A stretch of DNA of 56,295 nucleotides from a virus (taxonomy: Duplodnaviria > Caudoviricetes): the IMG/VR virus record IMGVR_UViG_3300036832_000712, positions 1 through 56,295 of that record; one strand, given 5' to 3'. This document shows positions 1 to 56,295 of this stretch, in pieces (positions within the stretch are counted from its first letter, which is position 1; the number at the start of each line of letters is the position of its first letter). A program made the position numbers and the translations under genes. The notes under the pieces are model-generated. The model saw only the letters and a program-made list of their open reading frames with translations. It had not been told where the DNA came from and did not search any database.

Positions 1-1
1 T

Positions 2-613
2 GGTGGTTGTAGGGCGGACACGCCCGCGACTACTGGGAAGTTTTATTGGGAGTTTACGTTCGTTTCTGGTAATGTAACTCCGATGCTGGCTGGGTATGGC
101 TTGGCAAGCATTAATTTCTCCAGTTTTGGTTCTGGCAACACAACAGGTGCTACCACTGTTGCCAAAGCTGGCAATATAAATGTCAACAATGCAAATCCCA
201 CTGGAAATCCAAGTTTAGGTGTTCGTGCCAATGGCGACATTATCGGTGTTGCAATTGACATTGCCGCCAAGCTGATCTGGTTTCGTGTTGCTCCGTCTGG
301 AAATTGGAATGGCAGCGGTACAGCCAACCCGGTGACCGGGACAGGTGGGGTTGACATCACGTCCATAGTGACGGGTCCGCTGTATCCTATCGAGGGCATC
401 AATGGTGTAGGTGCGATTACAGCTAATTTCGGTGCTAGCGCCTTTACTGGTGCCGTGCCATCCGGATTTGTATCGGGATTTTCACCGCCACCAGTCAAGC
501 AACTCCTTCAGGTTACTTTCACCCCGCAGGTCGCCGGTCGCCTCCGCGGTCTCGTCAAGCTGGGTAAGCCGTCGATCCCAGTGTGGGTTAATCCGCAGAT
601 TGCGGTGACGTAA
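2..613 (+). CDS. Tail/virion protein, C-terminal part, with SPRY-like beta-sandwich domain (5' truncated)
   Basis: The frame is open from position 2. It contains GKFYWEF, GDIIGVAIDIAAKLIWF and ANFGASAF motifs typical of SPRY domains in phage tail proteins. Confidence 0.65.
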   Translation, partial: GGCRADTPATTGKFYWEFTFVSGNVTPMLAGYGLASINFSSFGSGNTTGATTVAKAGNINVNNANPTGNPSLGVRANGDIIGVAIDIAAKLIWFRVAPSGNWNGSGTANPVTGTGGVDITSIVTGPLYPIEGINGVGAITANFGASAFTGAVPSGFVSGFSPPPVKQLLQVTFTPQVAGRLRGLVKLGKPSIPVWVNPQIAVT

Positions 614-617
614 AGCC

Positions 618-2195
618 GTGGCCAAGTCCACCTATGTCATTTCCTCGCAACGCGCTGGTGTTGGTTCGGTAATCATCACCGAAACGACGCAAAAGACTTT
701 TGTCACTCCGGTTTCCATTTCAAAGGAATCTGCGATCGTCGGCGGCGCGGCCGAGATGGATGGCCAGGCGCAGGTGCAATTCGCTGGTGCTCTCGCTCAG
801 CCCGGCGCAGCGTGGATGGACGGGCAGGCTCAGGTAGCCTTCTATAGCGCCGTCGTGGGCGCTGCGCAGATGAATGGCCAGGCTCAGGTGCTGTTCACCG
901 GCGCAAGCCGGGCCTACGGCGTGGCCAGGATGGATGGTGCTGCTTCGATGGCTGCGGTCGGAGACAGCAGCGGGTCAGGTTCGTTCACTACTGGCATGCT
1001 GCAGAATCTTCGTATGCAGGACCTTATAGGCGTCGGGATCGTGCAGACGCTCGATGATGCTATTGTCGCGTCTCACAGCAGCAAGACGCTGACGCAGTAT
1101 CACTGGAATGCCGTCAACCGGATTTTTATTCACTCGTCTCCGACTCCGATTTACAGCTGGATCGCGGTCTCGGTGCAGAATCTGACCGTGAGCCTTGGCG
1201 CATCGGAGAAGTTCACCTGGGGGCGGGAGCTGGTGCAGGCGCTTCGTGTCAGCGCTGCCGCAGGTGTTCAGGGGATATACAAGAAAGCTTTGGCGCAGCT
1301 GTTCAAGCTCAGCGACATTGGCGGCTTGAGCCACACGCTTCCGCTTATTCTGACTCAGAGCATCAATCTGTCGTTGTCGTTGGCTGGCGGAATCAGCCTG
1401 AAGCTGCTGCAAAAGTTCCTGATAGCGTCAACATCATCGCCAGCGTTTACATATCACTTCGCACTCGCTGGTCGAGTGATCATCTCGCCTTTCATTGATA
1501 AGCTGTTCTTCGCGCTGATACAGCAGCTGTTCACCGTGCAGCCTGTCATAGGGCGGAAGTTCATCGCGGGCGGTTCCCTGGCGCAGCTGCTGACCGTTCA
1601 TCTGGCGCTCAACAACAAGTTGGTCCTCCAGCTCACCGGCGACCTCACTCTGAGCCTGGACCAGCTGGTGCACATGCTCTACAAGGGCGACCCGCTTCTT
1701 GACGAAGTGGTGATTACCGCGTTGTACATCAGCCCATCGGGGACGACCACGACCTGGGCGGTGAACACCAGGACCAATGCGGTCACCGAGTATATGAACT
1801 ACAACTTCAACTCTTTCGCCCTCCTGAATGGAAGGTACATCGCCTCCAGCCCAGCCGGGCTCTATGAGCTGGATGGCGACACCGACAATGGCACGTCGAT
1901 CATCTCCGAGCTGATGAGCGGGTACTTCCAGTTCAACGAAAAGAAGATGTTCGGTATCAAGGGCGCGTATGTTGCGATCCGCGGCGGCGGTAGGTTCTAT
2001 CTCAAGCTGATCTCAGGTGATGGACGTGAGTACGTCTACGAGCTCAAGGCACAACCAAACTTCATGACGACCAAGGTCAGAATCGGCAAGGGCATAAAGA
2101 CGACCTACATGGCTTTTGACCTCGTGACCGAGGGCCAGGACTTCGATCTCGACTCGCTTGAGTTCATCCCGATGACGAGCGGAAGGAGAGTATGA
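618..2195 (+). CDS. Virion structural (tail-associated) protein
   Basis: 525 aa with GAAxMDGQAQV repeats. The C-terminal WAVNTRTNAVTEYMNYNFNSFA segment resembles podophage tail proteins; tail operon context. Confidence 0.55.
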   Translation: MAKSTYVISSQRAGVGSVIITETTQKTFVTPVSISKESAIVGGAAEMDGQAQVQFAGALAQPGAAWMDGQAQVAFYSAVVGAAQMNGQAQVLFTGASRAYGVARMDGAASMAAVGDSSGSGSFTTGMLQNLRMQDLIGVGIVQTLDDAIVASHSSKTLTQYHWNAVNRIFIHSSPTPIYSWIAVSVQNLTVSLGASEKFTWGRELVQALRVSAAAGVQGIYKKALAQLFKLSDIGGLSHTLPLILTQSINLSLSLAGGISLKLLQKFLIASTSSPAFTYHFALAGRVIISPFIDKLFFALIQQLFTVQPVIGRKFIAGGSLAQLLTVHLALNNKLVLQLTGDLTLSLDQLVHMLYKGDPLLDEVVITALYISPSGTTTTWAVNTRTNAVTEYMNYNFNSFALLNGRYIASSPAGLYELDGDTDNGTSIISELMSGYFQFNEKKMFGIKGAYVAIRGGGRFYLKLISGDGREYVYELKAQPNFMTTKVRIGKGIKTTYMAFDLVTEGQDFDLDSLEFIPMTSGRRV

Positions 2196-2362
2196 TGCAG
2201 AACCTGGGCTTAGTTCTCTTGGTGTTCGGCTTCGTATGTGCCGTGCTGGCCACGGTGCTTGGTCCACAGATGGGCCGGTTTCATCTTGGCTGGGCGGCGA
2301 TCGCGTTCTGGCTGGCCGCTGAAATTTTTGGCGGGGTCGGACGCCTGTTCAGCTCGCACTAA
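2192..2362 (+). CDS. Small two-TM membrane protein (holin-like candidate)
   Basis: Not in the ORF track. MMQNLGLVLLVFGFVCAVLATVLGPQMGRFHLGWAAIAFWLAAEIFGGVGRLFSSH; GGAG RBS and ATGA overlap with the upstream stop. Confidence 0.55.
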   Translation: MMQNLGLVLLVFGFVCAVLATVLGPQMGRFHLGWAAIAFWLAAEIFGGVGRLFSSH

Positions 2363-2368
2363 CCCGCT

Positions 2369-2806
2369 ATGGCGCAGAAGCCTCCGGCATGGGCGCGGCC
2401 TGGCCAGGTAGGCCAGGTGCCGTTGATGCTCAGCCGGGACATCGACATGTCCAAGGTTGCCGCTGGAAGCGGCGACGTGCGTACACTCGCCGAGCAGATA
2501 GTCCGATCGCAGCAGACAGCCATCAATCGGTTCGTGGCGGTGCAGCGGCAGCAGATCGAGCTTGGGGAAAGAGACGTTCACAATGCCAGGCTCCCTCTGG
2601 ATGACATGGAGGTTTACTACACGAATGTGCAGGGCCTTGAGCGGATGCACTACCACATCCGGCCGAAGGTTCCGACGCCGGAGCCTGAGCTTGAGCCTGA
2701 GCCTGAGGTACCAGCGAAAGAAGAGCAGGTACACGGCACGCCGGATTTCCTGGAGGTGGATATACCGATCGGCTTGGCTGTCGAGTTCTTCGATGGAGCG
2801 GATTGA
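2369..2806 (+). CDS. Hypothetical virion-region protein
   Basis: 145-aa ORF tiling the operon; its end overlaps the next start. Confidence 0.55.
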   Translation: MAQKPPAWARPGQVGQVPLMLSRDIDMSKVAAGSGDVRTLAEQIVRSQQTAINRFVAVQRQQIELGERDVHNARLPLDDMEVYYTNVQGLERMHYHIRPKVPTPEPELEPEPEVPAKEEQVHGTPDFLEVDIPIGLAVEFFDGAD

Positions 2807-4413
2807 TGAGCTACCTGATGTTGTCGGATGGCGTCCTCGATTTTTCCAAAGCGGTGATTTCGTTCTGGTTCCGGGTGCCGCAGGAATCCATTGACAAAGT
2901 TAACGCAGCGTGGACCGGCGAGGACGGAGTGTTGCTGAATGGGATCATACCGCTGGTGGTCATGGGCAAACGTGGAACTGGTCAAGTGCCGTATCAGCTC
3001 AACCCGAGTCAGACTGTGCTATATAGTTTTGACTCGGAAGGGTGGATAAATACAACCGGCACTGTATTCAGTTACATATATTTGGGGACTGGTGGAAGAT
3101 GTGTGGTTTATTCGCCAGACAGCCCTGAGGTCGAGGGTCATTGGGATACCAACATTGGCGCGACTATTACCTCTTTCCAGACAAGTTACAGTTATGCGCC
3201 GATCACCAATACGCAGCCTTCCGGGTCTGCACCAGCGCGGAACCCGACTTGTATCGGCATAGATTGTAACGGAATCAATCCCTGCCTGTACGTCAATTTT
3301 GAAACCGCGATGCAGGCGGATATATCCAGTTTTGCCTATGAACTGCAAAGCATCGTGCCTGGGCACGAATTTCAACCCGCTGGGACTATTCAACAAGGCA
3401 CCTTGATCGAGCGATGGTGCGCGCCGCCTATTGGGTTGTTGGTTGACCAAATTCCTGGATCGGTAATTACTATTTCCGATACCACTACGACGGTTGGAGA
3501 TGGTGGTCCATCTGTTGTTACCGATCCAGAATATAATTACGTGGACATCACCGATGTTTCCATCAACGGGACTGGAGCAATCACCAGCAATGTTATTCCG
3601 GTCAGTGCGGATACGTGGCATCACGTGCTGGTTTGTATAGACCTCAAGACAGAGCAGACGCATGGTGTCTCATCTGATTCGGACCCTGTACCGCCTGCAG
3701 TCCCCATTTCGACATATGTCGACAGTGCTTCACAGCTTTACGTGGCGCTGGACGATGTCAACTATACCGGGTGGGACCTTTCTAATAACTGGAACTGGGG
3801 TGGCGATCCCAACGAAGTGCTCACCAATAATGCCTGGAACGTTGCAGGGACACGCCTGAACTATGATCGTGATGGTAACGTGCTCGGTGAGGCAGCAAGC
3901 TATACTCTTACCGATCCAACTGTGCCGAGCGACGGTCAGCCGCTGGGGGTTCCAGGGACCGCAGACACGGTCGATAACATCTACCACGTGGAGATGGCCG
4001 AGTTCGTGATGTTCCCTGGCGTTACGCTCGACACCAGCATCGAGAAAAACCGCCGTTTGTTCATTACTAACAAGGACAAGGAGGGGCGGCAGTTCCCGGT
4101 CAATCCAACACCAACCATGATACCAATCTCCAAGTTGGCGATTGGTGATCCTGCGACCTGGGAGCCTGGTGCTGACACGCCAGCTTTCGTACCGCCGCTG
4201 TCGGCGCTCGACCCCAGCAACATGAGCAGCGGGAACAAGCAGCTGGGCATGCCGGCTGTTGACTTTACGAAATCCAGCATGAACTGGATGGCAGGGCATA
4301 ACCTGGGCAGCGCCAAGGGTAAGGTTGTCAGGACCGGGAAGATCAAGGCATACTCCCCGGACCCCTCACTGAGTAGCGACGCCACCCCTGGTGACGGCAC
4401 TTCTGGAGGCTAG
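2803..4413 (+). CDS. Tail protein with LamG/concanavalin A-like segments
   Basis: ISFWFR and DTWHHVLVCID motifs; lower-GC central region. Confidence 0.55.
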   Translation: MMSYLMLSDGVLDFSKAVISFWFRVPQESIDKVNAAWTGEDGVLLNGIIPLVVMGKRGTGQVPYQLNPSQTVLYSFDSEGWINTTGTVFSYIYLGTGGRCVVYSPDSPEVEGHWDTNIGATITSFQTSYSYAPITNTQPSGSAPARNPTCIGIDCNGINPCLYVNFETAMQADISSFAYELQSIVPGHEFQPAGTIQQGTLIERWCAPPIGLLVDQIPGSVITISDTTTTVGDGGPSVVTDPEYNYVDITDVSINGTGAITSNVIPVSADTWHHVLVCIDLKTEQTHGVSSDSDPVPPAVPISTYVDSASQLYVALDDVNYTGWDLSNNWNWGGDPNEVLTNNAWNVAGTRLNYDRDGNVLGEAASYTLTDPTVPSDGQPLGVPGTADTVDNIYHVEMAEFVMFPGVTLDTSIEKNRRLFITNKDKEGRQFPVNPTPTMIPISKLAIGDPATWEPGADTPAFVPPLSALDPSNMSSGNKQLGMPAVDFTKSSMNWMAGHNLGSAKGKVVRTGKIKAYSPDPSLSSDATPGDGTSGG

Positions 4414-4416
4414 GCC

Positions 4417-6372
4417 ATGCCGTACATAGCGCCGATCATATGGGGCGACCCGACATACATGTTCTACGAGTCCCAGAAGCTCGTGGGACTTGCCGAGCAG
4501 TACATTCAGCAGCTTGAAGCGCAGGCTGGCCAGCTCGCGGCCCCTACGATCAACGTAAACTTCCCGACCGTTACCATGCCGCCGGTACCGTCCCAGACAC
4601 CTGAACCCACCCTGCAACAGGTGACCTGGACCGTCCCGGGGCAGCCGCCGCCGTTCTCCGGAACGGTGGATACGTCCGGGCTCATTATCGCGCCTTTCAC
4701 GGGAACACCTCCGACGTTGTCGTTCGGCACTCCGCCGGCACCGTTTGCGGACGCCGCGCCTGCTGCGCCTACTACCAACCTGGACTTCACCTATCCGACC
4801 GTCGCGGTCACATTGCCCGATCCGCCGAGTCTGATGACGCTCGACACGGTGAACTTTCCGACGATCGTGATCCCCGCTTTCAGCGGGGATGTGCCTGCGT
4901 TTTCAGCGCAGGCGCCGGGGCCGTTCAACTATACGCCGGGCGCGCTCTATACGTCGCAACTTCTGACGGACCTGGAGACTGAGCTCGATCTGGCGATCAC
5001 CACCGGCGAGTACACGACGCTCAATAAAGCGGTCCAGCAGGCGCTGTGGGACGCCGGCCGCGAGCGCGAGTACAAGCAGCAGGCCGCGGCGTTAGCCGAG
5101 CTGAATCGGATGGAGGTGCTTGGTTATGCGTTTCCGCCAGGTGTGTTCGTCGACGCCAGGATCAAGATACAGACCGAGACAAACTATACGATTGCTGGCT
5201 TATCGCGCGACATCATGACCAAGCAGGCTGAGCTGCAGCTTGAGAACATCGGCAAAGCCAGGGAAGAGGCTGTCAAGTTGGAGTATAGGTTAATTCAATA
5301 CGCCAACGAGACTGCGCAGCGCACCTTCGAGGCTGCCAAGTACGCGACCGAGTCGGGGATAGCCCTCTACAATGCAGCAGTGCAGGCGTACACCGCGGCG
5401 CTGGAAGCGTACAAGACTCAAGCGTTGGTCTACGACACTCAGATCAAGGGACTCATGGCGCAGGTCCAGGTGATTCAGGCGCAGATCGAGTACGAGAAAA
5501 CCAAGGCAGATATCAACACATCCATTGTCAAGCAGTACGAGACCGAGGTCCAGGCCGCCGAGGCGGTCTTGCAAATCTATAAGACTCAGGTTGAGATCAT
5601 CCAGACTCAGGCCAGCGTCGAGAAGATCAAGGTCGAGATTTACGGTGAGGAAATCAAGGCGTTCGTCGGCCGGATCAATGCCTACACCGCCGAGGTCGAG
5701 GGCTACAAGGCGAGCATAGAGGCGCAGGCGACGATCGAGAGTGCATTCAAGACGTCGGTCGATGCCTACACCGCCGAGGTCAATGCCAACGTGGCGCAGA
5801 TCAACGCCCGGGTCGCTGTATTCCAGGCCCAGGTGCAGAGTTATCAAGCGCAGCTTGCCGGCTACGATGCCGCTATCAAGGGCATGGTCGGGCAGGCCCA
5901 GGCTGCGTCCTTGTTCAATACTGCCACGGCAGAAGTGTTCAAGGCCCAGGTCGCAGCAATAACAAGCTACAATCAGGTGCTGACTTCGCAATGGCAGGCG
6001 GTGCTGAGCGAGCAGGCGCAGATCACGCAGATCGCGGTGTCCGCCGCCAAGGCCAACGGCGATCTCTACATCTCGGCACGTGGCTTGTCGCTTGACGCTT
6101 CCAAGGTGGGCGCGCAAGTCTGTGCGCAGCTTGGTGCAGCAGCCTTGGGAGCGATCAGCTGGCACAACTCATCGCAGTGGTCGTCGAGCATGAGTTCGAG
6201 TGACAGCGATAGTAACAGTTACAGTCAAAGTTTCAGTCATAGCACCAGCGAAAGCACCAGCACCAGCACCAGCACCAGCGACAGCAACACCAACCAGACC
6301 AGCGACATCAACGAGAGCATCAACTCGGTAGCCGACAATACCAACACGAACTACAACTCAAGTGTGGGTTAG
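4417..6372 (+). CDS. Virion structural protein with long coiled-coil and Ser/Thr-rich tail
   Basis: 651 aa: Pro-rich N-terminus, Ala/Gln/Tyr heptad-like region, SSSMSSSDSDS tail; GGAGG RBS. Confidence 0.55.
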   Translation: MPYIAPIIWGDPTYMFYESQKLVGLAEQYIQQLEAQAGQLAAPTINVNFPTVTMPPVPSQTPEPTLQQVTWTVPGQPPPFSGTVDTSGLIIAPFTGTPPTLSFGTPPAPFADAAPAAPTTNLDFTYPTVAVTLPDPPSLMTLDTVNFPTIVIPAFSGDVPAFSAQAPGPFNYTPGALYTSQLLTDLETELDLAITTGEYTTLNKAVQQALWDAGREREYKQQAAALAELNRMEVLGYAFPPGVFVDARIKIQTETNYTIAGLSRDIMTKQAELQLENIGKAREEAVKLEYRLIQYANETAQRTFEAAKYATESGIALYNAAVQAYTAALEAYKTQALVYDTQIKGLMAQVQVIQAQIEYEKTKADINTSIVKQYETEVQAAEAVLQIYKTQVEIIQTQASVEKIKVEIYGEEIKAFVGRINAYTAEVEGYKASIEAQATIESAFKTSVDAYTAEVNANVAQINARVAVFQAQVQSYQAQLAGYDAAIKGMVGQAQAASLFNTATAEVFKAQVAAITSYNQVLTSQWQAVLSEQAQITQIAVSAAKANGDLYISARGLSLDASKVGAQVCAQLGAAALGAISWHNSSQWSSSMSSSDSDSNSYSQSFSHSTSESTSTSTSTSDSNTNQTSDINESINSVADNTNTNYNSSVG

Positions 6373-6384
6373 GAGTGACACATC

Positions 6385-7872
6385 ATGCCTTTTGGACCTC
6401 CCCCGGGTTTTCAAGAACTCCTGGCTAAGCAAGTCGAGGGTAAGTATCAGGCCAATACGGCCGAGGCTTATCAAAGAAGGGAAGAAGCCCAGCAGGTTGC
6501 GGCGAACGCCGCGTCAACGCGCGCACTGCAGGGAGCCCAGGGTGGCTATTACGGCGCCGAAGCCTACAAAGCCGGGCAGGAAGGCCAGCAGGTTGCGCCG
6601 AATGCTGCGTCACTACGAGGGCTGCAAGGCGCCGAGACCCAGTTCAGGGGCGCACAAACAGATACTGAAAGAGCCATGCTGCAGTATGGCTATGAACCTG
6701 GCCTCTTGTTGCATGACCAGCTTATGGGCAGGGGGATGTTGTCGCAGGGGCAGCAAGGCTCGCCGACTGCGCCGCAGACGCCGTGGTCGCAATCGCCATC
6801 GCTGCTGAGGCCGCCACCTCCGTCTTCGCCACTGTCTTCGTTTGCACCATTGACCCGGCCGAATCCTCTGGGTTCGAGCTTGAGCCCGGGCTTCCGCAAA
6901 GGCACCGCCAACGTCAAGGGCAAGGGCAAAGGTGCAGGCGGCGGGGGTGGCAAGAATGGCAAGGCTGGTGGCGGAGCGCCACCGCAGGGACTCGAAGCCA
7001 TGCTGCCGGCGCTCATGGCGGCGTCGCAGACCAGCCAGATGGGAGGGGGTGCCGTGGGCCCACAGGCGGCCGACCCTACGCAGCCCATGGCGCCGGGCGC
7101 CGCGGCGCCTCCTGGCTACGTCCGGGGGATGGCAAACGTGCGGGGGTATGCGGAAGGTAACGAGAACATCCCGTTGCCAACCCCTCCCCTAGGCGGCGGG
7201 GGTGACACCCGCATCTACATGCCAGGAGCCATTCATCACGAGCCCACGCATATGGCGGGGTCGGGACTGGTGTCAGGAGCTGGGCCAGTGTCGGGGGAGG
7301 GGCCGGTGTCGGCAGGAGGACCAGTGTCGGCAGGAGGACCAGTGTCGGGAGCTGGGCCAGTGTCGGCAGGAGGACCAGTGTCGGGAGCTGGGCCAGTGTC
7401 GGCTCGGAAGGGCGCCACCGACGTCAAGGCACCTCCAGGGAAAGCCAAGGGCAAGAGCAAGGGCGCCAGCACCAATCTGCCCAGGGGGCTGGCGGCACTT
7501 TTACCTGCGCTCATGGCAGCGGCACAGGGAGGCGGTGGAGGCGGCGCAGGCCCGCAGGCGGGGGCGCCCATGGCACCCGGGGGTGCTCCGCCCATGGCTC
7601 CTGGTCCCCAGCCTCCCGGGCCTCCTGGCTTCGCCCTGGGCGTACCCAGCGTGCAGCCGATGTCTGGTTATCCTTTCGGCGCCGGCTACCTGTTCGGCGC
7701 GACCGCGGTGCCCGGCCAGGGCTCCGGGACGGTCGACAAGGTGCCAGCTATGCTGGCACCGCACGAGGCGGTGCTCAACAGAGCCGCTGCCGACCTCATG
7801 GGCCGCGGCAAGATTGCGGCGCTGAACGCCCAGGGGGCGAGGCAGATGGGGCTGCGGCGTGGAGCTGCCTGA
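6385..7872 (+). CDS. Putative internal virion/DNA-ejection protein
   Basis: Gly/Pro-rich. The C-terminal PGQGSGTVDKVPAMLAPHEAVLN motif resembles those in ejection and tape-measure proteins; AGGAG RBS. Confidence 0.5.
   Translation: MPFGPPPGFQELLAKQVEGKYQANTAEAYQRREEAQQVAANAASTRALQGAQGGYYGAEAYKAGQEGQQVAPNAASLRGLQGAETQFRGAQTDTERAMLQYGYEPGLLLHDQLMGRGMLSQGQQGSPTAPQTPWSQSPSLLRPPPPSSPLSSFAPLTRPNPLGSSLSPGFRKGTANVKGKGKGAGGGGGKNGKAGGGAPPQGLEAMLPALMAASQTSQMGGGAVGPQAADPTQPMAPGAAAPPGYVRGMANVRGYAEGNENIPLPTPPLGGGGDTRIYMPGAIHHEPTHMAGSGLVSGAGPVSGEGPVSAGGPVSAGGPVSGAGPVSAGGPVSGAGPVSARKGATDVKAPPGKAKGKSKGASTNLPRGLAALLPALMAAAQGGGGGGAGPQAGAPMAPGGAPPMAPGPQPPGPPGFALGVPSVQPMSGYPFGAGYLFGATAVPGQGSGTVDKVPAMLAPHEAVLNRAAADLMGRGKIAALNAQGARQMGLRRGAA
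7264..7407 (+). repeat. 18-bp coding tandem repeat, 8 units (GPVSAG/GPVSGA)
   Basis: gggccagtgtcggcagga-type units are visible directly. Confidence 0.85.
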
Positions 7873-7888
7873 TGGTGATAAGCCTCCG

Positions 7889-8017
7889 ATGAGCCGGAGT
7901 GCCGCACGTGATCTTGCCGATCGCCTTGAGGCTGGCGAGCCGGTCATCAGATCGGCGGATGAAAAGCGGCTGATCGTCGCCGCACTCAGATACTACGGGC
8001 GGCGCGACGTGCGCTAG
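7889..8017 (+). CDS. Small hypothetical protein (42 aa)
   Basis: MSRSAARDLADRLEAGEPVIRSADEKRLIVAALRYYGRRDVR; its stop overlaps the convergent primase stop at CTAG. Confidence 0.4.
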   Translation: MSRSAARDLADRLEAGEPVIRSADEKRLIVAALRYYGRRDVR

Positions 8018-10914
8018 GACTTCTTCTTGAACTCGACGATCTTCCGAGACTCGTCGTCAGGTGCGTCAGGCGTGCTCGGTACGGCGATCGGCGACGCCGT
8101 CTTTATTGGAATTACAAAGCACAGAATCGGACTGCTCAAGGTCCGGTTCTCTGCCCGCATGCGCTTTTTTACGGACCTGTGTGTGATGCGTCCGGCCGTC
8201 TGGAGGTTGTCGAGTATGCTGCTGTAATCGTGGTGGTGCTGATTGCAGTAGTCTCTGAATGGCCCGGTGCGCACATACACCTCTGCCTTGGATATTTCGT
8301 ACCGTGCCTTGAACTCGACGTGAGGCGGCGCGTATAGCACCTCAGGTTCGTTCCTGGTGTTCTTGTCGACACGACAGATATTCGGATTGATCTCTTCCAG
8401 GTACTCGTTGAGAATCGTCTCCGGCGTCGTATGCTCACGCTCAAGCTTGGCTTTGTTTCTCATAGCCGGTATCTGCACGTCTATGAGCCACTCGCGCATG
8501 AGCTTGTAGCTGAAGGGGAAGTACCCCAGCTTGTTGCCTAGCTTGAGTCCCAGCAATGCAGTGGCGGCGCAGGCGGTCGCGAAGCGCTCTTCTTGACTCG
8601 CGTTTATGTCTGCTTCGAATCGCTGCTGGATTTCGAGGAACTTGCCGCCCACGACTTCGGTGTGGGGCAGACAACGGCATAGAAAATCTTCTCCGATCCA
8701 GCCGTAATTCCTCAGGAGAAGCCGCATGGCAGTGTCGGCTTCTACCTTCGTATGGACAGCATTCCTGCTTACTCTGATCTCGAAGACGCGCATGATGCCG
8801 GCTTGGCCGCCTGAACTGTCGGCGTTGACCATCTGCACCAGCGACTTGTTGCTGGTGCAGAGAGTCAGGTTTGATTTGTACCCGCCACGAGCCTGACGAA
8901 AGTCGCGGTTGGATTTCAGGCTGGTGTACGACCCCGGCTGGCTGGCCGAGAGTGCGATCTCGTGCGCCACGTCGTCTTCGAACCGTGTAATCTCGTCGAC
9001 GATGAATGGCAGGTTACGACAGATCGCGCCGCGCTCCTGGCGGCCTTTGTCTGTGCTGTTCGATCGCAGGCCGCTGATGCAGTAAAGCTCTGGATGCCCC
9101 CACAGGCTGGCGGCGAAATACACACCGGTACTCTTTGATGCGCCGGTATCCCCGGTCAGGCAGACCAGCATGCCGTGCAGATTCGAGTATCTGAAAAATG
9201 GCGTCGCCAGCGAAGCGCAGATGGCGAACTGCTGCGCCATGTACTCCGGGGCATTGTAGAACTCCATGAGCGCGATCTGCTGGCTCAGGCTGCCCATATG
9301 GTTCATGCTGTCAAGCTGAGTATTCTTTGTCATTACACACGGGGTGATCGAGCCGTCTGCGATCGAGATTTTTCGACCGTGCATGACAAAATATTCCGGG
9401 GTCCCAAGTTCTACCGGCTTCTCGGTCTCGGTTAGTTCCTGAGGGGGGACTTCCCATCCGACGTAATCGTATTGACCGAGATCGTTGGTGTATCTTCGCA
9501 GCTCCTTGAGATACGCCTGCATGAACGTGTGCACTGGTTTGAGCTGCTTCGGAAGAATGATGACGTCCTTGTTGCGAAGCGCCGATGCGAGAGTCTTCGG
9601 CTCCAGGTCGGCATTCAGGAGTTCAATCATCTTCCAACCTTCGCGTGGAGTTTTGACGTACCAACGTGAAAGGCAGTTCTCGTTGAAGGTCGCCCTGATC
9701 CACTGTACAGGAAACATCGGGTATTCGTAAATCCAACCATCCTTCTTTGCCTTGACTCCGTAGGTCATGTCCAATGTGTAAGGCGCCGGTGGCGGGCATG
9801 GCGGTGTTACATTTTGTAATACCGCAGACGCAGACGCAGGCGCAGGTTGATGCGCTCGTTCATAGACTAAGTTAGCGATCAGGACAGGATTCTTGGCGAG
9901 GTCCCTGAACGGACATCTATCGCAGATCGCCGGATCACCGCTGTTGTGGTCGATCTTCTCGCACCCCGGCGGGGGAAGTACCCAAGCGTCGAGCTTCTCT
10001 TGGGTCTCTTCCCGGGTGTAACCCGGATGGCCGTTCGACCACTCCTGGGCTTTCACCTCGCCGTCGTCGCAATATTTTACCGTGCCAATGCCGACATGCC
10101 ACTGCGGCTCGCGCACGTTCCCCTGGCTGTCCCTGAATATTCTCATATGCTCGCAGACGTCAGCGACTTCGTCGGCCGGCGGGCGGCGGCCGTCCCAGGC
10201 GACGGAGAGCTCTGGTCTGCGCGCCTTCGCGCTGTGGGCTTCGCCCGGGGCATCGGGCGCCAGGGTGGCAAGCTGGGCCAGCAGCTCTGCTGCTGGCGTC
10301 ACCACACCTTCGGCAAGGATTACCACCTGGCGCGGGTAATCGTGGTCCTTGAAATTGAACGTGCCGGGTACGCGCAGCACGCTGCTCTGGTCCGTGGTGC
10401 GCATGGGGTCGACGTGCAGATCATGTTGCTGAGCCAGCCAGCGCAACCGACCCGCAGGCTCGCGCCAAGCCAGAGATTCGATCGATGTGTCGATCACCCA
10501 GTAGACATGGATACCGTATCCCGAGTCTACGATGAACGGAGATGGCAGGCAGGCACTGAACAAAAATTTCTCTAGTGCATTAAATATATCCTGCTTGGTA
10601 GCGTAGTGATCCTTCGGGCCTCCAGCGTCGATGTCGAAAAAGAAAACACGAGCTTCCCGCATGTTCTCGTGGGTTCGGAAAGTCTGGAGCTTCCCGGTGT
10701 CTGGATTCGCTTCACGCGCGACTCTCAGCGCGTGTGGCGCAAAATATAAATCTTTCGTTTGCTTCTTTGTCAGGACATAAGCTATCGCGTCATCGAGCGT
10801 GTCGCATCCTCGATGCGCCATGACCGTCTTGCCATCAGGCTTCATCCACGGAGTGGCGATGCAGTAGGGACCGCGCTGCGGCCACACTGCACTCAAGAAC
10901 TTGCGCGTGTTCAT
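8014..10914 (-). CDS. Primase-helicase: AEP/RepB-like primase, PriCT-like region and DUF927 ATPase
   Basis: FFDID, SGYGIHVYW and VLRVPGTFN primase motifs; Cys cluster GCEKI...CDRCPF; Walker A GDTGASKST; Walker B FIVDE. Confidence 0.85.
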   Translation of the reverse strand: MNTRKFLSAVWPQRGPYCIATPWMKPDGKTVMAHRGCDTLDDAIAYVLTKKQTKDLYFAPHALRVAREANPDTGKLQTFRTHENMREARVFFFDIDAGGPKDHYATKQDIFNALEKFLFSACLPSPFIVDSGYGIHVYWVIDTSIESLAWREPAGRLRWLAQQHDLHVDPMRTTDQSSVLRVPGTFNFKDHDYPRQVVILAEGVVTPAAELLAQLATLAPDAPGEAHSAKARRPELSVAWDGRRPPADEVADVCEHMRIFRDSQGNVREPQWHVGIGTVKYCDDGEVKAQEWSNGHPGYTREETQEKLDAWVLPPPGCEKIDHNSGDPAICDRCPFRDLAKNPVLIANLVYERAHQPAPASASAVLQNVTPPCPPPAPYTLDMTYGVKAKKDGWIYEYPMFPVQWIRATFNENCLSRWYVKTPREGWKMIELLNADLEPKTLASALRNKDVIILPKQLKPVHTFMQAYLKELRRYTNDLGQYDYVGWEVPPQELTETEKPVELGTPEYFVMHGRKISIADGSITPCVMTKNTQLDSMNHMGSLSQQIALMEFYNAPEYMAQQFAICASLATPFFRYSNLHGMLVCLTGDTGASKSTGVYFAASLWGHPELYCISGLRSNSTDKGRQERGAICRNLPFIVDEITRFEDDVAHEIALSASQPGSYTSLKSNRDFRQARGGYKSNLTLCTSNKSLVQMVNADSSGGQAGIMRVFEIRVSRNAVHTKVEADTAMRLLLRNYGWIGEDFLCRCLPHTEVVGGKFLEIQQRFEADINASQEERFATACAATALLGLKLGNKLGYFPFSYKLMREWLIDVQIPAMRNKAKLEREHTTPETILNEYLEEINPNICRVDKNTRNEPEVLYAPPHVEFKARYEISKAEVYVRTGPFRDYCNQHHHDYSSILDNLQTAGRITHRSVKKRMRAENRTLSSPILCFVIPIKTASPIAVPSTPDAPDDESRKIVEFKKKS
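9804..9822. promoter_or_regulatory. 19-bp palindrome copy 1 (intragenic, one mismatch)
   Basis: GTGTTACA-TTT-TGTAATAC inside the primase gene, encoding VLQNVTP. Confidence 0.65.
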
Positions 10915-10990
10915 GAGTCGTGCTCCTACAGCTTGTCATAGGTAGTTTGGTCAGTCATGATAGCACCTCTTCGAGGGGGTAGAGGCTACA

Positions 10991-11023
10991 ACACCCTCGA
11001 CTCTTTGTGCGAGTCGAGGGTGT
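10991..11023. other. Perfect 13-bp stem-loop upstream of the primase gene
   Basis: acaccctcgactc-tttgtgc-gagtcgagggtgt; overlaps a minus-strand TTGACA (11021-11026). Confidence 0.55.
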
Positions 11024-11056
11024 CAAGAGTACGAAGAAACTTAAAGTCAGGAATGC

Positions 11057-12202
11057 TTACTCGTCGTCCCAATCCTTGAGGATGGTATCGAGGGCCGGCG
11101 ATGCAACAGCGGCAGGAGCAGCAGGAGCCCGACCTGCCGCAATAGCAACAGCGGGCTCTTCTTCCTCATCGTCTATCACAGCAGCTTTGCGCGCCGCCGC
11201 GGCAGCGGCAGCCGCTTCGGCTTTCTTGTTAGCTGCTGTCTTGGCCTTTGCGGATGCAGATGCTGGCGTAGTTGCAGCAGCTGCAGGGGCAGGTGCCGGT
11301 GCAGCGGCAGGCGCCGGTGCAGCGGGCCTAACGGGTTGCTGTAGTACCATTTCCCCGTCGTCGTCATCGTCGGTCTCCTGTTCGTCTTCCTCGGTGATGC
11401 CAGGCGGGCGCGTGCCGGCGAAGCCGGTGAAGTCGGTCTTAAGCAGATCGTCGAGATTGCCTGATTCGGCGATTCCCGCACACACCGCCGTTTCCTCTTC
11501 GCTCAACCACCGGCCCGGCGAGAACCACAGCTTCGGGTAGCTCTTGGTATTGTCGAAGCGAATCCTCGTGGTCAGTGAGTAGGTGAACGGCACCGCCTTC
11601 GACTTGAGGAAGTTGAGATAGTTGGTGAACGCGAACATCATCTTGGCCTGGGCCTCCTTGTTCAGGCCATCGAAGTCGGAGGTCTGCGGAATCTTCAGCC
11701 GCAGCACCGGCGCCGCGCTGAGGTCGCGGGCCTTTGGAATCACCGCCAGATTACGATGCACGGCGCAGGCCGCGGCGGCTTTTCCTTGGTCTGTTTGACG
11801 TGAGCCCTTGATGGCTTGCGGGCAGACGTTGCACTTTTCTGATTGCCGATTAGTCGCGTTCGGGCTCGATGTAACTCCGTCATTGGACCAGCAGTCCGGC
11901 GCGCTCTCCTGGCCCGGATCGTAGGCACGTCCACCATAGTAGGCGCGTCCGCGATTCTCGTTGTAGGCAATGATCACGGCCTCGAAGGTCTGGATCAGCT
12001 CTTCCTCGCCATCGGCGTTGACGCGCATCAGCGGCTTCTTGGTGCCGTCGATGATCACGGTCCACACCTTGCCCGGGAAGGTCAGGGCGTTGACCTGACT
12101 GCGGGTCACGATGTTGCTGGTCCCGGCTTCCTGAGCCGCCTTGACGTGTGCCGGCACCTGAGCTGCCGGATCGAAGATAGCCACAGACTTAGTGGTAGCC
12201 AT
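11057..12202 (-). CDS. Putative ssDNA-binding / recombination-associated protein
   Basis: PDCWSNDG..P and CxxCP motifs, Ala/Pro linker and acidic tail (LKDWDDE); lies in the replication module. Confidence 0.6.
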   Translation of the reverse strand: MATTKSVAIFDPAAQVPAHVKAAQEAGTSNIVTRSQVNALTFPGKVWTVIIDGTKKPLMRVNADGEEELIQTFEAVIIAYNENRGRAYYGGRAYDPGQESAPDCWSNDGVTSSPNATNRQSEKCNVCPQAIKGSRQTDQGKAAAACAVHRNLAVIPKARDLSAAPVLRLKIPQTSDFDGLNKEAQAKMMFAFTNYLNFLKSKAVPFTYSLTTRIRFDNTKSYPKLWFSPGRWLSEEETAVCAGIAESGNLDDLLKTDFTGFAGTRPPGITEEDEQETDDDDDGEMVLQQPVRPAAPAPAAAPAPAPAAAATTPASASAKAKTAANKKAEAAAAAAAARKAAVIDDEEEEPAVAIAAGRAPAAPAAVASPALDTILKDWDDE

Positions 12203-12278
12203 GTTATGTGTCCTTCATTAGTTGGTTGGGTTGTTCCGATGGTGGATCAAGCCCTGACTGGAACAGGGTCAGGGGCTG

Positions 12279-12297
12279 GTGTTACATTATGTAACAC
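12279..12297. promoter_or_regulatory. 19-bp palindrome copy 2
   Basis: GTGTTACA-TTA-TGTAACAC, 7 nt past the stop at 12305. Confidence 0.85.
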
Positions 12298-12304
12298 CAA
12301 TCAG

Positions 12305-12742
12305 CTAACTACGCCGGATCGTGACCGTGTATTCTTTCATCACGGTTATGCCGGGCGGTAGCTCGTCAGAGTTATCCGCCATGTAATCCACGATAAAGGA
12401 TTTCTTGACGCGGCGTTCGAGCGCATCGAACGCTTCGTTCTCGGCGATCCAGGCATAGAACGCGGTCCAGTCCCCGCAGGCAGGTTTGACTGAAACGGAT
12501 TGGTACACTGTGCCGTGCGCTGTTCGCACGCTTTCGACACCCAACTCCTGCAATTTTCCCAGCAGGAAACTATCAAGAGTTTCGAGCTGGTCTTTCAGCT
12601 TGAGGTCGTCAGCCTCATATTGCTTTTTCAGAGTCGATCGTGCGTCACGTATCTTGACATAGGTCTCTGTTATCTTGTCGAGCTTCGGGTCAGTCATCGG
12701 TTTTCCTTTCAGCACCAGTTTCAGTTTTGCTTGGTCAGTCAT
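12305..12742 (-). CDS. Phage replication-module protein (coiled-coil N-terminus)
   Basis: YVKIRDAR...GVESVRTAHGTVY pattern; lies between the helicase and SSB-like genes. Confidence 0.65.
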   Translation of the reverse strand: MTDQAKLKLVLKGKPMTDPKLDKITETYVKIRDARSTLKKQYEADDLKLKDQLETLDSFLLGKLQELGVESVRTAHGTVYQSVSVKPACGDWTAFYAWIAENEAFDALERRVKKSFIVDYMADNSDELPPGITVMKEYTVTIRRS

Positions 12743-14292
12743 TGTATGATCCTCTCGTACAGTTTCAGGATGCTGTCCTGGTTCAGTGCCCGGTTATCGA
12801 GCAGGTTGTAGATATCCCATTCAAAGGCATGAGCAGCAATGCGCACCACGGTCATCTTGCGGGTCTGCCCCGCGCGATTAAATCGTTCGATTACTTGCGC
12901 GTACTGATCATGACTATAGATCGGCGCATAGAAGACGGTAGTATCGGCCTCCGTCAGATTGAGCCCATGCGCCATCACCTGCGGATGGCACAGCAGCAGA
13001 TGTGGGTCAGGCCCGGACTTGAACGCGCGAATGATTCGATTGCGTTGCTTGATACTGACATCGCCGTTGAGAACCGCAAGGCTGAAATGCTTTGCCAGCT
13101 CACTCTCAAGTGAGCGGGTGATTCCCTTGAACGGAACGATCACAATCACCTTGGCCGAAGCTTCCTTGATTACCGAGATCAGTTCTTTGAGCCTGATCGA
13201 ATGGTCGATGGTCTCATAGGTATCATCTTTATTTTTTACTGATCCGCAGCAAATCTGCCGGAGCTTGATGAGTGCATCGGCGGCGTTGACCGCGGTGACT
13301 TTGGTGGTCTTATGCTGCAGGATCATATGCTCCCGCATGAGGTCGAATGCTTTCTGCTGATCCACCGTAAGCTGGGTCTGCCGGTTAGTGACAGTCAGCG
13401 GTGGCAGGTCCATGCATTCGGATTTGCGGAAACGTATGGCGGGCTGCAAAGCATCGAAGACGATCTTCTCATGCCCGTTTATGGGGCGCCACTTGTGCTG
13501 GCTCACCTGCTTCATTGTCATGCGCTGGAATGCGCCGAAGAACCTGGGTACCCGCGCCGGGCACACGAGCCGCGCGAGCGCCCAGGCATCGGTCGGCGCA
13601 TTGGGGCACGGCGTGCCGGTCAAGAGCCACACACGTTTTTTGTTTTCGGTGGCCCAGGCAAAGAACTTGTATGTCAGGTTCCGGCTGTTCCGAAAGAAAG
13701 AAGCCTCGTCGAGGACAATGAGATCAATGTCTTTTCTCTTACGTACCAGCGTCGCGACCTCCTTGTGCGCAATCATATCGTGGTTGGCGATGTAGAAATC
13801 TACGTCCATCGACAGCGAGTTCACGCGGTGCTCGCGGTCACCATGCGTGACCACGCACGATCTATGCATCAGCACATCGAAGATATCCTGCTGCCAGATG
13901 GTTTCCAGGGTCGACAATGGAGCGAGGATCAGAGCTTTGCTTACCTCGCCGAGCGACATGAGATAGTCGGCAGCCCACAGCGTTGCGAAGGTCTTGCCCG
14001 TGCCCATCTCCGAGAGGTCGCAGTTCTTGCTATTGCGGATACGGAAGTCCGCCATCGGCCGCTGATGTGCGAACGGCGTGTACTTGCCCGGCCAGCTGTA
14101 CTGATACTCGATCGGCGACGGCACATTGATCCCAAGCTCGTTAAGTGCGAGCGTGGTCTCAAGTGTGTGCCTGATCTGGACGTTGCCCTCGTCGGCGTCG
14201 ATAGAGCGGCTCAGTCCGGGGAAGGTTGTCAGCACGCGCGACGGATCGCGCAGCTTCAGCACAATGCTTTTGGTTGGTTGATGGATCAGCAT
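12739..14292 (-). CDS. SNF2-like superfamily 2 helicase
   Basis: EMGTGKT, LDEAS, LTGTP, HGLNLT and RFNRAGQ motifs. Confidence 0.9.
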   Translation of the reverse strand: MLIHQPTKSIVLKLRDPSRVLTTFPGLSRSIDADEGNVQIRHTLETTLALNELGINVPSPIEYQYSWPGKYTPFAHQRPMADFRIRNSKNCDLSEMGTGKTFATLWAADYLMSLGEVSKALILAPLSTLETIWQQDIFDVLMHRSCVVTHGDREHRVNSLSMDVDFYIANHDMIAHKEVATLVRKRKDIDLIVLDEASFFRNSRNLTYKFFAWATENKKRVWLLTGTPCPNAPTDAWALARLVCPARVPRFFGAFQRMTMKQVSQHKWRPINGHEKIVFDALQPAIRFRKSECMDLPPLTVTNRQTQLTVDQQKAFDLMREHMILQHKTTKVTAVNAADALIKLRQICCGSVKNKDDTYETIDHSIRLKELISVIKEASAKVIVIVPFKGITRSLESELAKHFSLAVLNGDVSIKQRNRIIRAFKSGPDPHLLLCHPQVMAHGLNLTEADTTVFYAPIYSHDQYAQVIERFNRAGQTRKMTVVRIAAHAFEWDIYNLLDNRALNQDSILKLYERIIQ

Positions 14293-14341
14293 GATCAGTC
14301 ACTCTCTGATTTGTAAGTATATTAGTTCGCAGGTGTAGCTG

Positions 14342-14740
14342 TCAAGTTTTAGACATTCGAATAGGGGAAAATTGCGCCTGCTCTTTCCACTTTGTTAAGT
14401 TCTTGAACAAAGACCCAACTGGGTAACTTGATAAGCGTGTAAGCACCGTTCGCAGTTCCTCAATGTTGGTCTCGTCCACCAGGAAAGCGTAGTGTCCTGC
14501 TTCGTAAACATCAGTAAGAAATTTATGCTGAAGCACGGTCACCACGTCGTCGTACTTGGTTTCGATTGCCATGAACAACTTGGGTCGCTTCATAGCAAGA
14601 AAGTCGCTCACGCCGCCCCGGCCAAACGCGCCTGCATTCGGCATCCAGAAAGTCCACCCAGTATCAGTGAGGATTTCCCGGACCTGTTTCTTGATGAACC
14701 CTTCGGTCCTGTCGCTGGTCATAGGTTTTCTCATCTCCAC
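14342..14740 (-). CDS. VRR-NUC-type nuclease (putative Holliday junction resolvase)
   Basis: TEGFIK...GVSDFL...FMAIETK...LQ PD-(D/E)XK pattern. Confidence 0.75.
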   Translation of the reverse strand: MEMRKPMTSDRTEGFIKKQVREILTDTGWTFWMPNAGAFGRGGVSDFLAMKRPKLFMAIETKYDDVVTVLQHKFLTDVYEAGHYAFLVDETNIEELRTVLTRLSSYPVGSLFKNLTKWKEQAQFSPIRMSKT

Positions 14741-15099
14741 GACTCCATGTAACCCTCTTCCTCTTCCCGCCGCTGCTGCTCATCCGAGAGCACGCCCCGA
14801 CTACGAACCGTGCGCAGCTCGAAGAAGCCGGTGAACTCAGGATGATCGTGGATCAGCATACGGACATAGATCGGCGTGAAATTATCGTTGACCTCGAAGA
14901 CATCCCCCTTGGTTCGGAGGTCATAGTGCCAGCGCATGACTTCTATGATCGTGCGAGCACTATAACGCTCTCGCCCAGTAGCCCGCATCTTGTAGGCGAG
15001 CGCCTTAAACTGCTCGTAGATATGCGGGTTCCGATGATGCCACGCTTTGAACCGTGCCAAGATGTTTGAGGGATACCTATCGAATGGATCGCTTATCAT
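14731..15099 (-). CDS. Hypothetical phage protein
   Basis: 122-aa ORF coupled to its neighbours. Confidence 0.65.
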   Translation of the reverse strand: MISDPFDRYPSNILARFKAWHHRNPHIYEQFKALAYKMRATGRERYSARTIIEVMRWHYDLRTKGDVFEVNDNFTPIYVRMLIHDHPEFTGFFELRTVRSRGVLSDEQQRREEEEGYMESWR

Positions 15100-15254
15100 C
15101 GCTTCGATCCTTTCATTGCTTCAACCAGCCGCCGAAGCAATTCCTGCTTCGACAATCGCCATATCAACTTTGTGTCGGCACCGCGCCACTTGTCTGGATG
15201 CGATCTCGCATGTTCGTACAGAGCTACGCGAATGAGCTTGAGCCGTTTACCCAT
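15096..15254 (-). CDS. Small basic hypothetical protein
   Basis: MGKRLKLIRVALYEH...; GAGG RBS; fills the gap between neighbours. Confidence 0.45.
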   Translation of the reverse strand: MGKRLKLIRVALYEHARSHPDKWRGADTKLIWRLSKQELLRRLVEAMKGSKR

Positions 15255-15255
15255 G

Positions 15256-15930
15256 TCACCTCTTCGGCCTCCAATGTTTGCAGCCAATGACAGGACACCA
15301 TCCAAAGCATAGGCCACCAGGGCGCATCTGCCAGGTGTCCGAACGGAAGGCCTCCTTGTACTGATGCAGCTCGGGCACCAGTTCGTTCCATAGCTCTCGC
15401 ATCTGCGTGCGGCTCCAGGTCTTCTCCGTTGTCGTGCGAGTCTTTGTCCAATAAAACCTGACCCCGATGGTGTCGAAGTAACCGAACTCTTGGAATGCCC
15501 ACAGTGCGTAGATGATCAACTGGTTGAACTTCTTGTGCGGCTTGCCGGTCTTGTAGTCCACGAGCCACGCATGACGGCTCATGGCGTCGACCCGCAGGTA
15601 GTCGATGATCATGCGGCACCACACGTTCTTGTCGCCCCACTCGCAGGAGTCCAGAGTCTTTGCAAGTGCCGCCTTATGCTCGATGAACGCCCAGCCCGGC
15701 TGCAGGGCCAGCTCCTGCATGAACGGCTCGTGCGCCGCTAGCTCCGCTGGCAGCTTTATGTGCGGCGACTTCAGACGCATGGCGAACGCCTCGTGCACCC
15801 ACTCGCCGTAAACCTGCTCCTTGGACTTCTCTTCAGGCGGCAGGTCCTTGAGCACATAGCGGTGGTGATACTGCTCGGGGCAGTTCTTGAACGTATCAAG
15901 CGCGCTCGGTGACCATGGAAGCGGTTTCAT
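15256..15930 (-). CDS. PD-(D/E)XK exonuclease (Cas4/RecB-like)
   Basis: WSPSALDTFKNCP, IIDYL, VDYKTGK, QL.IYA and C-terminal CFGWCPVIGC motifs. Confidence 0.85.
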   Translation of the reverse strand: MKPLPWSPSALDTFKNCPEQYHHRYVLKDLPPEEKSKEQVYGEWVHEAFAMRLKSPHIKLPAELAAHEPFMQELALQPGWAFIEHKAALAKTLDSCEWGDKNVWCRMIIDYLRVDAMSRHAWLVDYKTGKPHKKFNQLIIYALWAFQEFGYFDTIGVRFYWTKTRTTTEKTWSRTQMRELWNELVPELHQYKEAFRSDTWQMRPGGLCFGWCPVIGCKHWRPKR

Positions 15931-16090
15931 CTGATCCTCTTAAGTGTCTAGGTGCTGCATGTATCAATTGCAAAGCTCTATTTCTACTAATGCCGAGACG
16001 GATACCTATCTCCCGAGTCGTTAACCCCTCACGTCGTAAAAGTAGTACGTGCATCCAACGAGCTTCTCTGTATGGCTGATCGTATTTCAT
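15896..16090 (-). CDS. Small HTH protein (sigma70 region 4-like)
   Basis: GLTTREIGIRLGISRNRALQL helix-turn-helix. Confidence 0.6.
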   Translation of the reverse strand: MKYDQPYREARWMHVLLLRREGLTTREIGIRLGISRNRALQLIHAAPRHLRGSDETASMVTERA

Positions 16091-16653
16091 GTGAGTTGAA
16101 TCCCGAGCTTACGAACAATCTGATTGGCACGCATTGCCTGGTTCTCGGCGTCGGTTAACGCCGTATGCAATATACCTGGGTACTGAACTTCCTCCAGAGT
16201 CAGCAGATTGCGTAAAGTCCTGAAGCACCGATTGTGCCGGAAGCTCCATGGCGCATCGCGCTTCGCGACCTCGTAAGCCTGGCGCAAGAGCGTGTTGTCG
16301 AAGTCGCTGCCGTTGCCCCAGACACGCACGTCGGTGCATTGAGCACTGGCGGAGTGTGACCGTAGCCAGTCGGTGAAACCATCCAGCGCCTCGTACAGCG
16401 ACAGCTTGGGTTTGCTCAGCCAGAACATTCGTGCCGCGTCACGCTCGGCGTCCATCCACCACAACACGACCTCAGCATCAGCGCGCAGCAGACCTTGCGA
16501 GCTGGCCGGGTCGACCGCGACCTCGAAGCGGTCCTCGATGATACCATCTGACTCGAAGGCGTATGGATCGAACACGCACGCACCGATCATGATGATGGTC
16601 GAGTAGGGAGTGACGCCCCATGTTTCGAGATCGAGCATGATATGTTTAAGCAT
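16087..16653 (-). CDS. DEDD 3'-5' exonuclease (DUF5051-like)
   Basis: MLDLETWG, VWGNGSDFD, RCFRT and HTALTDA motifs; start placed at MLKHIML. Confidence 0.85.
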   Translation of the reverse strand: MLKHIMLDLETWGVTPYSTIIMIGACVFDPYAFESDGIIEDRFEVAVDPASSQGLLRADAEVVLWWMDAERDAARMFWLSKPKLSLYEALDGFTDWLRSHSASAQCTDVRVWGNGSDFDNTLLRQAYEVAKRDAPWSFRHNRCFRTLRNLLTLEEVQYPGILHTALTDAENQAMRANQIVRKLGIQLT

Positions 16654-16654
16654 T

Positions 16655-16936
16655 TCATTTGTCCTTGTGATTGAGATAGAAGCCGACACGGATCGCCATC
16701 GACACGTCCCTGACCATGCGTTCGAGATGGTCGGGGCCAAGAACTACCCTCCCTAGCAGGACGCCGACCGCGGCGACGACCACACCAATGGTCGGGTTCT
16801 GAGTCCTGATCGCCCGGTCGAGGAACTCGACCATCCTGACGATCTTCGGATCGAGCGGCACATCCTGCCCGTTAGGCTTGGGCTGCGAAGGTGTTACACC
16901 TTGTAACACCTTTTGCTGAGCTGGGTTATCAGGCAT
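16655..16936 (-). CDS. Hypothetical protein
   Basis: MPDNPAQQKVLQGVTP...; tiles between its neighbours. Confidence 0.5.
   Translation of the reverse strand: MPDNPAQQKVLQGVTPSQPKPNGQDVPLDPKIVRMVEFLDRAIRTQNPTIGVVVAAVGVLLGRVVLGPDHLERMVRDVSMAIRVGFYLNHKDK
16891..16909. promoter_or_regulatory. 19-bp palindrome copy 3 (intragenic)
   Basis: GTGTTACA-CCT-TGTAACAC with AAG/CTT flanking symmetry, encoding VLQGVTP. Confidence 0.8.
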
Positions 16937-17114
16937 CTTGTTGCTCGTCCTTCTGCACGTACTTGTAGCCAAGTTCCTTGAGCCTGGTCTTGTCGTACGG
17001 CTCTTCGAACACCCCGCCAGTCTCCCCCCTGAGGGTCAGCAAGTTCTTGTTGCGATCTATCTTGATGATCTCGAACGCGCGGTTGGTCCTGGTGTTGAGC
17101 AGATAGCTGGTCAT
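16929..17114 (-). CDS. Small hypothetical protein
   Basis: MTSYLLNTRTNRAFEII...; overlaps the polymerase stop. Confidence 0.55.
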   Translation of the reverse strand: MTSYLLNTRTNRAFEIIKIDRNKNLLTLRGETGGVFEEPYDKTRLKELGYKYVQKDEQQDA

Positions 17115-19027
17115 CGGTTCCATCCTCGATGCAAACTCCCTCGGTCAAACTCGAACGGTTTCAGATCGCCCCAGCTGGGACCGACCTTGCAGTCCCATGG
17201 CATCGGGATCGGCGGCTTGAATTTCCAAACAGCTTCGTAGGGAAGATTGTCCAGCACATCCTTGATGTAGTGCGCGGCATCGCGCACCTTTGGTGTGGGG
17301 ACATAGAAGTAGAGCCCGTCGTGCAGGTCCCACGCAAAGCGCGCGCCGATCTCATTGAGATAATCCCGCACACATCTTAGAGCTAGGTACTTCTGATCGG
17401 CTCCCGTTCCCTGGATGCGGTAGTTGACTGCCGTACCTTCCATCTGCCAAGCCAGGTCGCCGCCCCACTCGCCGGTAATGCGGACACGCCGTCCCGGAAT
17501 AGTCTCCACGTACCCCTGGGCTTGCGCCGACGTGATCTGATCGAACCAGTATCTCTTAACCATCGGGTAAGTGCTCAGGTAAACTCTCTGGATACGCTGC
17601 GCCTCTTCGAGCGACAGCAGGATGCCGTAGTCGACTTCGGCGATCTGCCGAAGTTTCTTATGACCTACGCGGTATTGCGAAGAAAGGTTCACCACCTTGC
17701 CGCACTGACGTGCGTTGGACTCTGGTGACCCAGTAACCTTGGCGTTCTCTCGAATCTGCTGGTAGGAAAGCGTCCGGTCGATCCGCGAACCCATGAAGGC
17801 ATGCGGGTCGTGCCCCGGCTGGCAAAGCTGGAGCATGGTCCTATCGCCGGAGGCGATCGCCATCCAGCGATACTCCTGGCCGGCGGCGTCGAACTCCATC
17901 AACGTGAACCCGGGCGGTGACACCAGGATTCTTCGGAACACCGGATCACGCTTCATTTGATGCAAAGCAAAACCTACCTGTCGCGTGCCCTTGTTCTTGC
18001 CCTGCTTGGAACTGTAGGTCATTCTTCCGGAATAGGTACCAAACACTTTCATCTGTGGATGCGAACGACGATCGCCGTTGTAAGCACAGGACTTCAGCGG
18101 AGCTTGTGCGAACTTGGTATCGTTGTTCAGTGCTTCACGATACTCCTTGATCTCCTTGATGCGCTTATCCCTGAGCACCAGCTTGTGTAGCACCACCTTG
18201 CTGGTCGAGCGCGTACCAGTGGCGGTCCACTCCAGCATAGGAAGCTTCCACTGGTCGTAAAGGACGACGCCCAGTTGCTTGGGCGAACGCACGATCTTCT
18301 CGGTGATGCCATACGGCGCCAGGCTTTGTAGCTTGGCCTCCGCCGTCTGGCGGAGGCACGCGGAGAGATTGCCGGCTTCCACCGTGTCTACGGTGAGCCC
18401 CTCCAGGTTGGCGCGCGCTATCATCTTGAACGAAGCCGCCTCGGTGATAGCTACCGCTTGCTGGGAGTGACTTAGTTTCTCCCAGAACTTCTTAGCTAGT
18501 CTGAGGGTGAAGACGCAGTCTTTTATGTTGTACTCATGGAGTCTCGCAAGCTCCGCAGGATCGGTGCCATGGTAGTCGACCTCGGCTTCGTACCCGGCGT
18601 GCTGCGGGAAGAACCCCGGCACCGCGGCCTTGAGGCTGTAGCTGTGCTGCTGCTTGTGGTCGTAGTCCGGCTCGATATCCAGATGGCGCCAGAGCAGCAT
18701 GGCGTCGAGGAAGCGAACCCGATCGAGCAAGTCAAGAATGACAGGTTCGTCTTCCGCATATGCATAGAGCCACGCGATATCAAAGAGGACGTTCCACCCC
18801 ACTAGAATATGCTCGGTGTCGATCGCCCACTGCAACAGGTCCATGATCATCGCGACACATTCAAGCTCGTCCTTAAGAAGTCCACCGGCATGGAGGGTCT
18901 TGCCGTCCTGGCGCCAGACCCATGCCAGGGAAGTTAACCAAGCTTTGCCCTGGCGAACGCGCCAGGGCTGTAAAGAAAATTCCGGAAGCTCTCCCGAACA
19001 CTCCACATCAAATGCACAAAGTTTCAT
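17111..19027 (-). CDS. Family A DNA polymerase with 3'-5' exonuclease domain
   Basis: ExoI FDVEC, ExoII GWNVLFD, ExoIII YNIKD; motif A DAAGQEYR, motif B RQCGKVVNLSSQYR, motif C LHDG. Start placed at MKLCAFD after a GAGGA RBS. Confidence 0.9.
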   Translation of the reverse strand: MKLCAFDVECSGELPEFSLQPWRVRQGKAWLTSLAWVWRQDGKTLHAGGLLKDELECVAMIMDLLQWAIDTEHILVGWNVLFDIAWLYAYAEDEPVILDLLDRVRFLDAMLLWRHLDIEPDYDHKQQHSYSLKAAVPGFFPQHAGYEAEVDYHGTDPAELARLHEYNIKDCVFTLRLAKKFWEKLSHSQQAVAITEAASFKMIARANLEGLTVDTVEAGNLSACLRQTAEAKLQSLAPYGITEKIVRSPKQLGVVLYDQWKLPMLEWTATGTRSTSKVVLHKLVLRDKRIKEIKEYREALNNDTKFAQAPLKSCAYNGDRRSHPQMKVFGTYSGRMTYSSKQGKNKGTRQVGFALHQMKRDPVFRRILVSPPGFTLMEFDAAGQEYRWMAIASGDRTMLQLCQPGHDPHAFMGSRIDRTLSYQQIRENAKVTGSPESNARQCGKVVNLSSQYRVGHKKLRQIAEVDYGILLSLEEAQRIQRVYLSTYPMVKRYWFDQITSAQAQGYVETIPGRRVRITGEWGGDLAWQMEGTAVNYRIQGTGADQKYLALRCVRDYLNEIGARFAWDLHDGLYFYVPTPKVRDAAHYIKDVLDNLPYEAVWKFKPPIPMPWDCKVGPSWGDLKPFEFDRGSLHRGWNR

Positions 19028-19037
19028 TTGCGTTTCC

Positions 19038-19757
19038 TCAGCCCAGGAACGGCACAGACTTGTGCTCGATGCAGCCGTACTGACGGTAGATCGCCTGCCG
19101 TATCTCGTGCAGTACCTGGTCAGGATGGCTCCAGGAATATCGGAAGCACGAAACCAGCTCACGCCACTTACGATCACGCAGCATGGTGACGATCGAATTA
19201 TTGTCGTGCCACCCAACCCCGCCATCTAGTGGCGCAGCCATCTGCACGTAGACCAGGAACCAAAGCCGGAACTCTTGGTAACGGGTTTCTTCACGCGCTT
19301 GCTTGGCGCGCTCGCGGTTGACCACTGGGACGGACCATGGCGTGATCTGGTCTGCCTTCCAGGTGTTGTCGCGCTCGCGGAACGTGATCTCGTCCGGCAC
19401 CTTGTAGGTACGCCCGTCGACTGTGACGGCAAAATACCCGGCGCACAGCGACACGTACATGCGGGGTGTGCAGTGATTGGCGAATATGACCGTCGAGCGT
19501 GTCGTGTACGCACGGATGGTCAGCGAGTTGTCCTTGTGCCAGGTCACAACAGGATGATCGTACAGCCGCAGGATGATATCCTCGGCCTCTGTCCGCGCGA
19601 TAGTCATGTGCTTCTTGCGGGTATCGACCAGCCCGCGCGGAGCCACCAGTGAGTTGAGCTTGCGGTCCCTGGGGAAAACCACAGCGGCTCTCCAGGTTTT
19701 GACAGCCTGGGCGTAGGACTCAATGCGAGGGAAGTTGCAACGGATGCCGAAGGGCAT
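19038..19757 (-). CDS. Hypothetical early protein
   Basis: 239-aa ORF with an AGGAGTGACTTACC-ATG start motif. Confidence 0.65.
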   Translation of the reverse strand: MPFGIRCNFPRIESYAQAVKTWRAAVVFPRDRKLNSLVAPRGLVDTRKKHMTIARTEAEDIILRLYDHPVVTWHKDNSLTIRAYTTRSTVIFANHCTPRMYVSLCAGYFAVTVDGRTYKVPDEITFRERDNTWKADQITPWSVPVVNRERAKQAREETRYQEFRLWFLVYVQMAAPLDGGVGWHDNNSIVTMLRDRKWRELVSCFRYSWSHPDQVLHEIRQAIYRQYGCIEHKSVPFLG

Positions 19758-19803
19758 GGTAAGTCACTCCTGTTCTCTAGGTGATCAATGAGTTGAAGGA
19801 AGC

Positions 19804-19826
19804 ACCCCGCGCGACCGCGCGGGGGT
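19804..19826 (-). terminator. GC-rich hairpin, possible terminator
   Basis: ccccgcgcg/cgcgcgggg inverted repeat in the intergenic gap; no strong U-tract. Confidence 0.4.
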
Positions 19827-19835
19827 AAGCTTATA

Positions 19836-20261
19836 TTATAGCACGATACAGCACAGGACCGTGGGGTTCTGACCCTCCTTGAGAACGACCTGTACCTGAT
19901 TCGGCCAGCCCTCGGGGATGCATTTCAGGACCGCGTCGATGGTGGTCATGGGACTCGGGATCATGACTCTACCATCCATCCACCACGGGCGCTGGATGCC
20001 GGTCTGGATACCCTCGGTCTCCAGGAGCCGGGTCAGTCTCGTTTCGATGCGGCGCGCACGCTGGAGGACCTCCAGCAGATTTGCCCGGTCACCGGATGAG
20101 AACGACGGTCCTCCGGAGAGAACAGACGGCGCAAGTAGTTTTTCTTTCATTGACATAGTCGGTAACTCCTTGTCTCGTTCAACGAACTCGCCGCACAACC
20201 CATAACAAGCACCGTTGTACGAATGCTCCCTACGGGGATAACCACATTTTGCGCAGCACAT
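19836..20261 (-). CDS. Hypothetical protein (alternative start at 20156)
   Basis: A strong RBS (AAGGAG) precedes MSMKEK at 20156; the upstream in-frame extension is Cys-rich. Confidence 0.5.
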   Translation of the reverse strand: MCCAKCGYPRREHSYNGACYGLCGEFVERDKELPTMSMKEKLLAPSVLSGGPSFSSGDRANLLEVLQRARRIETRLTRLLETEGIQTGIQRPWWMDGRVMIPSPMTTIDAVLKCIPEGWPNQVQVVLKEGQNPTVLCCIVL

Positions 20262-20263
20262 GC

Positions 20264-21118
20264 TCAGTCTCTTGTCATGTGTTCATTCATGCTATCCCTT
20301 ATTTCACGTGCCTCTTTTGCCGCAGCCGCTCTGAGATCGCTCCCCTTGCGCAGGTCGTCGGGCTGGTAGGAACCTATGGTTCCCATGATCCGCTGACGTA
20401 TCTCTCTTAGCTTCGGATCACCAGTCACGTTGAGCCCGGGCAAAATGTTCATCAGCTCTACCAGATTGTTGACCGTGCTGTCCCGGAAGATCGCTTCTTC
20501 ATCTCCTACTTTCTCAATGTAGTGTTCGAGAAGCTCCGCGATGCGCAGCCACACGTCCTGCATGGCCTCGCCAAGCCGCCGCTCGATGGAGCGTTCCATG
20601 TCGGCCTTAAGCTTGTTAAGCTCCTTCTCGGGAAGCGCGACTCGGAAATCGTCCGGCTCGGTGATGCCGTCGATGTCCAGATCGACTCGGAACTTTTCCC
20701 GCAGCTGGTCAGGCGTCGGGTAGTCCTCATCGCGGAACAGAGTCCCTAACCGGAACGACGCCTGGTCTCGCGCCTTGGGATACCTGACCTCGATGAACTC
20801 TTTTACGGCTGCGTTGAAGTTCCGCTCCAGGTCACCGTATCCCGACATGAACATCTCGAAGATGTTCCGAGTCATGATGCGCGGGCCTTTGTCCGACCAC
20901 GGAAGAGTGTGATGGTCCCTGTGCGCTTTCAATGCATTGTACGCGGTGACAATATCCGCGAACGCTTCCTTGGGCACGATGCGCTTGGAGACCACGGCCG
21001 AGCCAGCCTGGGCGCTGGCATCCCTGACCAATTGGTTGGAAGCTTTCGAGTCGATCTTGTAGCCACTCCACCTGGATATGTGGAGGTTCACCAGCATGCA
21101 CTTCTGTGAGAGACTCAT
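20264..21118 (-). CDS. DUF3150-like protein
   Basis: LVNLHISRWSG, HTLPWSDKGPRI, DYP and IFRDSTV motifs; near the AAA/vWA pair. Confidence 0.6.
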   Translation of the reverse strand: MSLSQKCMLVNLHISRWSGYKIDSKASNQLVRDASAQAGSAVVSKRIVPKEAFADIVTAYNALKAHRDHHTLPWSDKGPRIMTRNIFEMFMSGYGDLERNFNAAVKEFIEVRYPKARDQASFRLGTLFRDEDYPTPDQLREKFRVDLDIDGITEPDDFRVALPEKELNKLKADMERSIERRLGEAMQDVWLRIAELLEHYIEKVGDEEAIFRDSTVNNLVELMNILPGLNVTGDPKLREIRQRIMGTIGSYQPDDLRKGSDLRAAAAKEAREIRDSMNEHMTRD

Positions 21119-21141
21119 GTTCAGTTACTCCTTTGTTTGGT

Positions 21142-21369
21142 TCAGTTAGTGCGGAAAAGCTTAGCAGCAATTTCAGTCTCTCGTCCAACACATTCGTTGT
21201 ATTGATCGAAAGTTTGTGACACCCTACGGCAAGCACCGGGTATGCCGTTCACATACTCCTGCGTTATGGGCACCGTTGGAGGGTTGAGAGTGACCTTCAC
21301 TCCCAGAATGATCGCTGGCAATATGATGAATACCAGCAAGTAGGTAGTAAGTAAACGCGGTCCAGTCAT
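21142..21369 (-). CDS. Small membrane-anchored protein
   Basis: N-terminal TM helix and two Cys; flanked by 26-bp direct repeats. Confidence 0.6.
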   Translation of the reverse strand: MTGPRLLTTYLLVFIILPAIILGVKVTLNPPTVPITQEYVNGIPGACRRVSQTFDQYNECVGRETEIAAKLFRTN

Positions 21370-21390
21370 GTTCAGTCACTCCTTTGTTTG

Positions 21391-21409
21391 GTGTTACATT
21401 ATGTAACAC
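21391..21409. promoter_or_regulatory. 19-bp palindrome copy 4
   Basis: GTGTTACA-TTA-TGTAACAC; it contains the TAA stop of the 21399..21578 gene. Confidence 0.85.
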
Positions 21410-21578
21410 GTTTCTCCCAGTCGCGCGGCAGGAAGCCGCCGCTGCTGAGCCACTGGTCCAGTGCCTCGAAAGCGGTGACCAGCTTATCGAACGCATCGAG
21501 ATCGTAGTCGCCGCGCTCGCCGTTGGTCCAATGCTCGCAAGCCGCGCGAGCATCGGTAAGAGCTTGATTGGGGTCCAT
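21399..21578 (-). CDS. Small phage protein (59 aa)
   Basis: Not in the track. MDPNQALTDARAAC...LDQWLSSGGFLPRDWEKRVT, with an AAAGGAGTAACTGAAC-ATG start motif. Confidence 0.7.
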   Translation of the reverse strand: MDPNQALTDARAACEHWTNGERGDYDLDAFDKLVTAFEALDQWLSSGGFLPRDWEKRVT

Positions 21579-21593
21579 GTTCAGTTACTCCTT

Positions 21594-22031
21594 TCAGTTG
21601 ATCCGTATCGCGTCAACCACCCCACGCTTTATGCGCTTAAGCAAAGATGACGGGTCGGTACCCATATGTTCGGCCCACTCACTTAGACATTTACGTCGGC
21701 CTTTGATTTCGTAAATGACGTTCTGCCGTGTGTTGCGTGCTTGCTGAAGTGGAGTCACCCAACGACAGTTGGATGGGAAATACCCACGATCATTGTCGCG
21801 CCGATCGATACACATACCGGCCGGCGCTTCACCCATGTCGGCAAGGAAATTGGCAAACAAGTCCCATCGTTTGCAAACTTTTATTCCTCGCGCTCCATAC
21901 TTACGCCACCACGCGGCATTGGTAGTCGATGCACACCGAGCACGCATCCCTTTCCAAATGCGATACGTCCGTGTACCGCAACCACCGTGTCGATAGTTAG
22001 GATTGCGTTTTCCAGGGTAGGTCCTAGGCAT
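21594..22031 (-). CDS. HNH homing endonuclease
   Basis: YRIWKGMRARC, YGARGIKVCKRW, FLADMG and IDRRDNDRGYFPSNCRW motifs. Confidence 0.9.
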   Translation of the reverse strand: MPRTYPGKRNPNYRHGGCGTRTYRIWKGMRARCASTTNAAWWRKYGARGIKVCKRWDLFANFLADMGEAPAGMCIDRRDNDRGYFPSNCRWVTPLQQARNTRQNVIYEIKGRRKCLSEWAEHMGTDPSSLLKRIKRGVVDAIRIN

Positions 22032-23178
22032 CGACAGTGATCCTTACAACTCCAGCCCAATCGGGACACGTCGCGTCAGTCGTGCACCCGATGATGAGAG
22101 GGTAGGGTGTAGGGCTTTCAGGCCAGGGTGTATAAGCATCAGTCAGAAGCAGCACGACCTCAGGACTGTACTGCTCCGCCACATACTGCAGCGGCTTCCG
22201 CATGTCGGTGCCACCACCTCCTTTAGGGTGCAGAATCACCTCGTTGCCGTCCTCGAACACGTCGACGTTCGAGCACTCGGCATCGTCGGCCCAGATCACG
22301 CGCACGGTCATCGGCTTGATGACGGTGACGATGTGGTTCACCGCAACAGCTATCCTTTCGAATATCTCCTTGGTGAACATCGAGCCAGACGAATCAGCCA
22401 CGATGGTCAGCTCGTCCATGCCGTTGCTCCTGCGACTCGGCAAATAGATATTGCTGTACCGGCGATTGCGCCTGTTCCAGCTTTCGTCTTGTGCAAGACA
22501 GGCAGTCATGTAGTCGATCAGTACCTGCTCCCATGGCACCGGGTCCTCGTAGGTCGCGCCGACGATGGCCGCCAGCTCGCCCGGCATGACGCCATGCTGG
22601 CGGGCTATGGCGCTCGCCCGGGCCAGGGTCTTGTTGATGTGGTGCTCGATCGCCGCCGCCTGCTCGGGCGTGGCCGCCGGGACCGGCCGCAGGTCGCCGC
22701 CCAGGCCGCCCTGCCCAGGACCCTGGCCCTGCCCCTGCCCTTGTCCAGGCTGCCCCTGCTTCCCGCCCTGCTGCTCCAGCAGGGGGTAGATTTGCTCCGC
22801 GGTCATGCCGCGGTACTTGGGATCGATGAGCGCATACTGCCAGATTTTGAACTTGAGATCGTACAGCATGATGTTGATGGCGTAGTCGCAAGCCTTGTTC
22901 CAGCGCTCATGATCGCGAGAACCACGCCGTAAACCATGCTTGAGCAGTATGTGCATAAGTTCGTGGATAACTACGAACTTGGCGGTCGGGATGTCCAGCC
23001 CCTCGATGAAGGCCGGGTTGTAGCCGATGACCGTCATGTCGGTCCACGCTGTCGCGCAGGTCGGGTCCTCGACGAACGGAGTCTGCAGCAGGGCTGCTGC
23101 AAAGAACATAAGTTCTTTTACTTTTACGAGACTCGCTCTCGCAGTTTCCATAACAGAGAGTTGCTGTTGTCTTCTCAT
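22024..23178 (-). CDS. Metallopeptidase + vWA domain protein (DUF2201-like)
   Basis: HELMH zincin motif, WNKACDYAIN, MIDAS DSSGS, GGGGTD and LTD motifs. Confidence 0.88.
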   Translation of the reverse strand: MRRQQQLSVMETARASLVKVKELMFFAAALLQTPFVEDPTCATAWTDMTVIGYNPAFIEGLDIPTAKFVVIHELMHILLKHGLRRGSRDHERWNKACDYAINIMLYDLKFKIWQYALIDPKYRGMTAEQIYPLLEQQGGKQGQPGQGQGQGQGPGQGGLGGDLRPVPAATPEQAAAIEHHINKTLARASAIARQHGVMPGELAAIVGATYEDPVPWEQVLIDYMTACLAQDESWNRRNRRYSNIYLPSRRSNGMDELTIVADSSGSMFTKEIFERIAVAVNHIVTVIKPMTVRVIWADDAECSNVDVFEDGNEVILHPKGGGGTDMRKPLQYVAEQYSPEVVLLLTDAYTPWPESPTPYPLIIGCTTDATCPDWAGVVRITVDA

Positions 23179-23184
23179 GGTAAG

Positions 23185-23328
23185 TCAGTCCTTTGGTTTT
23201 CGCTTCATTGCCGCAAGCGCGCGGCGCTGCGCCCGATTGATCGGGTTACTGGGTGGAATACGTGTTCGTGGTTTGATAGGTGCGACGATCAACCTGCTTC
23301 TGAGTACCCGCGGTGGGACGATCTTCAT
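23185..23328 (-). CDS. Small basic peptide (47 aa)
   Basis: Not in the track. MKIVPPRVLRSRLIVAPIKPRTRIPPSNPINRAQRRALAAMKRKPKD, with a GGAGTGACTTACC-ATG start motif. Confidence 0.55.
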   Translation of the reverse strand: MKIVPPRVLRSRLIVAPIKPRTRIPPSNPINRAQRRALAAMKRKPKD

Positions 23329-23351
23329 GGTAAGTCACTCCGTTGGCAGCC

Positions 23352-23552
23352 TCAATATGGGTTGGTCTGGGTCAGCCCCAGCTGGGTCTCGAAGCGGGCA
23401 GCGACAATATCGCAGACCCGATGGATATCTTCGTGCGACAGCTTGTGTCTGAGGAAGATCATGAGATCGCTCTGGATCGTGCCACAGGCATCCTCCAGGT
23501 TCCTGTCAGGGTTTTCCTTCGGCGTTTTGAATTTCCATTCATCGTAGGTCAT
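23352..23552 (-). CDS. Hypothetical protein
   Basis: MTYDEWKFKTP...; AAAGGAGTGACTGACG-ATG start motif. Confidence 0.6.
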   Translation of the reverse strand: MTYDEWKFKTPKENPDRNLEDACGTIQSDLMIFLRHKLSHEDIHRVCDIVAARFETQLGLTQTNPY

Positions 23553-23758
23553 CGTCAGTCACTCCTTTAGTTGGTGGTTAGTAGTATTGGCGAGGTTAGT
23601 GAGACGGAGCTAGGGAAGCGCTGCTGGGATCGAACCGGCACACCCAGCTTTCGGTTTGGAGCTTTAGAGAAGTTGGCGGCCTTGTCGCCTCTCTGCCGAA
23701 AACGGCTGCTACGAGCTTCCGACTTTCCATCCGTCCTCCGTCCCACCAACCTCGCCAA

Positions 23759-23777
23759 GTGTTACATGATGTAACAC
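23759..23777. promoter_or_regulatory. 19-bp palindrome copy 5
   Basis: GTGTTACA-TGA-TGTAACAC, abutting the stop at 23778. Confidence 0.85.
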
Positions 23778-24047
23778 CTATGAGTGAGTGTACCCATCTT
23801 CCTCGATGCCCAGCCACATGCCCCATCGGGGCAGCATGATGCAGGGAATGCCGAAGCCCGGCTGCACCGTCTTGCGGAAGAGTCGCCACTGCCAAGACGG
23901 CACCTTGACGATCTCCGGGTTGCTCCACTTGCCGCAATGCCGGCAGTAAGTGCCGTCGTGCCGCGTCGTGGGCGTGATCCAGCTAGGGAAATCCGTCTGG
24001 AAAATTTTGAACAAAGCTTCACGTTGTTTGCGAGTCGTCTTAACCAT
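23778..24047 (-). CDS. Small phage protein with CxxC
   Basis: WGMWLGIEEDGYTHS C-terminus; AGGAG RBS. Confidence 0.65.
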   Translation of the reverse strand: MVKTTRKQREALFKIFQTDFPSWITPTTRHDGTYCRHCGKWSNPEIVKVPSWQWRLFRKTVQPGFGIPCIMLPRWGMWLGIEEDGYTHS

Positions 24048-24264
24048 TAGAGTTCTCCTGTTGGTTGGTTAGTGAGTTGTTATCGACGGGTGGATGCTTG
24101 AACGCCTCGGCAAGGCGCAGATAGACTTCGTGAAGTCCCTCGACAGTTTCGCTGACCAGGCAAGGCTCGGTGTAACCAAGTGGCTTACCACCATCAGCGT
24201 AGTGCATTTCGACAAGGAAGAAAGAGCCATCGCCGTCCTTAACGATACGGTTATTCCAATGCAT
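24040..24264 (-). CDS. Small phage protein
   Basis: MHWNNRIV...EMHY; AGGAG RBS. Confidence 0.6.
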   Translation of the reverse strand: MHWNNRIVKDGDGSFFLVEMHYADGGKPLGYTEPCLVSETVEGLHEVYLRLAEAFKHPPVDNNSLTNQQENSNG

Positions 24265-24493
24265 CAGAGTTCTCCTGTTCAGTCAGTGAATCTTCCTTGG
24301 TGGGCATGCCCATCAAGGTCTCACGAATGTAATCAAGGTCAGACTGGAGAAGCTGACCACGAAACTCTTTACGGTCGATGGCCTTCTTCAACTGGACGAA
24401 CACTGTTAACTGCTCGACGTGAAGAAGAATCTGCCTGTCGATCAATTGCTTGATCTTGGCGACTTTCATGGGGTTGACGATCTGGTTGCTCAT
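24251..24493 (-). CDS. Hypothetical protein
   Basis: MSNQIVNPMK...; coupled to the next gene. Confidence 0.5.
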   Translation of the reverse strand: MSNQIVNPMKVAKIKQLIDRQILLHVEQLTVFVQLKKAIDRKEFRGQLLQSDLDYIRETLMGMPTKEDSLTEQENSDALE

Positions 24494-24497
24494 GTTG

Positions 24498-24674
24498 TCA
24501 GTTCCATTCAAAGTGCGGGCGCCACCCACCAATCAGGGTGACGGATGGGTAGCGATAGTTCAGCACCCTGCCATCGTGGCTGTGCCACCACACCACGCCA
24601 TGGATGCAGCGGTTGCCGGCACCGTCGCGGGCGGTGTGGAAGGCCACGCCTATGTTCCTGTTGCCTAGTTTCAT
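24498..24674 (-). CDS. Hypothetical protein
   Basis: MKLGNRNIG...; GGAGG RBS and ATGA overlap. Confidence 0.5.
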   Translation of the reverse strand: MKLGNRNIGVAFHTARDGAGNRCIHGVVWWHSHDGRVLNYRYPSVTLIGGWRPHFEWN

Positions 24675-24925
24675 GTTCGGTCCTCCACTTCCTCGTTCGT
24701 GACCCACAGCCAAGCCTGGACCCAGCGGCCGTCATCGCCAGCGGAAACGGCCGGCTCGTCGTCGATCTCGATCTCGTCGACGGCGTAGTCCTCACGCGCC
24801 TGCTCGATGTAGCTCGCGCTATCGGCGATCGTGACAATCATTGCTACACATCGCGCATGGAGCGATTGCAGATCGTCGTGCGCCTCGATCAGCGCCAGGT
24901 CTTCGTCGGATAGGTTTATCCACAT
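24671..24925 (-). CDS. Acidic hypothetical protein
   Basis: DEIEIDD...GRWVQAWLWV; AAAGGAGTTACTGAAC-ATG start motif. Confidence 0.65.
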   Translation of the reverse strand: MWINLSDEDLALIEAHDDLQSLHARCVAMIVTIADSASYIEQAREDYAVDEIEIDDEPAVSAGDDGRWVQAWLWVTNEEVEDRT

Positions 24926-24955
24926 GTTCAGTAACTCCTTTCAGGTTGGGGAATG

Positions 24956-24974
24956 GTGTTACACAATGTAACAC
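24956..24974. promoter_or_regulatory. 19-bp palindrome copy 6
   Basis: GTGTTACA-CAA-TGTAACAC, 8 nt past the stop at 24983. Confidence 0.85.
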
Positions 24975-24982
24975 CACCTGGT

Positions 24983-26065
24983 TCAGTTCGAGGTATAGAC
25001 CTCGCGGTACTTCTTCACGTAGTCCATGTACGCATCGGCATCAAAGAGAGTGGCGTCCCGCGCGGTGGCGAGCTGCCACGCCATGACGACGAACTCCGCG
25101 GTGAACCGCTTGAGGTACATGTGCAGCTTGTCCACGTTGCCGAGCGTCATCTTCTCGGACACGTGCATGGCGGTCGCGTACTTGATCGAGAGTTCTTCGG
25201 GCACCGGGTACTTGTCGGGCGCCGCGAGAATCTTCTCGATATTGGGGAGGCTCTGCCAGACGTCAACGTGAGCCAGGAACTGCACTGCCGGCCCTTCACC
25301 GATAGCGCCGATCATGGCGGCCTCCTTGATCTCCGGCGTAAGGCGCTTGTCCTGCCACAGCTCGGCCGCGGTGAACCAAGTCCTTGGCGTGGCCACGATG
25401 GCCTGGGTCTTCTTCGGGTCGTAGGTGTTCACCAAGTCCGCGCAGAAATTCCAGAACGAGAGAAACACTTTGGGCACGCCTTGACTCTGCGCATAGATGC
25501 AGAAATCGTCTAGCGAATTGATCGCCTCGACGTGGATCAGCCGGTTGTTCAACGGCATGGGTAGTTTCTTGGCTAATGCCTGATCGTCTAGGAGATTGCC
25601 GGCCAAGAGCATGCGCACGTTGGGCTTCAAGACGTGCTCACCGATGCAGCGATTCAGCACAAGCTGCTGCATCACCGCAAAGACATCGTTCTTCGCATCA
25701 GGCGCTTCGTCGAAGAAAACAACGATGAGCTTGTCATCTGGAAAACTATCATTCCCGATGAACGGCATGGTACCTGGCGGATACCAGACCGTCGTTCCTG
25801 TCTTTTTGTCGGCCTGAGGGGTACCGCGCATATCGACGGAGTCGTACTGAGAGAGCCTGATGTCGATCAGGAGCGTGCCCGTGTAGGGGCAGTCTTTCCC
25901 GAGCAGCGCCTTGAGCGCCTCGGGGCTGTCGAGCTCGTCAACGGCCTGCTCGACACCTTGACTCTTGCCGATACCAAACCGGCCCCTGACGAGGATCGGC
26001 TTGTCGAGACGCACCACTATCTCTTTAACGGTGGTCTTGAGTTGAGAGATAGAAAGCTTCTTCAT
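24983..26065 (-). CDS. MoxR-like AAA+ ATPase
   Basis: Walker A GRFGIGKS, IDIRLSQ, Walker B FFDE, AGN, LNNRLIH and ATPRTW motifs. Confidence 0.85.
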   Translation of the reverse strand: MKKLSISQLKTTVKEIVVRLDKPILVRGRFGIGKSQGVEQAVDELDSPEALKALLGKDCPYTGTLLIDIRLSQYDSVDMRGTPQADKKTGTTVWYPPGTMPFIGNDSFPDDKLIVVFFDEAPDAKNDVFAVMQQLVLNRCIGEHVLKPNVRMLLAGNLLDDQALAKKLPMPLNNRLIHVEAINSLDDFCIYAQSQGVPKVFLSFWNFCADLVNTYDPKKTQAIVATPRTWFTAAELWQDKRLTPEIKEAAMIGAIGEGPAVQFLAHVDVWQSLPNIEKILAAPDKYPVPEELSIKYATAMHVSEKMTLGNVDKLHMYLKRFTAEFVVMAWQLATARDATLFDADAYMDYVKKYREVYTSN

Positions 26066-26092
26066 GGTAGTCAGCCTTTCTTTCAGTGAATG

Positions 26093-26111
26093 GTGTTACA
26101 CTATGTAACAC
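26093..26111. promoter_or_regulatory. 19-bp palindrome copy 7
   Basis: GTGTTACA-CTA-TGTAACAC, 8 nt past the stop at 26120. Confidence 0.85.
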
Positions 26112-26119
26112 CTTGTTGG

Positions 26120-26797
26120 TTAGTCGAATCTCAGCCAGAAGTGTTCCTCCTTGGTGATCATATCGAACCCACGCGCGGCAACAGCCACGCGCTGATCTGT
26201 TGTCAGCGCGCTGAACGGAGTCGCAACAAAATCGAGCACCGGCAGGGGCAGCCGCGTGCCCGTAACAGGTTCGGGCTGCATCTGCAGCCACACCTTGCAC
26301 GCATCGGTGAGTTCACCGATGTGCTTGCGTTGATCGTACGTCAGCGGCTGCGGATAGTGCCGTATGATCGGCTGGCCGACCGGCATGGCACCGGGGCCGG
26401 CGTAGTAGGCGGTGACGTTACGTTGGTTAGTCACCAGAAACCGTTCCGGAATTGGCGACGGCGTGTTCTCCGTAGTCAGCCAAGTATCAAGTGACACCGC
26501 ACGCTTGTGATCGAGATCAAGCAATAGCGTCTGCATCCCCTTGTGATTAAGATGCGACCAGGGAATGGGCTTGTCCTTGCCCGGAACGTACAGTCGCGGG
26601 CAGGCATCGTCGCCGGTGGCGACGATCCGGATGTGCAGGTCGTTGTAGGTCCTGCGCTGATCCGGGCGCCAGTGACGGTAGCATACGACGAACTCGCCGG
26701 TGTCGAACTGGACGAACGTGTTGTACACGTGATCGACGTGGAACGCGCTCCAGGCGTCCCAGTGCATCTTGGAGTAATCGAAAGCAGGTAAGTGCAT
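26120..26797 (-). CDS. Hypothetical early protein (first gene after a strong promoter)
   Basis: 225 aa; AAAGGAG RBS. Confidence 0.65.
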   Translation of the reverse strand: MHLPAFDYSKMHWDAWSAFHVDHVYNTFVQFDTGEFVVCYRHWRPDQRRTYNDLHIRIVATGDDACPRLYVPGKDKPIPWSHLNHKGMQTLLLDLDHKRAVSLDTWLTTENTPSPIPERFLVTNQRNVTAYYAGPGAMPVGQPIIRHYPQPLTYDQRKHIGELTDACKVWLQMQPEPVTGTRLPLPVLDFVATPFSALTTDQRVAVAARGFDMITKEEHFWLRFD

Positions 26798-26835
26798 TTG
26801 GTTGGTCTCCTTTCAGTGATTGGTTGAGTGAGTTG

Positions 26836-26854
26836 GTGTTACATCATGTAACAC
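26836..26854. promoter_or_regulatory. 19-bp palindrome copy 8 (in the leader downstream of the promoter)
   Basis: GTGTTACA-TCA-TGTAACAC, about 40 bp downstream of the -10 box at 26893. Confidence 0.85.
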
Positions 26855-26892
26855 CTTTTCGGTGGCGGATATCTGATCCACCACCAACAAAC

Positions 26893-26921
26893 ATCATAGC
26901 ACAAAACTTGTTGTTTGTCAA
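26893..26921 (-). promoter_or_regulatory. Near-consensus sigma70 promoter
   Basis: TTGACA-N17-TATGAT on the minus strand, with an A-rich upstream tract. Confidence 0.8.
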
Positions 26922-26951
26922 GGGGTTATCGGCGTTTTTTCGACTTATTTT

Positions 26952-27140
26952 CTACCCCTCGTCAGACGGAGGTTTCGCCTGATCGAGCTCGTTCACCGCC
27001 TGCTGCAGGTCCAGCACCACGTGCAACAACAACTCGATGGCGTCGGCCTGCCAGCGGGTGTAGCTGACCATCTGGTTGGCGCTCGTGTTGTGCGCGTCCA
27101 GGTCCTGCTTGCGCAGCAGCATCTGCTGGATCGAGATCAT
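26952..27140 (-). CDS. Small coiled-coil hypothetical protein
   Basis: MISIQQMLLRK...; GGAG RBS. Confidence 0.5.
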   Translation of the reverse strand: MISIQQMLLRKQDLDAHNTSANQMVSYTRWQADAIELLLHVVLDLQQAVNELDQAKPPSDEG

Positions 27141-27244
27141 TTGATTCTCCAGCTCATGAAGGCGTGCACGGCGACCGCTATGATCCAGATCATCACGCAC
27201 ATGAGCAGGACGGCCGCCAGCACGCTGATGATGTATCCGGTCAT
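27137..27244 (-). CDS. Single-TM peptide (35 aa)
   Basis: MTGYIISVLAAVLLMCVMIWIIAVAVHAFMSWRIK; GAGG RBS and ATGA overlap. Confidence 0.45.
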   Translation of the reverse strand: MTGYIISVLAAVLLMCVMIWIIAVAVHAFMSWRIK

Positions 27245-27256
27245 GGCAGTGACGCC

Positions 27257-27433
27257 TCAGATGAACTCTTTCTGTTCCGCGAGCCATTCCGGCATCGTGA
27301 AGGTGCCGTCCTCGTTGTTCTCGACCTGGGACTTGGGCACCCATGCCGTGCGGGTGCCGTCGAACAGCAAATAAGCGTTATCTGTCTCGTGGCGAATCTC
27401 GGCGGCGATCTCTATCAACGGGCTGTCGCTCAC
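27257..27433 (-). CDS. Small phage protein (58 aa)
   Basis: GTG start; HETDNAYL...WVPKSQ...MPEWLAEQK pattern. Confidence 0.6.
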   Translation of the reverse strand: MSDSPLIEIAAEIRHETDNAYLLFDGTRTAWVPKSQVENNEDGTFTMPEWLAEQKEFI

Positions 27434-27651
27434 AGTGTAACATCCACCTGCTTGGCGCCGGCATGGCGTAGGATCAGCCGGGCTAGCTCGATCGCCTGGT
27501 GATCCGGCAGCGCGAACCACGAGACGTCCTTGCCGAAGTTCACGTGCACGTTGCCTCTATTGTCGTGAGTCACGCCGATCCGCAGTTCGCCCTCGTCGTG
27601 CGGCCCGAAAGAACCGTGCGGGAACTTGCCGGTGGCGCCTAGCTTGTTCAT
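27430..27651 (-). CDS. Small phage protein (73 aa)
   Basis: MNKLGATGKFPHG...DEGELRIG...FGKDVSW; AGGAG RBS. Confidence 0.65.
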   Translation of the reverse strand: MNKLGATGKFPHGSFGPHDEGELRIGVTHDNRGNVHVNFGKDVSWFALPDHQAIELARLILRHAGAKQVDVTL

Positions 27652-27884
27652 CGTAACTCCTGCGAGCGCGCGTACGGAGCGCGCATTAGCTGCGGGGCTT
27701 TTTTCTGGATGATCTGGTGCACGCGCTGGAACGATACGCCGAAGCGATCGGCGCACGCGCGCAATGAATGCCCATCGGCGTAATAGGCGATGACCTGCGC
27801 CGGCTGGTGGTGGCGGCTGCGCAGGCTGCCGCACTTGCGCAGATAGTCAGTCAGCATCTGCTTTGACCGTTTGCGTGCACGCAT
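27648..27884 (-). CDS. Small HTH DNA-binding protein
   Basis: SLRACADRFGVSFQRVHQII helix-turn-helix. Confidence 0.6.
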   Translation of the reverse strand: MRARKRSKQMLTDYLRKCGSLRSRHHQPAQVIAYYADGHSLRACADRFGVSFQRVHQIIQKKAPQLMRAPYARSQELR

Positions 27885-28105
27885 CAGTTAGCCAGTTCCC
27901 AATCGGTCGCCAGCAGGTCGGTCTGCGAGCACAGCCACGGCACCAGATCACCTTGCGCAGTGAACATATAAACGTAAGGCAGCGTCATCTTGGAGTGCTC
28001 ATCAGGGGATTGTAGCTCCAAGTACATGTACTTGCCGTTCCAGCCCGAGCGGCGTACACGTTTGCCGTTTTGTATTGATTTGACCGCCCAGCCGATGCTG
28101 TTCAT
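27884..28105 (-). CDS. tad2: DUF2829 / Tad2-like anti-defence sponge protein
   Basis: GKRVRRSGWNGKYMYL...LPYVYM...VPWLCSQTDLLATDW is the DUF2829 signature; GGAG RBS. Confidence 0.8.
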   Translation of the reverse strand: MNSIGWAVKSIQNGKRVRRSGWNGKYMYLELQSPDEHSKMTLPYVYMFTAQGDLVPWLCSQTDLLATDWELAN

Positions 28106-28323
28106 GCTGTAACTCCCTTCACGGCCCACATGGCCGCGTCCTCGAAATGCGTCTGGGCAAGGGAAAACAGGCGGATCGCCTCGCCGCTGGTGGTCTGCTT
28201 CTTGAAGTCCTCGCATAGGTCGATCAGATCAGCGGCGCGCATCTTGATGTTCTCGACGTCTTGATTGGCGCTCGGATTGAACGAAAGCCGCACGCGGGAT
28301 TGTCCTAACGTCTGCTCGGTCAT
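28102..28323 (-). CDS. Acb2/Tad1-like helical-hairpin protein
   Basis: RLFSLAQTHFEDAAMWAVKG resembles the R..SLA.T..E.A.MW motif of Tad1/Acb2 sponges; translationally coupled to the Tad2-like gene. Confidence 0.55.
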   Translation of the reverse strand: MTEQTLGQSRVRLSFNPSANQDVENIKMRAADLIDLCEDFKKQTTSGEAIRLFSLAQTHFEDAAMWAVKGVTA

Positions 28324-28417
28324 GGCTCTTTTCCCTTTTGGTTTGTTGTTGGGCGAGGCGATTGGAGGGACACTCACAATCACCTCGCCCGCGCCCGTCA
28401 CACAGGGGTCAGCTGCG

Positions 28418-28993
28418 TTACACCTGACGAGCGTTCTTCTCTTGGCGTTTGCGACGACTCAGCCATCCCATCAGCCCGAGACCGCCAGCGAACAGTGGCA
28501 GGGCAGCGGGGAGCGGCGTGGTCTCCAGCTGGAAGTTGGACTGGCCGATCGGGCCATTGACCCCGGATGCCTGGAGCTCGAAGAAGTAGTCCACCCCGGC
28601 CATCAGGGACACCACGTCGGTGTTGTTGTTGGCGGCGAAGTTGCCGGCAACCACCGTGCCGTTGACAGTATCCCGGGTGATCCTGAAGATTTCAGCGACG
28701 AAGCTCGGCAGATCGTTCGCCGGGTTGTTGAGCACGTCGACGTTGACCAGGGTGCCGTTGGCGCCGGATACAGTGAACTCGACGAAGTCGCTGAGGAACG
28801 ACGGCGCCGTGGTCGACTGCAGCGTGCCGGCAAGCTCGGTCGGGCTGACCGCCCCGACCGTTCCCTGCGACGGCGCAGGGCCAGTAAATGACAGCCCGTT
28901 CTGGACCAGATTGATGGTGGCGGCGTTAGCGGCGGTGACCATTAATCCCAGAGTCAGGGCAGCGCCGGCAGCGAGAAGGCTTCTCATAGTCAT
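28418..28993 (-). CDS. Secreted protein with VPLPA-CTERM (PEP-CTERM-type) sorting signal
   Basis: Signal peptide ending in ANA; C-terminal TPLPAALPLFAGGLGLMGWLSRRKR (motif, TM helix, basic tail). Confidence 0.85.
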   Translation of the reverse strand: MTMRSLLAAGAALTLGLMVTAANAATINLVQNGLSFTGPAPSQGTVGAVSPTELAGTLQSTTAPSFLSDFVEFTVSGANGTLVNVDVLNNPANDLPSFVAEIFRITRDTVNGTVVAGNFAANNNTDVVSLMAGVDYFFELQASGVNGPIGQSNFQLETTPLPAALPLFAGGLGLMGWLSRRKRQEKNARQV

Positions 28994-29430
28994 AGAGTAT
29001 CCTTTCCGTTGGGTTCAAACTTCTTTTGGAACTCAGCGCATACCGCCCTGATCTCCTTCGAGACCTGGGCGGTGTGCTCGATGTTGGCATAGGCCAGCCT
29101 GCCTTTCTCGCGGATGGCGCTGGCGGCCTCGGCCAAAAGCTTCATGTCCTTGTCGCACTCATTGAGCGAAGTTTCCAGAGCCAGGATGCGCTCCTTGACC
29201 GCCTCACCCATGGCCTCGACGTTCTTGGCTGCCTGCTCGTACTGACTCTGCACAGCCTTGGCAGACAGCCGTCCGATGTCGGCGTCCCGCGCCGCGGGAA
29301 TCTCCGGCAGCGGCTTCGGCTTGGGAGCGAAGTCAGATAGTTGTCCCACGTCGCCGTCGTTGAGGTCGATGCGATTGCCGCGCTCGCCATGCCGTACGAT
29401 GTTGGTCATTTTTCGTTTGCTCCTTTTCAA
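28990..29430 (-). CDS. Coiled-coil hypothetical protein
   Basis: 146 aa, coupled to both neighbours. Confidence 0.55.
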   Translation of the reverse strand: MKRSKRKMTNIVRHGERGNRIDLNDGDVGQLSDFAPKPKPLPEIPAARDADIGRLSAKAVQSQYEQAAKNVEAMGEAVKERILALETSLNECDKDMKLLAEAASAIREKGRLAYANIEHTAQVSKEIRAVCAEFQKKFEPNGKDTL

Positions 29431-29726
29431 TCCTGCTCGTTGCTGCTGGTATCGTAGATGCGCAAGCCCGGGTGCTGGCGGAACATCAGCTCGTTGATGT
29501 AGGGCGACAGGGTGTTGGTGAATACGGCGCCGAGCGCGCAGCCGGCGTGCTCGCGCAGATAGTTGTTGCGCCAGCGCCAGTTCTCGTACTTGATCTTGTG
29601 GATGAGGAACATCGCCGCCTGATAGAACAGCTTGGCCAGATGATCGGCGCGGCTGGCGCTGCAGCCGAGCCGCGACTCAAGATGACGATAAATGCCGGCA
29701 GTCGTCATCGTACGCGGATTATGCAT
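29427..29726 (-). CDS. Hypothetical protein
   Basis: 99 aa, coupled to neighbours. Confidence 0.5.
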   Translation of the reverse strand: MHNPRTMTTAGIYRHLESRLGCSASRADHLAKLFYQAAMFLIHKIKYENWRWRNNYLREHAGCALGAVFTNTLSPYINELMFRQHPGLRIYDTSSNEQD

Positions 29727-30694
29727 CAGCGCACGCTCACGCTAGCCTTGGCTTTGCCACGCATTGCCCGTTCCCGGTTCGCTGCTCTGACTTTTTCTCG
29801 CGCCGCCATCAGTTCCTCGTAGGTCCTGGGGATGTCGCGTCTGAACGCAGTCGGGCTCTCCTTCTCGTCGAGCACGCGCTTTTCAAGCTCGGTGAACAGC
29901 CGAAAGGCTTCCTCGTAGCGGCGCAGCAGGCGTGGCCGCTCGTCCTCGGTCGAAGCGAGCAGGCCAATGAGCCGGTCGGGATGCAGGCAGGCAAGTATCT
30001 TCTTGTAGGTGACGCCATCCATTACGCCCTTGCGGTTCGCGATCGAGCGTTCGAGGTCCTTCAATTGTTGTAGGTATGAAGGCAGGCTCACGTCATTGAG
30101 GCGGCGGCGGCACTCCAGCATCACCCGCTCTTCGAAGCCGCCCTCCAGCTTGCGCTGCTCTTGCCGCTTCCAGGCATCGACCTTCTGCTGCGCCGTCATC
30201 GACAAGTCGGCACGGGCAACCTGCGGCTCGCGTCGGATATTTTCTTCTGCGACCGCCACCTTGACTGGCTGCACCGATTTAAGGCCGACCTCGTTTTTTG
30301 CTTGTTCGTAGGTCATGCCTCGATCGAGCACGAGCGTCGCAGCGGCTTGTGCCTTCTGCGGTTCGGTCGTGCGGCGCGCCGGCTGCGGCCCACTACGACG
30401 CTGCCCGCTGCCCTTGGGGCGGCCGGCGCTTTTCTTGCGGCCGAGCGTGTCCTTGCCGCGGCCTTTGACATTAACGACAGTCGTTAATGTCTCGCAGTCG
30501 TTACTGATCGTGTCCTGGCTCACGCCAAGCTGCCTGGCAATAGCTTGCTGGCTGTAATCCTGCTTGCGCAGCTGCTCGACTATCGGCCGGCGTCTAGCCG
30601 GTGTTTTCTGGTCATCAGGCAAGCTGTGCCACGATGCCAGCAGGCAATTGTCGGGGCAGGTCCGATCACCACCCATAGGGCATACGCATTTCAT
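29726..30694 (-). CDS. HTH DNA-binding protein with a C-terminal HPD (J-domain-like) segment
   Basis: YSQQAIARQLGVSQDTISND helix-turn-helix; AT-hook-like GRPKG; YKKILACLHPDR...YEEAFRLF. Confidence 0.6.
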   Translation of the reverse strand: MKCVCPMGGDRTCPDNCLLASWHSLPDDQKTPARRRPIVEQLRKQDYSQQAIARQLGVSQDTISNDCETLTTVVNVKGRGKDTLGRKKSAGRPKGSGQRRSGPQPARRTTEPQKAQAAATLVLDRGMTYEQAKNEVGLKSVQPVKVAVAEENIRREPQVARADLSMTAQQKVDAWKRQEQRKLEGGFEERVMLECRRRLNDVSLPSYLQQLKDLERSIANRKGVMDGVTYKKILACLHPDRLIGLLASTEDERPRLLRRYEEAFRLFTELEKRVLDEKESPTAFRRDIPRTYEELMAAREKVRAANRERAMRGKAKASVSVR

Positions 30695-30716
30695 GGTAAG
30701 TCACTCCCAAGGAAAG

Positions 30717-30742
30717 AAGGGCCGGGGAAATTCCCGGCCCTT
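30717..30742 (-). terminator. Intrinsic terminator-like hairpin
   Basis: aagggccggg-gaaatt-cccggccctt, followed by ctttcctt on the minus strand. Confidence 0.55.
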
Positions 30743-30749
30743 GAATTTT

Positions 30750-31334
30750 CTACGCCGGCTCCTGAAACAGCGGCGGAGTATAGCCGGCTTCGCCGAGAGC
30801 GTCGGTCGCTTCCTCGCGTTGCTGGCGGCCGATGTTGTAGCGCCGTTGCGCAACCCTCATGGCGCGGACGATGGTGGTCAGATTCTCACCGGCCACCAAC
30901 GGGCTGTGATTGTCATCCTTGGCGTATTGACGGATAATGCGCGCGGCCTCGAAGTCGTCGGCCTCCAAGCTGCCTTCAACAGCCTGGGAGTCGTAGAGGG
31001 CATCGAGGTACTTCATGAAGCTCTGCTCGGGCCAGAGCTTCAGCAGAATCTCTTCGACATAGTCGTTGATGTTGCGTTTCCGCTTCAGCCTGTACTGCGC
31101 AACCAAGCTCTCTCGGGTGGCCGGCAGCGGAACCGGCCGTTTGAGAGGTCCAGTGCCTTGAGTCATCTCGTCCTCCTGTCGAGCGCGTGTCAGGCCAGCC
31201 CGCACCCGCCGCTGGCGCTCGGCAACGGTCATCGCACGTCTTCCAATCGGTGGCCGGCCCATGAATGTCACATTACTCGCAAAAGGAATAGTGTGACAAT
31301 AGCCGGCGGAAAATAATTTTGCCAACTGGCGCAT
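30750..31334 (-). CDS. Hypothetical protein (start uncertain, possibly 31262)
   Basis: GRPPIGRRAMTVAERQRR basic motif. Confidence 0.5.
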   Translation of the reverse strand: MRQLAKLFSAGYCHTIPFASNVTFMGRPPIGRRAMTVAERQRRVRAGLTRARQEDEMTQGTGPLKRPVPLPATRESLVAQYRLKRKRNINDYVEEILLKLWPEQSFMKYLDALYDSQAVEGSLEADDFEAARIIRQYAKDDNHSPLVAGENLTTIVRAMRVAQRRYNIGRQQREEATDALGEAGYTPPLFQEPA

Positions 31335-31343
31335 GTGCGCCAG

Positions 31344-31679
31344 TTAGCGGAACGCGCAATGCCATGAACGTCCGTTATCGGTCATAACCTTCCACCCATG
31401 GTGGCGGGTGCAGACGTCGGCTGTACGGGTGGCGACCGGCTTCGGGACAGGCTCCAGGACGGGCTGGGGAGGCTCTGGAGCGGCCTGCGCCAAAGGCGCA
31501 GGGTCAGGTACTCTCCAGGGCGCAAACGGCACCGGCGCCTCCGGCGCAGGCCGCAGGCGGTCGCCCTTGTGGGATGGAAGGTCCGGAGCCGGGTGTGGCG
31601 TTGCCGAAGGCAGCGCCAGCAGCGCCGCCACCGCGGCGCCGCTCATGAGGCCAGCCGGTAGCAGGGTGCGCAGGATCAT
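31344..31679 (-). CDS. Exported Pro-rich protein
   Basis: Hydrophobic N-terminus, KGDRL motif and C-terminal C..HHGWK...SWHC. Confidence 0.55.
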   Translation of the reverse strand: MILRTLLPAGLMSGAAVAALLALPSATPHPAPDLPSHKGDRLRPAPEAPVPFAPWRVPDPAPLAQAAPEPPQPVLEPVPKPVATRTADVCTRHHGWKVMTDNGRSWHCAFR

Positions 31680-32254
31680 TTCGCTTCCCCGTCCCGGTGC
31701 AGCCAGCCGATGCGCGGTGCGCCGGTGTAGTTTTTCTCGAACACCAGCCAAACGAAGTCCTGCGTGCCGCCACTAGGTTTGTTGCCCTTAGCGATCCACG
31801 AGCCGGGCGGCATGGATGGCCGCGGGGTGAGCAGCCAGATACGAGACAACGGCATGTGCTGCAGCCAGTGCGCGGCGTTGAGCCGTCGCAAGAGGCAGAT
31901 CATCGCCACCTTCCTGGCACCGAGTCTCAGCGCGTGCTCGGCGAACTCCTGCACGAGATCAAACGGTGGATTGGTCACCACGTTGCCGACGATCAGTCGG
32001 CGTTGGGTCAGGAAGTCGCACTTATCGAAGGAGCTATACCGGGGTGCGCCGCGATTGACGATGTCGGCGCCGCTCACTGCGTAACCAGCGGTGCGCGCTT
32101 CCTTGAGGATGGTCCCCCAGCCGCAGGCGGGATCGTGGATGCTGTAGCCGGCGAATTTCTCGACCTCGAACAGGCGGCGCGAGACCCAGGCGGGCTCCAC
32201 ATAGTGCCCATTTTTCTCTTTGGCGAAGATGTGCGAGTCACGGGAGCGCTTCAT
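31676..32254 (-). CDS. Amino-DNA methyltransferase (N6-adenine type, small phage form)
   Basis: SAM-binding DPACGWG and catalytic TNPPF motifs. Confidence 0.8.
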   Translation of the reverse strand: MKRSRDSHIFAKEKNGHYVEPAWVSRRLFEVEKFAGYSIHDPACGWGTILKEARTAGYAVSGADIVNRGAPRYSSFDKCDFLTQRRLIVGNVVTNPPFDLVQEFAEHALRLGARKVAMICLLRRLNAAHWLQHMPLSRIWLLTPRPSMPPGSWIAKGNKPSGGTQDFVWLVFEKNYTGAPRIGWLHRDGEAK

Positions 32255-32477
32255 GGTCCCTCACTTCCGCCGCAAAGCGTGAGTGGGGTGAACGAAGCGG
32301 TGCACCAGGATGGGGGAAGGTGAGCGCGCCGGCCAATGACCGGATTTCCGGGGCGGGGGGGCTGGGGGAAGCCGGCTGACCTGTGCCGGCGCGCTCGTCG
32401 CTAGATATCAGCCTGTGCGCCTGCGCGCGCAAGGGTCTTCTGATTTTCATCCACAGGGGTATGCTGGGGTCGGGCAT
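32238..32477 (-). CDS. Hypothetical protein behind a structured leader
   Basis: MPDPSIP...; AGGAAG RBS within the leader element. Confidence 0.35.
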   Translation of the reverse strand: MPDPSIPLWMKIRRPLRAQAHRLISSDERAGTGQPASPSPPAPEIRSLAGALTFPHPGAPLRSPHSRFAAEVRDHEALP

Positions 32478-32577
32478 GGCGACTTCCTGTCAGGATTGCC
32501 GTGTCAAGTCGTGGCGGACTCAGACGCTGGCGCGACCTGAGTCCGTCGCGCATCCATCCTTTTCTCCCTCCCTTAGG

Positions 32578-32603
32578 AAAAAGCGCGGCCCTTGCGAGCC
32601 GCG
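32578..32603 (-). terminator. Intrinsic terminator after the VPLPA-CTERM gene
   Basis: Minus strand cgcggctc-gcaa-gggccgcg followed by cttttt. Confidence 0.65.
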
Positions 32604-32617
32604 AGTCAGGGGAGGAT

Positions 32618-33256
32618 TTAGGCTAGAGCTTTGCGGCGGCGCGTGAGCCAGCCCATGAGGCCCAGTCCGCCGAACATCAGCGGCAGCGATGCCGGCAGCG
32701 GCGTGGCCACCAGCGGTCCGGCCACGTCGATGCGGTAGTGCTCGTAGTCGGTGATCTCGCCAGTGGCATCGACCAGCGTCAAGAGGTTCATGGTCTCGCC
32801 GTTGATAGCGGTGAGGGTGAAGCCTGATTGCGCGTTGGCGGTGATCTGACCGAGGTCGATGTTGAAAGTGCCATCGGTGGCCTGCACGATGGCGTGCACG
32901 TCGCCACTTCCCTTCAAGCTGAACACCTGCGTCGAGGTGGTCAGCACCTGGGTGTCGGAGGTGTTGGAAAACACCTCGATCTGAAGATCAGATGTGTTGG
33001 AGATTTTTATGTCGTTGCCATTGGCGGCGCCGGCGAACAGTGAATTGCCGGAGAGGTCACTGAAGTTCACCACGCCAGTGTGCTGGCCATTGAACTGGCC
33101 GATAGCGAGGCTGCCGGCGAAGCTCTCGAAGGTGACATTGTCGCCGGTGCCCGAGAGCATGGGGCTCATGACGACGTCGGCATGCGCTGTTACGAGCGCC
33201 ACCGGCGCGAGCGCAAAAGCGCAGGCGAGCGTGAGCGCGAGCAGGGTCTTACGCAT
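32618..33256 (-). CDS. Second secreted protein with VPLPA-CTERM sorting signal
   Basis: Signal peptide ending in AHA; C-terminal TPLPASLPLMFGGLGLMGWLTRRRK. Confidence 0.85.
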   Translation of the reverse strand: MRKTLLALTLACAFALAPVALVTAHADVVMSPMLSGTGDNVTFESFAGSLAIGQFNGQHTGVVNFSDLSGNSLFAGAANGNDIKISNTSDLQIEVFSNTSDTQVLTTSTQVFSLKGSGDVHAIVQATDGTFNIDLGQITANAQSGFTLTAINGETMNLLTLVDATGEITDYEHYRIDVAGPLVATPLPASLPLMFGGLGLMGWLTRRRKALA

Positions 33257-33269
33257 ATGCTTGGTTCCC

Positions 33270-33301
33270 TTGGTTGGTTGGTTGGTTGGTTGGTTGGTTG
33301 G
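33270..33301. repeat. (TTGG)8 microsatellite, read as (CCAA)8 in the mRNA leader
   Basis: Directly visible, immediately upstream of the RBS of 32618..33256. Confidence 0.9.
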
Positions 33302-33313
33302 TCGTTGATCAAG

Positions 33314-33332
33314 GTGTTACATGATGTAACAC
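33314..33332. promoter_or_regulatory. 19-bp palindrome copy 9
   Basis: GTGTTACA-TGA-TGTAACAC, 8 nt past the stop at 33341. Confidence 0.85.
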
Positions 33333-33340
33333 CTGCCTGC

Positions 33341-33892
33341 TTACGTCTTGGGCCCACCCTCCGGCGGCGGCACGGCGATCGGATGCTCGGGATGGGGTGC
33401 CTGTGTCGGTACGTCCACCAGGAACCAGACGCCGCCGATGCCGGGGATGTAGACGAAGACCAGCTGCTTGACGCCGCCGGGACCGGAGACGCCCGGGATG
33501 TAGATCGGATGCGACGGCGTCAGGCCATTTCCCGGCTCCGGAGGCTGCTCGCCGGGAGGGATAGGAATCACGATGGGGTGGGTCGGCCGCGGATCAGTCG
33601 GTCCCCAGATGCCGGGCGGCTGGCCGGGACCAGGACTTCCCCCGGGCGCGATCGGCGGCATCACCCACGGGGGCAGCGAACCAGGGCCGCCCCAGATGCC
33701 CGGAGGCTGGCCTGCGGGTGGAGAGCCTCCTGGCGCGATCGGGTGGGCCGGATGTCCGGGACTCGGCCAAATGCCGGGCGGCGGACCACCCGGAGCGATC
33801 GGGTGCGCGGGCCAGCCGGGCACGCCGAAGCCGGGATCGACCGGGCCAGATGATCCGACCGGCAGGATGTAGGCTAGAAAACCGCTGCTCAT
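33341..33892 (-). CDS. Pro/Gly-rich repeat protein (HPIAPGG..PPGIW repeats)
   Basis: GGAGG RBS before MSSGFLAYIL; repeated HPI(A/V/Y) and PPGIW motifs. Confidence 0.7.
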   Translation of the reverse strand: MSSGFLAYILPVGSSGPVDPGFGVPGWPAHPIAPGGPPPGIWPSPGHPAHPIAPGGSPPAGQPPGIWGGPGSLPPWVMPPIAPGGSPGPGQPPGIWGPTDPRPTHPIVIPIPPGEQPPEPGNGLTPSHPIYIPGVSGPGGVKQLVFVYIPGIGGVWFLVDVPTQAPHPEHPIAVPPPEGGPKT

Positions 33893-33926
33893 TTTCGAGT
33901 CCTCCATGTGTTTGTGTGTGTATTTT

Positions 33927-34034
33927 TCAAGGAATAATTCCGACACCGGACCAGCGGTGCAGGATCGCCACCGCCAGCATGATTAGCACGAACGTGCCGA
34001 TTACGAAAACCCATAGTGGCACATGATTGCGCAT
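33927..34034 (-). CDS. Single-TM peptide (35 aa)
   Basis: MRNHVPLWVFVIGTFVLIMLAVAILHRWSGVGIIP. Confidence 0.4.
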   Translation of the reverse strand: MRNHVPLWVFVIGTFVLIMLAVAILHRWSGVGIIP

Positions 34035-34041
34035 CTGACGA

Positions 34042-34302
34042 TCATGTTTCGTGATTCGTTAACGAAGCGGGAAATACGAAGCGGGCACGAATAGCAGCAG
34101 CGAGGTCGATGTCGCGCTCGGCAGCAAAGCGATCGGCCTGGATCACCAGATCAGCAAGAATTTCGCGCAGCGTGTCGAGGCCTTCCACGCGCTCCAGGCC
34201 AAGCAGGTGCATGAAGTCGGCGCGCGTGGGATCGTGTGGGACATCACGACTCAGCATGCTGGCTAATCTCAGTTCCGCGAAGGTTAGAGGTTTATCGTTC
34301 AT
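34042..34302 (-). CDS. Small protein resembling the MazG-like NTP pyrophosphatase fold
   Basis: LTFAELR...EILADLVIQADRFAAERDIDLAAAIRARF resembles the C-terminal half of phage MazG-like proteins. Confidence 0.45.
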   Translation of the reverse strand: MNDKPLTFAELRLASMLSRDVPHDPTRADFMHLLGLERVEGLDTLREILADLVIQADRFAAERDIDLAAAIRARFVFPASLTNHET

Positions 34303-34516
34303 GCTGTTGCTCTAATTCCTGGACGCGAGTCCTGAGGATATCCAAGGTGATTCTGACGTAGCCGAGTATCTTGCGGGTAGCGTTCAGACTGGCCTCGGCG
34401 GCTGCCATAGCTTCCATGTCGGCGCGCTCGCGCTGAGTCAGTGTACGAAGGATATCGTTCAAACCAGCGAGTTCCTCGCGGGCTGCTCTGAGCGGGTTGA
34501 AGGTGTTGGCATTCAT
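34292..34516 (-). CDS. Small coiled-coil protein
   Basis: 74 aa with heptad pattern. Confidence 0.5.
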   Translation of the reverse strand: MNANTFNPLRAAREELAGLNDILRTLTQRERADMEAMAAAEASLNATRKILGYVRITLDILRTRVQELEQQHER

Positions 34517-34556
34517 TTTGTGCTCGCATCCTCGATGCTCGTCTATGTACTTTTTG

Positions 34557-34575
34557 GTGTTACATCATGTAACAC
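34557..34575. promoter_or_regulatory. 19-bp palindrome copy 10
   Basis: GTGTTACA-TCA-TGTAACAC, 8 nt past the stop at 34584. Confidence 0.85.
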
Positions 34576-34583
34576 TTTTTAGG

Positions 34584-35198
34584 TTACTTTTTCGCTCTTT
34601 CAAGCACGTTGATGTTTTCCTGGGCACGACTTAGCGCAATGGCGTGAACAGTTTCCATTGCGATGGCGGATTGAAGCTGGTGGTTAAGTTCCCAGGCTTC
34701 GCCGGGGTCGCCGGTCAATGTGAGCATGTGAGTTAGTTTTCGTATGCGGGCTGCCTCGAATGCCTGGTGCTCCTTGTACCTGCCAACGTCTATATGCAGC
34801 TGGTTCAGTCTTTCTTCGTGTGATGAAGGTGCGGATGGCATGCTGTCGTACAGCCACGCCTCTAGCTGCTTGCGTACGCGGGTCGTGCTTGTGCTGATCT
34901 GCTTGGGCACAGGCATTATTTTTTCGAGCGTCTTGAGATCAGGCGCCAGCATTATTTTTTTGAGTGTTTGATGGAAGAACGTTGCAGGGTCCCACTGACG
35001 GGCTTTTTCCTGCAGGATTGCAAGCACTGTATTCCATTCGTGTGCACCCCTAGTTTTTCGCGCAGGCGCGGATTGCACGTTGCCTTCCTGGGCGGCGCTG
35101 AGCGCGCGCCAAGTGCACTGGTACACCGCTTTTTGGAGTGTCCAGTCATTGCAGCCGTGGTGCGCGGCGAAAAAATCAGTTAGAGAGATATCAGCCAT
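34584..35198 (-). CDS. Hypothetical early protein
   Basis: 204 aa, preceded by a structured leader and a promoter. Confidence 0.55.
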   Translation of the reverse strand: MADISLTDFFAAHHGCNDWTLQKAVYQCTWRALSAAQEGNVQSAPARKTRGAHEWNTVLAILQEKARQWDPATFFHQTLKKIMLAPDLKTLEKIMPVPKQISTSTTRVRKQLEAWLYDSMPSAPSSHEERLNQLHIDVGRYKEHQAFEAARIRKLTHMLTLTGDPGEAWELNHQLQSAIAMETVHAIALSRAQENINVLERAKK

Positions 35199-35277
35199 GA
35201 TCTGAGGGTCCTTGGCATAGCAGATTGTGGTCAGCAGGGCCGCGCGTTTTCGTGATGGCTAACGCGCGGCTCTGCGC

Positions 35278-35306
35278 ATAATCAGCTAACTACAATCCGC
35301 AGTCAA
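35278..35306 (-). promoter_or_regulatory. Possible sigma70 promoter
   Basis: TTGACT-N17-GATTAT on the minus strand. Confidence 0.45.
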
Positions 35307-35318
35307 TCCCCTCGAACA

Positions 35319-35346
35319 AAACAAACAAACAAACAAACAAACAAAC
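35319..35346. repeat. (AAAC)7 microsatellite
   Basis: Directly visible, just upstream of the 35306 -35 box. Confidence 0.9.
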
Positions 35347-35409
35347 TCGCGAAAGCCACATACAGTGTGCCAGAACTGCTAAGTGGCTCAAATTACAACA
35401 CTTTTTCGC

Positions 35410-35826
35410 GGTGCCGTAATAAGTAGCTAATACCATTAGGATTTTAGCCCGGTGCACTTTGTGCAGATTTTTCTTTTTTGGTGCCGTTGTAAGTCATTGG
35501 CGGATATCAGCTATTCCATCGGTGCCAGATGTGCACTCAAAAAGTATACCCCCCTAGAAATCTAGGTGTTACTATTTTGTTCTCATTATTCTCTATACTA
35601 TACTATACCTTGTTTTCTGAATAGTTATATATATGAGATGTTGCGGCACCGCGCACCGGACCCATGGTATACAAAAACTAGGGGGGGTATTGTTTTCCAG
35701 TGCACATCTAGCACCTGTGGAATAGCTTATATATTCCAATAACTTAGCACGGCACCAAAAATAAAAAAACTGCACAAAATGCACCAAGCCGAGACTTTAG
35801 TAATATCAATAGCTTGGTACGGCACC
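35410..35826. repeat. Long imperfect inverted repeat (about 148-bp arms) around an AT-rich core; putative replication origin
   Basis: Arms are 35410-35557 and 35678-35826. Each arm has four GGTGC boxes spaced 41/29/41 bp. Confidence 0.75.
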
Positions 35827-35911
35827 AGCCTAAAACAGCCTCACACACAGAAACATGGTATGCGAGATCACACCAAAATATTATAAATTCGCTGAGACAT
35901 AAAATATAAAG

Positions 35912-35930
35912 GTGTTACATCATGTAACAC
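35912..35930. promoter_or_regulatory. 19-bp palindrome copy 11
   Basis: GTGTTACA-TCA-TGTAACAC in AT-rich non-coding DNA beside the putative origin. Confidence 0.85.
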
Positions 35931-36188
35931 GTTTTATAGCTTGGTGGATTTCGCGGCTGAGCCGTAAAAAATCCGTGTGTAACCTGTGACATATAACATA
36001 AGTTACATGCGCGCCGCGCGCGCATAGCGGTATGGTAATGCCGCGAGCACATTGTTCATGCAATGCAGACGTGCGTAGGTCGCAGCGTACAAGCGCTGTA
36101 CAGCGCCGTGAGCTCGGAGCGCCACCACCCTAGCGGCCGATCCATGAACGCGCGCCAGCAAGCTCCCTAGTGCGTCCTAGAGGCAAAT

Positions 36189-36219
36189 AAAAAAGCCCGT
36201 GCCTTGCGGCACGGGCTTT
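36189..36219 (-). terminator. Intrinsic terminator
   Basis: Minus strand gcccgtgcc-gcaa-ggcacgggc followed by tttttt. Confidence 0.85.
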
Positions 36220-36241
36220 GGATAGTTGGATAGCAGGCAAC

Positions 36242-36271
36242 AAAAAGGGGCGCGCCGATCGGCGCGCCCCT
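36242..36271 (-). terminator. Intrinsic terminator (tandem with the previous one)
   Basis: Minus strand ggggcgcgcc-gatc-ggcgcgcccc followed by ttttt. Confidence 0.8.
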
Positions 36272-36291
36272 GGTAGTGTCGTGCGAGTTAG

Positions 36292-36909
36292 TTAGCGTGG
36301 CGCAGCGGCAAGCCAATCGCGCCACGCGGAGCCGCGATCGCCCACAAGCTTCGCTGCATACTTCTTCTGCATTGCGCTCATGGTCGAAACGAGTCGATTG
36401 AATGCGTCGAATACGTCAACGTCATCCTTGGGATTCACGATTTCATCGGCTTTGATAAGCCGTTGTTCGTGATTCTTGCGCTCCGCCTCTGCAGCCGCGC
36501 GTGCTACTTCAGCGTCTTGGTTTTCCGGCTTTGTGATTCCCGCCAATCGCTTGGCGCGCGATACTAGCGTACGCACCGCGCCCATAACACGCTCTTGCTC
36601 GAATGTGCGGTTATCGTCCGAATTGTTTTTCGGATTCATATGATTATACTTTTTCAGGCCGATTACGCGACGAGCTTCGACACGGTCATAGCCCATCTTT
36701 CGGACGTAATAGCCCTCTGTGAGAGCTTGCACCATATCGCCGATTGCCTTGTCATTAGCCTTGAACGTGACAAAGGCCTCTGTGAGCATGCCATCTTGGC
36801 CAGCGTAGTTCTTGCCGGCCTCGAACGCGATCTCACAAGCTTGTGCGACAGTCATCGGCGCAGGCGTCGTGCTCGCGAGCAAAGAAGACTTAACGTTAGA
36901 CTTGGCCAT
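36292..36909 (-). CDS. Monocistronic early protein of unknown function
   Basis: MAKSNVKSS... (205 aa); has its own promoter and a double terminator. Confidence 0.7.
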   Translation of the reverse strand: MAKSNVKSSLLASTTPAPMTVAQACEIAFEAGKNYAGQDGMLTEAFVTFKANDKAIGDMVQALTEGYYVRKMGYDRVEARRVIGLKKYNHMNPKNNSDDNRTFEQERVMGAVRTLVSRAKRLAGITKPENQDAEVARAAAEAERKNHEQRLIKADEIVNPKDDVDVFDAFNRLVSTMSAMQKKYAAKLVGDRGSAWRDWLAAAPR

Positions 36910-36980
36910 AGTGTGTGTACCCTTCAGTAAATGCCCGGTATGGGCGTTGCGGCCGATGCACAATGCATCGAACAAAACAA

Positions 36981-37009
36981 GTTATAGCATAATACATAAC
37001 ATAAGTCAA
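36981..37009 (-). promoter_or_regulatory. Sigma70 promoter
   Basis: TTGACT-N17-TATAAC, with TG in the extended -10 position. Confidence 0.75.
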
Positions 37010-37015
37010 ATCGAC

Positions 37016-37034
37016 GTGTTACATGATGTAACAC
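37016..37034. promoter_or_regulatory. 19-bp palindrome copy 12
   Basis: GTGTTACA-TGA-TGTAACAC, 6 bp upstream of the -35 box. Confidence 0.85.
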
Positions 37035-37248
37035 GTTGCGCGCCCTGGAAAGAATTACTTGCACCTCCCCCCGGCCGGTAGAAGGGGGTAGACGCGAGTG
37101 AGGCCGCATGTTTGCCCATCCCCCACATAATTTTCCTGAAAATCCAACAAATCAAATTATATACTAAAATTTTTTATGTAAAATTTCTCCGTCTAAAAAA
37201 TTTTAAACCAATATCCCCACACGCACAACTCGTGTTAAAAGAGCACAC

Positions 37249-37701
37249 ATGAGCACGATCCCGACCCAATACATGGACCTCACCGCGGACCCCGCTTCCT
37301 TGGGCTGGCCCCCGAGCCTGCCCCTGGAGCTCTGTCTGCGCGCGCAACCCGTCAAAGAGATTTGCGCGGCCTATGGCATCGACCAATTCGAGTACGAGCG
37401 CCTGCGCGCCGATCCCGGCTTCCGCCGGGCCGTGCGCGAAGCGCACGAGACGCTCAAGGAGGATGGCGCCGCATTCAAGCTCAAGGCCCGTGCCCAGAGC
37501 GAAGAGTTGCTTAAAACTTCGTGGGCGCTAATCCATAAACCACTTGACCAAGTGAGCGCATCTGTGAAGGCGCAGCTGATCATGTTCACGGTCCGCTGTG
37601 CCGGGCTTGACGCCAGCGTGGAGCAGAAGGCTAGAGCACAAGCCACTGCCTCCGCGGCCGCGCTCACCGCGCTCACCATCAATCTCCATCTCGGAGATTA
37701 G
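37249..37701 (+). CDS. terS: Probable terminase small subunit
   Basis: HTH-like N-terminus and LTINLHLG C-terminus; first gene of the late arm, upstream of TerL. Confidence 0.6.
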   Translation: MSTIPTQYMDLTADPASLGWPPSLPLELCLRAQPVKEICAAYGIDQFEYERLRADPGFRRAVREAHETLKEDGAAFKLKARAQSEELLKTSWALIHKPLDQVSASVKAQLIMFTVRCAGLDASVEQKARAQATASAAALTALTINLHLGD

Positions 37702-37711
37702 GAAAGTGATC

Positions 37712-37879
37712 ATGCAGACCGCAAGGTCCGCGATCGACGCGCTCAAGAGCGCCCCCATGGTGCTGGCTCTGCTCCTGTTCAATATAGCGTTCATCGCCAT
37801 GCTGGCGTACATTACGGCGAGCGAGCGCACGCAATGGGCCAAGGTCGTCGAGCTGCTGGCCCAGGCCTGCAGGCCCTAG
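37712..37879 (+). CDS. Small single-TM protein (holin-like candidate)
   Basis: MQTARSAIDALKSAPMVLALLLFNIAFIAMLAYI...; AGGA RBS. Confidence 0.55.
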   Translation: MQTARSAIDALKSAPMVLALLLFNIAFIAMLAYITASERTQWAKVVELLAQACRP

Positions 37880-37889
37880 GGGAATCAGC

Positions 37890-39479
37890 ATGAGCGACGA
37901 GCCAGAGCCTGAGAACCCGAGCACAGAGCCGGAAAGCGAAGCACCGTCCGCGCCCGAGCAGCCCGAGCCACGCACGCCTACCCCTCGTGCTCCTGTCCAG
38001 TATCATGTGACCGACCAGCCGTGGTCCCCCTCGGACCCTGCCGCCACCGAGGCGATGCTAACCCAGCAAGGCCAGCAGAACTGGCAGCTGGCCTCTGTCT
38101 ATCCGGACCCCCAGCGCGAGAAGACCCGCTGGGTGTTCGCTGCCGCCAGTGCCCCGGTTCAGTACAACGTGGTCGACCAGCCATGGTCCCCCAGCGACCC
38201 ATCCACGACGCAGGCGATGCTGACCCAGCAAGGGCAGGCCGGCTGGCAGCTGAGCGCCGTCTGGCCCGATCCGCAGCGCGAGCGGACCCGCTGGATTTTC
38301 TTCAGCCCTCCCGCAGCCACCGGCGGCGGCTCCGGCACGCCCGGCACCATCGTGCCGAACGTGGACGCCACGCCCGGCGTGGTCGGCACCTCCACGGCGT
38401 GGTCGCACGAGGACCACGTTCACCCGACCGATACGAGCCGTGTGGCCAAGTCCGGCGACAGCATGACCGGGGTGCTGGCGCTGGCGGCCGATCCGACCGC
38501 GGCGCTGCAGGCGGCCACCAAGCAGTACGTCGACGCCGCGGTCTCCCCGGCCTTCAACGACGTCGGCCGCAACAAGCTGCACAACCCGCTGTTCAACATC
38601 CAGCAGCGCGGGGCCGGGCCGTGGTCGGCAAGCGGCAACTATACGTTAGACCGTTGGCGCATGTGGCTCACTAACGATACGTTCGCTATCGCCGCCGTGG
38701 CCTTGAATGACGCTGGCCGGGCGCAGATCGGCGACGAGGCGGCACTCTCGCAGGCACAGGCGCAGTTCAGCGGCAGCGCTACGGCTGGATCGCACTCCGT
38801 CATCATACAGAGTGTCGAGAGCGTGCGACGGCTCGCGGGCAAGACTGTGACGGTTTCGTTCTGGGCCTCGGCGAGTGCCGCCGGATTAAAACTAGGCGCG
38901 GTCCTTGATCAAATTTTCGGCACGGGCGGTTCACCATCGGCGAACGTGAGCGGCACCGGCCAGGCAGTAGCGCTCAGCACGACATGGACACGATATACGT
39001 TGACGTTTGCGCTGCCCTCAGCGGCCGGGAAGGTCATTGGCGCCAATGGCGATGACTCGACGCAATTGTTGTTCTATTTCTCGGCTGCCAGCGATCAGAC
39101 AGCGCACTCCGGCAATGTCGGAGTGCAGTCAGGCACGGTGAATTTCTGGGGCGTGCAGCTTGAGATCGGCTCCGTCGCCACGCCGCTGGAGAAGCCCGAC
39201 CCGCAGCAGGACCTCGCCAAGTGCCAACGGTTCTATCAGGTCGGCGGCTACTCTGTGCTTTACACCGCCATAGCTGCGGCTGGAATGATGAGTTTCTCAT
39301 CACTGTTGCCGGTACCGATGCGCGTTAATCCAGTATGGACTGCCACACCAGGATTTACCTCCAATGTCAGTGCTCCTACAATCAGAGGCGCACTCAGCTA
39401 CGTGCAAGTTTATGGCACCGCGGTTGCAGCTGGAGCATCAGAAATGGATGGCACCTTCACGGCGTCGGCTGATTTGTAA
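37890..39479 (+). CDS. Fibre-like virion protein with a duplicated N-terminal domain and a C-terminal carbohydrate-binding-like domain
   Basis: Two 54-aa repeats; HPTDTSR..GDSMTG..AATKQYVD fibre motif; GRNKLHNPLFNIQQRG...GVQLEIGSVATPLE..CQRFYQ domain. Confidence 0.65.
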   Translation: MSDEPEPENPSTEPESEAPSAPEQPEPRTPTPRAPVQYHVTDQPWSPSDPAATEAMLTQQGQQNWQLASVYPDPQREKTRWVFAAASAPVQYNVVDQPWSPSDPSTTQAMLTQQGQAGWQLSAVWPDPQRERTRWIFFSPPAATGGGSGTPGTIVPNVDATPGVVGTSTAWSHEDHVHPTDTSRVAKSGDSMTGVLALAADPTAALQAATKQYVDAAVSPAFNDVGRNKLHNPLFNIQQRGAGPWSASGNYTLDRWRMWLTNDTFAIAAVALNDAGRAQIGDEAALSQAQAQFSGSATAGSHSVIIQSVESVRRLAGKTVTVSFWASASAAGLKLGAVLDQIFGTGGSPSANVSGTGQAVALSTTWTRYTLTFALPSAAGKVIGANGDDSTQLLFYFSAASDQTAHSGNVGVQSGTVNFWGVQLEIGSVATPLEKPDPQQDLAKCQRFYQVGGYSVLYTAIAAAGMMSFSSLLPVPMRVNPVWTATPGFTSNVSAPTIRGALSYVQVYGTAVAAGASEMDGTFTASADL

Positions 39480-39489
39480 CTCGAAGGAC

Positions 39490-39615
39490 ATGGCTATGAC
39501 CGTAGATTTGAGCGAGCAGGAGTGGAGTCAGGCCATCGCCATCCTGGCGACTGGGCCGTGGAACGTGGCCAACCCGCTGCTGACCCGGATCACGCAGCAG
39601 CTGCAGGCGCACTAG
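39490..39615 (+). CDS. Small protein following the fibre gene
   Basis: MAMTVDLSEQEWSQAIAILATGPWNVANPLL...; AAGGA RBS. Confidence 0.5.
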   Translation: MAMTVDLSEQEWSQAIAILATGPWNVANPLLTRITQQLQAH

Positions 39616-39633
39616 ATGATCCAAGGATATATC

Positions 39634-39807
39634 ATGCCCAGCGAGAGCAAGCAGCAGCGCAAGGCCATGTTCGCCGCCAAAGCAGGTAATAGTACTCTTG
39701 GCATTCCCCAGAAAGTTGGTAAGGACTTCATCAAGGCGGACAAGGGCAGAGACCTTAGCAAACTCCCATTGCGCAAGGGAGCACCTCCCGTACCAACCAA
39801 GAAGTAG
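39634..39807 (+). CDS. Small basic phage protein
   Basis: [15 protein letters not shown]...[14 protein letters not shown] pattern, of a kind seen near terminase genes. Confidence 0.6.
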
Positions 39808-39813
39808 GAAAGA

Positions 39814-40320
39814 CTAGGGCTGTTTCGCAAATCTACCATTGATCCGAGGTGGGTCGGCACGTTTTCTTCTGTTTCTTGCTTGCTCGCTGCGTGTCGCCCA
39901 TCGACAATTCTCAGGCGAATAAGGACCGTTATTGTCAATACGTTCGATTGTATGTCCTGGCGGGCAGCGCCCCATGTCGGCGAGGAAGTTGGCGTACTCG
40001 CGCCAGCGGTCACAGACCTCGATACCGCGTCCGCCGTAGTGGTGGAAGTCTTTATGATTTGGGTTGGTGCATCTTTTGATCATGCCTTGCCAGCAGCGAT
40101 ATTCCCTGGTGATCTGACCGTGTTTGGCGTCTCCGTGCTTTCTACAGCACCCGCACGATTTGGCATCACCTGCTCGCAGCGAGGAGCCTCGCACGACCGT
40201 TTCCTTGCCGCAATCGCAGCGGCATAGGAACAGGAGAGCTGTGTTTTTTCCTTGGCCTGCAAGCTTTAGAACAGTGTATCGACCGAAACGTTGGCCTGTG
40301 ATATCAATGCGTTTGGACAT
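39814..40320 (-). CDS. HNH homing endonuclease, antisense within the late operon
   Basis: [31 protein letters not shown] and [19 protein letters not shown] motifs. Confidence 0.9.
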
Positions 40321-40414
40321 GGCGACCGCTCCTACGGTTGCTGGTGTCAAGTGGCGGCCGAGCGCTCCAACGCTCGACCGCTGCGCAACGTAGCACAAAT
40401 ACAAGGAGGTAAAC

Positions 40415-40600
40415 ATGGCAGTCAAACAGCCATGGCAAGATTTTTATAATGCGCAAAGCGGTGAGTATGGCGACGGCTACAGTGGCGATCTCAACAAAGG
40501 CGACGAGCAGGAATACCTGGAGGGCGACGCCCGCGCCGAAGCAGCGCGTGCCGAGTTTCATAAAGTCCAGAAGGACATGCCTGATCCAACGGGCAAGTAA
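40415..40600 (+). CDS. Small acidic hypothetical protein
   Basis: AAGGAGGT RBS. Confidence 0.6.
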
Positions 40601-40608
40601 GCGCGCAT

Positions 40609-42156
40609 ATGAACATCCTCGACTACAAGCCGGCGCCGACGATCAAAGCGTTCATCAAGGACTTCCGCAGTCAGGCTTTATTCTATACCTGGATCGTAGG
40701 ACCCGTTGGCTCTGCCAAGACCACGGCTCTGTTCTTCAAGCTCATCTACATGGCGATGAAACAGTGCCCATCGCCGGATGGAATCCGGCGCACAAAAGCC
40801 GTGATCGTCCGTAACACGCTGCCCATGCTCAAGGACACAACGCTGGCATCCTGGGAGTATTGGTTCAAGGATGGCGTGGCCGGCGCCTGGAGCGCCACCG
40901 ATAAAATTTTCACGTTGCGCTACGGCGACGTGGAATGTCAGGTGCTGTTCCGCCCGCTCGACACGCCCGACGACGTCCGTCGCGTTCTAAGCCTTGAAAT
41001 TAACTTCGCCATTATCGACGAGTTCGTAGAATTGCCGAAGGCAATTGTCGACGCCTTGAGCGCTCGCTTAGGGCGCTACCGCCAGCCTGATGGCACACCG
41101 GTCACCATCTGGGGGATGTGGGGATCATCCAACCCCGGCACCGAGGACGTGTGGTGGTACGACTATCTGCATGGCCCCGCTGTTCGCAGATACAAGCGTC
41201 CAACGGGCATGCCGGTCCCGCAGATCGTTGCCGACTCGGTAGCGCCGACGTCGGACATCGTCGTCCCGACGACAACGTCACTGGAACCAATAGCTAGCTA
41301 TTATCATCAGCCCGGAGGGCTGTCTCCCGACGCAGAGAATTTGGAAAATCTTCCGGGAGGCGTGCAGTATTATCGCGACGCCATTGCAGGCAAGAGCACC
41401 CCTTGGATCAGGCAGTTCGTCGATGCTGAGTGGGGCTTCAGCATAGCTGGCAAAGCTGTCGTCTCCGGCTTCCGTGCCGATCTGCACGTGAGTCTTCCCA
41501 ACACGCTTCAGCCTAATCCCTACTTCCCGCTCATCGTCGGACTTGATCCGGGAATCACAGGATCAGCCATGATCATCGGGCAACAAGATTACGACGGCCG
41601 TATAAGAGTTTTCGCTGAGCTGGTGCAGGAGGGCATGGGGGCCGAGCGTCTCATCCAGGAACGGCTGCAACCTCTCTTGAGAAACAGATTTCCACAGGTG
41701 CCACGAGTTATCGTGGCGGCTGACCCGGCGGCTGCCTCTCGGCAACAGACCGACGAGCGTACAGTCGTCAAGGTCTTCCGCCAGCACTACGAAGTGGACG
41801 TCGAGTCCAACAACCGCCTTCCATTGCGCCTCGACGCCATCGACCACTACACCAACACCCTGGTGGAGGGCCGACCTGCTTTGCAGGTCGACCCGTCATG
41901 TCAAATTCTGATCCGCGCGCTCAAGGGCGGCTGGCGCTACAGCGCCGACTTGAAGCGCGAAACACTCCGCGGGCATGACCCAGAAAAAAACGCCTACTCC
42001 CATCCTGGTGACGCATTCGGCTACCTGTGCAGGTTTTTCCATCGTGACCGCCAGCGCGAGAAAAGATACTCTCTGCCCCAGGGCAGCCTGGCAGCCCGGC
42101 GCCAGGGCGCGCCGTGGCAGCAGCGGGGCGAGCGTAACAGCTATCACGTCAGGTGA
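40609..42156 (+). CDS. terL: Terminase large subunit
   Basis: Walker A GPVGSAKTT, Walker B IIDEF, SSNP coupling motif, nuclease GLDPG and SHPGDAFGY. Confidence 0.9.
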   Translation: MNILDYKPAPTIKAFIKDFRSQALFYTWIVGPVGSAKTTALFFKLIYMAMKQCPSPDGIRRTKAVIVRNTLPMLKDTTLASWEYWFKDGVAGAWSATDKIFTLRYGDVECQVLFRPLDTPDDVRRVLSLEINFAIIDEFVELPKAIVDALSARLGRYRQPDGTPVTIWGMWGSSNPGTEDVWWYDYLHGPAVRRYKRPTGMPVPQIVADSVAPTSDIVVPTTTSLEPIASYYHQPGGLSPDAENLENLPGGVQYYRDAIAGKSTPWIRQFVDAEWGFSIAGKAVVSGFRADLHVSLPNTLQPNPYFPLIVGLDPGITGSAMIIGQQDYDGRIRVFAELVQEGMGAERLIQERLQPLLRNRFPQVPRVIVAADPAAASRQQTDERTVVKVFRQHYEVDVESNNRLPLRLDAIDHYTNTLVEGRPALQVDPSCQILIRALKGGWRYSADLKRETLRGHDPEKNAYSHPGDAFGYLCRFFHRDRQREKRYSLPQGSLAARRQGAPWQQRGERNSYHVR

Positions 42157-42159
42157 CGT

Positions 42160-42381
42160 ATGCGTGAAGGCTTCAAGGAAGTTGTCAGCGGATGGACGCT
42201 GATCAAGGACGTCGATGTTCTTGGTGAGTACATCGAGGCTGCTGCAACTTGGGCAAAAGAAAACGGTCCTCTGGAGAATGATGAAGCGGCTACGGTGAAG
42301 TACATGATTGAGTGTCAGATAGCTCAGGGGATCGAGCGTGGTGATTTCGAACCATACTTCAGCGTAGCTGATAGAGCGTGA
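42160..42381 (+). CDS. Hypothetical protein
   Basis: 73-aa ORF between TerL and portal. Confidence 0.5.
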   Translation: MREGFKEVVSGWTLIKDVDVLGEYIEAAATWAKENGPLENDEAATVKYMIECQIAQGIERGDFEPYFSVADRA

Positions 42382-42396
42382 TCGGGGACTATTTGA

Positions 42397-44910
42397 ATGG
42401 CACTCCCGACCTCCGAACCGCCGCTCAACACGGCCAAGGCCTACCCCGATCCGGACCTCACGCCGCCGGGGCTTACTATTCCGACGCCCACTCCTGCCAA
42501 GGATGCGCCTGATCCCGCGTCTAGCCCGCCGGTCAAAAGAATCTCTCCTAGCGCGCTGGTCACGTTAGGTCAGCGCTTCAACACCATGTTCATGCAATAC
42601 GCCGCCGATAGAAGGATCGTCGAGCTAAGATGGTTGGCGAATCAGCGCCAGTATCTCGGGATTTACGATCCCGAGGTGGAGAAATCCTTCAACCCCAACC
42701 GGTCCAAGGCCTATCCCAAGATCACCCGCACCAAGTGCATTTCAGTGCTTGCCCGCATCATGAATCTCATGTTCCAGGGCAACGAACGCAACTGGGAGAT
42801 TCACGCCGCGCCGTGGCCGGACATCACCTCGCAGGAAGTCAGAGACGCGATCAATCTGGCGCAGGAAAAAGATCAAGCGGCAGGTGTGCCGACGCCCGAC
42901 CCGACCGATGCGTTCGCCTTTAACAACTATGTGATGGAGGCACTCGACCGCTACGCTGATCTGCGTGCCGACAAGCTTAGTACTCTCATTGATGACCAGC
43001 TGCAGGAATTAGGCGGGCACCAGGCGCTGGATTACGTGGCGCTCAATCGCGCGGTGATCCGCTCGGGCATCATGTATGGTCTCGGCGTCCTGCGCGGTCC
43101 GTTCGTGCGCAAGTCGGAGACAGTGACATGGAAGGTGCAGAAGCCCCCGGCGAGTCCGCCCGCACTGTCTCAAATGAATGGGGGCGCACCGCCTCAAATG
43201 AATGGAGCCGCGCCTCCGCCAGGGATGATCGGTGGGGCGCCCATGGCAGGTCCACCTGCGGCGCCACAAGCACCCCCGCCACCGGTGATCAAGCCAGTCA
43301 AGCAGACGACCTTCAAGCCCTACTTTGAATTTTTACCTGTGTGGGACTTCTACCCTGATCTGAGCGCCAAGACGCTGCAGGGCATGGATGGCTACTTCGT
43401 ACGTCACGTCATGAGTCGCACGCAGGTCAAGGAGCTGGGCGGCAGACCAGATTTCTTCTCCAATGTCATCGATTCGTATCTCCAGCGCTACCCGATGGGC
43501 AACTATCGCACGCAGGCGTTCGAGATGGAGCTGCGCGCCATGGGCGTCAAGGTCAACGTCAACGAGATGAAAACCGAGACGATGAAGTATGAGCTCATGG
43601 TGTGGCACGGCTCGGTGGACGGCCGGCTGCTGCAGGAGGTCGGTGTGGAGGTTCCCGAGGACAAGCTTTCCGATTATATCGACGCGGAAATCTGGATGCT
43701 TGATGCCAACGTCATCGGGGCGCGGCTCAATCCCTGGGAAGATTTAACTAAGGAGATGCCCTCGATCCCAACTCCCCCTATGATTCACACGTTCTTGTTC
43801 GACGAGGACGACACGAGCCCTGTCGGCTTCGGGCTGCCGCAAGCGATCAGAGACAGCCAGATGATGGTCGCCGCCGCAACGCGCATGCTGCTGGATAACG
43901 CGAGTGTAGTATGTGGCCCGAATATCGAGCTTAACACTGATCTCTTGCGTCTCGATCAGGATTTATCCGCCATTACCGCGTACAAAATCTGGTACCGCGA
44001 AGGCTCCGGACCCGAGGCGCAATGGCCGGCGGTGCGCAATGTGAGCGTCGACGCGCACCTCGACAGCCTGATGAAGATCGTCGAGCTTGGTTTGCGCTTC
44101 GCCGACAGCGAGACGTTCGTCGGCCCGGCAACGGGTGGCGATCAGGACCGGGTTCCGTCCGAGCCCATGCGCACGGCGGCGGGCGCCAGCATGCTGCGCG
44201 GCGACGCAGCTCTTCCTTTCAAGGATATCATCAGGAGCTTCGACACGTTCACTCAGAGCGTGATCAACGCCATGGTGCTTTTTAATCGCGTGTTCAATCC
44301 GAGTCAGGCGCCCGATGGCGACTACGACGTGGTCGCGCGCGGCGCTACATCCCTCATGGCCAAGGAGCTGCGCGGCATGCAGGCTGACAGTCTCGTACAG
44401 ACGCTCAAGCCCGAGCAGATGATCCACGTCGACGAACGCAAGCTCACCGAGGCGCAGGTCAAGGCTAGAGACATGGACGACATCCTGGTGACCGAGGACG
44501 AGGCATCACGTCGTCAGCAGGCGCAGAGTCAGAGTCAGCAGGAGCAGCAGGATCAGCAATCCAAGCTCATGGAGGCCAACCTGCGCAAGATTCTGTCCGA
44601 TGCGTTCAAGAACATCGCCCAGGGCCAGAAGAACACCGCCAATGCGGATGCTCAATTGGTGGATACAGCATTAGGGATACTGGAGAAAGGAATGCAGAAT
44701 GAGCTCGCAGGACCAGCTGCCGCTGCCGCTGCCGCTCAACCCAGCAACGGAAACGGCGGCGCGGGTGTCCCAGGTGCGCCAGCAGGAGGCGGACTTGCTG
44801 CGGCGCTTGGCCTTGGTGCGGTCGGCGCCGGAGCTAACGGTGGTGCGCCAGCTCCTGGCGGTCCGCCTGGCGCTATGCCAGGGCCGGCTGGTCAAGGCCT
44901 CCCTCAATGA
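42397..44910 (+). CDS. Portal protein
   Basis: 837 aa after TerL; RSKAYPKIT, WDFYPD, LLDNA and RTAAGASML podophage portal-type motifs. Confidence 0.85.
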   Translation: MALPTSEPPLNTAKAYPDPDLTPPGLTIPTPTPAKDAPDPASSPPVKRISPSALVTLGQRFNTMFMQYAADRRIVELRWLANQRQYLGIYDPEVEKSFNPNRSKAYPKITRTKCISVLARIMNLMFQGNERNWEIHAAPWPDITSQEVRDAINLAQEKDQAAGVPTPDPTDAFAFNNYVMEALDRYADLRADKLSTLIDDQLQELGGHQALDYVALNRAVIRSGIMYGLGVLRGPFVRKSETVTWKVQKPPASPPALSQMNGGAPPQMNGAAPPPGMIGGAPMAGPPAAPQAPPPPVIKPVKQTTFKPYFEFLPVWDFYPDLSAKTLQGMDGYFVRHVMSRTQVKELGGRPDFFSNVIDSYLQRYPMGNYRTQAFEMELRAMGVKVNVNEMKTETMKYELMVWHGSVDGRLLQEVGVEVPEDKLSDYIDAEIWMLDANVIGARLNPWEDLTKEMPSIPTPPMIHTFLFDEDDTSPVGFGLPQAIRDSQMMVAAATRMLLDNASVVCGPNIELNTDLLRLDQDLSAITAYKIWYREGSGPEAQWPAVRNVSVDAHLDSLMKIVELGLRFADSETFVGPATGGDQDRVPSEPMRTAAGASMLRGDAALPFKDIIRSFDTFTQSVINAMVLFNRVFNPSQAPDGDYDVVARGATSLMAKELRGMQADSLVQTLKPEQMIHVDERKLTEAQVKARDMDDILVTEDEASRRQQAQSQSQQEQQDQQSKLMEANLRKILSDAFKNIAQGQKNTANADAQLVDTALGILEKGMQNELAGPAAAAAAAQPSNGNGGAGVPGAPAGGGLAAALGLGAVGAGANGGAPAPGGPPGAMPGPAGQGLPQ

Positions 44911-44995
44911 TGTAGCATTGTTGCAAGGCGAAGCGCGCACATTGGAGAAGCTGCTATCCGAGCTGTCCGGTGATCGCGCGATGCGCGATGAGTAG
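44699..44995 (+). CDS. Small post-portal protein overlapping the portal 3' end
   Basis: AAAGGA RBS; LQGEARTLEKLL motif typical of the gene between portal and scaffold. Confidence 0.55.
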   Translation: MSSQDQLPLPLPLNPATETAARVSQVRQQEADLLRRLALVRSAPELTVVRQLLAVRLALCQGRLVKASLNDVALLQGEARTLEKLLSELSGDRAMRDE

Positions 44996-45015
44996 GAAAA
45001 TGTAGGAGATAACTC

Positions 45016-45999
45016 ATGGCACGTGCTCCGCGCGCTGCTGCAGCTCCCGCTGCCGAGCCGGCACCAGCACCGGCACCCGCGCTTTCCGTACCTGTTCCTG
45101 TCGCGCCAGCGCCTGAGCCGCCGGTTGCTGATTCGCCCTCCGAGTCTCCGGTTCCTGATTCGTTCGATGCAGCGTTCGCCGAAGCCGCGGCTGCCGCGAC
45201 TGAGCCGACACCGGCCACGCCAGCCACTGCTGCTTCCCCCGCACCCAAGAAACCTGTACCGCCCGCGCCTAAGCCGGCCGTGCAGGAGCCACCGGCACCT
45301 GCTGAGCCGCCCGCACCTGCTGAGCCACCGGCACCTGCTGAGCCGCCTGCACCTGCTGAGCCGCCGCAGCCGCAGCCTCCACCGCAGCCGCAGCAACCTC
45401 CGCCGCAGCCGCAGGCTCAGCCATACCAGGAGCCGGCGCTCTTCAACGCCGAGGAAGTGGCTCAGCTGCAGACGTTTTATACTGACTGGCCGGATGTCGC
45501 CCGCGCCACCGAAACGATGGTTAAGGGCATCGTGATGCAAACCGCGAGGCGCATGTATCAGGATATGGCGGCGTCGCTGGCGCCCTACTTACAGACTGTC
45601 GACACCCTGGCGGACCGGTCGCAGCTGTCCGAGCTTCAGGGGCATGTGTCTGACTACGACACTGTCGCGTCCCAGTTAACCTCCTGGGCAGCCCGTCAAC
45701 CTGCGTATTTGCGCTCAGCTTATGAGCATGTTATCAAGGCAGGGACGGCGACCGAGGTCGTTGATCTGATCAACCGGTACAAACAAGATCAGGCGTCCAT
45801 GCAGTCCACCACGCCAGCACAAGCAGGTCAGCCGGTACCGGCTACGCCTGCCGCTGCTGCGCCGGCACCTCCACCTGTCAATCCCGCACTCGCTGCAGCC
45901 GCGGCGCGGCTCGCGCCGGTCAGCACCAAGCGGGCCAATGTGGTTGCGCCTCCCGCCGATTTTGACACTGCCTTTGCCGAGTTCGCTCGTGCGTCCTAG
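45016..45999 (+). CDS. Probable capsid scaffolding protein
   Basis: Pro/Ala-rich with FDAAFAE / FDTAFAE motifs near both ends; directly upstream of the major capsid gene. Confidence 0.7.
   Translation: MARAPRAAAAPAAEPAPAPAPALSVPVPVAPAPEPPVADSPSESPVPDSFDAAFAEAAAAATEPTPATPATAASPAPKKPVPPAPKPAVQEPPAPAEPPAPAEPPAPAEPPAPAEPPQPQPPPQPQQPPPQPQAQPYQEPALFNAEEVAQLQTFYTDWPDVARATETMVKGIVMQTARRMYQDMAASLAPYLQTVDTLADRSQLSELQGHVSDYDTVASQLTSWAARQPAYLRSAYEHVIKAGTATEVVDLINRYKQDQASMQSTTPAQAGQPVPATPAAAAPAPPPVNPALAAAAARLAPVSTKRANVVAPPADFDTAFAEFARAS
45286..45357 (+). repeat. 18-bp coding tandem repeat x4 (EPPAPA)
   Basis: gagccaccggcacctgct-type units. Confidence 0.8.
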
Positions 46000-46015
46000 C
46001 CTCTAGGAGTTGAAC

Positions 46016-47083
46016 ATGGTTGCTATCACGAGTTATGGCGACATAAGCCCGGCGGTTGCCGCCTATTCCGTGGTCCGCATGCTCAAGCGGGCGATGCCGT
46101 ATCTGCACATCGAGAAGTTCGGCCAGACCTATCCGCTGCCGACCAACTCGACGCAGACCGCCAAGTTCCGGCGCTACTTCCTGCAGGGCGCGACCGGCAC
46201 GGCCGGTCCAAATGCCGGAGGCACCAACGGCGCCGGGCAACCGTTCTACATCCCGCTGGCGCTGACGCCACTGGTCGAGGGCGTGACGCCCGCGGGCAGC
46301 ATGTTGGCGAATCAGGACTACACGGTTCAACTGTATCAGTACGGCGATTACATCACCATCACTGACGTAATCGAGGACACCCACACCGATCCCATTCTCC
46401 AACAGAGCACCGATATTTTAGGAGAACAGGCGGCGGTGACGGTGGAGACGCTGCGGTTCAACGTGCTTAAAGCGGGCACCAACGTCTGGTATCAGAATCT
46501 GGTTGCGGGGCGAGCGAACGTTGCCGGTGTCATCAGTCTGACCGACCAGCGCCGGGTGTCGACCGGGCTCAACCGGCAGAACTCCAGGAAGATTTCCCAG
46601 GTCGTGGCGTCGAATCCCGACTTCCAGACGAAGTCGGTCGAAGCCGCGTACTTCGCTCTTGTCCACCCCGATCTCGAAAGCGACATCCGCAACATGACCG
46701 GCTTCGTGCCGGTGGCGAGCTACGGGCCACATAGCAGCCCGTTCGAAGGCGAGATCGGTACGGTCGAGCAGACCCGGTATCTAAGTTCGACGGTGATCGC
46801 GCCGTTCCCCAGCTCGGGCGCCGCCACCAGCGGCGGGACGACCTACCGTTCGACCAACGGGGTCAACTGGGATGTGTACCCTGTGCTTTTCTTCGGCCGC
46901 GATGCTTTCGGCATCGTTCCCCTCAAGGGGAAATCCTCGATGACGCCGATGGTGGTCAACCCCAAGCCGGCGCCAGGCGATCCGCTGGCGCAGCGTGGGA
47001 CGGTAGGCTGGAAGTTGTACACCAGCACCGTGATCCTACAGGATGCTTTCATGGCCCGTCTGGAGGTCGCCGCCACGGCGTAA
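46016..47083 (+). CDS. Major capsid protein, N4-gp56 family
   Basis: YGDISP, KFRRY, LVEGVTP, QYGD, HPDLESDIR, GEIG and DPLAQRGTVGWK motifs; AGGAG RBS. Confidence 0.9.
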   Translation: MVAITSYGDISPAVAAYSVVRMLKRAMPYLHIEKFGQTYPLPTNSTQTAKFRRYFLQGATGTAGPNAGGTNGAGQPFYIPLALTPLVEGVTPAGSMLANQDYTVQLYQYGDYITITDVIEDTHTDPILQQSTDILGEQAAVTVETLRFNVLKAGTNVWYQNLVAGRANVAGVISLTDQRRVSTGLNRQNSRKISQVVASNPDFQTKSVEAAYFALVHPDLESDIRNMTGFVPVASYGPHSSPFEGEIGTVEQTRYLSSTVIAPFPSSGAATSGGTTYRSTNGVNWDVYPVLFFGRDAFGIVPLKGKSSMTPMVVNPKPAPGDPLAQRGTVGWKLYTSTVILQDAFMARLEVAATA

Positions 47084-47125
47084 TTCTCGTTCAGTGAACG
47101 GGACTGAGGTAGAGGGAGATTTCAA

Positions 47126-47581
47126 GTGGCCAATCAGACTCCGCATGAGCAGCCCAAGGCCGATCCGCACAAGGCTGATCCCGCACCTGTGCAGTATGTG
47201 GTCAGTCTTACGCCCGAGCAGAACGAGGCTCGTCTCAAACGGGCGGCTGTAGAGCCGCCGCCACCTCCTCAGCAGATGGAGGTGGGTGGTACTGGAACTG
47301 CAAAGGTAAGCTTCAAGGACGTGCATGGTGCTGACGTCAAGGTCGCGTTTGCCACATGGGAATCCGTAGGTCCTGTGACGGTGATACCAGACGACAAGGA
47401 CCCGACCAGCGCCAAGTTGGAGGCAACTGCCCCTGGCCGTGCACAGATCAAGGCCACCACGACGAGCGAGGCTGGTTCGCCGGCGGAAGCAGCGACCGAG
47501 ATCATGGTGATCCAGACGGGTACGCCCGTCGAAGGTAAGATCGAGCTTTCGCTTCAACCGGCCAAAGCCAAGGCGAAGTAG
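47126..47581 (+). CDS. Ig-like domain virion protein (capsid decoration candidate)
   Basis: Beta-rich TWES..VTV...PGRAQIKAT pattern, after the capsid gene. Confidence 0.5.
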   Translation: MANQTPHEQPKADPHKADPAPVQYVVSLTPEQNEARLKRAAVEPPPPPQQMEVGGTGTAKVSFKDVHGADVKVAFATWESVGPVTVIPDDKDPTSAKLEATAPGRAQIKATTTSEAGSPAEAATEIMVIQTGTPVEGKIELSLQPAKAKAK

Positions 47582-47613
47582 GCGAAGCCGGCACAGCATC
47601 GCAGGAGTTTTCC

Positions 47614-48003
47614 ATGCCTACCCAGATCATCGACACCTCACTGCATGTTGCCGCGTTCCCGCCGCAGTACACCGGGCCCGGGAACCTGATCGGCAATCCC
47701 GTGAACTCGCGTGGAGCGGATGTCTACGGTTTCTTCACGTCATCCACCGGCAACGCGGTGCAGATCAACGTCGGGTTCCAGCCGCTGCAGGTTGATGTTA
47801 TCGACGTCGCCGGAGTAGTGACGTGGTCCTGGATGCTTGGCATGCCGCCGACCAACAGCATCAAGACAGCAACCGCTGCCATGACGATCGACACCGGTAG
47901 CGCCATCACGGTCGCTACCGACGTGGCCGGTAATGGCACAGTGACCCTCTCGTCCGCGTTGTGCGGTAACGCCAAAACGATCTGCTACCACGTTATGGGC
48001 TGA
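47614..48003 (+). CDS. Virion structural protein
   Basis: INVGFQPLQVDVI pattern; AGGAG RBS. Confidence 0.55.
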   Translation: MPTQIIDTSLHVAAFPPQYTGPGNLIGNPVNSRGADVYGFFTSSTGNAVQINVGFQPLQVDVIDVAGVVTWSWMLGMPPTNSIKTATAAMTIDTGSAITVATDVAGNGTVTLSSALCGNAKTICYHVMG

Positions 48004-48006
48004 TCC

Positions 48007-48447
48007 GTGGCTATCGCCGGCGTCACCGAGACTGCGATCCTGCAACTGATCTACACTGCCACCGCATGGGCGAACTATGCGGACAACGCCGCTAATAGCC
48101 CGCAGACCAACATCGCGATCGCGTTGCACACGGCCGATCCGGGCACGAGTGGCAACCAGGCGACCAGCGAGGTCGTCTATACGGGTTACGCGCGTGCGAG
48201 CGTAGCGCGTACGATCGGTGGGTGGACCGTGGTGGGTGTCGGCCCCGCGAACTGCTCGCCGGTTTCCAACATCACGTTCCCGGTCGGCGGCACGGGCGCG
48301 GGTGGAACCGTCACCAACTTTACCACAGGTAAGACCGGCGGCGGCGCGACACCGATCCTGTGGAGCGGCACGGTCACGCCGAATATTGTCGCCGGAGCGG
48401 GAGTCACGCCAGTTCTCACGACTGCAACAACTATCACGTTGTCATGA
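48007..48447 (+). CDS. Virion structural protein (tail/fibre-associated family)
   Basis: IALHTADPG...EVVYTGYAR...ITFP motif. Confidence 0.65.
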   Translation: MAIAGVTETAILQLIYTATAWANYADNAANSPQTNIAIALHTADPGTSGNQATSEVVYTGYARASVARTIGGWTVVGVGPANCSPVSNITFPVGGTGAGGTVTNFTTGKTGGGATPILWSGTVTPNIVAGAGVTPVLTTATTITLS

Positions 48448-48614
48448 GCTATGCCGACGATATTGATTGTCCGCGCTGCGCAGAATTACGTGGCCGTGCT
48501 GTCAAGATGCGTACTGTGACGATCGGACGAACGCTGATTAAAACCTGTTACGAATGTCCAAGCTGTGACTATGTGATTACGCTCAGACCTGAGCACTACA
48601 GTGAACCATGCTGA
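48444..48614 (+). CDS. Small zinc-ribbon protein
   Basis: CPRC...CPSC; ATGA overlap with the upstream stop. Confidence 0.5.
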   Translation: MSYADDIDCPRCAELRGRAVKMRTVTIGRTLIKTCYECPSCDYVITLRPEHYSEPC

Positions 48615-49038
48615 CGCATTCCGGCGCTGTCTGATCGAGCTCGACGTCGTCGGGATGTGCGATCTATGGTTTCACATCGCGCCGCATCTGCCGCAGCCGA
48701 AGAACAACGATGAAGCGCTGGCGACGTTGCACTATGCGCGCACCGAGGCTAGGTCTATCCCCCTAAAGCTGCGTTGTTATTCGCATGCTTGGCTGTGCGA
48801 GCGCGGACTGCCGTCAGCTTTGCCTGATCATTGGAAGCCGAAGGCGGCGCGGCTCTATCCGCACAGCGTAAACGCTGTGGGCATTGCCGTAAAAGCAATG
48901 TCGGCGGCTAGTGTTCCCCGCGCCAAAGCGATCGAGAAGGCGATGTCAGATGCGGTGCTGGAATGCTACGCGGATGGCGTCACCGATACGGACGCGATCA
49001 AGGCTCGGATGGCTGCGGCCCGCCACGCCATTGAATGA
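48601..49038 (+). CDS. Hypothetical protein
   Basis: 145 aa, coupled to neighbours. Confidence 0.6.
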   Translation: MNHADAFRRCLIELDVVGMCDLWFHIAPHLPQPKNNDEALATLHYARTEARSIPLKLRCYSHAWLCERGLPSALPDHWKPKAARLYPHSVNAVGIAVKAMSAASVPRAKAIEKAMSDAVLECYADGVTDTDAIKARMAAARHAIE

Positions 49039-50114
49039 TCAGGACACAGACACTCAGCGCAGGCCGGGCCGGTCTGGGATCGGTGGTTGTCACTGATCTA
49101 AATTCCGGCAAGACGCAGCTCGTCTCGAATATCGGAGTCGCCACTTCGCTGCTACCGCCGCTGGCTGCGTTCGCGGCGGTAGGCCGGGCGAGCGGCGCTG
49201 GCGTCGCTTCTTCTTTCAGTACTATCCCGGGCGGTAAGCCAAAGAAGGTCAAGGGTCGTGCGGATGGGGTCGGGGCGGCGCGCGCATCGAGCGTCCGCGG
49301 GTCCGCCGGCTTCGCCACGGCGAGCGGAGCGGGGGGCGCCGAGGGCGCTTCGGCGGTCCTTACGGATGCTGCCGGCGTGGCCTTTGGTGCTGGCACAGGC
49401 CACGCATCCGCGCCATCCATGTCCGGCGTGGCGGCATTCGCGGCCGGCTTTGGCAGCGCGGCCGGAGTAGCCATAGCTGGCGTTGCAGGTTTCGCCGATG
49501 CGTTCGGCGGGGCGCTGGGTGTCGCCGGCACCGGCGTCGTCGGGCTCGCCAGCGGCTACGGGAATGCATTCGCGGAGTATGCCTTTGAGGCCGAGTCGAC
49601 CGGCCTGGCGATCGGCGCCGGGGATGCCACCGCGGCGATGCCTGAGATCGCCGCTGGCGTCGCCGGTGGCATCAGCGGGGCTGTCAGCTCGGGCTCGCTC
49701 GTGGCTGCCGCCGTGGGGGCGGCGCAGGCGAGTGGTAATGCCGTTGGCGCGGCGTTTGGAGCGGTGGTTGCGCGAGCCGGTGGCGTGGGTGCAGCAGCGG
49801 CGGTCGGCGGTGCGATCGCCCAGGCCACTGGCGTAGCTGCGGGTGTTGGCGACCTGAAGGCTGGTGCGGGTTCTCTTGGTCAGGCTCCCGCGACCTCCGA
49901 TGCGGCTGCGGTCAGCTCGACGCTCGGGGTGCGGTTCTCGTTCGGGCAGGCTGATGGCGTCGGGCTCGCATTTGCACCGACGCCGCATATTGGCTTCGCA
50001 TACGGCTTCGCCGCTGGTGTCGGCGCTGCATATGGCAGCGTTCCGTCTCCCAAGCAGCTCATGTCGCTGTACGGGCGCCGGAGCGGCATGAGCCTTCAAG
50101 GGAGTGCCTCATAG
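49035..50114 (+). CDS. Gly/Ala-rich virion (fibre-like) protein
   Basis: Repetitive GxAxGxG pattern. Confidence 0.55.
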   Translation: MIRTQTLSAGRAGLGSVVVTDLNSGKTQLVSNIGVATSLLPPLAAFAAVGRASGAGVASSFSTIPGGKPKKVKGRADGVGAARASSVRGSAGFATASGAGGAEGASAVLTDAAGVAFGAGTGHASAPSMSGVAAFAAGFGSAAGVAIAGVAGFADAFGGALGVAGTGVVGLASGYGNAFAEYAFEAESTGLAIGAGDATAAMPEIAAGVAGGISGAVSSGSLVAAAVGAAQASGNAVGAAFGAVVARAGGVGAAAAVGGAIAQATGVAAGVGDLKAGAGSLGQAPATSDAAAVSSTLGVRFSFGQADGVGLAFAPTPHIGFAYGFAAGVGAAYGSVPSPKQLMSLYGRRSGMSLQGSAS

Positions 50115-50155
50115 CCTGGTGTCTGGTATATTCGCGGCAAATAAGGATTTGCACG

Positions 50156-50437
50156 ATGATGAACAGCATACGCATCGAGCGGGCGCAGAACGGCTTTGTT
50201 GTCTGCATGGATGATCCGGCGATCGTCGCCAAGAATCAGAAATCCGATGGCCCGTACAGGAGCCCGGAGCGTCAATTTGTTTTTGACGATGAGGCTGGCG
50301 TCATCGCGTTCATCACTAAGAATCTCGACAAGATCATCCCGGAGAAAGACGAGTACGCCAGTAGTTTCGACACGGCGGCCAAAGAGGGCGAGGATGAGGA
50401 AGATGAGGATGAGGCAGAAGAGGATGAGGACAAATGA
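50156..50437 (+). CDS. Small acidic protein
   Basis: IRIERAQNGFVV motif and acidic tail. Confidence 0.6.
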   Translation: MMNSIRIERAQNGFVVCMDDPAIVAKNQKSDGPYRSPERQFVFDDEAGVIAFITKNLDKIIPEKDEYASSFDTAAKEGEDEEDEDEAEEDEDK

Positions 50438-50865
50438 GCACAGTGCTTCCTGAGGACAACGAACCGGCGCCGCGCAATGCACGTTCCAAGGTATCCGATG
50501 TGTCGCCTGGTGCGCCAATGGACAAGATGTTGGCGATGAGTGCAGCGTTTCCTGAGGATAACAAGTCAGTGCCACCTGCGCCGCCAACTGGTGCATCTGC
50601 GCCAGTTGCGCCACCCGCGCCAAAGCCGTTGGCGCGGTTCAAGGTCATCCTGGAAGAGGACGCCGCGATCCCGCCGACCGGGCTTTTCATTTCGGCCAAT
50701 GGCAGGCCGTACCTGCTGATGGCCGGCGTCGAGGCACAGGTGCCGCAGGAAGTGCTGAGCGTCTTAAACGACGCGGTGACCTCGGTACCGGTTATCGACC
50801 CGCAGACGCAGCGGGTCACCGGCTATCGTTCACGGCTGCGGTTTCCCTATAGACGGATCGAATAG
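50434..50865 (+). CDS. Head-region phage protein
   Basis: FISANGRPY..GVEAQVP..VL.VL.DA...RFPY motif. Confidence 0.6.
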   Translation: MSTVLPEDNEPAPRNARSKVSDVSPGAPMDKMLAMSAAFPEDNKSVPPAPPTGASAPVAPPAPKPLARFKVILEEDAAIPPTGLFISANGRPYLLMAGVEAQVPQEVLSVLNDAVTSVPVIDPQTQRVTGYRSRLRFPYRRIE

Positions 50866-50872
50866 GTGATCC

Positions 50873-51652
50873 ATGCAAACTGGAGAGCTCCTGGCCGAGC
50901 TGCGGCATCACGTGCTCCGCGATGTTTCCGATCAGGTCGCTGGCGCGTCAGACTATCTGTGGTCCGACAACGGGCTGATCCGATATATCAACGAGGGGCA
51001 GAACCGGTTTGCCCGGCAGACCAAGTGCATCCGTGACGCAAGCACACCTGCGGTGTGCCAGTTTACGACGGTGTCAGATCAGGAGTTCTACACGCTCGAT
51101 CCGCATGTCATCAGCGTGCTGTCGGTGCGGATGACCGGAGACAGGGCCGACATGGCCCGCGCCGGGCATAGTGACCTCGATACCTACCGCCAGCCCGACA
51201 CCTACTTTTTTGATCCAGGTCAACTTTCGAGCATGCCGCCCGGCAAGCCGGTGGCGTGGACGACCGATGAAGGTGTGATCCAGGACACCAACGGCTCCTA
51301 CACGGCGATTCAATTGCGGCTCTACCCGGTGCCGTTGACGCCGTATTCGGGGATTGTCGGTAACATGCGGGTGGCGCGGTTGCCGCTCGTTCCCTTGAGC
51401 ATCAGTCAGCCGGACGGTGTTCCTGAAATTCCAGAAGAGCACCACATGGATATACTGAATTGGGCGGCGTACCTGGCGCTGCGTGGAGTTGACCTCGACG
51501 TCGCCGGTGGTGGTGCCTGGGATCGCGCCAAGGAGTTCCGGGCTGCGTTCGACGACGCGATCAAAGACATGCAGCGAGATGCTCAGTCCAAGATGTTCAA
51601 GCCCCTGCAATGGGGCTTCGGCAGGAACGGATGGTCCTACGAGAGGTACTGA
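50873..51652 (+). CDS. Head-tail adaptor protein
   Basis: LWSDNGLIRYINEG, LRLYPVP and PEIPEEHHMDILNWAAY motifs. Confidence 0.7.
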   Translation: MQTGELLAELRHHVLRDVSDQVAGASDYLWSDNGLIRYINEGQNRFARQTKCIRDASTPAVCQFTTVSDQEFYTLDPHVISVLSVRMTGDRADMARAGHSDLDTYRQPDTYFFDPGQLSSMPPGKPVAWTTDEGVIQDTNGSYTAIQLRLYPVPLTPYSGIVGNMRVARLPLVPLSISQPDGVPEIPEEHHMDILNWAAYLALRGVDLDVAGGGAWDRAKEFRAAFDDAIKDMQRDAQSKMFKPLQWGFGRNGWSYERY

Positions 51653-51653
51653 T

Positions 51654-53360
51654 ATGCGATGGCAGGACTTACCTACTTCGCAGAACGTCGTGGATCGTCG
51701 TGGGCAACCATCGGCGTCGTACTTGAATCCGATTATGAACGCGGGTGCAAACATAGTTGGTAATTTGGGTAATGCAGGAGGACTGATTTACGACGCAGTG
51801 CGTGGCGGTGCTCCACCGGCAACAGGGTTGGCTGCACAAGCTGGCATGAACTCGATTCCTTACAATCCGAGAGCGCTTCTTGTTAATTCACTTACTCGGC
51901 CATTCGGTTTTGCCGCCGGTGGGATTGTTCCAGCTATGAGGGGTACTGACATGGTAGCGCTCAGACGCGGCGTAGCGCGTTACGCCAACGGCACTCCGGA
52001 TGTGTCGCAGGTGCCTGGGCCAGGCCAGCCAGGGTTTCAAGGATTGACCGGCCTGCCGCTCACGCTGGCAATGGAGCAGCGGGCACGGGCGCGCAATGCT
52101 GCCGGTACACCAGGCACCATAGAGGATACTCTGCGAGACCGAGATGAGCTGCAGCGTTCGCCGGCAGCCATAGCAGCAGATTTTGCCCGGATGTATCCGG
52201 AGAGGATGCCACAGGTACAGGATCAGCAGCGCATATTCGGGCTGCAGGCAGCGGCGGGACAGACCCCCGGTGGTGAGTCATTGGAGAGTGCGCAGAGTAG
52301 ATGGGAGCAGCAGCATCCATCAGCAGCATCACCGGCACCGGCTGGTCCAAGTTTTCGTGAGATGCTTGGTAATGTGATTGGCATGCATGGTCGGGAAGCG
52401 CAGGCGAGTCCACTTGGTACGCCCACTTCAGGAGTGAATATAATTCCACCAGGAACCAAACCCGAAAGCCAGCCAATTACTTCCGGATCGCCGCTCGGTT
52501 CTATCGGGGATTTACTTACTGGTGGGTATGCCAATGTTTTGGCGAATCCGAATGCGTCGGCATTTTCTCAGTATCTTGCTCAGTCAGCTCAGGATCGTAT
52601 AAACGCGCAAATGAATCGCTGGCAAATACAAAATCTTACTACCGGGCCGTCTAATGCTGAGAAACTGGTCAAAGGTCTTTTTGGTACCCAAGCTGACTGG
52701 AAGAATATTCAAGATCGTGATGCCGCAGCGACGGCGTTAGGTCATCCGTTGGCGCAACAGCGTCTTTTGAACGACCCAAATGAGTTGGCGAAGGCTACGC
52801 AGGACCCAGTTGGATATTCTCAGAGTCCTGACTTTACTCAATACATGAAGACAGCGGTAGACAATCACAATGCAGCGCATGACCCGGGCGGGGTCATGCA
52901 CCCTGATGGTTCAGTTAAGATACCAGAGAACCCTTACAAGCTTGCACGAGTAACAACTACGACCGGCGCTACGTTGCCGGAGGCGCTTGCTAGTACTGAG
53001 CCGCATCAATATACGCGCGAAGAATTTGCTAACATCGTGGGCAAGATGCCGGTGAAAATGGTGGAAATGATGTTTGGTCACCAACTCGCGCATGTTGCGA
53101 CTCCGCAAGAAGACGTGACGAAGACGTTGTTTGGTACTTACACGAACGATTTTCTTGCTGAGCATGCCAAGACTAACCAGCTGATGGAAGCAGGTAAGAC
53201 GTTGACTGGAAGTGAGAAGGCAAAGAACATGGCTGCGATTATAGAACAGCAAAAGAGAGAGAAGGAAAAGAGGGACGCCCTCATGAATGCGATGTCTGCA
53301 CCTGCTGGAGTAGGTCAGAAACAGTTCCCACTTCCACCAGGGCAGACGGACGATAGGTAA
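51654..53360 (+). CDS. Putative internal virion/ejection protein
   Basis: Start MRWQDLPTS after a GAGG RBS; GFAAGGIVP..GTD motif; Gln/Ala-rich. Confidence 0.55.
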   Translation: MRWQDLPTSQNVVDRRGQPSASYLNPIMNAGANIVGNLGNAGGLIYDAVRGGAPPATGLAAQAGMNSIPYNPRALLVNSLTRPFGFAAGGIVPAMRGTDMVALRRGVARYANGTPDVSQVPGPGQPGFQGLTGLPLTLAMEQRARARNAAGTPGTIEDTLRDRDELQRSPAAIAADFARMYPERMPQVQDQQRIFGLQAAAGQTPGGESLESAQSRWEQQHPSAASPAPAGPSFREMLGNVIGMHGREAQASPLGTPTSGVNIIPPGTKPESQPITSGSPLGSIGDLLTGGYANVLANPNASAFSQYLAQSAQDRINAQMNRWQIQNLTTGPSNAEKLVKGLFGTQADWKNIQDRDAAATALGHPLAQQRLLNDPNELAKATQDPVGYSQSPDFTQYMKTAVDNHNAAHDPGGVMHPDGSVKIPENPYKLARVTTTTGATLPEALASTEPHQYTREEFANIVGKMPVKMVEMMFGHQLAHVATPQEDVTKTLFGTYTNDFLAEHAKTNQLMEAGKTLTGSEKAKNMAAIIEQQKREKEKRDALMNAMSAPAGVGQKQFPLPPGQTDDR

Positions 53361-53365
53361 GGACG

Positions 53366-56295
53366 ATGCCTGACAATTTTCCTTCGCTTTCTGACTATAT
53401 GTCGCCGATGGCGCGGTGGCCGTCAATTGACTCGGGGGCGTCGCCGATGGCGCAGTGGCCATCGCTTCCGCCACTGACGCCGAGCCAGTTACCGGCGGAC
53501 GTCCCGGCGACTGGTGAAGGTAATCTATTCAGCGCAGCTTTGATGTCTGCCATACACGAGGGGACAGCTCAGGGCGCGCGAGCACTTCAGGCCGGCGCGC
53601 AACTGACGGGCGCCACGGATACCGCGCAGTCGCTTTCGGACTTTGCCGATGCGGCACACGCCCGCGCGCAAGCATACGCGCGTCCTGATATAGAAGCCGC
53701 GCCCTGGTACTCGCCTTCCGCGCTCGCTTATCGCGCTACGCAGATGGTGCCGATGATAGGGCTTGGGGCTATTGGCGGAGGAATCGGAGCAGCACTAGCG
53801 CCGGAGGCTGTAGCTGGAGCGGGTCTTGCGGGCCTGGCCAGGATGGCCGGGCCTCGCCTGCTCGGCGCCGCGGCGACGATGTATCCTTTTGCTACTGGTG
53901 AGAATGTCCAGCGGCAGATCAGCGAGACAGGCGAGCTCACTTCTCCTGGTGAGGCACTGGCGCTCGGAGTACCGGAAGCATTCGTGCAGGGAGTGTTGCC
54001 AGGGAAACTGGAGAAGCTTTTCGGCAAGGGGATTTTAAGGGGAATTGCTCATTCTGTTGCGACGCAGGGTGGCGCTGCAGGTGCGACCGAGGCGATGACC
54101 CAGATGATGGGCGATCCGAATCGTTCGTTTGCGGATCGGGCGTCTGCTATTACGCAGCAGGCTTTGAGCGGTGGAGTGCTTGGCGGGCTTATTGGCGGCG
54201 CGTTCGGTGGCATGCATGAGCTTGTCGGTACACCGGTGAATAAGGTTAAGACCGGCGACCTTGATAAGGTAACTGCTCAGGCACTTGAACCGGCGCCTGC
54301 GGCGCAGGGGCAGTTCCCGCTGACTGGCGGTGGCGTGCGTCAAGGGCAGCCTCAAGGTGAGTTACCACTTTCAACACCTCGACAATATCCGGCTGAGCGT
54401 CAGTTGAATATGTTTGGCGTGCCTGGGGTGCAGACCGATCTATTCCGACCTGAGGAACCTGCGCCGCCTCCGCCGCCTGTACCTGCACCTGCACCTGCAG
54501 CGCCTGCGGCAGAAGCTCCTACGCACCTATGGCGGTCCAAGGAAGGTGATTTTCCTGTCACACCGACTGGTGTCGTACACACTGATCCAAAGACCGGTGT
54601 TGGATACGCCGTAGTTAGATCACCAGACGGTAGTGAAAGTATTGTTCCGGAGAACGAACTTGTTGCTCGTTCTGGTGTACCTACACCGGAGGCGCCTCCT
54701 GCTTCTTCTGCGGCAGCCGAGCCTGCAGCGCCTGCTGCGCCTGCTGCGCCTGCTGCACCACCTGAAATAGATTTCACTAAGGGTAGAATTAAAGAAGCTA
54801 CAGCACAGTATGCGGCTGCGACGCCTGAGGTGCAGGCGGCAATGCGACTGCCGTTGGTCGATGAGCTTGTTGCTCGTGAGGATGCAAAAATAGACCCGAC
54901 AAAGCTGCAGATAAAATGGGGCAAGGCGCTTGATGTTTTTGATGATGAGGGCAAGGTCAAAAGTGCGTTGCGATCCGAAGTAATGGAGTCACGGTCGAAG
55001 GTCGAAGCGCCGTCTGGCGTGGAGCCTGAGGCACCGGTACCCGAAGCGCCAGCAGCACCTGAGGCGCTAGTGGCACCTGAGGCGCCGGCTGAGCTAGCAG
55101 TTGCACCTGCGAAGGCTGCGCCGTTCGAGATGCCTGACATTCCGGCGTTCCTTCGGCGAGCTCCGCCGCCTGTGGCCAGCGATGCCCCGATCGAGACTGT
55201 GGACGATCGCGCAGCCACGCTGAGCGGGGTTGCACCTCATATTGTTGAGATAGCTAAAACCAATCCAGAGGCTGCACAAGAGTTTGCCGATGAGGCAAAA
55301 TTCATAAATGGGTCTGAGGTAAAGGTTGCGAATAACCCTGGTCTAGCTGCCGTGCTCAATACCCGGGCTGAGAATCTGCGATCCGCAGTTGCAGCGGAGG
55401 CGCAGCTGCCTGGCGATCACGTAGCATCTCCGGACCTGGCGCCGTCACCGCGCGCCGAGACAGTGCCTGCGCCAATGGGCGATCTCGATGCCAAGTTAGG
55501 GGATGCGCAGAGTGAGCTGTCGAAATTAAAAACGATGCTGGGTAGCCAGCCCGGTGCTACAGAGGCGGTTGAGCAGCACGAGAAGTGGTTGGCGGAGGTC
55601 AACAAGGCGGTAGGGCCGGATAAGCTGCGCGCTGCCTTGGCGAAAGACCCAGAAGCCTTGGCAGCTGCTGATGAGACTGGTGAGATGCCCGATCTAGGCG
55701 GTATCCGACAGTTGAGTGAGCCGCAAAAGAAACAGATGGCTGCGTACCTGAGTGCTCAGGAGAAAGTGCTCCAGGAGCTGCGGGCTCAGAGTGACTCACG
55801 CGCTCGGGTCATTAGTTCGCGTGATGGAGCGCCGGTGAACCAGCTCGATGCTGATGTGACGGACATGTCGCAGCGTGGCGTCAAGATGCATGACGCTCTC
55901 GATCATATCGCCGAGCATAGCGTCGATCCGGAGGAAGCTGAGCTTGCGACGTGGATCAAGCAAGGTGTGCCGAAGAATGTAACGCTGGCTTTCAGGGACG
56001 GCGTTACCGACAAAGAGGGCGAGTATTTTCCGAAGCAGCAAACTTCGGTGCTCTACAATGCAGCAAACGCGACAGTAACTACTCTTCATGAGGCGGTACA
56101 TGCAGCATTGTCCCGGGCGCTTGAGGGCACCAGCGCCGCGGCGGACGCTGTCCGTGGCATCTATGATCAGCTCAAGGACAAAGGCGATCATGCCGGGATC
56201 ACCGATGCACATGAAATGGTGGCGGAAGCAGTAGCCAACCCGGTCTATCGCTCTTTCCTGAAGTCACAGTTTGTGCAAGGCACAAGCATGTGGGA
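53366..56295 (+). CDS. Giant virion/ejection (polyvalent-type) protein, 3' truncated, with a zincin-like metallopeptidase motif
   Basis: Absent from the track because it has no stop in the window. ATG at 53366 after AAGGA; the same frame gives TLHEAVH (56081-56101) and HEMVAEAVANP near the end. Confidence 0.7.
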   Translation, partial: MPDNFPSLSDYMSPMARWPSIDSGASPMAQWPSLPPLTPSQLPADVPATGEGNLFSAALMSAIHEGTAQGARALQAGAQLTGATDTAQSLSDFADAAHARAQAYARPDIEAAPWYSPSALAYRATQMVPMIGLGAIGGGIGAALAPEAVAGAGLAGLARMAGPRLLGAAATMYPFATGENVQRQISETGELTSPGEALALGVPEAFVQGVLPGKLEKLFGKGILRGIAHSVATQGGAAGATEAMTQMMGDPNRSFADRASAITQQALSGGVLGGLIGGAFGGMHELVGTPVNKVKTGDLDKVTAQALEPAPAAQGQFPLTGGGVRQGQPQGELPLSTPRQYPAERQLNMFGVPGVQTDLFRPEEPAPPPPPVPAPAPAAPAAEAPTHLWRSKEGDFPVTPTGVVHTDPKTGVGYAVVRSPDGSESIVPENELVARSGVPTPEAPPASSAAAEPAAPAAPAAPAAPPEIDFTKGRIKEATAQYAAATPEVQAAMRLPLVDELVAREDAKIDPTKLQIKWGKALDVFDDEGKVKSALRSEVMESRSKVEAPSGVEPEAPVPEAPAAPEALVAPEAPAELAVAPAKAAPFEMPDIPAFLRRAPPPVASDAPIETVDDRAATLSGVAPHIVEIAKTNPEAAQEFADEAKFINGSEVKVANNPGLAAVLNTRAENLRSAVAAEAQLPGDHVASPDLAPSPRAETVPAPMGDLDAKLGDAQSELSKLKTMLGSQPGATEAVEQHEKWLAEVNKAVGPDKLRAALAKDPEALAAADETGEMPDLGGIRQLSEPQKKQMAAYLSAQEKVLQELRAQSDSRARVISSRDGAPVNQLDADVTDMSQRGVKMHDALDHIAEHSVDPEEAELATWIKQGVPKNVTLAFRDGVTDKEGEYFPKQQTSVLYNAANATVTTLHEAVHAALSRALEGTSAAADAVRGIYDQLKDKGDHAGITDAHEMVAEAVANPVYRSFLKSQFVQGTSMW

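Follow-up and report, generated by a model that had tools for sequence, protein, structure and literature searches.

The window, which is the whole 56,295-nucleotide virus record of an uncultured phage, carries on its minus strand a block of seven small genes (28323..26952), the first two of which appear to encode an Acb2-like and a core-only Tad2-like sponge protein, here called P0001 and P0002. We consider it quite likely that these two are oligomeric sponges, made early from one coupled message, which bind the nucleotide alarm signals of abortive-infection systems so that the effectors are never switched on; as a pair they would deal with both CBASS and Thoeris. The other five genes would be co-expressed passengers, namely a weak helix-turn-helix (HTH) protein, a dimeric protein of a large family, an SH3-like protein, a 35-aa membrane-like peptide and a 62-aa orphan. 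The block contains additional members of known sponge families along with one family of unknown function, that of P0004, as a candidate, and the locus is a good fresh example of a known strategy, not a new strategy.

All reading frames named in a preliminary description of this DNA are present on the minus strand where it had placed them. P0001 (28323..28102, 73 aa, with a sequence including SLAQTHFEDAAMWAVK) is followed by P0002 (28105..27884, 73 aa), the possible regulator P0003 (27884..27648, 78 aa, a small HTH protein), P0004 (27651..27430, 73 aa, of unknown function, from a large unnamed viral family and modelled as a homodimer), P0005 (27433..27257, 58 aa, with a GTG start and a WVPKSQV motif, of unknown function and possibly SH3-like), the hydrophobic, single-pass membrane-like P0006 (27244..27137, 35 aa) and the lineage-specific P0007 (27140..26952, 62 aa). 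In gene order the junctions read ATGA, TGATG, ATGA, GTGA, a 12-nt gap and ATGA, five of the six being overlaps of 1-4 bases; the coupling of the first two genes by ATGA had been claimed before and is borne out. The block is set apart by gaps of 94 nt on its upstream and 154 nt on its downstream side, and a search upstream of 28323 gave neither promoter nor operator. Overlaps of 1-4 nt also occur among the four genes upstream (30694..28418), hence tight packing is not specific to this block.

With the long genes of the phage itself as reference, the codon log-likelihood was positive in all seven frames (0.08 to 0.37 per codon, against a training mean of 0.24), and their GC3 lay at 0.70-0.94. 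An alternative 130-aa reading of 27344..27141 scored -0.31. The Pfam families PF24729 and PF11195 were each found once in the whole record. At the DNA level, the block and the polymerase gene were searched against 50,697 phage records, and the one match returned was of 127 nt, between Tad2 and a mycobacteriophage.

P0001 matches the Acb2/Tad1 hairpin family PF24729 with 44.5 bits (curated cut-off 27, E 1.8e-11), residues 16-72 being aligned to model positions 3-57 of 58; a six-frame profile search gave 43.8 bits, and all 55 of the P0001 homologues carry the same domain. The AF2 model (pLDDT 96.3) predicts a short N-terminal segment followed by an antiparallel hairpin of two helices (21-43 and 47-72). 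VIA-align superimposed this model on T4 Vs.4 with cGAMP (7uq2_A) over 59 residues (Z 7.0, rmsd 2.5), and Vs.4 had the highest identity in the list (20%), yet it was tied with many unrelated hairpins. Foldseek found no PDB match for the hairpin model at E<=0.001, with Tad1 (7uaw) at rank 43, and the P0001 profile matched solved chains weakly (best Vs.4, E 0.0026; Tad1, E about 0.2), PaMx33 Acb2 being unmatched at E<=1.

These data support placing P0001 in the Acb2/Tad1-hairpin family, and within it the sequence points to the Acb2-like type. As in PaMx33 Acb2, T4 Vs.4 (PDB 7UQ2) and PF24729 in general, P0001 has two long antiparallel helices, an (A)MWAVK-type end and an Arg/Thr pair 7 residues apart; it differs in being shorter (73 aa) than the matched Vs.4 chain (89 aa), and its N-terminal RVR.SFNPS segment is particular to its own subfamily. 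With Tad1 (7UAV/7UAW) it shares the C-terminal helical hairpin, the R..A.TH.E.A.MW motif and the trinucleotide-binding R/T pair. However, P0001 is the hairpin alone and lacks the N-terminal antiparallel beta-sheet domain, residues of other kinds face F82 and N92 of CbTad1, and two further residues of its gcADPR/CDN pocket, R109 and R113, fall past the aligned stretch. P0001 had been called Acb2/Tad1-like; the Acb2 half of this label stands, while Tad1 was rejected since both the beta domain and the gcADPR pocket residues are missing.

Among 46 P0001 homologues R51 is invariant and T58 is conserved in at least 90%. In chain numbering these residues align to D62/T69 of Vs.4 and R91/T98 of CbTad1, which in the numbering of the papers are D61/T68 and R90/T97, and the counterparts in PaMx33 Acb2 are R67/T74. 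The latter bind the phosphates of cA3. T4 Acb2 has the Thr, yet it does not bind cA3, and as the D61R change failed to restore binding, the R/T pair alone is no guarantee of trinucleotide binding. For Y11/K26, the pair with which PaMx33 Acb2 takes up cyclic dinucleotides, the N-terminal alignment is not reliable, and we regard the invariant F15 and K27 of P0001 as candidate counterparts. Compared by eye, P0001 shares the motifs TLG.SRVR..FNPSA and AAMWAVK with Acb2 homologue no. 42, for which inhibition has been validated in one system alone, the 3'3'-cGAMP CBASS of E. albertii (Table S2, PMC12393519, Hadary et al. 2025). In the same table this system is inhibited by four of the five tested Acb2 rows with FNPS, and homologue no. 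2, with a similar N-terminal motif, inhibited none of seven systems (PMC12393519). We expect P0001 to assemble as a hexamer. Most likely it would sequester CBASS signals, with cyclic trinucleotides held in the R51/T58 pocket and 3'3'-cGAMP probably taken up by the N-terminal segment.

The DUF2829 signature reported earlier for the second gene was confirmed by a match of P0002 to PF11195 of 84.5 bits (cut-off 25, E 7.5e-24) over model positions 2-72 of 73. In the PDB it matches SptTad2 (8wjd, E 6.5e-15), SPO1 Tad2 (8sme, 3.9e-10) and HgmTad2 (8kbi, 9.3e-10), and seven distinct solved Tad2/AcrIIA7 sequences are reached at E<=3.4e-8. Compared with the known Tad2 proteins (8SME, 8KBI, 8WJD and MoTad2 9EIB), P0002 matches the domain model over its full length, and both elements that touch gcADPR, a GWNGK loop and a W-L-x-S-Q-T-D motif, are present. 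In HgmTad2 the gcADPR contacts include W21, N22, G23, W87, L88, S90, T92 and D93 (10.1101/2023.11.15.567273), and in a phmmer alignment to 8kbi_A all eight of these polar contacts are identical in P0002 (W22/N23/G24 and W57/L58/S60/T62/D63). Of four further contacts M76 and V84 are kept, A78 is replaced by T and T82 by D.

The main difference from the solved proteins is one of size. At 73 aa P0002 is shorter than all matched solved Tad2/AcrIIA7 chains (88-158 aa), and where HgmTad2 has an insertion between beta2 and beta5 (residues 32-72) it has about 10 residues (33-43), compared with linkers of 24 residues in SPO1 Tad2 and 41 in HgmTad2. With this insertion missing, P0002 has no cyclic-dinucleotide pocket of the HgmTad2 type. 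The cyclic-dinucleotide insertion is a trait of some Tad2 members and not of the whole family. By eye, P0002 shares PDE[HN]SKMT.PY with Tad2_71 and Tad2_79 (Table S2, PMC12393519), the two published inhibitors of type IV Thoeris, both of which also block type I; Tad2_78, with a related motif, was inactive (PMC12393519). Hence the earlier Tad2-like assignment stands on Pfam, PDB matches, kept gcADPR contacts and tested homologues that share the motif, and the sequence supports membership of the Tad2/DUF2829 family. We see P0002 as a Tad2 cut down to the conserved core, presumably a tetramer, which most likely would sequester the ADP-ribose isomers made by Thoeris TIR proteins, that is 3'cADPR/gcADPR and possibly N7-cADPR.

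The two families recur side by side in IMG/VR. An Acb2-like gene lies on the same strand within 3 kb in 29 of 80 loci of close P0002 relatives (30 of 80 by tblastn), 27 of the 29 partners being directly adjacent to the P0002 relative, with either gene first; at a 90% identity level the partners fall into 20 clusters. The pairing is one-sided: among the 80 loci nearest to P0001, only two have a Tad2-like gene. A conserved module of four families (Acb2, Tad2, P0004 and P0005) was rejected because of low reciprocal counts: the 80 Acb2-like loci gave two Tad2, five P0004 and three P0005 relatives, and 80 P0005 loci gave no Tad2 and no P0004.

Several sponge genes kept together in a variable genome slot, either as neighbours or as fusions, are likewise known from the anti-signalling hotspot of N4-like phages (10.64898/2026.06.04.730250) and from the Tad2-Acb4 and Tad2-Sequestin fusions (10.1101/2025.07.12.664507). 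The present case differs in that an Acb2-like and a Tad2-like gene are separate and coupled, and the phage has a family A polymerase, with no N4-type markers noticed in the searches made. Acb4 and Sequestin domains gave no match in the virus record, and the same searches were silent in control genomes too.

P0004 belongs to a family of 2125 cluster representatives at E<=0.001. It had no match in the 50,697 cultured-phage records nor in Pfam and PHROG, and the best E of a PDB profile search with its alignment was 0.49. A protein atlas returned unnamed clusters and DUF6324 at 0.84, below the lead threshold. The monomer was modelled with mediocre confidence (pLDDT 70.9), and Foldseek found no match for it. 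Self-association was predicted with a score of 0.67 against 0.01 for the best control, the runs sharing at least 75% of contacts with partner pLDDT of at least 60; among solved structures, 20 of 30 homomeric pairs and one of 23 single chains attain that mark, a yardstick that is rough here as P0004 was modelled with a custom alignment and in four copies. Across 117 sequences the Gly-rich N-terminus hardly varies (G5, T7, G8, P11, G13, D19 and G21); it is disordered in the monomer model and lies outside the modelled dimer interface.

P0005 matches phrog_8389 (3.5e-10) and has 264 homologous clusters. The protein atlas returned unnamed viral clusters alone, and the matches of P0005 to SH3/S1-type folds are weak, myosin SH3 domains being best in a PDB profile search (E 0.14). 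Among cultured phages 39 of 46 matches are to Pseudomonas phages.

That the neighbours of the sponges might themselves be new defence inhibitors had been proposed for 27430..27651 and 27257..27433 by guilt by association, and this argument turned out weak. Some relatives do have an Acb2-like neighbour (9 of 74 loci for P0004, 8 of 80 for P0005). Somewhat better than even, in our view, are the chances of a generic early-gene cassette, in which the sponges are independently acquired morons, the five genes after them play no part in defence, P0005 is a replication or recombination accessory, and P0004 is a partner of kinases and phosphatases acting on nucleotides or nucleic-acid ends. The neighbours of P0005 (99 representatives scanned) fit this well, being mostly recombination and replication genes with exonuclease and helicase included: RecT (four), ERF, YqaJ, PD-(D/E)XK (two), AAA_24 (two, one of which stands for 8 loci), helicases (two), RNase_T (two) and DNA pol A. 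In Pseudomonas phage PAE1 a P0005 homologue sits between the genes for DNA polymerase and dCMP deaminase. The P0004 domain is fused to HAD-like domains (phrog_1238/phrog_23773) in four long representatives and to AAA_33/polynucleotide-kinase-like, HTH_11 and FtsK_gamma domains in one each, as found by a survey which, of a family with 2125 representatives, covered 30 proteins with Pfam, among them 27 long representatives, and 10 with PHROGs; genes near P0004 relatives encode, among others, six DNA methylases, one AAA_33 kinase and one DSPc phosphatase. Both neighbourhoods are diverse, with 180 clusters among 218 neighbours for P0004 and 179 among 245 for P0005. However, Acb2-like genes abut P0004 relatives (loci L081, L098 and L140-146) and P0005 relatives (L166, L198 and L204) more than would be expected of a family that few viral contigs carry, P0004 is small and a modelled homo-oligomer like known sponges, and methylases and end-healing kinases are counter-defence tools themselves.

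We find it unlikely that P0004, as the preliminary description would have it, inhibits nucleotide-based immunity directly, be it as a new homodimeric sponge or in another way. It is of a suitable size and falls outside the known families, its near-invariant Gly-rich N-terminus could act as a ligand loop, and with fewer than 100 aa and a homo-oligomer, the latter as modelled, it has two of the general traits of viral signal sponges, the others being interface pockets of positive charge and binding of an immune signal (Tal et al. 2025). Its Acb2-like neighbours come from about three lineages, but seven of the nine loci are near-identical; homodimers are common among small phage proteins, none of the 30 proteins scanned is fused to a known sponge domain, and six motifs from P0004 and P0005 had no match in the supplementary tables that go with the structure-guided sponge screen of Tal et al. 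(seven files, one left out). With as little confidence we speculate that P0004 would found a large, metagenome-only family of homodimeric counter-defence proteins whose nearly invariant Gly-rich loop binds a ligand carrying phosphate, be it an immune signalling nucleotide or the end of a damaged nucleic acid; this would explain both the Acb2-like neighbours and the fusions to polynucleotide-kinase-like and HAD-phosphatase-like domains. Less probable still is that P0002 is an AcrIIA7-like anti-CRISPR, or has another DUF2829 role, and is no Thoeris sponge. DUF2829 proteins do include an anti-CRISPR, AcrIIA7 (9kzr_A), which matches P0002 at E 3.4e-8, the PDB entry of HgmTad2 bears the title 'Inhibitor of Type II CRISPR-Cas system', and among the tested Tad2 homologues several had no activity against any of the seven signalling systems (PMC12393519). 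Against this, P0002 keeps every one of the polar gcADPR contacts, its nearest motif-sharing tested homologues, as judged by eye, are Thoeris inhibitors (PMC12393519), and HgmTad2/AcrIIA7 is itself a proven gcADPR sponge.

Sponge proteins decide phage growth on hosts with CBASS or Thoeris and are hence relevant to host-range prediction and phage therapy. If the two-sponge reading holds, P0002 as a very small Tad2 could reveal the minimum fold that binds TIR-made signals, possibly including N7-cADPR, and P0001 adds an Acb2 subfamily with a putative N-terminal pocket of its own. Roughly one in three relatives of this short Tad2 comes with an Acb2-like gene, in keeping with the picture now emerging of sponges that are stacked or fused, and the P0004 family is an abundant and concrete candidate for screening.

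P0003 had been described as a small HTH gene and linked to the HTH regulators of anti-defence clusters; it is a borderline match to HTH_28 (25.6 bits, cut-off 25), with several other HTH families below threshold, and its HTH relatives are absent from the 80 Tad2 loci. This absence, together with the lack of a promoter or operator at the head of the block, led us to reject an Aca-type autoregulator, and a close-relative scan of IMG/VR found no relative of P0003. P0006 and P0007 have no Pfam or PHROG match, and the same scan gave no relative of P0007. The codon usage of P0006 is coding-like, though the reverse frame scores similarly, and P0007 has a coding score of 0.37 per codon and a GC3 of 0.94. 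Inside the downstream gap, on the minus strand, lies a sigma-70-type promoter-like site (26893..26921, TTGACA-17-TATGAT, 11 of 12 matches, with TG preceding the -10 hexamer), which by its sequence probably marks the beginning of the next unit.

The first two genes of the block, P0001 and P0002, are new members of known sponge families, small phage proteins that sequester nucleotide immune signals, and they stand in a known kind of arrangement. Seven minus-strand ORFs fill 28323..26952: P0001 (28323..28102, 73 aa), P0002 (28105..27884, 73 aa), P0003 (27884..27648, 78 aa), P0004 (27651..27430, 73 aa), P0005 (27433..27257, 58 aa, GTG start), P0006 (27244..27137, 35 aa) and P0007 (27140..26952, 62 aa). 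This confirms the ORFs of the preliminary description along with the ATGA overlap of 28102..28323 with 27884..28105. The junctions are in order ATGA, TGATG, ATGA, GTGA, a 12-nt gap and ATGA, and a purine-rich Shine-Dalgarno-like stretch was read from the sequence ahead of every start. All seven annotated frames have a positive codon-usage score (0.08-0.37 per codon, where 13 long genes from this phage, used for training, average 0.24) and a GC3 of 0.70-0.94; a competing 130-aa reading within the block scored -0.31. It should be noted that four genes upstream of the block overlap likewise, hence overlapping junctions are not peculiar to it. The flanking gaps are 94 nt upstream and 154 nt downstream, the latter with a near-consensus promoter-like site. 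As no promoter-like site was found ahead of 28323, the block may be transcribed by read-through from upstream.

P0001 matches the Acb2/Tad1 hairpin of Pfam (PF24729) at 44.5 bits, with a cut-off of 27, and the same domain was found in 55 of 55 homologues from a search of 5.8 billion proteins. The AF2 model, built with 46 homologues, is confident (pLDDT 96.3); in it, a short N-terminal stretch leads into two long helices. Matches to solved relatives were weak: T4 Vs.4 was detected at E 0.078 when P0001 was searched alone and at E 0.0026 when its profile was used, and Tad1 at E about 0.2; Foldseek with the model gave nothing significant, and in VIA-align Vs.4 scored Z 7.0, level with many helical hairpins. 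Residues R51 and T58 of P0001 align on D61/T68 of T4 Acb2, R67/T74 of PaMx33 Acb2 and R90/T97 of CbTad1, and the P0001 subfamily keeps R51 without exception and T58 in nearly all members. Pairs of the R67/T74 type are described in the published work as gripping the phosphates of cyclic trinucleotides. The subfamily further has an invariant G..RV...FNP....V...K segment, and the Acb2 dinucleotide contacts Y11/K26 have no mappable counterpart. The gene had been proposed as Acb2/Tad1-like; the PF24729 match bears out the Acb2 part, while the Tad1 part was rejected, as P0001 is without the N-terminal beta domain and does not conserve the gcADPR pocket residues of Tad1. P0001 is thus an Acb2-type protein and not a Tad1.

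By eye, P0001 has the same motifs as Acb2 homologue no. 42 of Hadary et al. (Table S2, PMC12393519), for which plaque assays validated inhibition of a single system, the 3'3'-cGAMP CBASS of E. albertii. Of five tested rows having FNPS, four inhibited the E. albertii cGAMP CBASS; no. 2, which has FNPA, was active against none of the seven systems. The table entry 'n, N/A, y' was taken, by our own interpretation, to mean a plate transformation that failed and a plaque test that then came out positive.

The assignment of P0002 as a Tad2-like gene, made earlier from a DUF2829 signature, was confirmed by PF11195 at 84.5 bits, spanning model positions 2-72 of 73. P0002 matches seven distinct solved Tad2/AcrIIA7 sequences, SptTad2 being the best (E 6.5e-15). 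The polar gcADPR contacts of HgmTad2, as given in 10.1101/2023.11.15.567273, are W21, N22, G23, W87, L88, S90, T92 and D93 (chain numbers are one higher than those of the paper), and all eight are identical in the alignment with P0002, along with two of the three hydrophobic contacts. In contrast, the linker between the two conserved blocks is about 10 residues in P0002 against 24 in SPO1 Tad2 and 41 in HgmTad2. The same paper attributes cyclic-dinucleotide binding by HgmTad2 to the insertion, and because this insertion is missing P0002 cannot have that pocket; P0002 is a Tad2 reduced to its core. By eye, the motif PDEHSKMT.PY is common to P0002 and Tad2_71, and Tad2_79 has the variant PDENSKMTAPY. 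Tad2_71 and Tad2_79 are the two homologues active against type IV Thoeris and block type I as well, Tad2_71 binding N7-cADPR and 3'cADPR in vitro, while Tad2_78, with a looser version of the motif, was inactive (PMC12393519). A core-only Tad2 within the motif group of published type IV Thoeris inhibitors goes beyond a routine family assignment. Cultured-phage relatives of P0002, at 56-67% identity, are found in Acinetobacter and Mycobacterium phages.

Among the 80 closest of the 305 IMG/VR loci with P0002 relatives, a profile search placed an Acb2-like gene at most 3 kb away in 29 and tblastn in 30, always on the same strand, and 27 of the 29 were directly adjacent, in either order. Clustered at 90% identity, the Acb2-like partners fall into 20 groups. 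From the Acb2 side, P0001 has more than 521 related loci, and only 2 of the nearest 80 contain a Tad2-like gene. Short Tad2 genes are thus often accompanied by an Acb2-like gene, but the converse does not hold. As sponge hotspots (10.64898/2026.06.04.730250) and sponge fusions (10.1101/2025.07.12.664507) are already published, the arrangement is a known theme. In some lineages large ORFs flank the pair, and their size and position suggest terminase and portal genes. In one such phage lineage (loci L001 and L003) a short Tad2, with or without the Acb2-like gene, lies between a 602-691-aa ORF and a 571-578-aa ORF, which by size and position look like terminase and portal genes; if so, the pair sits in a packaging module and not in an early region.

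The most likely reading is that P0001 and P0002 would work as sponges independently of each other: P0001, as an oligomer of the Acb2 type, would capture the cyclic oligonucleotides of CBASS, and P0002, as a minimal Tad2 tetramer, the ADP-ribose isomers made by TIR proteins, so that jointly they would cover two common signalling defences. We infer these oligomeric states and ligands from family behaviour and conserved residues.

For the remaining block genes the evidence favours unrelated early functions, with P0004 as the one downstream candidate worth testing. The small HTH gene previously noted, P0003, is present but borderline (HTH_28, 25.6 bits against a cut-off of 25), and no close relative was found in IMG/VR. 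Both 27430..27651 and 27257..27433 had been put forward as guilt-by-association defence inhibitors; P0004 remains a candidate, while for P0005 the neighbourhoods of its well-conserved family (58 aa, 264 clusters) are dominated by recombination and replication genes. P0005 gives weak SH3/S1-like signals, and in Pseudomonas phage PAE1 its homologue is flanked by the genes for the polymerase and dCMP deaminase. Acb2-like genes were near P0005 relatives in 8 of 80 loci, abutting in three. For P0006 and P0007 the searches made found no relatives.

P0004 had no Pfam, PHROG or PDB match, and its family was not found in 50,697 cultured-phage records; in a search space of 1.84 billion it has 2125 representatives at E<=0.001, falling to 817 at the stricter E<=1e-10. 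The monomer model is mediocre. With four copies folded on a 117-row alignment, the predicted self-association score was 0.67 against 0.01 for the best control. Of the solved pairs of one chain, 20 out of 30 attain this mark, as does 1 of the 23 single chains, a calibration that is only rough here. Contact agreement between runs was at least 75% and partner pLDDT at least 60. In the predicted symmetric dimer the contacts run through residues 33-73; the Gly-rich N-terminus, almost invariant in the family, is not part of this interface. Scanning 30 proteins against Pfam (27 long representatives plus 3 short controls) and 10 against PHROGs revealed fusions to a HAD-like N-terminal domain (four), an AAA_33/polynucleotide-kinase-like domain, HTH_11 and FtsK_gamma (one each). 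The HAD-like part has a DFDGV motif (phrog_1238/phrog_23773) and the kinase-like part matches AAA_33 and phrog_505; together these partners represent both activities of T4-type end-healing enzymes. In the representatives P0129, P0134, P0191, P0173 and P0207 the P0004-type domain is C-terminal and the N-terminal part HAD-like or polynucleotide-kinase-like. It is this large unnamed family, with its predicted dimer and kinase/phosphatase fusions, that also goes beyond the routine.

The 150 representative neighbours of the P0004 family include 2 Acb2-like genes, 6 DNA methylases, 1 AAA_33 kinase and 1 DSPc phosphatase. An Acb2-like gene lies just upstream of a P0004 relative in 9 of 74 loci, 7 of the 9 being near-identical. 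On contig IMGVR_UViG_3300036846_000846 (L081, the same as L235) the Acb2-like gene is about 90% identical to P0001 and its P0004-type neighbour only 68% identical to P0004, which suggests very different divergence rates or a sponge gene moving between phage backbones.

The 56,295-base IMG/VR record is linear with a completeness of about 89% (CheckV), and PHROG scans of 43 long ORFs gave a tailed-phage gene set of family A DNA polymerase, primase/helicase, exonucleases, terminase, portal-type and major head proteins. DNA searches against the 50,697 phage records matched over 127 nt only, within the Tad2 gene. Two phage ORFs, 28418-28993 (-) and 32618-33256 (-), end in a PEP-CTERM-like sorting tail, PF07589 scoring the first at 17.6 bits, under its cut-off of 20.7, and the second at 20.8 bits, level with it; such tails hint that the host may be Gram-negative and possess an exosortase system. 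By eye, the former (191 aa) has a signal-peptide-like segment at its N-terminus, and a similar start is seen in an ORF of five loci of the P0004 family, e.g. L140 (cluster 15). A few genes downstream of the block lie a DUF2201 metallopeptidase/VWA-like protein (22024-23178 (-); PF13203, 145.7 bits) and a phrog_1297 ATPase (24983-26065 (-)), by their matches resembling a MoxR/VWA-type pair.

The 21-bp palindrome GGTGTTACATnATGTAACACC has 12 sites at up to 3 mismatches against 0 expected, at 9803-37035 in the window (e.g. 26835-26855, 26092-26112, 24955-24975 and 33313-33333), with none inside the sponge block. Some copies are within long ORFs, and most lie directly 3' of a stop codon, about 20-50 nt ahead of the next minus-strand start; the palindrome could be a phage-regulator operator or an intercistronic RNA hairpin with a 9-bp stem.
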